From assembly GCA_964016885.1 (NCBI GenBank), contig OZ024743.1, forward strand, positions 312,108,001-312,172,000: a stretch of DNA of 64,000 bases. Direction: 5' to 3'. The notes beneath the pieces were generated by a model. It was given only the letters and a program-made list of their open reading frames with translations. It was not told where the DNA came from and did no database searches. This DNA comes from Eledone cirrhosa. Lineage: Eukaryota. Below, one piece after another: positions 1 through 64,000 of this stretch. The stretch's first letter is position 1, and the number at the start of each line of letters is the position of its first letter. A program made the translations under genes and the position numbers.

Positions 1-929
1 CAAAAAACAAAACAAATACTAATTATTATTTATATCCAGGATGAACAGGTGACAGACAATTGACAGAGACCTGAAACACACCAACAAAAGTTAGAATGAT
101 GTTTTGATAGATGCAACTGACTGTGGTTATTGAAGCACTTTGGCTGCTTCATGTGTCTCAAGATGCAGGAGCTTCTAAGTCTAAGTCAATCTTACAGAAA
201 CAATACAAGGTAGAGAGGACTCATCAGTTGTGCCGAAGACATGGCAACCTCTCTAGTGCTGGTGCTATGATAAAATGCACCCAGTACACTCTGTAAAGTT
301 GTAGTGTTGGTGCCGCAATAAAATGTACCTAGTACTCACTGTAAAATAGTAGTGCTGATGCCACAATAACATGCCCCCACTACACACTCTAAAGTGACAG
401 TACTGGTGCCACAAAAAAATACACCCAGCACACACTGTAAAGTGTGCCATGATAAAATACAACCAGTACACTATGTTAAACAGTTGCCATTAGGAAGGGC
501 ATCAAGCCATAGAAACCATTCCAATATATGGAACATATAAGCAAGGCATGGTATCTGAATTGTCTTGTCTCAGGCCATGACTATCTGTGAAACCTAAAAC
601 CACCAAATATGTAGATATAAAATAAAATGATGATGACTATAACTTGATACCAAGAATTCATCACATATGACGTCTAATGACAGTATGAACCATAATACAC
701 AGTAAATATTATATATCAAATCATATAGGTAATGGATGTATTTTATCATGGCACCAACCAACACAATTTTATGAGGTTCTTATTTAAATAAAATTTTTCC
801 AAATTATTAATAATTTTAGCAAATCCCTCAAATTCTTCATTAATTGAAATAGAGGGCATTTCATAAGAAATAAAATCACAAAAGGATTTGTTATTTCTAG
901 ATTTGTTACTTCCAAGAAGTTTAAGGCAT

Positions 930-1050
930 TTATTTTGCATCCATTCTTACCATTAACTACTCGTGTGTATCTTACGAAGTCCCTCTTCTCTGTAAGCCTG
1001 CCTATGATGCCATTACACCTCTTGTGTGTCCATAGTTCCCACTGCATACA
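930..1050 (-). mobile_element. RTE LINE fragment (PHD region)
   Basis: LWTHKRCNGIIGRLT, similar to WVHKRCSGI in the intact copies. Confidence 0.7.
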
Positions 1051-1708
1051 CTATATGAAATGTTAACCAACTATTTTTCTGCATATTGAACAGTCATCTA
1101 TTTTCCCAGTGAGTCGAGATATCTCTCTTGCTAATTAAAACCTTATCATAAATAGGTAAATTTTAATGGCTCTTATTCCTTAGTAACACTTTAATATAAA
1201 AAATATTTCCCCTTTTTGTATGATGGAGAAAAAAAAAATGTTCTCAGATTAGCCATAAAGGGAAATAACATTACAATAATAAATAGAGTTGTCTCCCTAT
1301 ATATTATAACACTTTTTGGAATTAAATTTAGTTTTATAATATAGAGTTCAATCAACAAGATCCAAGACCTCCTCGTTCGCTTACTGAGTTGGATGAAACT
1401 CGTCAAATCAGACCATGGAAACAATGTTTCCATTGGTCTTTCCATTGCCAATACTATCTACCGGTTGCAACTTCTGGCAGAAGTTTTATAATAGAATACC
1501 TTTAATTTAAAATGTATATATCTGAATTTCACCCATCTATCATAAATTTTAAGAACTTTTTGTTAAATTATGTGCCAAATGCCAGCTAATAATGAACATT
1601 TCAGTTTCTTTACAAAATACTCCAAATTCTTCATTATCTTCAGAATTAATTCGTGGACAATGAATTTAGTTAGGAAGTCAGAAAAATATAGAATTAGCTA
1701 TAGTTTAC

Positions 1709-1831
1709 CTTGTCTGCGACTGGTACTTCTTGTTTCAGGAGTTGTTGTCTTTACCATATCTGAAGTGCTACTAATTCGGTGTTTAATAAATGTGGTAGTG
1801 GTAGTTACTGGTTTACTTGACATACTGCGTC
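1709..1831 (-). CDS. IL-17R-like gene, exon 9 (Ser/Thr-rich stalk); gene continues beyond window start
   Basis: ttttgtgtcag| acceptor, |GTAAAC donor, 123 nt, phase 1 to 1. RSMSSKPVTTTTTFIKHRISSTSDMVKTTTPETRSTSRRQ. A minus-strand pyrimidine tract at 1-20 suggests the next acceptor lies just outside the window. Confidence 0.85.
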
Positions 1832-1899
1832 CTGACACAAAAACAAAATGATAATAACAACATTTTCTTTATTTTAAATCATTATTTCAGTTGGCCACA

Positions 1900-2100
1900 T
1901 AAACCTAAGACGCTGAGAGAGAGAACAAGGGCAAAATAGGAAAAAAGACATTTGGCATTCTTGCTATCAGAACGGAGTGCTGCCAGATGGTTTGAGCCCC
2001 GTGAGGTGGAGTGGCTGTTCCAGTACATCTCCCTCGCCGTCCTCTGGGACAATGTATTTTCCATCCTGTCAGCTGGGACTACGAGGCAGACAACATATTA
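1900..2100 (+). mobile_element. 3' remnant of a CRE-like (RLE-type) non-LTR retrotransposon
   Basis: EPREVEWLFQYISLAVLWDNVFSILSAG resembles the CRE C-terminal 'WLFQRISLAVxRGNA.SIL' motif. Confidence 0.6.
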
Positions 2101-2190
2101 GGATAGGAGTAGGGTGACAGTCATTAAACGAAAACGTTAACAATGCTGACACACACACACACTCAACAATATCTGTAATTATCTTTTTAA

Positions 2191-2398
2191 CCCTTTAGTA
2201 TTTAAACCGGCCGTGTCCGGCCAGAATTCTCTCACCTCTTTCTTTTCAAATCGGCTGTAACCAGCCACTCATACTGATGTTAAGGTATGGTTCTCAAAAT
2301 AAATAATATCAAAATCTCGTAGATTAGATATTATGTGAGATAAAGCCTTTACCATAAAAATACAATAGTATATATAGAGTAATGTAAATGCTAAAGGG
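2191..2398. mobile_element. piggyBac-type MITE
   Basis: TTAA on both sides, TIR CCCTTTAG(T/C)ATTTA. Confidence 0.9.
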
Positions 2399-3144
2399 TT
2401 AATATCTTAACTTCCAACTTGACTTTTCATATCATTCTGGCTTGTACAAAGTAAAAAAGGCGATTCAAAAAATAGTTTGGGATTTACAACAATAACATGA
2501 CCTGCAACCTTATTGAATTGTTTCCCAACTAATGTTCCACCTTTAGAAAATACACCAGGTATATTTTATCATGGCTAGGGAGGTTGTCCTGTCTTTGACA
2601 CACCTGAAGAATACTTTTGACTCTTTGTTTGGAAAGTTTTCTACAGCTGGATGCCCTTCCTATTGCCAACCACCTAGCAGGGTGTATCAGGTGCATGTTT
2701 TGTGGCATCAACACTAGAAATGGGAGGGGGTAATAGGACTGAGGTGGGCAAGAGATGATAAGTATGATTTTATGGGTGTATTACAAGTGTGGCCGGATTT
2801 GACATGGTGATGAGTAGGAGAGTAAGGAGTGACATCCAATAGTGTGGGTGGCAATTGTGGTGATGAAAACAGCAACTAAGAAGGAGTTATGACTGGTGTG
2901 ATAGGATATGAGGGGTGGGCTATAAAGTATTGACCAGTGTGCCAGTATTTATGAGGTCTGCTGCTACTACCAGCACCACCAACACCAGCACCAAGTCCAC
3001 CACCATAACTACCAACAACATCACCACCACAACTACCACTAACACCAACGGCACCAACAACACCATCACCAACACCACCAACTACTGAAACCAATAATAA
3101 AAAAATAATAAAAGTATAAAATAATTATTGAAATAAAAACGAAC

Positions 3145-3235
3145 CTGTATTTTTCTGTGGGCTGCCCATTACGAAAGAAGTTGAGTTCATAGTCTTACAC
3201 AACTGAACTTCACAATCAGCGCTGATGACACTAAC
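3145..3235 (-). CDS. IL-17R-like gene, exon 8
   Basis: gtccttag| acceptor, |GTTCGT donor, 91 nt, phase 0 to 1. VSVISADCEVQLCKTMNSTSFVMGSPQKNT(G). The Cys pair recalls the end of IL-17R FnIII-2. Confidence 0.88.
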
Positions 3236-3927
3236 CTAAGGACATAACATTTATAACAAATGATGATAATGAAAATAAATATGGAAACAAACTAATAGTA
3301 ATATGACCAAAAATTTACAAAGCCTTTTTTGCTACCAACCCACCCCAAAATCACCTCTGGTTCTGTGAAACAAAACCTATTTTAAATGGTTCCGATGTAA
3401 ATTAAAATCTTTCGAAATAATTTGATATAAGAACCATCATAATAATGGTTTTTAATTTAGGCACAAGGCCAACAATTTGGGGGAGGGGAAAGTCAATTAA
3501 ATTGACCCCAGTGCATTACTGGTATGTTATTTTATCGACCCCTGTAAAGATGAAATACAAAGCTAACCTCAGCAGGATCTGAACTCAGAACTCAAAGGCA
3601 CGTAACTCTATGTCAAGAAGCATGTTGTCCACTGCTCTTCCAATAATACCAATCCACCACCTTGAACCATCTTAATAATGAAATTATTAATAATTTTGAT
3701 AAATCCCTCCAAATTCTTCATAAATTAACTAAAATACAGTGTATGTCATTAGAAATATGGTAACAAAGGTTTAAAACTATCAGCTTTGTATAGCAGAACC
3801 AGAGGCAGGCTGGTACCAAAGATATTTAAGAATGATACCAAGGGGTTGATTTTAACAGCATTTTAGTTTGGACTATATAACACATACAGAAAATTTTTTT
3901 TTTCAGGTATAAAAATAAAATAATTAC

Positions 3928-3990
3928 CTGAATTTGATAATTACCAGGCTGAATGTCAGTAAATTCTAGCTCCGTTAAATTACCTGGCAA
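3928..3990 (-). CDS. IL-17R-like gene, exon 7
   Basis: ctttcctcag| acceptor, |GTAATT donor, 63 nt, phase 0 to 0. LPGNLTELEFTDIQPGNYQIQ carries the FnIII 'xxPGxYxIxV' strand. Confidence 0.88.
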
Positions 3991-4397
3991 CTGAGGAAAG
4001 TAGTATACTCATTAGATAGAAATAAATTAGATTTTAGTTTCCTATCAAGGAAATTTAGCAATAAAAACTTGTAATGAATTATCAGAAAATATCTAAAAAT
4101 TGATTTAATTCAAATGTTTATAGTATTTTTACTAGTAGACAAACCATTGCAGTATTAATGTAAATATTTCAATATCTAATGTGATAAAGGCTTAATGTTT
4201 TGTACTTTTCAAGAATGTTTTGCTAATGTGGTTTCTTGTGGTACAGGATATTAAGAATTAAGTAATAATGGTCACTGAATGAGTGTGTGTGTTTGTGCGT
4301 ACACTGTATTCAGTTAACAAAAATCCAAATGAGGAAAATGTTTCTTCTTGCTCCATAATGTATCACGTGTGACCTAACCATAGCATGTGACCTATAG

Positions 4398-4488
4398 GGC
4401 TTCATGAAATATGTGATCTATAGTGCTTCATACACAATTCATGAAATATGTGATCTATAGTGCTTCATACACAATTCATAAAATATGT
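4398..4488. repeat. 38-bp tandem repeat, about 2.3 copies
   Basis: Unit 'ttcatgaaatatgtgatctatagtgcttcatacacaa'. Confidence 0.9.
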
Positions 4489-4744
4489 TTTCTAAACTTA
4501 CTTCTATATCCTAAGAGAGTGTTGAAGTTTGTTTGAAGCATTGTGGAATAATAAAGATGGTCGTTTTGGAAGCCTCAACAATGCAGGTGGGTAAATCTCC
4601 GGGTAACAGAACCAGGTGGTAATGAGAGAGAGATGTAAGATTTACTCATCTGCATTGCTGAGGCTTCCAAAACGGCCATCTTTCTATAACTTAATTAATA
4701 TGTGACAAAAATTTGAAAATTTTCAAACAACACATATAAATATA

Positions 4745-5085
4745 AATTACTTTGATGGATGTGCAGAATGACTGAGCATGGATGTACTGAAAGAGAAACT
4801 GAGTTTAAGAATAATCAGATGTAGTGTGCAAGAGAAAAGACTGCATTGGTAAGGATATGTGATGTGCCTGAATGGTGATCGCTTTGTGAAGAAGTGCCAA
4901 GAAATCCCAGTGGAAGGAAGCCACAGTAGAAGTAGATCAAGGAAGACCTGGGCAGAGGTGGTGAGAGCTGATCTTAAATCAATAAGACTCACAGAGATGA
5001 TGAAGGATCATGCTGTACTGAAAAGGACTCATCCAACCCATGCAAGCATGGATAAACAGACATGATGATGATGATGATGATGATA
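4745..5085 (+). mobile_element. RTE LINE 3' fragment
   Basis: KKCQEIPVEG...RKTWAEVVRADL and (GAT)n tail, homologous to 33850-34150. Confidence 0.85.
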
Positions 5086-5207
5086 ATAACTAATTACATA
5101 TACAGGACTAACACTAATCATATTAGCGCTGCATGCAGTAGATGGAGAGAACCAGTGCAGGAAAAGACTCATCCAACACTTACAAGCATGGAAAATTGGA
5201 CATAAAA

Positions 5208-5221
5208 GGATGATGATGGTA

Positions 5222-5278
<57 letters not shown>

Positions 5279-5365
5279 GTAATGGAGATGGTGATGATGA
5301 TGGTAATAGTGGTGGTGATGATGATAATGATGTTGGTAATGATAATAATGGTGATGATGATGATA
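5208..5365. repeat. (GAT)n microsatellite expanded from a retroposon tail
   Basis: Follows an RTE-type 3' end. Confidence 0.95.
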
Positions 5366-5483
5366 TGTTAAATCAATAAAATGCTCAGCTTTTGAAAGAG
5401 TGAATATATTTAAAAGCTAAATTTACATTGGAATTCCACAGAAAGCTTGTAAAATAAATAAATAAACAGTAAAAGAGGCCTAC

Positions 5484-5665
5484 CTGTTGTTGTTGAACAA
5501 TAACAGAAGTGATTGGATCCGGAATAAGTGTAGGGAACTGGATCAAGCTGACATTATAGCTATCAGCCACATATTGACGGCTTGGTTCAAATACCACATG
5601 AAGGCTATTCTCACTATCTATTGAGACAGCGATTGTTCTTTTCTTGTTCACATTCAGTGAATTGA
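5484..5665 (-). CDS. IL-17R-like gene, exon 6 (FnIII-2)
   Basis: tttttctcctcag| acceptor, |GTAGGC donor, 182 nt, phase 1 to 0. (V)NSLNVNKKRTIAVSIDSENSLHVVFEPSRQYVADSYNVSLIQFP...QQQQ. Confidence 0.9.
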
Positions 5666-6510
5666 CTGAGGAGAAAAACAAACAAACAACAAAATATTCA
5701 TTATTTCAAAGATACTAAATAAAACCTAAAGTATTGTGTTCAGCTTAATTAGTCAAGGCATGTCCCTCTAAATGATTATTTCTGCAAAATTATGCATACA
5801 TTTAATCCTCTATGTCATTTGTACATACGTGATAAACATCTATGTAATTACAAGGAAGGGATGAAAAGTCCATGTGCCGATTATGAAGGAGTGATGTTAG
5901 AGCTGTGAAATCTTGCATGCATTAATTTCAACTCTTCTTATTAATAACTGCATTGATTCTTTCCAGGGACTATGTTCGAAAATAAACCTCCTTTGATCAT
6001 TCCATGAGAGTATCTTGGTCAGCCTATGAACTTTTCAGCCAACCTCCGTATAGAAAAAAAAAATCATGATATTCAAATATAATTTTTATCTTTAATCACT
6101 TCAATGTGTAATCAACATAAATTTTAGGGTTTCTCTTATGCAAACCATTAATTTATCAAAATATACATTTCCCAGTTTGTTTGATTGTTCATGCATCTAC
6201 TAATCCTGGTATATATGGCATACCAATCCTGGACTCCAAAAATTGAATATGTTCCATGTTGTGTGTGTGTGTGAGCGCGCGCGTGCGTGCGGGTGTGTGT
6301 GTGTGTGCGCGCGCACGCGCGCGAAAAGTATGCGAAAAGTAAACAGAAACAAAAAAGCAAGCAATACAATACACTGGAGAAATATATTAGTTTAACCCTT
6401 GAAATAATCATTTTCTGAAGTTATTTTAATTATTTTGGCAAGGATGGGAGACAACTCTGTACATTTTATCGTCAATCAAAGCCTTCCCTAAGTAGTGATG
6501 CGAGAATCAT

Positions 6511-6675
6511 TGGATTGGCAGTATCGGTAGAGAGTCGGACACCATGCTTTGAAGCATAGAGTTACGTCCCTTTATGATCTGAGTTCAAATCCCGCCGAGG
6601 TTAACTTTGCCTTTCATCCTTACGGGGTCGATAAAATAAAGTACCAGTACTTGTGCCTAAAATAGAAACAATTAT
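6511..6675 (+). mobile_element. tRNA-derived SINE family A; copies at 3444-3663, 12397-13023 (x3), 14050-14283, 19805-20025, 29434-29620, 47337-47540, 57944-58116, 60172-60422
   Basis: A-box TGGCAGTATCGG, B-box GAGTTCAAATCC, conserved core GCCTTTCATCCTTACGGGGTCGATAAAATAAAGTACC, (ATT)n tail. Confidence 0.85.
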
Positions 6676-7049
6676 ATATAAGATAGGAAGCTGCTTGACG
6701 TAAAAAATATATTTGATTACATCGAGGGTCCCTGAAGTGGTCGATATCGACCCCCAAGAGTCAAATAGACAAGGTAATTGAGGTAGGCAAGTCGTGAATC
6801 TTATGTGCTATGCTTTCCATAATTTTGACAGGGTTTTTTTCTAACTGGATGCCCTTCCTATCCCCAACCACTTTACACTGTGGTATGGGGCATTATTCGT
6901 GCAACCAGCACCAGGAAGGTTGTCTTATTGGACTTGAGAGTCCTCGCTATCCTATATCAATTTTTATTCAGAATGGCTACTCATCTAGACAGGTTGCCTT
7001 CACTACAGCTTACAGAGTCTACATCTGCCCTATGCAGTCGTTTTTAATC

Positions 7050-9830
7050 AGTCACTACACATTCAGGACCATATCTCTGAGGTTTTCATACTGACTACAT
7101 CATGCGACTGCAATTACCATGTTGAGAAACATTGCAACCGCTTTCCTAGTGTGTGTTGAAGATATGGGTATGGCATACAAAAAATAAAAAGGGAGTCTAG
7201 GGTGCTAGAATTCTGCAATGCATACGACTTAACCATTTGCAACACAAACCTCAGCAAACCAGCCAGCCACTTGATTAGCTACCAATCAGGGGACATACAA
7301 GCCATATCGACTTTATCCTCACCAGGAAATGAAATAAATGAATGGTAACAAATGCCAAGTCTTTCCCTGAGGCAAAAAATGTATGACAACAAATTCAGAA
7401 AATTCTACTTGACACATATGACAGTAAGGATGAGGAGATGGAAACCTAGAGCATAGAGGGAAATTGGCAAATTCTACAAGATAACCTGCTGAAAGCCACA
7501 GACCATGTCTGTGATTGGAGTAAGGTCAAATTAAGACAGACAGTGATGTATTGGTGGAATGATAGGATAGATAGAGCCATAAAAGCAAAGAGATAGGTCT
7601 AGAAAGACTGAAGTTAGGTTAGGCTACTGGTATACTTAACAAGGGGGGAATCAAAAAAGAAGAAATTTGCTCATTCTATGTTGTGAAGATGAAAGGCATG
7701 AAGTGTTCTCAATTGTGACAGTGTATTACAGAAAATTGGAATGGAGTTTGGGAAAAAAAAGTGTCTGAAATGGTAGTGGAGTACTTGTCCTGACTAATAT
7801 CGAAAGAAAGAGGCATAGAAGTCCTGTTCTGAGAAACTACCAAACAAAGAAATAAATGAGACAGTGAGGGCCCACTCCCTGTGACAAAACTGAGAGACAA
7901 GCCATAAAAGTTGACAGAAGTGAGATTGACAAAGTGATGATTAAGCATATGAAGGTAGAGAAAGCAGTTGGACCATCCAGCATAGTTGTTGAGATGCTAA
8001 AAACATCCACCATAGTAGTCAGAGTTATAATTAATCAAGTCATATATGACTGTAGCAAAGTAGTATTATTGTAAACTGCTACAAGGGCAAAAGTGACATA
8101 TTAAAGAGAAGTAACTACAGAGGCATAAAGTTGATGGACTGAGTCATGAAAGTTATTGAAAGGGTTATAGCACAACTAATTAGAAACATAATCATGTTAG
8201 ATGAGATGCAGTGTGGATTTATGCCAGTATGAGAGGCTGCTGAATGAAGATAAAAAAATGGAACAGTGAGTGCCTACCCCTTGCAGAACCCTACTGAGGG
8301 ACAGCTATAAAAGTTGAATGCATTGAAAGAGATAAAGCAATTAAGCACAAAAAAGCAGGGAAGGTGATTGGACCATCAAGTGTAGTTGCTGAGATGCTAA
8401 GAGCATCTGGCATGATAAGATATGAGCTGGTCAGACACATGGTTAATCAAGTAGTACAGGAAAGTGTCATACCCAATGACTGGTGCAGCAGTGTCATTGT
8501 AAATGGCTACAAGAGCAAAGGAGATGCACAAGAGAGAAGTAACTACAGAAGCATCAACTTGATGGACCTGGTCATGAAAGTTACTGAAAGGGTTACAGCA
8601 CAACTAATTAGAGACAGAATCAAGCTAGAATCAAGCTAGATGAGATGTAGTTTCAAGTAGGCATACTATCAATACCCTTTTCCTTGTAAGACAACTGCAG
8701 AAGTACTTAGCTAAGAGTAAGCCTCCATACCTAGAATTTATTGATCTAATGGAGGCCTTTTACAGGGCCATCCACTCTGTAATCTTGTGTGTACTTAGAA
8801 ACTGAGGTGAAGACAAATGGCTTGTGAGAGTCATAACAAAGGGTCAGTGTTGGCAGTGACGAATATGTATTGCAGGTGGGGGCCCTCCAGGGCTCAGCCT
8901 TTAGTCAACAGAGAAGTTGAAGACAAGCTGCCCATGGAAACATCTGTATATTGATGATCTAGTTCGTATAGTTGAATCCATGGAAGAATTCCAGGTGAAA
9001 TTCCAGGCATGGAAGAAAAATCTAGAATCAAAAGGCATAAAATTAAACTTAGCAACAACTTAAGAGGAAGGAAGACAGGACTCTGATACCATCTGGGAAA
9101 TGGTCTTCTTTGATATGTTGAAAAAGAAAGGGCAGAAATTCCATAAGGTGTACACAGTGTAATCTATGAATGCACAAAATATGTAGTGGGACGACAGGCA
9201 AATTAACAAAGAAGATAAGCAGATTGTAAAGGAGAAATAAGCAGTAAGAATACATGTGAATTAGATTCTTTAACTACTCAGGAGGCTCTCTAGAAATTGT
9301 GGACAACTTTTATTACATGGGTGACGTAATCAGCAGTGGAATAGGATGCTTTCAAAGTGTAGTAGCCAGAATAAAAACAGTCTGGAAGAAGTTTAGAGTG
9401 GTGGCACCCCCTTCTAACTACTAAGGGCTTCTGTCTCAGAATGAAATTTAGATTGTATGATAGCTGCATAAAAGACTGCAATACTACATGGCTTTGACAG
9501 AAGACTTGCAAATGCTAGAAGAAAATATAGTTAATATACTCTAATGAATGAGTAATGTTAGTGTGCATAAATATGACAGCATAAGTGAACTGAGAGAAAA
9601 ACTAGACATAAGAAGAATCCAGTGTAGTGTGCAAAAGAAAAGACTGTTGATATGGACATGTGATGTATATGGATGATGTCAGATGTATAAGAAATGCAGA
9701 AGAAGAGGTAGACATGAGATAAAGTTGTGAAAACTGACCTTAAGATAATGCTCATGACAATAGATAAGACAAAGGGCCATGAGAATTGGCAAGATGCTGT
9801 ACTGGAGAAGACTTACCAGCATAAAAATGT
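7050..9830 (+). mobile_element. Old degraded RTE LINE with an internal tandem duplication
   Basis: Fragmentary APE/RT similarity (SNYRSINLMD, CPWKHLYIDDL). Segment ~7845-8225 is repeated at ~8245-8650. Confidence 0.85.
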
Positions 9831-10658
9831 GATGACACATCCATGATCCCTGCCCATTGTAACTATCCACACCATTACTATACACCCCACTTTCACCCAT
9901 TTAAATCATAAAGCACAAGTCATAGCTCCTTAGTAGCTGTTTGTATCAAAACTCTACTCCAACACCTCTATGTGAGATCACCTCCTCCTTCCCTCACAAC
10001 TCACACACAAATTCCACCACACCTATCACGCACCCATGACATACTTTCTCACCACTTGACTCTCCACCACAACTATCATACATCTATGTCCCTTACCCAT
10101 AACATACTTTCTATCCACCCCCATTGAGTAGCAAGGGCTCTTCAGTCAGTAGAGCAAATGACTGGCAACCTCTCTAGTGCTGGTGCCATAAAAAATACAC
10201 CCAGTACAGTGGTTGATGATAGGAAGGATATCCAGTCATAGAAAACATATGAAACAAAGGGTCAAAGGGACTCTACAGTTACATCAAGGGCATGAAAATC
10301 TTCCAAGTGCTGGTTCCATGATAAAATTTCCCTAGTGCAATGTGAAGAGATATGTAAGTGAGTATGTACATAAGTGAGATGTAAAATATATCTAACCAAC
10401 TCTGTAAAATGGTAGTGCCAATACCATAAATAAAATGTACTTAGTATATGCTGTAAAATGGTAGTGATAATGCCACAATAAAATGTACCCAGTATATGCA
10501 GTAGAATGGTTGATATTAAGGGCATTCAATCACAGAAACCATGCCAAACTGGAACGTATGAACAGGAAGTGGTCGTCTAACCTGTCTAGTCTCAGTATTT
10601 GGAATATGGGTTAAATTGAATATTAAAAGGGTTAAACTGAATATAAAAAGTTCCATAC

Positions 10659-10776
10659 CATATGCTGTGACAATGTAAGTTGAATTCCCACCAGTAGGAA
10701 GAGCTATAAGTTTCACTTTAAAGACATGAGTCTTAAATTTTTCAAAGCGAGTGAGAAAGTTGTATTGAATGTATCG
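10659..10776 (-). CDS. IL-17R-like gene, exon 5
   Basis: ttttgttttcag| acceptor, |GTATGG donor, 118 nt, phase 0 to 1. RYIQYNFLTRFEKFKTHVFKVKLIALPTGGNSTYIVTAY. Confidence 0.9.
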
Positions 10777-12086
10777 CTGAAAACAAAACAAAATCTGGTT
10801 AGTGGAATATAATAGCAGGATACTTTTTTTACTTGTAACTTTGCAATTTGACTAAAGGAGATGGATAAAAAATATGTACCGGGCTTCACAAAATAAGTAT
10901 TGGGGTTGATATGATCAAATAAAAAATCACTATAAGGTGGTGGTGCCCCAACATGGCCACAGTCTAATGACTGAAACAAGTAAAAGAGTGAGTAAAAACA
11001 GTATTCTTTGACTTCTTGCAGTCAGACTGTGGCCATGTTGGGGCAATGCATTGGGGGGGATTTAGTTCATCAGAACTTAATTTTTCAAGTCTCGTACTTA
11101 TTTCATTAATCCCTTTTTATCAGACTGTTAGGTCACATGATAGAAGCAAACATCATCATCATCATCATTGTTTTACAGACGTTTTTCTATGATTGCATAG
11201 GTTGGATGGCTCTTTTACAGCACATCATTACTCCACTCATAGTAATCCTTTATCAACTCGACTGAGATTCAGTGATTTGAAAGCAGCTCTCACAACCTCT
11301 GTTTACTAAACATAAACAGACATGGACACATACATACACACACATATATGACAGGCTTCCGCACAAATGTGTTAAAGACATCATAACCTATCTAGTACTG
11401 ATGCCATGATAAAATACACCTAATACATTCTGTAAAGTAGTTAGTGATAAGAAGGATAACAATGCCAAAATGAGAACACATGTAAGCAAGACATATGTAC
11501 AGGTTAAAGCAGTTTAGTATTATAAGAAGTCATTTGTTTTTAACATAGGCACAAGGTCAGAAATTTGAGAAAGGTATAAACTGAAATAAATCTCCATGTT
11601 TCAAAGATGAGCATCCCAGTTGTTTAATCAATGGAATAGCCTGCTCATGAAATTAATGTGTAAGTGACTGAGTAAGTACCATTAATGCAATTCTCTGGGA
11701 GATTCAGAATGACACAGTGTGTGACAAGGCTGGCTCTTTCAATTACAGGTACAGTCCATCCAACAGGCTTCCAAACAGTTTCTGTCTACCCAATTTCATT
11801 CACAAGGCATGGGTTCACCCAAGGCTATGGCTGATGACATTTGCCCCAGATGCCATGCAGTGGGATCAAACCCGGGACCTAATGATTGTAAGGCAAACCT
11901 CTTATCCATTCAGCCATGTTTGATGATTTTGACCTCAGTACATTACTGGTAGTCTATTTTATCAACTCCAGAAGGATGAAAAACAAAATTAACTTTGGTA
12001 AGATTTGAACTCTAAAAGTAAAAAGTCCCTAAATTAAAGACATTTTCTCCAACACTAACAATTTATATGAAAGAAAAGAAACTAAC

Positions 12087-12214
12087 CTTTTCATATTTTC
12101 CATCAGGATGAGCACCAAGAGTTTGAAAATCAAATATACGGCATTTGGTGTTTTTTGAAGGCTGGACATCATACTGAATCTTCAGCAGCAAAGCAGTGGT
12201 TTTGTACAAAAATT
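12087..12214 (-). CDS. IL-17R-like gene, exon 4
   Basis: tttctatag| acceptor, |GTTAGT donor, 128 nt, phase 1 to 0. (E)FLYKTTALLLKIQYDVQPSKNTKCRIFDFQTLGAHPDGKYEK. CxxFxF resembles IL17RA CVRFEF. Confidence 0.9.
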
Positions 12215-13189
12215 CTATAGAAATATAACAAAAAAGAAGTATTAACCATTTTGTTACTGTATTTCCAATGAGAGACACTGTCTATGGTTTTGAAATAATT
12301 TTTAATACAATTAAGAATTTGGAGAGATTTAAAATGTCTCAAGAAAGAATCGCTGGACAAACTTTACAAGCAAAATCAACTGGACTTGAGCTCATAATAA
12401 TGGTTTCTGATTTAGGCACAAGGCCAACAATTTTGTGGAAGGGAAAGTCACCACCAGTGACTGGTACTTTATTTTATCAACCCCATAAGGATGAAAAGCA
12501 AAGCTAACCTCAGTGGGATTTGACTTCATAACGTAAAGGGCTGTAACTAAATGCTTCTAAGCATTTTGTCCAATGCTCTAATGATTCTGCCAATCCACTG
12601 CCCTTGAGCTCACAATAATAATTGTTTCTACTATTGGCACAAGGTCATAAATTACCCAGTACATTACTGGTACTTTATTTTATCGACCCCGTAAGGATGA
12701 AAGGCAAAGTTAACCTCAGCGGGATTTGAACTCAGAATGGCAAGGGCCGTAACTCATACTTTCTAACATTGGCACTAGGACAGCAATTAGGGGGAAAGGG
12801 AAAGTCAATTACATAGTCTCAGTACTTATAATAATTGTTTCTACTATTGGCACAAGGCCAGCAATTACCCCAGTGTATTACTGGTGCTTTATTTTATCGA
12901 CCCCATAAGGATGACAGGCAAAGTTAACCTCGGCGGCATTTGAATTCAGAACGTCAAGGGGCATAACTCTATGCTGCAAAGCATGGTGTCTGATGCTCTA
13001 CCGATACTGCCAATCCACCGCCTTATAATAATAATGATTATAATAATCACAACGACAATAACAATGAGAAGTTCTTCTATTGGCCACAAGGGTCCAAGAT
13101 GTTAGGGACAATATGAGGACAAATTACAACACAAAATTGGAGAAAAAGGTTTGAAATTAACAACAATAAATATAGCAATAAAATTCCTT

Positions 13190-13740
13190 CTTCTTCGCCC
13201 ACATATTCCTGGGAGGATCATTGGAGCAGAGTCCTCAAACACTCCTTCTAGTGGTGTCTGTCAGAAGACAACCATCTCCATTTGATCCGATTGTATCACC
13301 AAGCGACACCAGTTGAGCTCATGGATGATATCCAACCATCTTGCTCAGAGTCCACCCTTGGATCTCCTGTCAGTTGGTGTTGCCCATTAAATCTGTCCAA
13401 CAATTCTTTCCTAAGACATTCTAACCTCATTTCCATAATATCAGAGCTGTGATCTCTCAATTCTGAGAAATAGCAGCTCTATCTGGAGTGAGTCTCTGAT
13501 CTCCAAGCTACGCACTCTATCAAGTAATGTCACTCCAAGACGCTTTGAAGAAACCCCATTTCGTCCACTTGTTTTCGCAATCATATTCTTTTGGTTATTA
13601 CCCAAGATTTGTGACCATAGGTAAAGGTTGGCATGAATACCAAATCGAAGATAGTGAGTTTGGCTCTTCACCTACTCCATTTCTTCAGATGACCGAATGC
13701 TGAAGTTTGTGTATTAATGCACCAGATCCTGCAGTAAAAT
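13190..13740 (-). mobile_element. RTE-like LINE 3' fragment, second family
   Basis: GVTLLDRVRSLEIRDSLQIELLFLRIERSQL. Related copies at 52780-53340 and 63045-63670. Confidence 0.8.
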
Positions 13741-14541
13741 TCTAACAAAGAAAATTTCACTATCAGGAAAAAGACCACCTAGCATCATTCAAAAAAGAAC
13801 CTGTTAATCATCATCGTCAAACTCATTTAACACCTGTTTTTCTATACTAGCATTGGTTGGACATGTTAAAACAGACCAAGTTAGTTCTTAATTGGAGTTA
13901 TTGCCCTTTCATTGATGAACCAGGAGCCTACATCTTCCTTACATAATTACAGTTTAAGCATGGTTTCTATGGCTAGATGCCCTTCCTGACTTTACAGAGT
14001 TGGTGTTAAGAAAGACAACCAACCAAAGAAACCATGCCAATAATACTAATAATAATTGTTTCTAATTTAGGCACAAGGCCAATCATTTTGAAGGAGAGGA
14101 AAGTCAATTACATCGACCCCAATGCATTACTGGTACTTTATTTTATCTACCCCCACCCCTTCTATAAGGATAAAAGGCAGAAGCTAACCTCAGCGTTATT
14201 TGAACTCAGAATGTAAAGGGCTGTAACTATATGCCACAAAGCATGTTGTCCGATGCTCTACCGATAATGTCAATTCACCGGCCTCATTATTATTATAAAT
14301 AATAATGGTGTTTTATTTATTAGCCTCAAGGACTCGTACATAGAATAGAGTCAATATTAGGAATATAGGGGTCACAAAACATGAGGGGCCGGACAAATAA
14401 AGTTATATAAAATCGAATGACATTAGACAAAACAATTTGATAAACCATGAAATATCTATATGCCACAAACCATGTAGTCTGACGCTCTACCACCTCACAC
14501 AATCCAAATTTAGTTTTTTTAAATCTTAAAATGGAACTCAC

Positions 14542-14877
14542 CACCAGACGGGAGCAGGAGAGTGAAATTAAGTGCAAAGTTATTGCGACGGTAGTCATTG
14601 AAACATGTGCGTTGTTCATCATGAATAGTAATACCAGAAATTTGTGGCCGTGCTGATGCACTTGTGGTAGTAGTAGTGGTAGTAGTACTAGTAGTAGTAG
14701 TAGATAGACTGCTGATGTTATGATTGTAAATAACATCAGTAATTGTAGCACTACCTCCTTCTCCTCCTCCTCTTGATGTAGGAATATCAACACTGGATTG
14801 GTAATGGTACTTCTGCCAACTCTGTACACTACCTTTGCTTCGGTTGCGTTCAAGTTCTCGGTTCACATAGTGGCATC
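14542..14877 (-). CDS. IL-17R-like gene, exon 3 (Thr-rich insert and start of FnIII-1)
   Basis: ctttag| acceptor, |GTGAGT donor, 336 nt, phase 1 to 1. CHYVNRELERN...STTTTSTTTTTTTTS...RTCFNDYRRNNFALNFTLLLPSG (ORF 14519..14866). Confidence 0.9.
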
Positions 14878-16651
14878 CTAAAGTTTGGGGGGATTTTTTA
14901 AAAAGGAAAAGAAAAGAAAAAAAAGTTTGAAAAATGTGAAATTAATTTTATTTTTGTTTGTTTATTTATAGAATTCTGCAATCATTGTAATCTATATTAT
15001 AATAATTGTACACCATTTTTCTCTGTCTGTCACACAACTGCTACACTCTGTAAAAACTGTTCTAAAATATTTATTGAGAATTTATGGACAAAGATGTGGG
15101 GACAAATGTTCTAAAATGTGTTCTCTGTCAACAGAGTTGTGTATCTCTTTCCATCTAGCTATTGATCAGCAAGTGTATGTGTGTATATATATGTGTGCGT
15201 ATATATGTATGTGTGTATATATATATATCAACAGTCGATCGACTTTCATCAAATCAGACGAAGTAAACAATGTTTCCATTGGTCTTTCCAGTTGCTAATA
15301 CTATCTATCGGTCGCAACTCCAGGTAGAAGGAGCAACGTGAAATAAAGTGTTTTCCCCAAGGACATAACGCATCGCCCGGTCCGGAAATTGAACTCACAA
15401 CCTCATGATTGCGAATCCAATTCTCTAACCACTCAGCCACGTAATTACTCCAATCAGTCTACTAACCCTCCATAAATACACTAAACCAAATGCCAGCCTG
15501 AACCCATGACTGCTGCCAAACAAATGATACTCACCCTCCAAATTCAGCAAATCAAATGCAGACCATCTGTTCTCCCAAACTCAGCTTATACAACCTTAAT
15601 ATATATATATATTAATGAAAACTGAAGGCCGGATTCCAAATATTTCTTTAATGTTGCATAAACCAAAATACATATTTCTACAGCCTGCTTATGTCATCAG
15701 ATCATGATGCAAGACATGGCGATGTCATCAGGTGTAAATAGCAAATATTAAGTAATCATTTACTAGATTACAGCAAATATAAACAGAGAATAGAATGGAT
15801 ACAGAGTCACACAGACTGACAGACTGCCTCTGTAAGCCACACACTTGACAATGCTATGCATTGTGGGTTCATAGGTGTGACCAAGAGGGTGACGGTTGTC
15901 TGGTAGTTACAGAATTCTGCTATCATCATTATTGTTTAACACCCATTTTCCACGTGAATTAATGTTAAGATAGCTGTTACTTAATCATATTTATTGCATA
16001 ATATGTATTTGAGTGACACCGGTTTAAGTCAATTTTCCTGGTTGTCTCATGGTTCCCATGAGGGGCATAGTTTAATCATTCAATAGGTGTTGTCACAGTT
16101 CTCAGGTGCTTATGAAGTGGCATACACTTAGCATACTGTAGGACTCTGGTCAGATGATGACCTGAAGTGAAGGATAAATTTTGAACTGCATAGTTTGTAT
16201 ATTTCTCTTCTAGTATTTAGGCAGGAATCAGGTTCTGATGAGTTCCTCAAAATTAGCCATCTTTCTGTACAGCAGAACTTGCTAACCATCAATTGATGTT
16301 GTAGTTTACAAAACCATCTTTCAAAAATCCAGACAAGATTTACTCATATAAACTATACTGCAGTTTAATCAAATTCTTCCATTTCTTTCACATTTCATTT
16401 GTTGAAACATGTGTAAGTCGAATTAAAATGTCTTAAATTCCTTCAGAATTCCTGGATTTATCTATATGCTGTGTAATAACACTCATACAATAACTAGGAT
16501 TTGTTTAGCCAGTGTTTTAATTCCTAACTCCATATGGATTATATCTTGGATGGATCTGTTTGCTTTATTTCCTGATTGTTGAAACACATCAAGCTTGAAA
16601 AAAATGTTTGGCAAAATTTTACTAATTTGATCTTTCAACTAATTACCCTTG

Positions 16652-16700
<49 letters not shown>

Positions 16701-18209
16701 TCATCATTATCATCGTTTAAAATCCATTTTCTACACTAGTATGGGTTAGTTGGGTTATCCCATTTGAAGCAATTTGAGTCAGGTGACCGTCTTACTTATA
16801 TAGAATTGTTTCTGGCTAGGTTTCTACAACTGGATGCCCTTCCTAACACCAACCACATTTACAGTGTCTGTTGGATGCTTTTTGTCATGACACCTACACG
16901 ACTACTTTACAGTGTGGGCTGGGTGCTTTTTGTCATGACACCTACACGACCACGTTACTCTGTGGGCTGGGTGCTTTGTGTCGTGGCATCTACACCACCA
17001 CGTTACTGTGTGGGCTAGGTGCTTTGTGTCGTGGCACCTACACGACCACTTGCATCTGTATGTGTGTGTGTGTGTATATAAATAATACACACACACACAT
17101 ATATATATACACACATATATACATACATATATACACACACATATACACACACAATCCACAATCATAGTTATTATAGCTTTGTTAAAGTTTGGTGTAAGAA
17201 AAGAAGTAGATATTACATATTCTGTACATAAAACAATGGGTTTATGTACTACTATATATATAATTCCAAATGTATGGCCAAGTTTAGAGATATAAAGAGT
17301 AATTCAGAGACTCTTTGTTGTAGCAATAGAAAGGTCAGGATAGTTCCATCTCCTATTACAAGCTGTTTAAACTCAGGAAATATGTTAACATTCTCTGAAT
17401 AATATGGGCAGAGATTCTGCAAAAGACCACACTACATAACTGAGAAAGAAAATTATCTCATCTCTAGATTATTACAACTGCATGTCCTCAAATTCAAATT
17501 AGGACAGTTTTGAAGAATTTCATCTCTAAAAATGCTAGCTTCTTTCATAGCATAACAAGGGCCTGATTAAAGCAACTAGGAGCCTTTGACTGGAGACCTT
17601 CCCTAGAACTTGTTCTTGAAAAAAAACGTATGTGAAATTTACAGCTTACAGCTATGCAAATTTAGTTGATCTCCTTCAAGGTTGTATCTCATAGGAGGTT
17701 TCTCAGCTGTTTTAGTGACATGTTTTGCTCAAGAACACAATGTACCATTTGAAATCATAAAGTAAACAGCCATAAATAAATGATTTGGCTAAATCCATGT
17801 TGCTTCCCCTTCGATGGCATAAGAGAAAATGAGAATTGCACATAGTGCATACCAACGTTTCCAGAAAACTCTACCAAAATACCTCCTTTTGAAAAACGGC
17901 AGGAACTTTCTGTCCAACACAATACAACACTGTTTACTTTAAAGTGTTTATATTTATCTAAAATCTTCCCATTATAATTTTAAAAACCTTTGTTAAGTTA
18001 TGTTCCAAACACCAGCTTTGATAATGAGAAAGGTAGTTATATTAATTACTAAACCCTTCCAAATTCCTGATTATTTTCAAAATTAATGAAAGGGTCAAGA
18101 TAAGACCCTAATTTTTCATCCTAAACGACTGGCAAGTGACTATAACTTTAGCCCTAAATTCTATTTTTTTTTTTGTTAGATAGTTTTAAAAAATGAATGT
18201 TGCACTCAC

Positions 18210-18258
18210 GTTCTTCTTTATGAACTGTACAGATTAATTTTGTATCTTCATCCTTTGG
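18210..18258 (-). CDS. IL-17R-like gene, exon 2
   Basis: tttatttcag| acceptor, |GTGAGT donor, 49 nt, PKDEDTKLICTVHKEE(R), phase 0 to 1. Confidence 0.85.
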
Positions 18259-18284
18259 CTGAAATAAATAATTAAATAAATAAA

Positions 18285-18860
18285 TAAATAATGGTGTTTT
18301 TCTATCGACCACAAGGGCCCATGACATTAGAAACTACAAGGACAAATTACAATACAAAGTGGGGTTTACATTGTGTAAAAATAGTCAAAATAAACAAAAA
18401 TAATGAGAGTGACTATAAAATTACAGCAAGAAAAATTACAGTAGGTGGGGAAGACCACTAAGGGTAAACTGGGACAGAAGCCCTGTACAAAGGGTAATCA
18501 GGGGCGAAAGCCCTATACAAAGACTAATCTGGGACAGAAACCCAATACAAAATCCCACCGAGGGTAATCTGGGATAAAAACCCTATACAAAATCCCACCA
18601 AGAGTAATTTGGGATAGTAACCCCATACAAAATCCTCCCAAAAGTAATCTGAGACAAAGCCCCATGCAAAGTCCAAAATCACTCTGTATCCCCAAAGGTA
18701 GTGAAAGTGCCCTCTCCCTCCTATCTTTAAAAAACATAACCAGATGCCCATTCAGCCCCATCAATCTCAGCCACCTTTCATGAAACACTCTAGAACTCAG
18801 AACCTTCCTCTCCAACTTCACATTCCTCTTCAATGAGAGTTCAGCCAGAAAGGAAAGTTC
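18285..18860 (-). mobile_element. LINE 3' end (possibly Tx1/L1-like) with an internal ~36-bp tandem array
   Basis: KRNVKLERKVLSSRVFHERW tail. Repeated unit 'atacaaaatccc..gtaatctggga' at 18460-18670. Similar tails near 13070, 14310 and 55435. Confidence 0.5.
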
Positions 18861-21006
18861 CTGTCCTAAAACCTTTCACTTATATCCACAACCATGATGC
18901 AGAGAAAAACTTACTGTTCTTTCTTGCCAATGGGAATTTGCAGTTCAATTTTTAATTCATCCATCCCCAGCCTGTATACATGTTTCACCCCCTCATCATT
19001 CACCAAATCCCTGCCTTCCACATCCCCTTATACACTTCCTGTCCAACCCATACATAAAACATGGAAAGCTGGGCACACACTACACTACTCTTCTACAGTA
19101 CTACCACCACAACAAAGAGCACCCAGTCTAACCTATAAGGTGGTTGTGCCGGTGACATGACAAAAAGTACCTAAAAGGATGATTATGCTGCTACCACAAT
19201 GAAAAAGCACCCAGTCCACCCTGTTAGATGGCTGTTTTGGTGCCAAGATAAAAAAACACTCAGTCTATGCTGTAATGTGGGTAGATTTAGGAAAGGCATC
19301 CATCCAGAGAAACCTAACCAAAATACATGCAAGACGTAGTTACCTGATCTGACTTGTCTCATAATGTGACAATCTGTCTAACACATGTGAGCATGGAAAA
19401 ATAGCAGTGATGATGATGATAACACGATATCAGCTGTTCGGCATAATCCCACAAATCTATGATATGCAGACACTGAGTGATAGAATGCAGCACAGTTTCA
19501 TCAGCCTGTATACATTTCCCTGCTTGTTGAGCTTTTCTCAAACAGCTAATGTATGTCTGTAGTATTGCCAAGCCAAAGAATTTTGGAAACTGTCCATAGT
19601 CCCCAAAAAAACCTGAATGTCCTCCAGAAAAGTCTGCTCTTTTATGTCTTACATGGTTCCTAGGCTATCGTCACTCATTCCTCCAGTAACCATCTATAGA
19701 CAACAACAACAACAATAATTGATTATCAGTTATAAATAAGTGTAATTGTTTCACTCGAAATAAAGACAGGAATACCAACCTGCATGAAACTCACCCTGGT
19801 TCTATAATGGTTTCTGATTTAGGCACAAGGCCAACAATTTTTGGGGAGGGGAAAGTCGATTAAATCAAACCCTGTGCATTACTGGTACTTTATTTTATCA
19901 ACCCCATAAGGATGAAAGGCAAACCTAACCTCAGTTGGGTTTGAACTAAGAATGTAAAGGGCCGCAACTCTATCCCACAAAGCATGTGTTGCTCGACGTT
20001 CCACTGATACTGCTAATCCACTGCTCTTAAGCCCCTGGTTCTATAATACTAACTGCTTATATTTATCTAAAACCTTCCATTATAACTTTATGTAAAAAAC
20101 ATTTGTTAAGTTATGCCCCAAACAACAGCTTAATAATGAGAAAGTTAACTATATTACTAAATCTCCAACAAATTCATAATTATTTTTCAAACTGAGTTGA
20201 AAACCATTGGCAGTATCTTTAATTAGAAATATGGTAAGGAAAGTGTTAAATAACATTTAAGAATATATATGCGTGAGGTGTGTGGGTCGGTGTATGGCAG
20301 CCTTTGCCTTTCCCTTGGATGACATCAGTGGTGTGGAGAGGGGTGACTGGTATGCATGGGCGGCTGCTGGTCTTCCACAAATAACCTTGCCTGGGCTTGT
20401 GCCTCAGAGGGGAACTTTCCAGGTAGAAATCCCATGATCATTCATAACCAAATATGGTCTTTACCCATTTTATATATAATGTGTGATAGTTTGCTTGAAC
20501 ATTGTGGATTATGAAAATGAAAAGTGGGTATGTTTAGAAAGCCCTAATCTCTCTCACCTCCCTTCCAACTTGTTATCTTGGTAATTCTAACCCACTTGCA
20601 TTGTATAGCTTTCTAAATATACCCACACATATATATATATATATACTATCAGGTCCCAAATAATAGGGGAAGTGGGGGGGGGGGGTAAGTGGAGGAGGGT
20701 TTGGAAAATCAGTGATTTTTCTAGAATGTCTTTGTTGATTTTTTTTAGAAACTAGAATTAGTCTTTTAGTTTACATATTGAGACCCCAACCACCCCATTT
20801 ATTTTATAATGTATGAGATTTCTTGCAATATCCATTCTTTGTCATGTATAATGTTTTTTAATCTCTAAAGAAAATTAATTGTCACAGGAATGCTACCATT
20901 TCAATAAAATTTCGTCGGAGATAGATTAGCAAAATTTAGTAAGCAGGAAGGGTTGGAAAAATCTAGAAAAATTAATAAGATAGGAGTGGGTATTCGAGAC
21001 CCGAGA

Positions 21007-21073
<67 letters not shown>

Positions 21074-23434
21074 ACAGATTTCCACACAGTTTCTAGCTAC
21101 CAAATTTCATTGACTGTAAGTGTTACAAAAAGCGTTCAGCACACACTGTAAATGTGGTTGGCATCAGGAAGGGCATCCAGCCATAGAATATCTAGCCAGA
21201 AACAGTTCTATATGAACAAGACACAGTCACCTGACCCAACTTGCCTCTAATGGGACAACCCGTCTAACCCATGCTAGCGTGGAAAATGGATGATGATGAT
21301 GATAAAGGCTTTAGTCAGCCTGAAGCTATAGTAGAATACTTGGTCCAAGGTGTCACACACTGTGAGTCAACCCAAAACAACAGCCATGCCCACACCTATA
21401 TTTAATCAGATTTTTCCCACTGAAAGCTGTTGATATAGATCAAAGTAAAACGTTTTTTTCTTTTTGCATTTTTAAAATTATGACTAAATCTATCTGATCT
21501 TACATAATGAAGTAATAATATATTGTGTGAAGGAAGAGATCAGAGATATTGATGAATTGGCTAATTAATATTTACGATATTGATTTCTTTTGTATTAATC
21601 ACAAAGCCAATTTTATTTTCCTTTTATACGCATAGTAAGCAAGTTAAGTAGCCACAGTGAAGTATCTAGTCCGGTGCTCGACAATCCAAACTATCTCAGC
21701 CAACTTCAATAGTACTAGTAATATTGATTGCTTTTGACTAGACACAAAGCCAAAATTTAGAAAAAGAGGGTGTGGTAGTGGAGTGTTTAGTCAATCAAAC
21801 CAACTTTAGCTCATTACTCTGCCAATTAAATAATTTTGACACTAGAAAGATGAAAGACTGAGTCAACTAGATATGATTTGAACTGGGAACATTCAATGAA
21901 ATACACTCTGTTGCAATTAATTAATAACTTTGATAACAGCCTGGCTAATACATGCTCTGGTTCTGAGAAACAAAATCGCCCATTTTAAAGGACATCTATT
22001 TAAATTAAATCTTCCAATAAAATTTTATATAAGAATCTTTTGTTAAGTAATGGTGTCACAATTTGAATAATGAAATAATTAATAATTTGAGTAAATTGCT
22101 CCAAGATCTTCATTAATTAATTCAAATACAGTGTATTTCATTAGAAATCATCATCATCACCATTTAACAACCATTTTTCAATGCTAGCATGGATTAGACG
22201 AGTTGTCCTGTTGTGAGAAAAGTCAGATCAGATGACTGTCTTGCTCAGACAGAACTGTTTCTGGCTTGATTTCTATGGCTATATGCCCTTCCTAACACCA
22301 ACCACATTTACATTGTGAACTGGGTGCAGCAGGACCACTTTACAGTGTAGACTGGGTGCTCTTTATTGTAGCACCAAAACAACCAACTGACAAGTTGGAC
22401 TGGGCGCTTTTTGTCGTGGCACCACACAACCACTTTACAGGGTGGACTGGGTACTTTCTGTTGAGTCACCATCATCACCACTTTACAGAGTGGACTGGGC
22501 GTTTTTTGTCATGTCACCAACATGACCACTTTACAAGGGTGGACTAAGCACTTTTTGTTATGACACCAGCATGGCACTTATACATGGTTGGTTGGGTGCT
22601 TTTTCATCAGTATGAGCACCTTACATGATGGACTAGATGCTTTTGTTGAAACCAGCATAACTACCTTACAGGGTGGACTGGGAGCTTTTAGCCATTTCAG
22701 CAGCATTGTGGAGGAGCATGTCAAGCTTCCCATGCTTGAATGCATAGGTTGGACAAGAAAGGTGTATGAGATGTGGAAAGTGCATGCTGCATGTATGCAG
22801 GATGGGGATTGGAGAGAAATATGTTAATGAAAAGGTTTATGATCAAGCTTAATGACATATCCAAATTGATTAATTCATTTCTTATGAATTAATGCTACCA
22901 TGAATGTGGCAACTTTTATAGTGCTGGTACCACAATAAAATGCACCATTTATGAAGTGATTCTATAAAGTGATAGTAGTAGTGTCACGAAAAACACACCC
23001 ATACTGATGTCACGAAAATATAAAATACACCCAGCACACATCCTGTAAGGTGGTTGGTGTGACAAAGAACATTCGGTTGTAGAAACCAGACCAAATATGG
23101 AATGTAAGGAGCAAAATTGATTGCTCCAACACATATGGTCTAGAACTATGACAACCTGTCCAACCAATGCCAGTGCAGAAATGGGATGCAAAATGATTAT
23201 GACACAACCACAATTCATTGTATACACAAACAAACACAAAGACATACACAGCTCAAATGTGTGTGTACGCATATGTTTACATTTACTGTGCGCTTATGTC
23301 CCATAATTTAGCAGTTTGGCAAACAGAGATCAATAAAATTAGCATTGGACAAGAAAAAAAACAGCAAGCACTGAGGTTGATGTGATCAACTAAATCTCTT
23401 CAAGACAGTGCCCCAGCATAGCCACAGTCTAATG

Positions 23435-23630
23435 CAACATTTCTCAACCATTTTACCCTTGTGGAACCCTTGAAATAGTTTCATGTCTCAAGGAACCCCT
23501 GCATAAAAATTATTTTATACCATTATTAATATCTAAATGCATTAGCTTATTTATCTCCATTTCTCGTGGAACCCCTAATGATCTCTTGCAAAACCCTAGG
23601 GTTCCGGGGAACACCAGTTGAAAAACGTTG
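23435..23630. mobile_element. hAT-type MITE inserted in a SINE tail
   Basis: Perfect 8-bp TSD GTCTAATG. TIRs CAACATTTCTCAAC and CAACGTTTTTCAAC. Confidence 0.9.
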
Positions 23631-23990
23631 GTCTAATGACTGAAAATAATAAAAGACTAAAAGAATAATAGTAATACCACAACAAAGCAAATATATTTTG
23701 TCAGCATTTAACATCCCTTTTCCGTACTTAAATAAATATGGAAGAGGCTTAACACGATAAAAAAAATAGTAAAAGAATATTACTGCATATATTTGAATAT
23801 AAGCCAACCCATTTATGTCAGAGAAATGGACAAAAATCCAAATCCCATTTATAAGCCATAGCAGCTAATCAAAACAATGCTTAGATGGTGCGGTTTTGAA
23901 ACTCTCATGATTAGAGAATATATTTATGAAGTTTTCATATTTTGATATCTAAAATGTTTTAAGTGTTGTTTAGAATATAGTTTTTGTTTT

Positions 23991-25100
23991 ACAACAAATA
24001 GGAACAACAACAAAATATGAAGACGTCGCATCTCAGAGTTGCAACACTTAATGTTGGCACTCTCAGAGGTAGATCTGCTGAAATAGCGGAGATGCTGGAG
24101 AGAAGGCAGGTGGATGTGTGCTGCGTGCAGGAGGTGAGATGGAGAGGTGCCTCTGCGAGACTAGTCGTAGGCAAACGTCTTAGCTATAAGCTATTCTGGG
24201 TAGGTAAGGATGATGGGTTAGGGGGAGTAGGCATTTTCCTGGCTGAGAAATGGATCAATAAGATAATAGAGGTAGTTCGAGTTAGTAATCGAATAATTAA
24301 GCTTAGATTAGTTGTAGGCAGGAGACTACTGACAATCATCTCGGCCTATGCTCCCCAAGCAGGCCTAGGCAAAGATGAGAAAGACTGCTTTTACGAGCAA
24401 CTTTTACAAACAACCGCAATGACAGAGGACGGAGACATCGTTATGCTAGCAGGAGACTTCAATGGTCATGTTGGACAGCTCCAGGATGGTTACACTGGGG
24501 TACATGGTGGGCACAGTTACGGCTCAAGAAATGAAAAAGGAGTGAGACTTCTTGAATTTTGTGATGCAGGTACATTGACTATTTGCAACACAAACTTCCA
24601 GAAACCTGCCAATCACCTAATAACCGATGTCGATGTAAACCTCGGAGTGGGGAGACCCGAGATGACCTGGGATGAGGTGATAAAAGCCGACCTTACCCAA
24701 TTACACTTCTCAAAGGCAATGACACACGACTGTGACCTCTGGCGTCACGCAGTAATACAGAGTACCCGACCTCCCATGGGTACAAGCTGAAGCATATAGA
24801 CAATATGCCCCCACACCCTCTCACTGCAAGGTGGTCGTGGAGGTGCCACGGCAAAAAAGCACCCAGCCCACACTGTAAAGTGGATGTGTAGGTTCCACAG
24901 AAAAAGCACCCAGCACTCACTGTAAATGAGGTTGGTGTTAGGAAGGGCATCCAGCTGTAGAAATCAAGCCAAAATCAGTTCCTGTATGAACAAGGCATGG
25001 TCAGCCGACCAGACACTGCCCACAACAGGACAACCCGTCTAACCCATGCTAGCATGGAAGAACGGACGTAAAACGGTGATGATGATGATGATGATGATGA
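23991..25100 (+). mobile_element. Internally deleted or chimeric RTE: endonuclease fused directly to the 3' end
   Basis: ORF 24017-24790 has the APE domain up to NHLIT, then jumps to GVGRPEMTWDEVIKADL. 3'UTR and (GAT)n tail follow. Confidence 0.9.
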
Positions 25101-25184
25101 TTATGGAATGATTTTTTTACCAATTTCCAACTGTTTTCAAGGCCATATTCATTCAAAACACATCAAAAATGAATTTCATGTTGA

Positions 25185-25325
25185 AAGTGAAACCAGTATA
25201 ATATTTACCTCCAAAGTGAAACTGAAGTAGTATTTACCTCCAAAGTGAAATTGGTGTAGTATTCACCTCCAAAGTGAAATTGGTGTAGTATTCACCTCCA
25301 AAGTAAAACCAGAGCAATATTCACA
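25185..25325. repeat. ~29-bp minisatellite, about 5 copies
   Basis: Unit ~'tattcacctccaaagtgaaattggtgtag'. Confidence 0.9.
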
Positions 25326-25824
25326 TACGAAGCGAAAATATTTTAGAATTTCATTCACGTAGAATTTTGAAATTAATGAAAATCGGCAAAATATTGACTT
25401 CGAATATAGGTCAACTCTTTTATAAATCAACTATTTTATCATCGATTTTTTTTTTTTGTCACATATTTCTCGACTTATATACGAGTCCATGCTGTAATTC
25501 TATAATTCCTTTGTACTGCCAGATAACTAGTCTAAATAAAGCATTAAATCATAAATCAGTCGTGGGCAAACTACAGACTGCGAGCTGTATGCTTTGGCTT
25601 TCTGAATGGCATGCCTAATTTCAAAATTGCCTAGAATCTTTTAGTAGTGCAGCCCACTTTATGATGAGCCACATCATATGCGGCCCACTGCTCGAAAAAG
25701 GTTTCCCATGTCTCTCCTAAATATATGAAAGCCACAAGAAAAATAATTAATAAAAACAGAAAACAATAAAGAAATATCATCATCATTTTATAACTGCATC
25801 CCATGCTGACATTGGTCAAACAGG

Positions 25825-26120
25825 TTGTCACTGTCTGAGACTAGATGGACGCTGACCTCAAAACTGGAAAGAAGATTGGATAGAGCCTACACTCGCATGC
25901 TAAAAGTGGTTTTGAGTGTCACATGGAGAGATCGTCTGACCAATGAGCAACTGTATGGGAATTTTCGTCCAGTATCAGACATCATCAAAGAGCTTAGAGT
26001 CAGATTCACTGGGTATTGCTAGAGAGCTAAAGACAAAATTGTTAGTGAAGTTCTTTTGTCTACACAAGGAAGAACTTTCAGAGGATGACAAACCAAGACC
26101 TATATCAAGTAGATCTGTGA
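25825..26120 (+). mobile_element. Old RTE-like LINE fragment
   Basis: LDRAYTRMLKVVLSVTWRDRLTNEQLY. Confidence 0.7.
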
Positions 26121-27809
26121 TGACATAAACTGCAATCCCTCTGTCATGCCAAATATGCTGAACAACTGAATTAGATGGCAACAAAGATTCAAGAGAAGCT
26201 GTACAAGCAGTGGGACCTAGCAGATTTGAGCTGACATAAACTGCAATCCCTCTGCCCTGTTGAATATGATGAACAATAGAATTGGATGGCAACAGAGAGT
26301 CAAGGGAATTCATGCAAGCAGTCCAACCTATTAATTGATTGATTTGTGGCTTATTTAATGTCAACAGAAGTAAATATAAAATATATAAAGTGAACTAATA
26401 CCCCCTAGGGTTAGTGGTTAGGGTGTTGGACTCACAATTATAAATTAATGGGCTTGATTTCTGGACCAGGTGGTGCATTGTGTTTTTGTTTAAGTAAGAC
26501 ACTTCATTTCACACTGCTTTTTATAATAGGACTGGGGCCCCTATCATTAAAACACACAAAAAAAAACTCCTATAAAAGGCAAACCTCATAGGAAACCAGC
26601 TAAATCTACATAGGTGAGCTGTAACAACATAAGATTGGGGTCCCTATCATTAAATCATCCGAGAAACCACCTATAAAATACAACCTTGTAGCTAAATCTA
26701 CATAGGTATGAGCTCTTACAACATAAGGGCCCCTATTATTAAAAGATCTGAGAAACCTCATATGAAATACAACCTTGTAGCTAAACCTACAGAGGTGGAA
26801 GCAGTTCATCGAATGACTGAATGCTTATCATCAAAATCAGTGGAGGATCTATCATTATCATCATCATCGTTGTATGGTTTAACATCTTTACTTGTCACAA
26901 ACATTGGACGTTTTGATAGCCTCTTTCAAAGCATTTCTCCGGGTTATTTGTTCCAGGGACAGATTTGGATCCAGGTTCCAGGCTTTCAAATCATCCCTGA
27001 TTATTTCTTCCCAGCTCCTATGCCCCCCCCCCCCTCTTCCTCATATAGCAGGGGCCATAATCTTGGTACATCAATGTATCCACCCACCACTACAGTTTAC
27101 ATATCCAAACAAATGCAGTCTACATGACCTTAAAACAGAGTCAAGTGCTGTTATCTTTAATTTTTAGTAGAGAGATGCAGTGTGAACTCATACAACAAAA
27201 AACACAATGATCAATCGATTGAATTGATCAACATGATTCCAGACCTCATTCATTTACCGAGAAGGGAGGGTGGAACTCACCAAATCGGACCAAAGAAACA
27301 ATGTTTCCATTGCTGATACTATCTACTAGTCACAACTCCTGGCAGAAAATACAATGATAGAAAACAAATATTTACAATTAAATGAGACATTTGTGAGTTA
27401 TTTAACATCAACAGAAGTAAAGGTAAACTATAAAAAGTGAACAAGAGACCCCTATCAGAACAATATATTATTAGAAGCTGCTTTTAACATTATGTCAATG
27501 TACAGTAGAACAGTAACTGCATTATGAAAAATAGGTGGTGGCAGTACATCAGTAAAATCAATCACTAATGATATTATTAGAAAAGAAGTAACAATACTCA
27601 CATGTAACCAAATATTATCATAAAGTAAATGAAAGCTTAAAGCATTAATTCATTCACTCACTCAAACTGTGTCTACTGCTATCAGGAATCTTAACCTCTT
27701 CCTATGCTTCTTTCACTCCACCTGTCCTCACCTGGCAATGAGATTTGTTGCCTATTTTTGTAATGTCCAGAGGGCCTTAGTTTTAGGTGAATTGATATGT
27801 AGTTGGAAA

Positions 27810-27813
<4 letters not shown>

Positions 27814-27882
<69 letters not shown>

Positions 27883-27932
27883 GTGTGTGTGCATGCGTGT
27901 GTGCATGTGTGTGTGTGTGTGTGTGTGTGTGT
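27814..27932. repeat. (GT)n microsatellite
   Basis: Directly visible. Confidence 0.98.
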
Positions 27933-27933
27933 C

Positions 27934-28152
27934 AACAGTTGATCGACTTTTGTCAAATCAGACCGAGGAAACAATGTTTCCGTTGGTCTTTCCAATTGCT
28001 AATACACTCTATTGGTCACAACTCCAGTTAGAAGGAGGAACGTGAAATAAAGTGTCTTGCTCAAGGACATAATGCATTGCACGGTCCAGAAATCAAACTC
28101 ACAACCTCATGACTGCGAATCCAATTCCCTTACCACTCAGCCATGCGCCTTC
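27934..28152 (-). mobile_element. tRNA/CORE-type SINE family C; copy at 15229-15442, tail fragments at 1350-1480, 27230-27345, 43250-43378
   Basis: Head TGGCTGAGTGG...GAGTTTGATTTC, CORE block, distinct tail GACCAACGGAAACATTGTTTCC. Confidence 0.8.
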
Positions 28153-28957
28153 ACATATATATACATATGCATATATGTATACATACATAAGTAAATGATC
28201 ATTCTTTTACATCTGCTTTTCAATGCTTGCATGGAAATATATATGGAAATATATATGGAAATATATGTACTTACACAACCACATATCTACACATACATGT
28301 AACATGGTTGGTATTAGGAAGGGCATCTAGCAGTAGAAACCAAGCCAAAATACAGATCTGTATGATCAAAACGTGGGTGATCCGACCAGACCTGTCCCAC
28401 AATGTGACAACCCGCCCAACCCATGCAAGCGCGGAAACTGACAGTAAATGATATATACATATATATATATTATACAATTGTAGAACACCTGTGAAACCAT
28501 TGTCACACTCAGCCACAAAAACACCGAAACAGGTCAAGCAATTGAACTAAGAGATGAGCTATGGAGAAAATTCCCATACTTCCGTCTGGTGCATTTCTTC
28601 TTACCATATTGAGAAATGGTGCCTTTGATTTTCAAATTTTGAAATTAAAGAAGTTGAAGGGATTTAGTAATGTAACTTTCATATTAAGCTGGTGTTTGGA
28701 ACATAATGACTAAGGTCTTCTTCACCCACTTATTCCTGAGAGGGTCATGGGAGCAGAGTCCTAAAACACTGTATATATATAGAAACCCATGCAAGCGTGG
28801 AAGATGGACGTTAAACGATGATGATGATGATGATGATATATAGTTATATCTGTATACAGATTTTTAATATGTCAGGAGATACAAATTTCCTTGTAAATTG
28901 AAAAAAATGATAAACACCTTTAATTGACTTTCAGGCCTATGTATGTATAATATATAT

Positions 28958-29332
28958 ACTACAGTCAGTAGGCATCTCTAACAAAATACACCCCCGTCCC
29001 ACCACCCCCACCCCATCCACACCGCCACCTTCTATGTAAAGTTATGTTGGTGCCACACCATCCAGGCCGAAACAAATGAGATCGTGTAGGTGTCACGACA
29101 AAAAAACACACAGTCCACGCTGTAATGTGGCCGTGTAGGCAACACGGTAAAAACCTCCCAGACCCACACTGTAAATGTGGTTGGTGTTAGGAAGGGCATC
29201 CAACTGTAGAAAACCTGCCAGACAGTCCTATGCGAGCAAGACAATCACTCTTGCCTCAAGTGGGAAAACCCCCGTCCAAACCCATGCAAGCGTGGAACAC
29301 GGACGTTAAATGTTGATGATGATGATGATGAT
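28958..29332 (+). mobile_element. 3'UTR-only copy of the LINE at 34708-35977
   Basis: Near-identical to 35606-35977; both copies give almost the same spurious ORF MSCSHRTVWQ. Confidence 0.9.
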
Positions 29333-29721
29333 ATATATGAAATGTAGGTTTAACTTGCCTCCTAAGAGATTGCATATCATAGATTTCTCAGGTGTTTTAA
29401 TGATAGAGGCCCTAGTTGCATATCATCATTATTTTTGGTGGATTGGCAGTATCGGCAGAGAGTCGGACGCCATGCTTTGACGCATAGAGTTACGCCCTTG
29501 CCATTCTGAGTTCAAATCCCACCGAGGTTGACTTTGCCTTTCATCCTTACGGGGTCGATAAAATAAAGTACCAGTAATGCACTGGGTATTTGCTGGCCTT
29601 GTGCCAATAGTAGAAACAATCAGTTTTACATTGATTTTTTCCATGCTTGCATGTGTTCAACAAGTCCTTTCCAGCACTGCAGCTCCCTACTTGCTGCAGC
29701 CCTTCATCAACCTGTCTTTCA

Positions 29722-30010
<289 letters not shown>

Positions 30011-30011
30011 G

Positions 30012-30393
30012 AGGCACATGGCTTAGTGGTTAGAGCATTGGCCTTGCAATCGAAAGGTTGTGAGTTCAATTCTCAGACCGGGTGATGTGTTGTTTCCTGG
30101 AGCAAGACAATTTATTTCACATTGCTCCAGTTTACTCAGCTGTAGGAATGAGATGATAGGGACTGGGCTCCATATCATTCCACTGCAAAGTGGTTGTGTA
30201 GGTGCCACGGCAAAAAAGCACCCAGCCCACACTGTAAAGTGGACGTGTAGGCGCCACGGAAAAAAGAACCCAGCACTCACTGTAAATGAGGTTGGTGTTA
30301 GGAAGGGCATCCAGCTGTAGAAATCAAGCCAGAATCAGTTCCGGTCCCACCCTTGCAAGCAGGGAAAAGCGGACGTAAAATGAAATGATGATG
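30012..30393 (+). mobile_element. tRNA/CORE-type SINE with RTE-derived tail (family B); inverted copies at 37108-37490 and 36275-36525
   Basis: A-box TGGCTTAGTGG, B-box GAGTTCAATTC, CORE-like GAGCAAGACA.TTTATTTCAC, tail GTTAGGAAGGGCATCCAGCTGTAGAAA...(GAT)n shared with RTE 3'UTRs. Confidence 0.85.
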
Positions 30394-31102
30394 ATATATC
30401 ACACGCGCGAAGTGACCAAATTTCAAAAATTTCAACCCAGCGACTACAGCAACAATAACAACAGCAAAACACCATTGTCTGCAGCATCAGTGAAATGAAC
30501 AACAACAACGGCAGCAACAACAACAACTGCCATCACCATCACTGACACCATCCACCACCACCACCATCACCATCACCAGCGATCAGGCCTTAAGAAGAAG
30601 AAAACAACTATAATACAAAATAACTATTCTGTTCTTGGCACAGGGCAGCGATTGTCACAGCGCATTGCTGGTGCCTCGTTTTGGGGCCCGGAGCATGGAG
30701 AGCTGTTGCTCTATGCTGTAAAGCAAACAATTATTATTATTATATAAAAACTGAACTGTAAAAGTCAACAGTTGACATGATCTTGTTTCAGTACTGACGG
30801 TAATATATGTATGTGTGTGTGAGTGGCGTGTGTGTTTGTATACATGAATGTTAGTGTGTGAGTGAGTGTGTGTGTGCCGTGAGTGTCAATAAGTGGTATT
30901 TTTTTTTTTTTTATGCTGTAAAATGGAGGGGTAGAGAGGGCCCATGAGTCCAGTAAGACTTCCTCTCTAGTGCTGGTGGCACGAATAAAAGCACCCAGTC
31001 CATGCTGTAAAGTGGAACTGGTGTTAGGAAGAGCATCCAACCAGTGTATCAATGCCAAAGCAATTATGAGCACAGCAACAAATATATAGGAACAACAAAA
31101 AT

Positions 31103-34100
31103 ATGAAGACGTTGCATCTCAGAGTTGCAACAATTAATGTTGGCACTCTCACAGGTAGATCTAGTTAAAGGGTGGAGATGCTGGAGAGAAGGCATGTGGA
31201 TGTGTGCAAGAGGTGATATGGAGAGGTGCCTCTGCGAGACTAGTCGCAGGCAAACATCTTAGCTATAAGCTTTTCTGGGTAGGTAAGGATGATGGGTTAG
31301 GGGGAGTAGGCTTTTTCCTGGCTGAGAGATGGATCAATAAGACAATAGAGGTAGTTCGAGTTAATAATCGAATAATTAAACTTAGATTAGTTGTAGGCAG
31401 GAGACTACTGACAATCATCTCTGCCTATGCTCCACAAGCAGGCCTAGGCAAAGAAGAGAAAGACTGCTTTTACGAGCAACTTTTACAAACAGCTGCAATG
31501 ACAGAGGACGGAGACATCATTATGCTAGCAGGGGACTAAAATGGTCATGTTGGACAACTCCAGGATGATTACACTGGGGTACATGGTGGGCACGGTTACG
31601 GCTCAAGAAATGAAGAAGGAGTGAGACAAGACACTGACTATTTGCAACACTAACTTCCAGAAACCTGCCAATCACCTAATAACCTACAAATCAGGCGAGC
31701 ACATAAGCCAGATTGACTTCTTACTAGTTAGGCAGCGGGACAGGCAGATAGTGTCTAATACCAAGGCATACATGGGGAAGAATGTACCCCACAGCATAGG
31801 TTAGTTGTTAGTGATATCTCAGTAAGCAAGAGATGGAATGAGACATATAGGAAGGTGTGGAGAAGAAAGGTCTGGAAGCTAAAAGACCTTTCACTAAAAT
31901 ACAAATTTAGGAAAGCCCTTCAAGATGTATATGATGAAAAAGAAGACGATTTAGAGACGTATGACATAGATAATAACTGGAATTTCTTACGTGACAACTT
32001 GCTGCAGGCTACTGATGAAACTTGTGGCTGGAGCAGAGCTCCAACCAGACAGAGAGTGACCTGGTGGTGGAACAGCACAGTAGATAGGGCCATTAGAGAC
32101 AAAAGACTAGCATGGAAGGCTTGGAAAAGGGGTGGGAGTAGAGAAGGATATACAGCCGCTAAGAAAGAAGCTAGACGTCAGGTGTGCTTAACACGCAGGG
32201 AGGCTGAGAGTAGGTTTGCCACTGTTCTGCGACGGGAAGATAAGAGGCGCGTGGTGTTCCACATTGCAAGGCAGTGTGTCAATGCAAATCAGGATGTTGT
32301 TGGAGATAAATGTGTCCGGCATGATGCTGGTGTACTTAGTGTCACGAATGATCAGAAAAAGGAGGCCTGGAAATGTCATTATGAGAGACTGATGAATGTG
32401 GAGAATGAATGGGAAAGAGAAATTACCCTCAGTAGATACGACAGAGGGACCAGCTATTGAGATTGACGAATATAGGGTCCAAGAGGCAATTAAGGAAATG
32501 AAAAATGGTAAGGCTGCTGGACCGTTGGGGATAGTTGTTGAGATGCTGAAGGCATCAGGGGATGTAGGCGCTAAACGGGTTGCACGCATCATCAATCAGG
32601 CTATATATGGTGGTGTCTGCCCAAAGACTGGTGCAGCAGTATTCTCATAAATTGCTACAAAGGTAAAGAGGATGCTCTGGAGAGGAGCAATTATAGGGGT
32701 ATAAAACTGATGGATCAGGTTATGAAAGTGGCAGAAAGGATATTAGCACAACTAATTAGAGAAAGGGTCAAACTAGATGAGATGCAGTTTGGTTTTGTGC
32801 CTGGGAAAAGTACAACAGATGCCCTCTTCTTGGTGAGACAATTACAAGAGAGGTTCTTAGAGAAGAATAAGCCACTATACTTAGCCTTTGTTGACCTAGA
32901 GAAGGCCTTTGATAGGGTACCCCGATCTGTCATCTGGTGGTCTCTAAGGAAACTAGGTGTTGAGGAATGGCATGTGAGGACAGTGCAAACTTTGTACAGA
33001 GGTGCTGTCAGTAAAGTCAGAGTAGGAATGGAGTATAGTGAGGAATTCCAGATACAAGTAGGAGTACATCAAGGTTTGGTCCTCAGCCCGCTCTTGTTCA
33101 TTATAGTCCTCCAAGCCATAACAGAGGAGTTTAAGACTGGCTGTCCATGGGAACTTCTCTATGCTGACGATCTGGTTCTTATAGCAGAATCAGTAGAGGA
33201 GCTAGAGAATAAATTCTGGCTATGGAAACAGCAGTTGGAATCAAGGGGACTGAGAGTGAACCTAGCTAAGACAAAAGTGTTGATGAGTAGAAAAGAGGAC
33301 AAAACTCTGATTCCGTCATGGAAATGGCCATGTTCAATATGCAGAAAAGGAACTGGCATAAATTCTATAAAATGCACACAATGCAGATCCTGGGTACACA
33401 AGAGATGTAGTGGGATAGCAGGCAAACTAACAGGTAGGGAGAAATATGTATGCAGTAGATGTACAGGGAAATTAGACAGTAGAAGTCGCATTGATAGACA
33501 CATTTTTCAAATGCAGGCCGGTGCTATAGAAGTGGTGGATAGTTTCCGGTACCTAGGAGATCAGATTAGCATGGGAGGGCGGGTGTTCCGAGGTCATAGT
33601 ATCTAGAATAAGGACAGGTTGGAAGAGGTTTAGGGAGTGGCTTCCTCTGCTGACGAAGAAGGGTTTCTCCCTGCATACGAAAGGCCAGTTATATGATGCC
33701 TGTGTGAGGAGCGTGATGCTGCATGGTATTGAGACATGGGGAGCAGCTGCAGAGGATATGCGACGGCTGGAGAGAAATGAGGCAAGCATGCTCCTTTGGA
33801 TGTGCAATGTCAATGTGCGTGAACAACCCAACATGGATGTGTTGAGAGAGAAACTGTGTCTGAGAGGGATAGAATGTAGGGTGCGAGAGAGGAGACTGCG
33901 GTGGTATAGACATGTGATGCGCATGGAGGATTACTGATGGGTGAAGAAGTGCCAGGAAATGCCAGTTGAAGGAAGACGTGGTAGAGGTAGACCACAAAAA
34001 ACATGGGCGGAGGTGGTGAGATAAAGATGCTGAAGGTGCTGAAATAAAGATGACGAAGGACCGTGACAAGTGGAGAGATGCTGTGCTGAATAAGACCCGT

Positions 34101-34150
34101 CCAAACCTTGAAAGCAGGGAGAAGCGGACATAAAATGATGATGATGATGA
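31103..34150 (+). mobile_element. Near-full-length RTE-clade LINE, frameshifted (APE, RT, PHD finger)
   Basis: Endonuclease motifs (QE, YAP, GD), RT motifs (FVDLEKAFD, GVHQG, LLYADDL), C4HC3 finger, GRP..W tail, (GAT)n 3' end. Confidence 0.95.
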
Positions 34151-34707
34151 TATATATATATATATAGGTACGTTATTCCGGGTTGAATCGGAGGTAACCA
34201 CAGTAAGTAAGGTACTCAATACATAGCAGAGTATAAAAGTTTTAATATAGATGAGATTCTATATATAGAATCATCATCATCATATGTATCATCATCATCA
34301 TCATCATCATTTTATGTCCGCTTTTCCCTGCTTGCAAGGTTTGGACGGGTCTTATTCAGCACAGTATCTCTCCACTTGTCACGGTCCTTCGTCATCTTTA
34401 CTTCAGCGATCAGAGGTATGTTCTCACCACCTCCATCCATGTTTTTTGTGGTCTACCTCTACCACGTCTTCCTTCAACTGGCATTTCCTGGCACTTCTTC
34501 ACCCATCAGTAATCCTCCATGCGCATCACATGTCTATACCACCGCAGTCTCCTCTCTCGCACCCTACATTCTATCCCTCTCAGACACAGTTTCTCTCTCA
34601 ATATATGAGACCTATATATACCATAATTATTTTTTGATACCCAGATTCCTGATGATTTCTGAAGAATGAAACAGTTCTAGTCCTGTAGAATATATATATA
34701 TATATAC

Positions 34708-35973
34708 GGCCTAGAATCAAAAGGCCTTAAAATTAACCTGGCTAAGACTAAAGTTCTAGTTTGTAGGAAAGAAAATAAGGCGGTCCCTTCTGGGAAATGG
34801 CCATGCTCAGTGTGTAGGAAAGGCGTAGGTAGAAACTCCATTTTATGTCCCAAATGCAAAGTATGGGTGCATAAAAGATGTAGTGGGATCACAGGTAAGC
34901 TAACTAAGAACTTAGATTTTACATGTGGGCGGTGCTCTGGTGCAATAAGTAGCAGCGAGTGCCCACAAAATACTAACTCTTTCAATTGCGCAGAAGGCTC
35001 TATAGAAATAGTGGACAGCTTCCGTTACCTGGGTGACAAAATCAGCAGTGGGGGAGGGTGCTCCGAAAGTACAGTAGCTAGAGTCAGAACTGGATGGAAA
35101 AAGTTCAGAGAGCTTATACCACTATTAACCGCTAAAGGGTTCTCCCTAAAAATGAAAGGCAGGTTGTATGATGCTTGCATACGAACAGCAATGTTGCATG
35201 GCAGTGAGACCTGGGCATTGTGCGCAGAGGATATACGCAGACTAGAGAGGAATGAAGCTTGCATGCTCCGCTGGATGTGTAATAGTAATATACGTCAACG
35301 GCAAAGCATAAACGAACTAAGGAAAAAATTAGAAATAAGAGGGATCAGATGTTGTTTACTCGAGAGAAGGCTACGTTGGTACAGAGACGTGATGCGCATG
35401 AAAGTCGATAGCTGTATAACAAAGTGCAGGGCAATAAAGATAGACGGTAGCCACGGAATAGGCAGACCTAGAAAATCCTGGTACGAGCTGATAAACTCCG
35501 ACCTCACACACTTACACCTCTCCAAGACAATGTCACTGGACCGAGACCTTTGGCGGTACTCAGTAATAGAGAAGACCCGCCTTACCTAAATACATAGTAA
35601 AACCTACTACAGCCAGTAGGCATCTCTAACAAAATACACCCCCGTCCCACCACCCATACCCCATCCACACAACCCCCTCCTATGTAAAGTTATGTTGGTG
35701 CCACAACATCCAGGCCGAAACAAATGAGATCGTGTAGGTGTCACGACAAAAAAACACACAGTCCACGCTGTAATGTGGCCGTGTAGGCAACACGGTAAAA
35801 ACCTCCCGGTCCCACACTGTAAATGTGGTTGGTGTTAGGAAGGGCATCCAACTGTAGAAAACCTGCCAGACAGTCCTATGCGAGCAAGACAATCACTCTT
35901 GCCTCAAATGGGAATACCCCCGTCCAAACCCATGCAGGCGTGGAACACGGACGTTAAACGTTGATGATGATGA

Positions 35974-35977
<4 letters not shown>
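34708..35977 (+). mobile_element. 5'-truncated young RTE LINE with open C-terminal ORF and full 3'UTR
   Basis: Open frame 34708-35589 (PHD finger, FRYLG, GRPRKSW), (GAT)n tail, (TA)n on both sides. Confidence 0.93.
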
Positions 35978-36011
<34 letters not shown>

Positions 36012-37559
36012 TCTTCATCATCATCATTATTATTTTAACATCTACTTTCCCTACTAGCATATATATATATATAATCAATTTACGTCTGCTTTTCCTTGTT
36101 TATATATATATAAAATTAAAAGTTCGATTGACATATATATATAAATAAACATATCAAACATTAACAGGAGATAATTTGCAAAGAATGTAAGAACACATAG
36201 TTACAAAAGGTAGAATATCAAAATTTAACAAAAACTTCAAATATAGATACTTGGCAATAATTATTTTGTTAGTAATCATCATCATCATCATTTTACGTCC
36301 GCTTTTCCCTGCTTGCAAGGGTGGGACGGGAATTGATTCTGGCTTGATTTCTACAGCTGGATGTCCTTCCTAACAGCAACCTCATTTACAGTGAGTGCTG
36401 GGTGCTTTTTTGCCGTGGAATGATAGGGACCCGAGTGCCTATCATCTCATTTCTACAGCTGAGTAAACTGGAGCAATGTGAAATAAAGTGTCTTGCTCAA
36501 GGAAACAACACATCACCAGGTGCCATTATATATATATATAGTGTCTTATGCATAACCTAGAGACTTGCTAGTGTATAGTTATGCTAGTAAGTGAATAGTT
36601 GTGTATGGTTATAAGATGTGATGTGTGGACCTGAGAGTATGTTCTGATGGGTGTGTGTCTGCTGTTTCTTTTAATAAACTATATATATATAATGTCTTTC
36701 TCTCTCTCAGTGGCCCTATTCTGTAACAGTATTCAATGACCAGAATATTAAAGACTGCTGGACCGTCCATTGCATATTACTGGTATGTTTATCAGTCTAT
36801 GTGTGTGCGTTTGTGTGTGTATGTAAATGTATGTGTGTGTGGATGTGGGTGTGTGAGTGTGAGTGTGGGTGGGTGTGTGTATGTAAGTGGGTGTGGATGT
36901 GAGTGAGAGTGTGTGTATGAGTATGAGTGTCATTGTATGTGTGTGTGTGTAAGAGTGTGGGTGTGTCTGTGAGTGGTTGTGTGTATGTGGGAGTATGTAA
37001 CAGTGTGTCAGTGAGTGTGCGTGTATGTGTATGTAAGAGAGTGTGTGTTGTTTCTATTGACGAGAACACATCATCAACCTTCCTTTAACAGATCTACAGC
37101 AACCAATCATCATCATCATCATTTTACGTTCACTTTTCCCTGCTTGCAAGGGTGGGACGGGAACTGATTCTGGCTTGATTTCTACAGCTGGATGCCCTTC
37201 CTAACACCAACCTCATTTACAGTGAGTGCTGGGTGCTTTTTTCCGTGGTGCCTACACGTCCACTTTACAGTGTGGGCTGGGTGCTTTTTTGCCGTGGCAC
37301 TTCCACGACCACTTTGCAGTGGAATGATAGGGACCGCAATCCTATCATCTCATTTCTACAGCTGAGTAAACTGGAGCAATGTGAAATAAATTCTCTTGCT
37401 CAAGGAAACAACACATCACCCGGTCTGAGAATTGAACTCACAGCCTTTCGATTGCAAGGCCAATGCTCTAACCACTAAGCCATGTGCCTCCTAGGAGGTA
37501 GAAACCTATGTGTGAAATTTTAATAACATTTACAACTTAGAACACATAATTTCCAAACA

Positions 37560-38200
37560 CTAAAATGCCAAGGCAAGAACACATAAAAGAACAAGGACAC
37601 ATGCCCCTAAGGATAACATATGCCACCTAAAGCTGCCACATTTCAATTAGAAGATGACAGCTGCCAAAAGACAAGCCATTCGTAAGGAGGAACTGAATAT
37701 ATGGCTGGCACACCTGGGACCCTCATTGAGGAGACTGCTCCACAGACACCAACCGACATACAATGATATATGCACACTTCCTTATTGTCCCATCAACACA
37801 GAAGTGTACATGAGAGCATTTGTAGTCTATAAGATCACGTGCAAAAAATATAGCTCCTCATACATCGGAAGTACCATAAGGAGACTACACATACAGATCA
37901 AGGAACACATGACAATGAGAATGTCTTCTGTTAAAAAACATCTTGACAGATGCTGCAACCAAGACATTGAGGTCACCACAGAGACAACTGAAAGGAATAT
38001 AAGGATTAAGGACGCCATTTTTTTTCAGCCGAATAAAACCAGACAAACAATAGATCAGAAATGCATGAGGCAGAATGGTTACTGTAGCGACCTTGCACAT
38101 GTGCATACGTTTTGCATATTGACCAGTTAGGGAAGAAAACTGATCACTCATTTGTTTGGTCTTCGACTGTTTCTGCGACGCATCTGAAAAGAGGGTATTA
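37560..38200 (+). mobile_element. Penelope-like element remnant (GIY-YIG endonuclease)
   Basis: ORF 37654-38130: VVYKITCKKYSSSYIGSTIRRLHIQIKEH...SSVKKHL. Confidence 0.8.
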
Positions 38201-38354
38201 GCCCTGAAATATCATGCTAAAATACACTGGGTAAAAAAATTACTTTTTGTTTTGTTTTGTTTCATTTGTCACCATTTGCTCTTCGTACTCTTCTAGCACA
38301 TTGTACTAGCTTTTAACAAAACATTATCTGTCTTTTACTAAATAGCTCACAATG

Positions 38355-40593
38355 CACATTGCACCTGGTGGGAAAATATTATCTTTTTAAGTTTTTCCTA
38401 TCACAGTTTATTGAAAATTTTCCGTTGAATAAGATCTTTAGGGAGAAGAAACAAAAAAACACAGCTAAAAAGATTGTGTCTAAAATGTTATGGTAATTAG
38501 TAATTTTGCAGTTCTTTTGCACAAAAAATTAGTTAACAAAAATCCACAAACTATCTTGAAAAATCATTCAAAACGAATAGGCCATAAAATATCAAAGCCA
38601 GTAAACTAGAGATTGAACTGGCACTTTCTGAAAGATAATTTATTGAATTTTCCCTGCTAAGTGTAGTTTTCTAAACAAGTCTAACACAAATCAGATAACT
38701 TTTAGAAATGTAATAGTTCATTGTAAAGAAATTATTCCATTTTTGCTCTAAGAAAGCCTTCAGAAAACAATTTTTTTTTAATTTCACAGCATTTCACACT
38801 ATAGAGTTAATATTTTCTGGAATCCCCTGGCTATGGTGGACTTTTGAGCAAAAATTCAGTTAAAAGAACTTAAAAGCTGAAGTTTTATGCTGACTTGAAT
38901 GTTCTTTGTTAGAACTTGTAACAGATCAGTTCCCCATGAAAATAACACATACTTTTGTGTTTAGCCACTTTTGTTTGATGGTACCCAATACAGTGAAACT
39001 CAAATGGGCTGAAATGCTTGATATAGATATTTCATTATCCCAGGATCCAATTCATGGTAGTCAGGTGTCTTTGGCACTTTTATCAAGAAAACTTTGTGCT
39101 GGTTGAAAAAAACAGTTACATGTCTAAAACCCTGAAATTAGAGAGGCAACTCCATCTAAAATAGTCACCACATGATAGGGAGTTGATGTTGAGCAATAAT
39201 TGACATTTAGAAATAATATAAAGGCTTTGCAGTAACCAATACATATGTAAGAAAACTTAGAAAAGATTGTACATTTTGAAACTGAATACCTGTATCAGTA
39301 CAGACTTTTAAACTAATACTAAGATAAAATTTCCTAGTGCTCCCCAAGTTCAATACTCAATATACTCATACTCAATGTCTATGTAAAATACATGGAGGCA
39401 ATTTTGCTTTCCTCTTGCATTAAAAGTGAAACATTCTTATGTTTGAGTGACAAGAGCTATGTGTCTATTTCTCCACAAATGAAGGCCAAGGTCTTTTTTA
39501 TGATATTTCCGGATTAGACATTATAAGCATCCTTTAGAAGATGTCATGAATATTGTCAATTACTGGAAGCTGGAGAGATCTTGCAGTTGCCCCACTCTGA
39601 AATGACCTGTGTTTGTTCCAACTTTCAAATGGATTTTCACTTCATTTCACAATTTACCGCCCACCATTCCATTCAAAAACATCCCAGCAGTGAGCACACA
39701 TTTGATGGAATGGTGGAACTATAACCACCAATGAGAAGCCCCTCTCATCAAAAATGAGTTTTTAAGTGTAACGTTAAATCTATCCCAAGCGCATTCAGTC
39801 TATCAGACCTTACTAACGTTGCCCAGAGACATTGTCCTTGTCTTCCCAGTTCAAAATGAGAGAACATATATTTTGGCAGTTTTTTTAACTGAAAAACTGG
39901 TCAGCCAATGGTCCCATAACTCTTTATCTAGAATCCATCAGATATTAATGAAGTATCATTTGCATGTGGCATGGCATAAATGACAGAATGTATGACTGTT
40001 CCTTTCAAGAAAAGATACTATCTTGCCAGTAATCATTGACACTGTTTTGCAGGTGACATTCACATTTATGTCAGTCACTGTGATACATAAACCAAAACTT
40101 TCCCTTAAAACATCCAAAGAAGGCTCAAGTTCTACAGGCAGCACATCTCGATCCTCAACAGCTCATACCAACACACTGTTGGTATGTTTGGAACAGGATT
40201 TGTCCAAATAATGTTATTAGCAAGCTGTAATTCTAATTGGCAATAACATGACAATATAAATGAGGTCTTTTTGCTGGTTCTAGAGTGCCATAGAGAGACA
40301 CTCCTTCTCTAAGTATGCCAAATCCATCCCTATGAAGTAATTAATCAAATTTACGAATCTAATACATTTTTCCACTAACCACAAATCACAGTAATTAAAC
40401 AATTTTTGCAGCAAATGCCAGAAAAAGAAATCAAGTTATATCTTCAAAATTAGATGCTTTCTTTGAATAGTTTTAACTCCATCAGTTACAGCTTTCTAAA
40501 ATGCTTCCAGCAAGCTATAAATGACTTCTTTGTGCCAATCTTTTTGTGATCATATGAATTTATTCCCAAATTTGGCATTCTGGGCGCACAGTG
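38355..40593 (-). mobile_element. Transib/RAG1-like DNA transposon, decayed and internally deleted
   Basis: Perfect 5-bp TSD CAATG (38350-38354, 40594-40598). Termini CACATTGCACCTGG and CACTGTGCGCCCAG. RAG1/Transib core motifs inside. Confidence 0.88.
39440..40335 (-). pseudogene. RAG1-core-like (Transib) DDE transposase remnant
   Basis: Collinear motifs across stops and frameshifts: IGMD, IIWTNPVPN, SMITGK (MIDGK), FCHLCHAT, LH, HQMCAH, SENPFESWNKH, DIF*RMLIMSNP, ICGEI. Confidence 0.88.
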
Positions 40594-41636
40594 CAATGTT
40601 TCATATTAACTATACTACATAATTTCATATTTTAAAAATATTAAATGCCTTCATTACCACAATTCTAATAAAGTACGCTACCTATGATTTGCAAATATTT
40701 TTTGAAATATTCAAAAATCTAAAGGGATTTAGTAATATAATTAACTTTCTCATTATTTAGCTTGTGTTGGGAACATTATAGGTTCTGACATCAAACTTTT
40801 TTTATAATGCTGGTACCATGATAAAACACAACTAGTATGCTCTGTGAAGTGGTTGGTCTTCCAGTCATGGAAACTATGCCAAAAATAGTTGAGAGGACAT
40901 TCAAGTTATGACAAAGCAACCTTTCTAGTGCTAGTGTCACAAAAAATGCACCCAGTACAGTATGCAAGGTGGTTGGTAATAGGAAGAGCATCCAGCTGTA
41001 GAAGCCATGTGAAAAAAGGGTCAAGAAAATTTTTCAGTTGAGTCAAGGGTATAACAACCTCCCTAGTGTTAGAGCCAGAAGAATATGCTCCTGGAACACT
41101 CTGTTGACTACATCAACATACATAGGTGAGAAGTGGGTCCCCAGCCCATCTGAGGGGTGAGTAGCACCAATAAAGTACTGATTTGGTCTGTGAGGACCCA
41201 TTGAACCCTTGCTAGCAGACATTAAATGGTGATAATGATGATAAACACTCTAAACAGTCTTTGATCACAAAAATAGGGACAGTTTCAAGTAATTTGGTAT
41301 AAAAAGAACCTAATGGAATTCTGACCTAAAATTTATGACTTAAAACATAGTTCACATATAAAAACAGATTTAGCTGATACACAAAGCAGGTGGGGGAAAT
41401 ACAATTAAATGAAATTTACAACACATAACTATGCAGGTTTACATGGCCTCATATGAGGTTGCATCTCATAGGTTTCTTGGAGGTTTTAATGATAGGGACC
41501 CCTAATTTTATCGTGAAAAGGAACATGAAATGAAGTGTCATGCTCAAGAACCTAACATAGTACTTGATCCAAGAATAGAATACATGACTTTATGATCCAC
41601 TGGGTGATAAAACTGTCCTCACTGATTAGTATAACC

Positions 41637-41957
41637 CAGTGGTTCCCAACCGTTTATGTACCATGCCCCACCTCAAAATCCCAAAAATTGTTATGCTTCC
41701 TTTGATATAAAAATAGAGATAATCAACTACAAAGTGTAAACAAATTGGCATATAGGTGGTGCCAGATGTACAATAACGTGTGAAGATGAAACAGGAGTTT
41801 CTGAGAGTAATATGTACCAAAATTACCTTGGTGTAAAAGTAATAAGGTAAAACCTGTAGTTTGTTCTCATTAACATCATTTTCAAATTGCTCCCCCTCCC
41901 CCTTAAATATTCAAATTGCCCCTCTGTAGGACATGTGCCCTACATTGGGAATCACTG
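41637..41957. mobile_element. hAT-type MITE
   Basis: TIRs CAGTGGTTCCCAA and CAGTGATTCCCAA. Degenerate 8-bp TSD GTATAACC/GTGCAGCC. Confidence 0.75.
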
Positions 41958-42506
41958 GTGCAGCCTTACTCTTTTGTAGTGTTAGTTTGTATTTTGGGAC
42001 TATATTTTATAGTGTACATGTTACCCACCAACATTATTAGGGTTGCTACTAGCAAGCCTCACTCACTATTTTGTAGTGTTAGTTTGTATTTGCGACTATA
42101 CTATAGTATATTCCATAGTGTACATGTTACCCACCAACGTCAATAGGGTTGCTACTAGCAATCTATAGAATATGATGCTCTATATTGATTATAGTGTATT
42201 TCATTGTTTGCTCATCATTATGGACATTAAATAGTATTTGTGAATTGAAGTATAGAATCTCTAATTGATTTGGACATATGTATGATTGTGTTTAGGCAAT
42301 GGGATAGGTATTCTTTTATACTTTTTACTGGTTTCAGTTATTAGACTGCAGTCTAGACTGTGGTCATGCTGGGACACTGTTCTGAAAGGATTTTGCTCAA
42401 TCATATTAACCCCTGTACTTCATTTTTTTTTTGTCACTTATTTTATAGATCTCTTTTTTTTTTTGTCTAACTGCTAAATTATGGGGGCTTATACGCAGTT
42501 GTACAC

Positions 42507-42544
<38 letters not shown>

Positions 42545-44965
42545 TCGGCTGTACAAAAAGAGTTTTATTTACAGTATTAACAATTGTTTCATTGATCAGG
42601 TGAGTCTAAAGGCTGCTAATCACTCGAAGTTGTGTCACTCGACCTTAAATACAGTGTGTGTCTCCCATAATACAAAGTACTCACAACCTCTAACTGGATT
42701 ACCTAAAACGATAACTTGTTATCCCATATACATATATATATGTATATGGATGTTAAACAATGATATATATATATATATATTTTTGGGGAGGGAATCGATC
42801 AACAAGATCCCAGACCGCATTCGCTTGCTGAGTGGGGTGGACCTCATCAAATTGGACTACTGTAAACGTGGTTGGTGTTAGGAAGGGCATCTAGCCGTAG
42901 AAAACCCACCAGACAGTCCTATAAAAGCAAGACAACCAATCTTGCCTCAAGTGGGAAAATTCCCATCCAAACCCATGCAAGCGTGGAAGATGGACGTTAA
43001 ACGCTGATGATGATGATGATGATGATGATGATATATATAAATATATATATCTATATAGGTGTCATGACAAAAAGCACCCAGTACTTACTGTAAATGTGGT
43101 TGGCATTAGGAAAGGCATCCAGCCATAGAAACCAAGCCCAAATCGGTTCTGTACGAGCAAGACATGGTCATCTGACCTGTCAAACAAATGCTAGCGTGGA
43201 AAATGGACATTAAACGGTGATGATGATGATGACGATAGGTATGCCAGGATTTACAACCAGTAGATAGTATCAGCAATGGAAAGACCAATGGAAACATTGT
43301 TTCCTGCTTCCTTGGTCCAATTTGATGAGGTCCACCCCACTCACAAGCGAATGCGGTCTGGGATCTTGTTGATCGATTAAAAAAAATAATATATATATAT
43401 ATATATATCATTGTTTAACATCCTTTTTTCCCTGCTAACAAAGATGGGCTTCTACAGTTTCCATTTTCAAAATTCCACTCACAAAGCATAGGTCAGCCTG
43501 AGGCTACAATAGAAGACACTACTTGCCCAAGGTGTCACACAGTGGGTTCGAACCCAAAATCACATGGCTGTGGAGCAAACTCTTTAACCTCACAGCCATG
43601 AAGTCTTTCCTCAGATGATTGATCGTATGCCAGTTTTGTATCAAATGACTTTCCTATATTATCTGGGTTCTTGCCTATATATATTAAATTTCTGTCTACA
43701 TAAAGTGTGAGTTCTCATGAATATTCTATAGAATATGGTGAAAATAGTATTGGTATTTCTGTTTTGAAGTATAAGTTATTTATTGTGCAATAAATCAGAA
43801 GGTGCATGACCTAGTGGTTAAAGTGGTGGACTCACAATCAAAATGTTTGAGTTTGATTCCCAGACAGTGCGCTTGTTCTTGAGCATGACACTTCACCTCA
43901 CATTGCTTTTTCATGATAGGACTGAAGCCCATATCATTAAAACACTGAAGAAATCTCCTACAATATCCCACCTCATATGAAGCCAGCTAAATCTAAATAG
44001 GTGTGCATGGTAACAACACTGGGGGCCCTATCATTAAAACACCCAAGAAATCTCCTATGAGATGTAACTTCATAGAAAGCCAGCTAAATCTACATAGGTA
44101 TGAGCTGTAACAACAACATACATGTGTATGTATGATATGACTATGCCCTATCATTAAAACATCCAAGAAACATCTTACAAGTTTCAGCCACATAAGAGGC
44201 CAACTAAACCTACACAGGTGTGAGCTGTAACATTTGCATTTACAAACATAAATTGTGATGAGTTGCATGATTGCATAATGTTTTATGGTAGGATGTTTGC
44301 GTATCATGGTGGTGTTAGTGTGTACATGGTGGTGTTAGTACTGGGAGTCACAGTACCAGATTTCACATAACAAACTCCTGTTATCATCATCACCGTTTTA
44401 CGTCCATTCTTCCACGCTAGCATGGATTAGATGGTTGACCTTGCCTTGCTCATACAGGAACTGATTCTGACTTGATTTCTACAGCTGGATGCCCTTCCTA
44501 ACACCAACTTCATTTACAGTGAGTGCTGGGTGCTTTTTTTCCGTGGCGCCTCATCACTAACATTATTTCATGTCTGTATTCCATACTGGCATGAGTTTGA
44601 TAGGTCATCACATTCTGAGACGAGACTGGTTGAAGAACTACATCGTGCTCAGGATGCCCTTCTGGGGACCAACCACATTACAGCGTATACTGTGTGTGTG
44701 TATGTGTGCATTTAACAGGGCACCAGCATTACCACATTAAAGAATGTATTGGATGCATTTTATCATGTCACCAACACTAACTAGGTTGTGCTGTAGTCAG
44801 CAAGAGTGAAGCCTCCTCTCTCCAGACCATCCAAAATGTGGCAGCTAGATAGTGAGAAGGTTACACCAGCACTGGGATGGTGTTATATTGACTCAAAAAT
44901 TAAGAAAAGTAAATTAGACTAAAGTAGAATTCAAAGAGTAAAGGGAGCTGAAACAGATATCTTAA

Positions 44966-45380
44966 CCCTTTAACATTTACATTATTCTATATTTACTATT
45001 GTATTTTCATGGCTTAATCTCGCATAATATCGAATCTGAGATTTTGATATTATTCATTTTGCAAACAATACCTTAACCCTTTAGCATTTAAACCGGCCAC
45101 ATCTGACCAGAATAATCTCACCTCTTTCTGTTCAAACCAGCTGTAACTGGCCGCTCATACTTATATTAAGGTATTATTCTCAAAATAAATAATATCAAAA
45201 TCTCGAAGATTCGATATTATGTGAGATAAAGCCTTTACCTCGAAAATACAATACAATAGCATATAGAGTAATGTAAATACTAAATGGTTAACATCAGTAT
45301 CAGTGGCCAGTTACAGCTGGTTTGAACAGAAATAGGTGAGATAATTCTGGCCGGATATGGCCGGTTTAAATGCTAAAGTG
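44966..45380. mobile_element. Self-nested pair of the same piggyBac-type MITE
   Basis: Inner copy 45077-45287 with TTAA duplication sits in the internal TTAA of an oppositely oriented outer copy. Confidence 0.9.
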
Positions 45381-46682
45381 TTAAAATAACTTTTCCAATG
45401 CTCTACCAACTCTGCCAAACTTATAAGATAAACATTGCATAGAACATGTTAACTAAACACTTGATTGGTTGCCCATTTGTTACCAACCTAACTGAGAAAG
45501 TATTTAGATTTATCTCAAAACTTGCATCATAATTTTACGAAAGAACATCATCATCATCATCATCATGACAATTTTACATTCATTTTCCATGCTGGCATGG
45601 TTTTAGATGGGTTGCCATATTCTGAGTTTTGAAAGATCAGGTGACCATGTCTTGGCCATACATTTCATATTTTGGTATGGTTTCTATGACTGGATGCCTT
45701 TTTTAATGTCATGAACTGGGTGTTTTTTATTATGGCAGTGGAACTACCACTTTAAAGAGAGGACAGGGTATTTTTTATTATGGCAGTAGAACTACCACTT
45801 TACAGAGAGGACTGGATGTTTTTTATTATGACAGTGGAACTAACACTTTACAGAGTGGACTGGGTGTTTTTTATTAAGGCAATGGAACTACCACATCACA
45901 GGAAGAGCTGGATGTTTCTTACCATAGCAGCAGCACTGCCACTTTACAGAGAGGACTGGGTGTTTTTGTCATGGTAGTAGCACTACTAATTTACAGAGAG
46001 GACTGGATGTTTTATATCATGGTCCCAGAACTTCCATTTTATAATATCAGAGTACAGGTTGTGTCCTCAGCCTGGCTGGGAAGGGCAGATGTGGATGTAG
46101 GATGGGAGTAGGGTGTTGCTTGCAGAAGTAGGAAGTTATCTCACAGTGGGAGATGGAGGAAGAGTAAGCATTGAGTTGTGCTGGTGGCCTTGAAAAGGGT
46201 GAGTGATATCTGGTAGTACATTGAGGAGGGCAGCCATCTTTCCATGTTGGATGAAGAAGGGAGAACCAAAGATGTGAGAGAGGAGGAGGAAGAGTAAGAA
46301 TTGGATTGGGGGGGGGGGGGGGGGGGCTTGAAGAAAGTGAGCAATGTCTGGTAATACTTGTTGGGGAGATGACATCCATCTTTTTATAGTGGCATGGGAG
46401 GAAAGAGGAATCAAGGATGTGAATGGGAAAGCCTAAGTTGTGTTTGTGTGGAGGGAAATTTAGATAGTGAGGGTGGGGATGGTAGTCAAGTATAAAAAAG
46501 GAAAGTAGCCTAACATGAGATTGGACCAAGGATACACTGTTGCCATTGCAAAGTACCTTGTCCAACTGTTCAACAATTCCACCAATCCACAGCCCTTGGA
46601 TTGATACTTTATTTTATTGATTCCCAAAAGGATGAAAGGTAAAGTTGACTTTAGTGAGATTTGAACTCATAGTATGCATTTC

Positions 46683-48859
46683 TGGTTATAAATGAGGTTA
46701 TGTAGGAGTAAAACATTGTTACAAAGGAACATTCAATTAAGGATTTTACTGACAGATTGGTTACAAATTGGTACAGTAGTATTGTTTTGATTTCATGAAT
46801 ATGTAAATAAATGTCAACGGCTGCAGAGAAAAACAACATACTTAATATCCATTTGCTGCAGACAGGTATATTTAACTATCAAATTCATTATACATAGCGA
46901 CAGGTAAATAGATATAAAGCTATTCTACTGATTTCAAAGGTAACCCTAAGAATTTACTAAGTGCTAAAACCTTCATAAAACCATCAAAGGAGTCCAACTC
47001 TTCAACAATTCCACCAATCCAAAGTTCTTGGATTGCTATTTTATCTTATTGACTCCCAAAAGGATGAAATGTAAAGTTGACTTTAGTGAGATTATGTAGA
47101 AAGCCAAAACAAATACTGAAGCATTTAATCTGATACTCTACCAACTCTGTCAATTCACCATTATTATTAGATATATGCCAACAACAATAACCCTTTTGAT
47201 ACCAAACCACCTGAAACTACACCTGATTCTGCAATACAAAACTGCATATTCTAAAGCGCTTATATTTATCTAAAAATCTTCCATCATAATTTTATATAAG
47301 AACTTTTGTTAAGTTATATTTCAAACACAAGCTTAATAATGGTTTCTGATTTAGACACAAGGCCAAGAATTTTGGGGGAAGAAGAAACCGATTAAATCGA
47401 CTCCAGTGGGTCACTGGTACATTATTTTATGGACCCCGTAAGGACAAAAGGCAAAACTAACCTTGGTGGGATTTGAATTAAGAATGTAAAGGGCCATAAC
47501 TATATGCTGCAAAGCATGTTGTCCACCACTCTATCAATACACCATCTTAATAATGAAAACGATTTGAAAATTTTAGGCAATGTCTTTCATTAGAAATAGA
47601 GTAACCAAAATATTAAATACTTCCAAGAGGAGCCATTTTCACGTGTAAGAGAGAGAAAAGCAAAAGGAAAGTGTATTTTTAATTAGATTGGGATAAAGCC
47701 AGCAAGTTGTGTGAAAGAGCAAAGATCATTTGTAGAATAATGGTAGAAGAGACGGAATGCAGGCAGTTATAGTTGGCTATAAAGTCGGTTAATCAATCTC
47801 CATTTTTATTTCAACACCCTCAAAATAACGGACCACTAGTATTTTAATTGAAAAATAATAAACTTAAGTGGTGGTCCGTGCTGTTACATTTACTCTTAAA
47901 TGGTCAACATATGTGAAGTAGTGCCACGCTACACTCATTAGAAACTAAGTTTGTTGTTATTTTACTGAACTCAACTAACAAAAAAACACTTAACATAATA
48001 CAGAAAGAAATTTTAGACGTGCCAACCTCTAAAAACCCCAAAGGGGAGTACTACGAAAAAAAGTGCCCCAAAACGAGGAGAAATGAGGCAAATGGGAAGA
48101 TTTTACATAATGAAAGTTATACCCATTTTTACAAGAGAAGTCATCATTCATCCACGCCATAGTGGGTGGGAGATCTCCCCATTGGATGGGGAGAGTTGAC
48201 AGGTCTGAAATTTCTACAGAGAATTATCAACAAACTATTTTTCTAGCATGTGATGTTCAAAACGTTTGGATGACAACGAATTTCTTGCCATCGTTGGTGG
48301 CTTGGTGGCTCGCCTTACTGAACTATCAGGTGATGCCCGTGAGTGTACTTGGTTGTTTCAGCACCTTAGACTCGCTATCACCTGGCTTTACCTAGGTATC
48401 AGGTGATGCTTGTGAGGGTGCTTGGTTGTTTCAGCGCCTTGGTTATATTGGAGTTGGTTGATAGTAGTTTGTAGTAGAGTCAGTCTGTGTCCAGAGAATA
48501 TGAGAAATATGAAGTTCTGATTATAAATGATGTTATGTAGGAGTAAAAAATTGTTACAAAGGAACTTTTAATTAAGAATTTTGCTGTGACAGACTGGTTA
48601 CAAATTGGTACAGTAGTATTGTTTTGATTTCACGAGAATAAATAAATGTCAACGAACAACTGCAGAGAAAAACAACATACTTAATATACATTTGCTGCAG
48701 ACAGGTATCTTTAACCATCGAATTAATTATACCTAGAGACAGGTAAATAGATATAAAGCTATTCTACTGATTTCAAAGGTAGCCATAAGAATTTATTAAC
48801 TGCTAAAACCTTAATAAAACCAACAAAGGAGTTCAACTTTTCAACAATTCCACCAATTC
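46683..48859 (+). repeat. Direct ~340-bp duplication (46683-47020 and 48517-48859)
   Basis: Both copies run 'ttataaatga.gttatgtaggagtaaaa...caggtaaatagatataaagctattctactgatttcaaagg...ttcaacaattccaccaat'. Confidence 0.9.
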
Positions 48860-49299
48860 ACACCTCTACGTGGCCTTGATCTGCAAGAAAATAGCAGCCA
48901 AATTTCCCTTAATTCGTACCTTACCGTCTAAAAAATGTCTAAAAATATGTTGGTTTAATATAGTATCAGATACATGACACTTGGGAACACGAAGTAAGAA
49001 GGTGGTCATTTCTGGAGTGTCTTGTCCTCTTAACAAGCATACTGTATCAGGGTCGACCTAGGGTTAAATAAGCAACCATAATTTCTTATTGCAATTGCGT
49101 TTAAAATTTTGAAAACAAAGTTAAAAGTCGGATTCCTGTGAAAATGTTAATTAATCAATTAATTTCATCAAGTAAATACTACATAATTCCAGATCATTGA
49201 AAGAGTTTTAACAAAGTGATAAAAAAGTCTATATTACAATCAAATAAAACTAATATATTTTTGTCTTAAAATATAAAAATCTGTGAAGAGAATCTTAAC

Positions 49300-49652
49300 T
49301 CTTTTCATACCAAACTGCCTGAAACTAATCCTAGATGTATGATAAAAAGCTGTTTATATTTATATAAAAACTATCCATCATAATTTTATGTGAAAACCTT
49401 TAAGTTATGTTCCAAACACCCCTGGTTCTACGATAAAAAAAAAAGCTGTTAGTTTTGAAGTGTTAATATTATCTAAAATCCTTCCACCATAATTTTATGT
49501 AAGAACCTTTGTTAAGTTATGTCCCAATTACAAGCTTGACTACAAGAAAGTTAGTGATATTATTAAATCCCTCTACAAATTTTTCATTATTTAAAAAATA
49601 TCATAAAACCATAGACAGCGTATTTCATTAGAAGTATGTTAGCGAAATGGTT
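49300..49652. mobile_element. Second TTAA-flanked MITE family; copies near 3325-3775, 17860-18095, 19775-20250, 21930-22150, 47190-47615
   Basis: Shared 'tttgataccaa..cctgaaac...ctttgttaagttatgttccaaacacc...catttcattagaaatatggtaac' body with ttaa flanks. Confidence 0.6.
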
Positions 49653-50361
49653 AAAACATTTTCAGTAAATCCAAAATAAGCTGTAAATTTCGACTATGCA
49701 CATCTCCTAAAATCAGGTCAAGATGTGCCAAAGTTAGAAATCTTTATTATTATTATCATTCCTCCTCCAGCATGTGTCATTCTTACCAATAGACACATAT
49801 TTATTAGATTTCAAGTTATGGAAATGATGTTTATCATAATAAAAATCTTGCATTCTACGAAAGTTAACCGAAAAATCTAATGCCAAAAGAATAATTGTTA
49901 TGAAAATCGAAATAATACATTAAAATTATTACAATGAAACTGTTTGATGCTTATATATACTGTACATATTTACCATCATAATATTTAACGAAAGTAAGAA
50001 AAACAGATATTTCGTGCTTATTCTTAAGGAGATATTAAGTAACAGTTGTTACTTAATAATAGGTATCTCACCTAGGTGAGGTTTGCTTTATCTTGTTAAA
50101 TGAACAAAATCAACAAGGTAACTAATCAAGATTAATTAAGACTTTTCAAGACAATTGTCGAGTGCATGTATATATATATATATATCCTTATCGAGCCCTC
50201 TTTGGATTTTAGTCTTCAAATTTATTATTATTACTATATATATATATATGGAGATAAGTTAAATGTAAGTTGATATATATTTAACGGCGATGAATTAGTT
50301 TTGCGAGGTTTTTTATATATTTATATTTATTTATATATATAGAGAGAGATGATAACTCGTT

Positions 50362-50487
<126 letters not shown>

Positions 50488-51385
50488 AGAGGTGAAAATG
50501 TAATGCGAACACATCAAAATAGTGGAGATCAGTGTTGACACTGCAGTAGTAAGAAATTGGCCGCCAAGTTATTATTATTACATCTAGGTTTCACACAATA
50601 AACACTTGATCGAGAAAAACTAGATTTTCCTGACGTTTTTCTAAACAATAAAGCATGCTGTCTTCCTCCCACTTCTTGGCACTAATATGTTTTTTCTTCT
50701 TAACGAAAAGCAAGCACTGAATAGCTGTCTCCATCTCCACACATACACTATACATATATATGTGTGTGTGGATAAGATGTTAATAATTGAGGCTGGTAAG
50801 AAAGACTATTATTTAACTTAGTTCTCTATAGTTTAAAGAATACATGGTGTAGATATTATTTAAAGACAGTTCCCATTCTATCGTTGAAATGAAATGTTAA
50901 CGTATGATGCTTTTAAATAAATAACAAAAGCAGAGACGAGAGAAAGAGGAAAGCAAACTAGCCGAATTAAAGATATCTTTCAGAGCTACATCTGATCTAT
51001 TCACATGTGATTCTAATTTATCAGATATTTTCCCTTCATTTTTGATTAAGAGAAGAAAAACTCGAGTGGAAAGGAAATTTGGGGTAATTTTAGGGAACTC
51101 AGCTGAAAAACAGACCGGTAATTTTTATATGCAATAAATAATTTCACGATATATTCAACGATTAGACTTTCAATAAATGTTTTAGTGAATATCGTTGGGT
51201 TTTAATGGATCTAAAAATACAATGCTGGCTAGTAAACAAATGTCTGTGTGTCTATAATATTAACTATCAGCTCCCTTCCCTCTCTCATCTGCACGTTTCA
51301 AGTACTCAACGAGCGCGCACCTTTCGGGTAAAGAAAAATGACAAGGATAAGCCCAAAAGTTTAGTCATATTCAAAGAATACTCAC

Positions 51386-51496
51386 CAGAATAGTACAACT
51401 TGGATCGCATGAATCCCCCGTAAAAAGGCGCACGAATTCTCCAAAGGTAAACAATAACACAAACACGTAAAACAATAACACTAAACAACTACTCAT
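51386..51496 (-). CDS. IL-17-receptor-like type I membrane protein, coding exon 1 (signal peptide)
   Basis: gccgaccATG start. Reads MSSCLVLLFYVFVLLFTFGEFVRLFTGDSCDPSCTIL (hydrophobic signal peptide, 37 codons). Ends CTG|GTGAGT in phase 0, matching exon 2. Confidence 0.85.
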
Positions 51497-51530
51497 GGTC
51501 GGCCATATTTGAAGTCACATGACAGAACTA
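51497..51530 (-). promoter_or_regulatory. Proximal promoter/5'UTR with an E-box (GTCACATGAC) and a YY1-like AAATATGGCC
   Basis: Near-palindromic GTCACATGAC at 51514-51523 and AAATATGGCC immediately upstream of the start codon. Motif match only. Confidence 0.4.
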
Positions 51531-52779
51531 ACTCTAAAAACCAGTTTATGATGATGCAGCGAACACCATCAATACCACCAACATCATCTTCGTCTGCTCT
51601 GTCTTCACCGTCTTATATTGCTCAGCTTCTTTCTTCACCTTAACGAGAAAGCTACTCTCTATTACCGATAACCAAACAATAGATAAAGAATAGCTCTACA
51701 CTCTTAAGTTCAAATCACACCGGTTATCATATTGTCATTCATTCATTCATAAAACATGAACCAGCTAAGAAGGGATTTCAGACGACTATATACTATATAT
51801 ACATACATATATACACATATATATACATTTTCTTACAACTTGCCTATTCAAAATAAAATATTACAAAAACTAAAAATTATTAAGCCGTATTTTGTCAGTA
51901 AGTTTCAATTTCATGAAATAAGTAAAAATGTATTTTGTGAAACATTGATTATTTACAATTAGATGACGATTTTGGGGGTTTTTTTTCATTTATGTAATTT
52001 TTAATTCTGTTGTTGCTATCGTTGTCGTTCGTCATTGTTGCTTTACATTTTTCATACATCAAAGATTAAAGCATTCTCAGCATATAATTTAGGTACAGCT
52101 ACTGCATACCAGAGAACCACACTGAACACTTTTTTGCGTAGGAGGGTATAGGATTATTTTAATTTAATTTATTTTTTTTGTTTTGTTTTTTTTAATGACT
52201 TTATAAGAGGGGTTATGGCATCGGGAAGAGGTGGAGGGGAGCGCAGACGACAGAGCTGCATTAGCACCAACGGAGCCAGGCGTGGACTTCAAATGCAGCA
52301 ATTGAAGCAAGGTCTGCTTTTCCAAAACAACAGTTCAGACACAATAAGCACTGCAACTTTACAAGAGACTGAAACCAGAGTACATACTCCATTCAGGGTC
52401 GGATTATTCGGGGGCGGCGGGAGTGAATGCCCTAACCCCCACCCACCTCTTTTTATTCCTCTCTCTTCCTGCTTATGTATGTATATCATCATCATCATTG
52501 TTTAACGTCCATTTTCCAGGCTAGCATGGGTTAGACGGGTTGTCACATTAGAGGCAAGTTGGGCTAGGTGACTGTCTTGCTCATATAAAACTGTTTCTGG
52601 CTAGGTTTCTACGACTGGATGTCCTTCCTAATGCCAACCACATTTACAATGTGTGCTGGGTGTTTTTTGTCATGACTCCTACACGACCACTTTGCAGTGT
52701 GAGCTGGATGCATTCTGTTGTGATACCAACATAACTTTATATTCAAATGGTGGTGTAAACAGAAGTGGGTGGATTTTTC

Positions 52780-53345
52780 CCATAAAATCTGTCCAGTGAT
52801 TCTTTCCTGAGACATTCTAATCACATGCCCATAGTATTGGAACTGTGATCTCTTAATTCGGAAAACTACCAGCTCTACCTGAAGTGACTCTCTTATCTCT
52901 GAGCTATGCACTCTATCGAGTAACATTACTCCAAAGACCCTTTGAAGGAGCCCCATTTTGGCTGTTTATATTCGCAATCGTATTCCTTTGGTTATTCCCA
53001 AAGATTCATAAGCGTAGCTAAGGGTTAGCACAAATACTGAATTGAAGATAGCAAATTTGGCTTTTACACCAATCTCCCTTCTTTTGATGACTGAATGCTG
53101 AAGCTGGCACATTACTGCACCAGCTGCTGCAATTATTGCACTTAATTCTGCCTCATGCCTTCTATCACTTGTGAACATGGCCCTAAGATACTTAACCTTC
53201 TCCACCTGATTCAATGGAACTCCGGTCACATTTAGAGTGCTCTGCACAAGCTTCCTTAAAAGTATGAGTGTCCAAGTCTTCGCAGCACTGATGTTCATTC
53301 CTGTTATGCAGCACTTGACTTGAATTTGCAATAATATTCTTTCGG
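52780..53345 (-). mobile_element. RTE-like LINE fragment, second family
   Basis: QVEKVKYLRAMFTSD...RIKRSQFQYYGHVIRM. Confidence 0.8.
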
Positions 53346-54965
53346 TCATTACTGGGTTTAGCCATGTACATTATTTAACTAATCAATCAGGGAAGCACCT
53401 TCAACACAGAAGGTGGCAATTTTCAGCTCAAGCTCACAAACTTGCAACCTAATATACATGATCTCTGTACCCACCAAACTCATTCTTTCCATTAAAATAT
53501 AAGTCAAGCATTAAACAAGTGTTTGCATTATAGTTTACTAGTGAAATTCGTATTTCCTATCGTTTTTTTTTTTTATGTTTTGAATAAATATGTCCTTCAA
53601 AATGGTTGGAAATTGGTAAAAAAAAAAAAAGGTAATTATATAATGGAGATGTGTAACAAAAACTGTATTCTAAATGATACTTAAAACACTTTAAATATCA
53701 AAATATTAAAACTTCATAAATATATTCCCCACTCATGAGAATTTAAAAACTGCACCATTTAAACAATGTGTTGATTACCTGCCTTGGCTTATAAACGGGG
53801 TAGGGATTTTTTGTCTATTTTTCAGGCATAAAATAGGGGGTTGACTTACATTCATGTATAGAAGGTAAATTGTATTAAATGTTGGTAAATTAGTTATGTA
53901 TGTATTTAATTAATTTGCTTGGTAGTAAATAGAAATTAAATCACTGAACAAATTCTATGAGCAAAGCTAACCAATAGGAGAGCCAGAGGTAGACCATAAG
54001 CAAGATGGTTGGGTAACATCCATAGTTCAGTTGGTCATTTGGAGATGTTACTTCTGATATAACCTTCTTGAAGGCATGTCTGAAAACTGTTACCCCACAG
54101 AGAAGCTCTGATGTAAAGATTCGTTCAGTGGCTGAAGAATTTGCACAGTGTATCAGTGCCATCATAAGCAAAAACACACACAATCACACTTTAGTTGGTT
54201 GTCAATTCAGATTGTTGGACCTATTTGCTGGTGCATTCACAGTTTCACTGTCAAGTTCTGCTTATATTGCCATCAAGCATAACAAACAGACGCTTGTCTG
54301 CCACTGTATACATATTGGTTGGCTGGCTGGTTGGTTGGCTGGTAGCTGGTTGGTTGTATGGAATTGGTCATCCATGGTAATGTTATGTTTATAAATAATA
54401 CAGAAAATGTGATACAGATAAGCTAATAACACAAAATAATCTAACCATGCCACTGAAATAACAACCAAACAGCATGATATAATATATCTAAAGCAATATG
54501 GTATAGACTGACTATATATTGTCCTCTCTCTCTCCCTCCCCTCTCTCTCTCTCACTCTCTGATTAATGTCATGTTTATGTTTTATTGCCTGTTATCTCTA
54601 CTGTCTTATGACCATGTATTCAGAGGCATAATCTCATTCCTGGTGGTGCCTTGTATACTTGAGCAAGACACTTTATTTCACATTGCTCAAGTTCACTTAG
54701 ATGGCAAAAATGAATTGCACCTGTAATTCAAAAGGCCAGCCTTGTCATACACTGTGTCATGCTGAATCTCCCTGAGAACTATGGTAAGTGTACATGTGTA
54801 TGTGGAATGCTCCTCCTCTTGCATGTTAATGTCAAGAGCAAGTTGTGTTGATTAAACAACCGGAACCCTCATCATAATAGCTCATGGAGGTCCAACATAC
54901 AATTATATAACAAAGAATTTATTGCAATACAAAATATCCAGTAGTAAAAAAAAAACTGTACAATA

Positions 54966-55170
54966 TATGAGAGCTGGCTGAAAAGTTCATAGGCTGACCA
55001 AGATACTCTCATGGAATGACCAAATGAGGTTTATTTCTCAACATAGTCCCTGGAAAGAAACAATGAAGTTATTAATAAGAAGAGTTGAAATTAATGCATG
55101 CAAGATTTCACAGCTCTAGCATCACTCCTTCATAGTAAGCCTATGAACTGAAATTATCAGCCTTGTATAT
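54966..55170. mobile_element. Tc1/mariner-like MITE; inverted partial copy at ~5880-6050
   Basis: GCTGAAAAGTTCATAGGCT ... AGCCTATGAAC inverted ends with TA flanks. The body matches the reverse complement of 5880-6050. Confidence 0.7.
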
Positions 55171-55540
55171 AGCAATAAGGAAATAAAAATAGAGAGAAAA
55201 ATAAGAAAAAGAGTTAGAAAAAAAAGAAGGGGAATAAGCAACAAAAGAAAAGAAGATGAGGGGGCAACTGGTTCTACACCCCAGTTTAAGCAGTGTTTCA
55301 GCTGTACCCCATGGATAAAATGGTAAAGGTATAACTATGTATTAACCTCTTGATGAGATAATAGTAATAGCTAATGACACATCTGGTGTATATATATATA
55401 ATAATGGTAATAATAATAATATTATGAATAAATGATTTCTTTATTGGCCACAAGGGCTGACATTATGAATAAATGGAGTATTAAAACTGTGTTATCGGAT
55501 GGTTAAAAGCTCGATGTAATGGGGTTCATGCAGAGCTGTT

Positions 55541-55726
55541 ATATACTAATTTAAAAAACACCAAAGATGCAAGGCATAGACCCGTCCCCAGGTCACAGAA
55601 TTGCAGTTCAAAAAACCTAAGGTTTTTTGAACTGCAATTATATGACCCTGGGACAAGGTTTAGGTCGGCAGAAACATGTTAGTTTGACAATGACTTGAAG
55701 CTTTGGTGGTTTAAAAATTAGTATAT
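55541..55726. repeat. Fold-back inverted repeat (palindromic MITE-like element)
   Basis: Outer arms ATATACTAATTT..CACCAAAG and CTTTGGTG..AAATTAGTATAT. Perfect inner stem AATTGCAGTTCAAAAAACC-taa-GGTTTTTTGAACTGCAATT. Confidence 0.85.
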
Positions 55727-56049
55727 TATATATATGTAGTTTTCTTTCTTTCTTTTCTCTCTTAGTGCTGACATTAACCTTACCAACAGTGGTGGTAGCA
55801 GTTTAAGCTGATGGCTTCGACTGTAGTGGTAGTAGTGGGGGATTAAATAATCTAATTTAAATTAAATCTGCTATCCTAACAACAACTCATCTCTGACTGA
55901 TCCTTTAAGACCCTCACAGGGATACTCCCTTGATAATGAGTTTTTAAATATTTGGGATGATTAAATTTGCTAAGGTAAAATTCTATCGTTATCTTGACAC
56001 CTTTAATTTTCTAATGCATTGTATGACTTTTAAAATTATTAAAATTTAT

Positions 56050-56665
56050 ATAGTAATATATGTGAATGGCAAAGCATAAACGAATTGAGAAAGAGACTGA
56101 ACATAAGAGGAATCAAATGCTGTGTGCAGGAGAGGAGGTTGCGTTGGATTGGACATGTGACGTGTATGAAGCATAACAGCTGCATAAAAAGGTGCAGAGC
56201 ACTAGAAGTCAATGGAAGCCGCGGAGTGGGGAGATCCAAGAAGACCTGGGATGGGGTGATAAAAGCAACCTTACCCAATTGCACTTCTCAAGGGCCATAT
56301 CCTCTGGCATCAGGCAGTAATACAGAAGACCCGACTTCCCACAGGAACAAGCCGAAGCTGAAGCATATAGACAATATGCCCCCACCCCCTCCCACTGCAA
56401 AGTGGTTGTGGAGGTGCCACGGCAAAAAAGCACCCAGCCCACACTGTAAAGTGGACATGTAGGCGTCATGGAAAAAAAGCACCCAACACTCACTGTAAAT
56501 GAGGTTGGTGTTAGGAAGGGCATCCAGCTGTAGAAATCAAGCCAGAATCAGTTCCTGTATGAGCAAGACAAGGTCAGCCAACTGGACACTGCTCACAACA
56601 CGACAACCCATCTAACCCATGCTATCGTGGAAGAACGGACGTAAACCGGTGATGATGATGATGAG
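56050..56665 (+). mobile_element. RTE LINE 3' fragment
   Basis: RRLRWIGHV...GVGRSKKTWDGVIK plus 3'UTR shared with 24640-25100. Confidence 0.85.
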
Positions 56666-56719
56666 GATTTCCTATTCAACAATGCTTCAAGCAAACTACA
56701 ACACTCTGATATATATATA

Positions 56720-57890
56720 CTAGCAGTGTATCCCGGCGTTGCACGGGTAAGAACATTGTTATTCTTTCTCTCTATCCCCCAATGAGAAACGTTTGTGAGT
56801 GCCTGTTAAAAACTCACGAAAATATACCAACAGTAAACTTGTTTTATTTGGAGAAAATTAAGTTGAAAGTACAGTTTAGCTGTCTATGTGCATTGTTCAT
56901 AGAAATATTGTTGAACCCGTTCTTTTCATACTCCTCTGTTTTGGCCTATTGGTGTAAATGTGAAAGAGAAAGTCACATGTTAAGTTGGCAGAAGGTTCCA
57001 GTGCAACAGCAGTAAGGCGTGGGCTACTTACCTCAAAAGTTCATTTGCACTCTTTTCACTAAGTTATTCTTTCTCTCTATCCCTCTCGGTGCAGTCCCTT
57101 GCGAATTTCTCGCGTAGGCCTGGTGTAGATTTGCACCCGATCCAACTGCCTGATGCACATGTCCGCTTTGTACGGCTTTTGGAGGAAGGAGTGACCAGCA
57201 GTACGTTGTTTGGTATTATTACGAAAAGGTGTAGCAGAGAATCCGCGTGAACTAACAGCTCAGGAGGAAACTGCTTACCTCGAAGATTCATTCACCATCG
57301 TTCTTGTCAATGCTCCGTTTAGTTGGTATTTGTTGGTCTACAGTTAGATCAATGGCGCACAAAGGGTTAATGTTTATTGGCAAGAAGTGGCAACTGGGCT
57401 GGCTTGCCTCACTTATATTATATATTAAAATAACAGATTAAAGTTTAAGCAAAGAATTGCTGCTATCACCCTTAACAGGATCTTCTGAAACTAAAAAAAA
57501 TCAATCTGTGAACGCAGAAGTAAATATTTCGAAAAACGTTGCAACCGAAGGAAAACAAGAAGACGATACTTTCGTTTGTGAAGACATTCCCTGGCAATGA
57601 ATGGAAAATAGCGAACATAATATGTCATCAATGTTTGTCATAATGTCGTAATGGAGACAGCCAGACATACAGATATTATAAGGGCGCGATGGAGATCAAT
57701 AACTGGCGCCTAACACCGCTTTAACAACAGAAAATTGAAAAAGAAAAGCTGCAGTTAATATCTTTAGACTGCAAGGAATATATAAATGCAAGTTTGAAGT
57801 CAATAGGAGTAGAAATGTGGTTTTGTATAGACTTTGCAAAAATGAGGACACACACACACAGACAACTACAGTTTTATATATATATATACA
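56720..57890 (-). mobile_element. Non-autonomous Helitron
   Basis: Minus-strand 3' end has the hairpin CCCGTGCAACGCCGGG, then CTAG|T (56720-56723). The 5' end reads TG(TA)nAAAC (canonical TC start degenerate), followed by (TG)n. Confidence 0.75.
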
Positions 57891-59479
57891 ACTTGGCTTC
57901 AGTATTACCGTATATAAACCATTGCATCTTATAATGTATCACTATAATGGTTTCTACATTTGGCACAAGGCCAACACTCTGAAGGGAAAGAGAAAAATTG
58001 ATTAAATTGATCCCAGTCCATAAGGATGACAGGCAAAGCTAACCTCGGCAGGATTTGAACTCAGAATGTAAAGCCTGTTGTCCAACACTTTACTGATACG
58101 GTCAATTCACTGCCCTTCGTATAACAATAACACAAGGTCACAAACCTAGGATTCAACCAGTATTAAAATTATATGTAGTCTACAGCCCAGATGGTACCAT
58201 CTTATTTTATTAAAATATAGCTGTAAAGTGGTTACTGATAGCAAGAGCATCCAGCTGTAGAAAGCTTGCCAAACAAAGGGTTGGGAGGACTCTTTATTGT
58301 GTCAAGGATATGACAACCTCTCTAGTGTTGGTTATCTACACTATAAACTTACCCAGTACACACTGTAAAGTAGTTGGTGATAGGAAGGGCATCCAACCAT
58401 AGAAAGCCTGCCAAACAAAAGGATTAGGAGAACCCTTCAGTTATGTCAAAAACATGACAACCTCTTTTATGCAACCAATAGAATGTTAGATCATATGTAA
58501 GTGAGATGAGATGTCTGTCTGGGAGGTCAGTAGCCCTGCTTCAGTACTGACTAGGTCTTTGTAGACCCTTGGTAGCAGGGAAAGCAGATGTTAAACATGG
58601 ATGAATATGATGATGGGGGTAGTTCTCTTGTCCAGGGTCCCTAGTTATTTTTATCCAGCCATGGATACAACAAATGGTATTGAGCAGCTACATCCCAATA
58701 TGGTATTATTTCTGGTATTATTTCATAAACTCCTGCTGGATGAGATGCAAATTCATCATCCTCATCATCCCTGATAGCAAGGGTTGGGTGGGTTATCACT
58801 GTCCAAGTTAGTAGTTAATCAGTTACTATTGATCTCTCAGATGGGCCGAGGGTTGCATCACATTTACATACATTCTTACCCTCTACAGCGTGTCCAATCC
58901 AGTTCAGGGCCTTCTCGTTCCTGTTGGAGGAACCCCTCCTAGTTGACCACCACTGCTTTCTGTTTGGTTTTGGTCATGTCAGGGGTGTAGGTGTATTTAC
59001 CATGCTTGTCCAATTGCGGGTTGGTGAGGCTATTTAACCCATAGTTCATCCATCTTTTTAACAGTTCTTGTGTTTTTCTGCTGCTGGGGTTCCACGTACC
59101 CTTCTCACAGATCAGGGTCTGGCAGGGTAGCAGTCTAGTCACGGACAAGCTCAACAATGAAACAGGTTTTACTGGGTTGCATGGTACCAGTAGTAGGTAG
59201 AAGCCTGACCTACAGTGTGTACTGGGTGCATTTTATGATGGAAAAAGCACCAGGCAGGTTGTCAGTCATTGATTTAACTGAAGAGCTCTCTCTTCCCCAT
59301 GGGATAGGGTGAGGTAAGAAGGATAAGTATGATATTTGGTTTTAAAATCAGGACATAGAAAGGTGGAATAAGATACTACAAATAATTCATTCCATCAAAT
59401 ATTCTATTGTTTCTACCATTCCACCATCCATTTACTCCTAATTATGATATCAAATCTTCAGAACCAACACCACCACCAT

Positions 59480-60030
59480 CTTTTATTACACTTATCCTCT
59501 ATATACATCACCACCACCTCTATATTCACTCCAACACCCATCACTGCTGTTACCTCTATCCTCTATATGCACCACAACAACCACCATTACCACCATCACT
59601 ATCTCCATCCTCAATATCCACAACCATTACCACCTCTATCCTCTATATCCACTACCACACCACCACTATTTCCATCCTCAATATCCAAAACCACCCCCAC
59701 CATCACCACCTCTATCCTCTATATCCACTACCACTACCTCTCTTCTCTATATCCACCCCACCACCACCACCTCTATCCTCTATATCCACTACCACCACCA
59801 CCATCACCACCTCTAACTTCTATATCCACTACCACTACCTCTCTTCTCTATATCCACCCCACCACCACCACCTCTAGCCTCTATATCCACTACCACCAAC
59901 ATAAAATAGCAGTCACCACCATCAGCACCTCTAACCTCTCTATCCACTACCACCACCATTTCTATCCTCTTTATCCCCTACCACTACCTCTCTTCTTTGT
60001 ATTCACATCCCACCACTACAACCAACATAA
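59480..60030. repeat. C/A/T-rich minisatellite
   Basis: Repeated 'cctctatcctctatatccactaccaccacca'; almost no G on the + strand. Confidence 0.9.
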
Positions 60031-61277
60031 AAGAGCAGTCATCATCATCATTATTTCAACATCTGTTCTGTTCTTTGAGACGGGAGGTGTTCATGTTAAC
60101 AACTACTGAATAATTTCTACAATGAACAATCAAAAGCCACAATTTGTAGTTTGTATATCCTTACCATATAATAATAATTGTTTCTACTTTTGGCACAAGG
60201 CCAGCAAGTACCCAGTAGATTACTGGTACTTTATTTTATCGACCCCGTAAGTTCTACTTTTGGCCAGCAATTACCCCAGTGCATTACTGGATCTTTATTT
60301 TATCGACCTCGTAAGGATGAAAGGCGAAGTTAACCTGGCGGGATTTGGACTCAGAACGTAAAGGTCTATAACTCCTTGCTGCAAAGCATGGTGTCTGACG
60401 CTCTACCGATACTGCCAAACCATCATATAATACTGATAATATTGAAAATTATTGTGTACATTGCTTAGGTGCACTAGAACTAATAATTTTGAAAATAATG
60501 ATGAATTTGAATGGATTTAGTAATATAACTAACTTTTTCTGGCGTTTGCCTCAAAAGATGTCTGGGTGTGTTAACTGAAGCAGATATGACCAAGAGGTTA
60601 AATGAGAAGAGAGCATGTGAGTGTGGAAAGAGAAAAACTGATAGGAAGTTAAGGGAGGAAGAGAAACAGTGAACAATGCTAGCTAGTTACATGCTGGTTG
60701 TTGGTAAGAGGTTGCACAATAGGAGGATGTCTTGGTAGGGTAGAGAACTAATGGTGGATAGCTGCAGAGAGGTGTGATAGTAATAGTGGATAAAAACTAA
60801 GTCTCGCCAGAGAGAAAGTGAGACTACAGATAAAAATGTGACTACAAGTATAAATTTGGACACCCTGTCTACCTTGTAAAGTGGACGTGTTGGTGTCACA
60901 AAAAAAACAAAAAACACACACACACCCAATCCACACTGTAAAGTGGTCGTTTTGTTGTTATGACACAAAGCACCCAGTGCACACGGTAAGTGATCCTTTT
61001 GGCGCCTTGATAAATAGCACCCAGCCCACACTGTAAATGTGATTGGCGTTAGGAATGGCATCCAGTCGTAGAAACCAAACCAGAAACGGTTCCATATGAG
61101 CAAAACATGGTCATCTGATCTGACTTTTCTCACATGACAATTTGTTTAACCCATGCCAACGTGAAAATGGAGGTTAAACGGTGACGATGATGATGATGAT
61201 GATGATAAAGGGGGTAAACAGAATAATAGCAGGGTAGAGTAGAAGGGACAGTGGCAGATGCAATCGAACTGCACCAA

Positions 61278-61372
61278 CTCTAGCCCTAATTCTAAACCTT
61301 AACCATAGCCATAACCCTAAACTCTAACTTTAATCTCTAACCCATAAATCCTAACTCAAAATCTTAACCATA
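61278..61372. repeat. Degenerate telomere-like (CCCTAA)n tract
   Basis: ccctaa ttctaa acctta acc...ataaccctaa actctaa...ctctaa ccc...cctaa: 6-bp periodicity. Confidence 0.65.
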
Positions 61373-61817
61373 ATACGTAAAATACATTATATTAAATCTT
61401 ATTAAATATGAGTCAGACCGTAAAGTATTTATTTTGATTTTTTTTGTTATGATCATACGATGATTATGACGTTAGTGATGATTGTGATAATGACGTTATT
61501 TATCATCATAATGATGATTATGGCCCATACTGACAATTATGATCATGATGGTGGTGGTTACTTCAAAAAATCACAAGCCTCTGATTCACCCCAAGTTAAC
61601 AAACCTAACTAAATATATTTACTTTCATTATATAATATTTCAATGTATGATGTTTATAGCGGTCTTAATGTTATGTGACAAACTAGTAGGTTATTTAATG
61701 AAATAATAAGAGGACAAACAAGCAGTAAAAATTATAGGGTAAAATCTGGTTAAAGTTGCAGACGACGCTCTACCATAATTACAGAGAGAGAAAGAGGAGC
61801 ATTGTGGGATAGCAGCT

Positions 61818-61856
61818 ATGGCGACAGACGATTGCGAGGAAGATGTTATTTTCGAG
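61818..61856 (+). CDS. Probable first coding exon of a divergent, unidentified gene
   Basis: gcagctATGGCG Kozak context, MATDDCEEDVIFE, then GAG|GTGTGT donor. Local CpG enrichment in AT-rich unique sequence. No second exon found in the window. Confidence 0.5.
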
Positions 61857-62297
61857 GTGTGTATAAAGTTGTTTGAGTTCTGATTTACGAGTTATTTTTG
61901 TGTTAATGTATAAGATATATACGTGATGAAATAAAGTCAATGAATTCAAACTCTGGAAAGCTATATAGTTTCGTAGAAAAACCATCTCCATTTCGTGTTT
62001 ACTATCATGTTTCTACTGACAGCCTGTAGATCTGTTTGTTGTTATACATATATATATATAATGATGTAGTGATTTAAATTTTTTTTTTACGTGAATTTAT
62101 TTAAAATAATGAATTTATTCTGGTTATTTTTGTTTGTGGAAAACCAAACAGTTACTCTTGCTACTCTGCATTTATCATATTTTACCTTAAGTCAGTCTCA
62201 CCGTAAATCAATATTCCCTCTTGTTTTCCTTTATTTCTTCTGTATTTCCAAATTCTTTGAGAGAAACCAAATGAGTATTTCTGAAAAAATAATCTTG

Positions 62298-62332
<35 letters not shown>

Positions 62333-63044
62333 CTTTATTGTTATAGAAAATTCTTCATGGAATATATTCGTTTTTAATCAGTTTCTTAGGCAGACTATAA
62401 GTACGAGACAATTTTCGTTGATTTCTCTTAGACTTGGAATGGATATTAAAGGAATTGTCATTTACACTTGGACATTCCGGACATAATTTAATGGGAACTG
62501 ATAAACAGAACATGTTTTCAGTAATTTAGCACAATTAAACTGCATTATCTAAAAACAATATATATATATATATATATATATAAAGTAACTATGAATATAT
62601 AATTAACGTAATTTGTAGTGTTACACTACAGCATTGTGTATATAAATATATAAATATATTCCGATTGTATTTCCAGTGTATATAAATATATTTCAATTGT
62701 ATTTTAAGCTCATTTATAAATATATTTTGTTTGTTGATGTTCTTTCGCTCTAAGTAGACGGCAATCTCCGATCAATAATTTCATTTAAATCAATTACAAT
62801 GATTTTCTTTAAAATGATCTATAATGGTTATGAAATATAATTTATTTAATTTTAGACAATTTTTACTAATAAATAATTCTGAATTTCCAGATAAAATGAT
62901 GTCCCAAACTTGCGAAATTTTCTCTTTTACTAATAAATCATTCGATTTTTTTACATATGTACCCCCCCCCCCCCCATATATATATGCATGTGTGTGTATA
63001 TATATATATATACGTGTGTATATATATGTATGTATATCCTTATC

Positions 63045-63670
63045 GTCGCCCACTTATTCCTGAGAGGGTTGTTGGGGCAGAGTCCTCAAATACTCCTTCC
63101 AGTGGGTCCTGTCAAAAGCAACCATCTCCAACTGATCCTGCTGGTTCCCCAGCCAAGCCATTGGACCAATATCCAGACACATTGCTCGGGGTCTACCCCT
63201 GGGTCTCCTGCCGGTTGGTTTTGCCTGTAAAATCTGTCAGCTCTCAATCTATTCAGAGAAATAGTGGCTCTATCTGGAGTGACTCTCATCTCCGAGTTAC
63301 ACACTCTGTCAGGTATTATTTCTCCTTCGGAGGAACCCTGTTTCGGCCACTTATATTCGCGATCATATTCTTTCGGTCATTACCCAAGATTCATGACCAT
63401 AGGTAAAAGGTGGCACGAATGCCGAATTGAAGATAGTGAGTTTGGCTTTTACACATACATCACTTTTTCTGATTTCTGAACGCTGAAGCTGGTGTATTAC
63501 TGCACAAGCTCCTGCAATTCTTGCACTTAATTCAGCCTCCTGCCTTCCATCACTTGTGAACATGGCCCTGAGATACTTGAACTTCTCCACCTGCTTCACT
63601 GGAACTCCATTCACATGTACAGTGGACTGTGGAGGCTTCCTTGAGAGGACAAGTGTCTCAGTTTTCACTG
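63045..63670 (-). mobile_element. RTE-like LINE 3' fragment, second family
   Basis: KQVEKFKYLRAMFTSDGRQEAELSARI...TYGHESW. Confidence 0.82.
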
Positions 63671-64000
63671 TACTAATTGGTGACAAAAACACCCAGTCCA
63701 CCCTGTAATAGTAGCCTATAGGAGGTTGTGCTGGTACCATGAGAAAAAAAGCACCATACTACCCTGTCAGATGGTCTTTTTGTTGCCACGATAAAAAACA
63801 TTCAGGCCACCCTGTTAAGTGGTTGGCATTAGGAAGGGCATCCAGCTGTAGAAATCAAGCCTATAACAGTTCTCTATCAGCAAGACATGGTCACCTGGTC
63901 GGACTTGTCTTATAACATGACAACCCATCTAACCCAAGCAACCATGGAAAATAGACATTTAATGGTGAATATATATATATATATTAACTAGAAATTGATT

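What the first reader, a model, noticed from the sequence alone, without database searches (positions are those of the whole stretch)
38350..40598. Bounded RAG1-like/Transib transposon with RSS-like heptamer ends and a CAATG TSD, inside an immune-receptor intron
Seen: the 2239-bp element starts CACATTG and ends CACAGTG, the exact V(D)J RSS heptamer on the + strand. It is flanked by a perfect 5-bp duplication CAATG. Minus-strand translation across stops and frameshifts gives, in RAG1 order: IIWTNPVPN (40186-40212; Transib IWxNPxPSS), SMITGK..FCHLCHAT (39965-40039; Transib MIDGK..CxxC, RAG1 YDEK..CTLCDAT), HQMCAH..SENPFESWNKH (39609-39707; RAG1 HKTLAH..WASEGNESGNK, two Zn-binding His plus the catalytic Glu) and DIF*RMLIMSNP. 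Established: Transib and RAG-like transposons have CAC-heptamer TIRs and 5-bp TSDs, Drosophila Transibs prefer CARTG-like targets, and the group is ancestral to RAG1. Inference: this is a dead, internally deleted copy of a RAG1-like family that once moved in a probable cephalopod genome. RAG-like elements are known from bivalves and deuterostomes; I do not know of a described cephalopod family. The ORF track shows only fragments of it.
Basis: partly seen in the sequence, partly recalled or inferred. Interest (0 to 1): 0.9.

Follow-up and report, generated by a model that had tools for sequence, protein, structure and literature searches.

The report
Dead RAG-like Transib transposon family
This is a broken copy of a small, old family of cut-and-paste jumping genes related to the enzyme that assembles our antibody genes; it likely belongs to the little-studied Transib branch nearest that enzyme, not to the RAG1-RAG2 transposons themselves, and it likely sits by chance in an intron of an IL-17-receptor-like gene.

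Summary
The element is real. Window 38355-40593 is one of at least 58 decayed loci of a Transib family in G000 (median K2P distance to consensus 0.084). The family has 15-bp TIRs that begin CACAGTG at both ends and 5-bp C-N-N-T-G target duplications. The transposase is Transib, not RAG1L. Intact unnamed ~700-aa relatives (57% identical full-length, up to 72% in fragments) match HzTransib best, have no RING, and no RAG2L fits in the element. They carry RAG1-side traits: a GRP-type NBD, the alpha11-alpha12 segment and a CX2CX3GH tail, here lacking the fourth Cys. The ends show a modest 22/12-13 nonamer-like asymmetry. 25 of 26 readable copies share one ~620-bp deletion that removes the first catalytic Asp, so a non-autonomous master was likely mobilised in trans; no intact copy was found. 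The host intron is inferred to belong to a SEFIR/IL-17R-like gene. My literature searches found no cephalopod Transib family. The scan noted a Transib with this heptamer before, in another genome, but not this family.

The parts
38350..38354 (.). Left target-site duplication CAATG
38355..38369 (+). TIR at the 3' end of the transposase gene (decayed; family consensus CACAGTGCACCCAGA), followed in the consensus by a nonamer-like A tract at spacer 12-13
38370..39380 (.). About 1 kb non-coding 3' region of the element; longest stop-free stretch in the consensus is 62 codons, so no RAG2L
39388..39480 (-). C-terminal tail remnant (CX2CX3GH type, fourth Cys absent; frameshifted in every copy read)
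39480..39914 (-). Transposase remnant matching P0003 aa 503-665: alpha11-alpha12-like segment, ZnH2 histidines (HQMCAH) and catalytic Glu (SENP, 39630-39641)
39918..39924 (.). Junction of a ~325-bp deletion in this copy relative to the family consensus (removes about P0003 aa 375-502)
39965..40287 (-). Transposase remnant matching P0003 aa ~266-374: IIWTNPVPN, second-Asp motif (Asp replaced by Thr in this copy), CHLC zinc pair
40285..40303 (.). 19-bp filler at the junction of the family-wide ~620-bp deletion, which removes the NBD-like region to the first catalytic Asp
40579..40593 (-). TIR at the 5' end of the gene (reads CACTGTGCGCCCAGA inward; one mismatch in the heptamer); nonamer-like tract at spacer 22 in the consensus
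40594..40598 (.). Right target-site duplication CAATG
51386..51519 (-). Context: inferred first coding exon (signal-peptide-like, GT donor) of the host SEFIR/IL-17R-like gene
   Evidence: role inferred
14542..14877 (-). Context: candidate ectodomain exon of the host gene (AG...GT, open frame)
   Evidence: no Pfam match; inferred
5427..5665 (-). Context: candidate ectodomain exon of the host gene (AG...GT, open frame)
   Evidence: no Pfam match; inferred

Best explanation
The element is a decayed, non-autonomous copy of a Transib DNA transposon family, likely of the RAG1-side (Subgroup I-like) branch, which was likely copied around the genome by a since-lost intact transposase and now does nothing. 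Shown: 15-bp CACAGTG TIRs, 5-bp C-N-N-T-G TSDs, at least 58 dispersed loci, one shared ~620-bp deletion, a longer parent-type copy (L037), no intact frame in any match. Inferred from the family (HzTransib/RAG chemistry as described in PMC10629977, passages): a ~700-aa DDE transposase bound the heptamer ends, cut by nick and hairpin, and pasted into GC-edged 5-bp targets. A deleted master that had lost the first catalytic Asp kept both ends and was amplified in trans; the copies then decayed (about 8% from consensus). This copy later lost a further ~325 bp and its second Asp. Its place in the first intron of a SEFIR/IL-17R-like gene is inferred and is most likely incidental.
For: Family and ends: (reversed-pattern controls 0). 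TSD: 4 of 11 two-ended copies perfect (3 of 10 without the window's own) and 2 of 11 at 4/5, against 1 of 110 perfect in mismatched pairs; flank bases C at position 1 in 30 of 49, T at 4 in 29 of 49, G at 5 in 27 of 49 (the two flanks of one copy are not independent). Homology: profile A1 gives 421 hits at E<=1e-3, best P0003 at 4e-107; P0003 matches HzTransib at E 6e-23; profile A3 ranks HzTransib > BbRAG1L > RAG1. AlphaFold model of P0003 (pLDDT 91) aligns to HzTransib at Z 31.7, rmsd 3.0, 472 residues, 23% identity, and to RAG1 at Z 30.7, rmsd 2.8, 482 residues, 16%. The profile aligns to RAG1 and BbRAG1L without the 9-residue gap that HzTransib shows in the zinc-binding domain. Shared deletion: 22 of 23 plus 3 of 3 readable junctions; only L037 (whole) and L010 (part) hold N-terminal coding sequence. 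The tail frameshift is shared: 0 of 11 measured copies are in frame.
Against: 5 of 11 two-ended copies match at 3/5 or fewer TSD positions; age or misplaced ends is the assumed cause. No fragment of the family itself matched Pfam RAG1 or the PDB; the link runs through intact relatives. The structure search does not separate HzTransib from RAG1 (Z 31.7 against 30.7). No tree with named Transib or RAG1L references was built, so the subgroup is assigned from features. The autonomous helper was not found, and the genome searches are lower bounds. The intron assignment lacks a joining transcript.
Confidence: 0.85

Rival explanations
1. It is a deleted RAG1L (ProtoRAG-type) transposon that lost RAG2L and the RAG1 N-terminal region.
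For: CX2CX3GH tail, alpha11-alpha12-like segment, exact RSS heptamer, fold as close to RAG1 as to HzTransib. PMC7204232 (passages) raises loss of RAG2L as a route to Transib.
Against: Profile E-values favour HzTransib by 27 orders of magnitude over BbRAG1L. Identity is 16-18% to RAG1/RAG1L and 22-24% to HzTransib. No RING pattern in 7 of 7 intact relatives, whose GRP-type motif starts at residue 81-99. The longest copy is 3148 bp with no RAG2L-sized frame. The TIR lacks the protostome RAGL AAA at positions 8-10.
Confidence: 0.07
2. It is an ordinary insect-type (Subgroup II, HzTransib-like) Transib, and the RAG-side traits are incidental.
For: HzTransib is the best sequence and structure match; the closest Atlas clusters are mostly arthropod (score 0.94, a lead only); CAWTG-like targets are described for mosquito Transibs (PMC1131882 section 8).
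Against: Subgroup II is defined by loss of alpha11-alpha12 and by a different tail (PMC9435367, whole text). This clade keeps the segment and a CX2CX3GH tail (40 hits carry the motif). By eye, the core motifs follow the ctenophore MleTransib_2823 more closely than the Subgroup II proteins in the same supplement. HzTransib is the only Transib in the PDB hits, so it wins by default.
Confidence: 0.1
3. The insertion was kept because it serves the host IL-17R-like gene, or its RSS-like ends are used for DNA rearrangement.
For: It likely lies in the first intron of a SEFIR gene, on the same strand.
Against: Divergence from consensus (0.077) is near the family median (0.084). Both heptamers are mutated, two of three catalytic residues are gone, and no intact recombinase was found in G000 (floor searches). 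The first intron is about 36 kb and rich in repeats, so an insertion there needs no special cause.
Confidence: 0.03

Closest known systems
Subgroup I Transib (Tao et al. 2022, PMC9435367: ctenophore MleTransib/PbaTransib, Hydra Transib-9; whole text and parts 1, 5, 14, 22, 23 of 24 of the supplement read)
   Same: Single ~700-aa transposase, alpha11-alpha12-like segment, CX2CX3GH tail, GRP-type NBD, asymmetric ends; core motifs resemble MleTransib_2823 by eye.
   Different: The fourth tail Cys is replaced, with a His nearby, in the sub-clade that holds this family. The clade is separated from the other hits by a long branch (1.29, support 100, quick tree). The signature DGKMV has 0 hits in the paper's supplement text, and octopus/cephalopod terms have 0 hits; 5 of 21 pages of one file are pictures and could not be read.
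HzTransib of Helicoverpa zea (PDB 6PQN/6PQX)
   Same: Best sequence and fold match; DDE core, zinc site, 5-bp TSD.
   Different: HzTransib lacks the 9-residue segment and has another tail type; 22-24% identity.
ProtoRAG / bivalve RAGL transposons (BbRAG1L, PDB 6B40; PMC7204232 and PMC10629977, passages read)
   Same: CAC heptamer TIR, 5-bp TSD, CCGH-type tail, alpha11-alpha12.
   Different: No RAG2L, no RING-containing N-terminal region, 18% identity, much shorter element.
Nozomi/Kodama of Drosophila (bioRxiv 10.64898/2026.08.26.747230; abstract and passages read)
   Same: A Transib whose copies are mostly one precise internal-deletion derivative mobilised in trans; 5-bp CARTG target.
   Different: Recent and with a living autonomous partner; this family is old and no partner was found; the junction here holds a 19-bp filler.

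Membership tests
Transib superfamily | Transposase homologous to Transib/RAG1 core with a DDE triad | tested here: met
   Window matches P0003; P0003 matches HzTransib. First Asp present in L037; second Asp in 13 of 18 copies read; Glu present in the window copy.
Transib superfamily | TIRs beginning with a CAC heptamer | tested here: met
   Consensus CACAGTG at both ends, 15-bp TIR.
Transib superfamily | 5-bp TSD with target preference | tested here: met
   4 of 11 perfect against 1 of 110 in the null; C-N-N-T-G bias.
Transib superfamily | Single gene, autonomous length 3-4 kb, ~700 aa | tested here: met
   L037 is 3148 bp; relatives are 684-719 aa; definition from PMC1131882.
Transib superfamily | Nick-hairpin cleavage and transposition activity | not testable with these tools
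   Needs biochemistry on an intact relative.
Subgroup I Transib | alpha11-alpha12 region retained | tested here: met
   Profile A2 aligns through this region to RAG1 and BbRAG1L, while HzTransib shows a 9-residue gap. Equating that gap with alpha11-alpha12 is my reading.
Subgroup I Transib | CTT1 motif CX2CX3GHX4C | tested here: not met
   CX2CX3GH is present but the fourth Cys is absent in this family and in 5 of 5 tail-bearing relatives of its sub-clade (P0003, P0004, P0009, P0010, P0011); it is present in 5 of 5 sister-clade tails (P0013, P0014, P0016, P0157, P0158). Overall 25 Cys, 13 His-near, 2 other of 40. Filed as a variant, not a full member.
Subgroup I Transib | Asymmetric bipartite TIRs | tested here: inconclusive
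   Transib nonamer matches 7/9 at spacer 22 and 6/9 at spacer 12-13; null 0.001-0.013. RSS nonamer p 0.15; unguided shared 11-mer p 0.09.
Subgroup I Transib | Phylogenetic placement with named Subgroup I members | not testable with these tools
RAGL (RAG1L-RAG2L) transposons | RAG2L gene inside the TIRs | tested here: not met
   Longest stop-free stretch in the 1.06-kb 3' region is 62 codons; longest copy 3148 bp.
RAGL (RAG1L-RAG2L) transposons | [quoted passage not shown] | tested here: not met
   No RING pattern in 7 of 7 intact relatives; only 80-98 residues precede the GRP-type motif.
Chapaev/CMC | 2-4-bp TSD | tested here: not met
   TSD is 5 bp; CMC range from the bioRxiv passage.

The most novel reading that the evidence does not exclude
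This family marks an undescribed marine Transib lineage, with intact members in metagenome data, that unites the three traits proposed for the pre-RAG ancestor (GRP-type nonamer-binding domain, 12/23-like asymmetric ends, CCGH tail). Its sub-clade has then remodelled the tail's zinc knuckle while keeping an exact CACAGTG heptamer, an independent step towards RAG's NBD/nonamer mode of end recognition without RAG2. It entered this genome by horizontal transfer.
Probability: 0.2. Interest if true: 0.75.

Novelty: new variant of a known kind. Interest (0 to 1): 0.5.

Why it matters
The copy itself is inert. Its value is as a pointer. First, Transibs are rare in molluscs: one ORF-based element in a survey of 39 genomes that included two cephalopods (PMC10294476, passages), and my searches found no cephalopod family. 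Second, the genome supplies well-sampled transposon ends and target preference for a clade whose intact ~700-aa enzymes exist only as unnamed contigs. Third, PMC10629977 (passages) proposes that the RAG ancestor had both a GRP-type NBD and a CCGHC tail and that one of the two tends to be lost. This clade has both, with a tail variant in one branch and the canonical tail in its sister, so that idea can be tested with natural enzymes.

Tried and rejected
Pfam scans of the window's fragments (0 families in 7 frames) and of 29 copy fragments (no RAG1; 12 scattered single hits) found nothing. PDB searches with P0002 and profile A1 found no relative. Pfam RAG1 against G000 found 0, with no control ringing either, so it is uninformative. 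The Atlas search of a 121-aa fragment was uninformative. The 5.8-billion-protein homologue search could not be made, so source names and taxa of relatives are unknown; the cluster look-up named none usefully. Pattern scans found no relative in prokaryote genomes (0 of 55 candidates) or viral contigs (0 of 36), and 2 of 49 in metagenome contigs, neither a bounded intact element. My first stitched model placed the first Asp in a 'GMD' motif; alignment to P0003 showed this was the wrong frame and I dropped it. The 19-bp filler has no source in L037's extra segment. 150 of 234 window ORFs (repeat-like ones left out) gave no Pfam match for host exons. No RNA holder was listed for the host exon. Only one stretch could be laid with reads, so the exon join across the element is open. 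The careful tree did not finish; only the quick tree was read (37 rows, proteins under 340 aa and near-duplicates left out). The empty site in related species could not be examined: G000 has no relatives here.

Full report
Observation. The element spans 38355-40593, is flanked by CAATG on both sides, and carries the four quoted peptide motifs at the stated coordinates. The heptamer statement needs correcting. Ends are read inward: the right end reads CACTGTG and the left CACATTG, each one base from CACAGTG. The duplication alone is weak evidence: it is the only perfect one among 223 heptamer-like site pairs in the window, and about 0.2 would be expected by chance.

The family. A DNA search of G000 (3.0 Gb) gave 95 matches, most 74-93% identical. 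I examined 40 loci and 18 more found by protein and end searches, 58 in all; counts are lower bounds. The majority consensus has a 15-bp TIR, CACAGTGCACCCAGA, at both ends. CACAGTG is the commonest heptamer at 10 of 26 left ends and 12 of 23 right ends. Of 11 copies with both ends located, 4 have a perfect 5-bp TSD (the window's own among them), 2 match 4/5, and 5 match 3/5 or fewer; mismatched pairs give 1 perfect in 110. Flanks favour C-N-N-T-G, like the CASTG/CAWTG targets of mosquito Transibs (PMC1131882 section 8) and CARTG of Nozomi. End patterns with up to 2 mismatches hit 18 and 13 places, with 0 for reversed controls, so the family is small and no young burst was seen. K2P distance to consensus is 0.063-0.128, median 0.084 (38 copies), and 0.077 for the window copy.

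The protein. Fragments of the family matched neither Pfam nor the PDB. A profile of 29 natural fragments found 421 proteins at E<=1e-3 among 1.84 billion, led by unnamed 684-719-aa proteins from 2.2-3.7-kb contigs. The best, P0003 (702 aa), matches the window at E 8e-29 and 5e-12, is 57% identical to the family read-through over 437 residues, and fragments reach 70-72% over 167-196 residues. P0003 matches HzTransib at E 6e-23. A profile of 13 close relatives scores HzTransib 1e-46, amphioxus RAG1L 3e-19 and vertebrate RAG1 1e-12. The AlphaFold model (pLDDT 91) aligns to HzTransib (Z 31.7, rmsd 3.0, 472 residues, 23%) and RAG1 (Z 30.7, rmsd 2.8, 482 residues, 16%), with P element next at Z 12.4; one RAG1 alignment runs from model residue 82, the GRP motif, to RAG1 residue 389. 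No RING pattern occurs in 7 of 7 intact relatives, and the element has no room for RAG2L. This is a Transib, not a RAG1L.

Which Transib. PMC9435367 (whole text) splits Transibs in two. Subgroup I keeps the alpha11-alpha12 region, a CX2CX3GHX4C tail and asymmetric TIRs, and is proposed as the intermediate to RAG1L. The broader profile aligns through the zinc-binding domain to RAG1 and BbRAG1L where HzTransib has a 9-residue gap. By eye the core motifs follow ctenophore MleTransib_2823 better than the Subgroup II proteins. A CX2CX3GH tail occurs in 40 hits: 25 have the fourth Cys, 13 have another residue with a His nearby, 2 neither. On the quick tree of 37 rows, the family sits with P0003, P0036 and P0124 (support 100) inside a 99-supported clade whose 5 tail-bearing relatives all lack the fourth Cys, whereas 5 of 5 sister-clade tails have it. 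A GRP-like motif is present in 8 long relatives checked, as GRP in 6 and as GRR or GQP in 2. The consensus ends match the published Transib nonamer at 7/9 with a 22-bp spacer at the gene's 5' end and 6/9 with a 12-13-bp spacer at the 3' end; nulls give 0.001-0.013. Against this, the RSS nonamer gives p 0.15 and an unguided test p 0.09, and the orientation is the reverse of that described. I therefore call it Subgroup I-like, a variant, without a reference tree.

How it spread. The consensus coding region begins at P0003 residue 266, after the first catalytic Asp. One copy, L037 (3148 bp, perfect CTCTG TSD), holds an extra ~620 bp encoding residues ~82-255 including that Asp; L010 holds part of it. 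At this junction 22 of 23 readable copies, and 3 of 3 more, have the same deletion with a 19-bp filler or small variants of it. A 1-bp frameshift in the tail is shared by all copies measured, L037 included (0 of 11 in frame), while another frameshift is carried by some copies only. No match in the protein searches showed an intact frame. The simplest reading is amplification of defective masters in trans by a helper that is now lost or was missed, as described for Nozomi/Kodama (abstract). The window copy has a further ~325-bp deletion and Thr in place of the second Asp.

Host context. A SEFIR domain lies on the minus strand at C4:312,015,448-312,015,900, about 92 kb beyond the window's left edge, in a 601-codon frame without ectodomain. 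In the window, minus-strand candidates are a signal-peptide-like exon at 51386-51519, covered by the end of a 2394-nt contig from a run guessed to be RNA, and two open AG-GT exons at 14542-14877 and 5427-5665. The element would lie in the ~36-kb first intron of an IL-17R-like gene. This is inferred; no record was shown to join these exons. Nothing suggests function: divergence is typical of the family and both heptamers are mutated.

Novelty. Searches for Transib with octopus or cephalopod (listings only, except where noted) gave no paper describing such a family. PMC7204232, PMC10629977 and PMC8967140 have no relevant term hits, and the PMC9435367 supplement text has none (some pages are pictures). 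PMC10294476 counted one Transib ORF in 39 genomes. Repbase, Dfam and subscription journals were not searched, and automatic repeat libraries may already hold this family unnamed. The host's identity as an octopod comes from unchecked earlier notes. The scan has noted another Transib with this heptamer in a different genome and nothing like this sequence.

Verdict. A real, old, non-autonomous Transib family of a RAG1-side branch with a variant tail; new variant of a known kind; interest 0.5.

Noticed in passing
L094:442-1816: In a metagenome contig, a transposase of the same clade is interrupted by a 1.4-kb stretch that begins CACAGTGGGCCCAGAGGTGG, much like this family's 3' TIR, and ends in CACTGTG; no TSD was seen. 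Possibly a related non-autonomous element in another organism.
   Followed up: partly
window 39208-39784 and L012/L102 (C4:309.83 Mb): A ~580-bp part of the element is 93% identical to the copy 2.3 Mb away on the same contig, against 79-88% elsewhere in that pair: gene conversion or a shared sub-lineage.
   Followed up: partly
G000:C4:312014137-312015942 (L103:3138-4943, minus strand): 601-codon SEFIR exon with a long Gln-rich tail; with the window's exons it suggests an IL-17R-like gene of about 145 kb.
   Followed up: partly
window 39592-40255: Contigs of run X1 (another coded organism, RNA guessed) lay on the transposase remnant at 88% likeness or more (depth 2.7), a weak hint that the family exists in a second species.
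   Followed up: no
L018 and L034; L005 and L019: Pairs of copies share secondary changes at the deletion junction, pointing to sub-lineages of the non-autonomous master.
   Followed up: no
window 24002-24790, 31165-35589: Long ORFs that look like endonuclease and reverse-transcriptase parts of LINE elements, several decayed copies (family recalled, not tested).
   Followed up: no
window 37651-38130: 159-codon ORF next to the element with a YIGST motif resembling a GIY-YIG (Penelope-type) endonuclease (motif recalled; no Pfam match at 1e-3).
   Followed up: no
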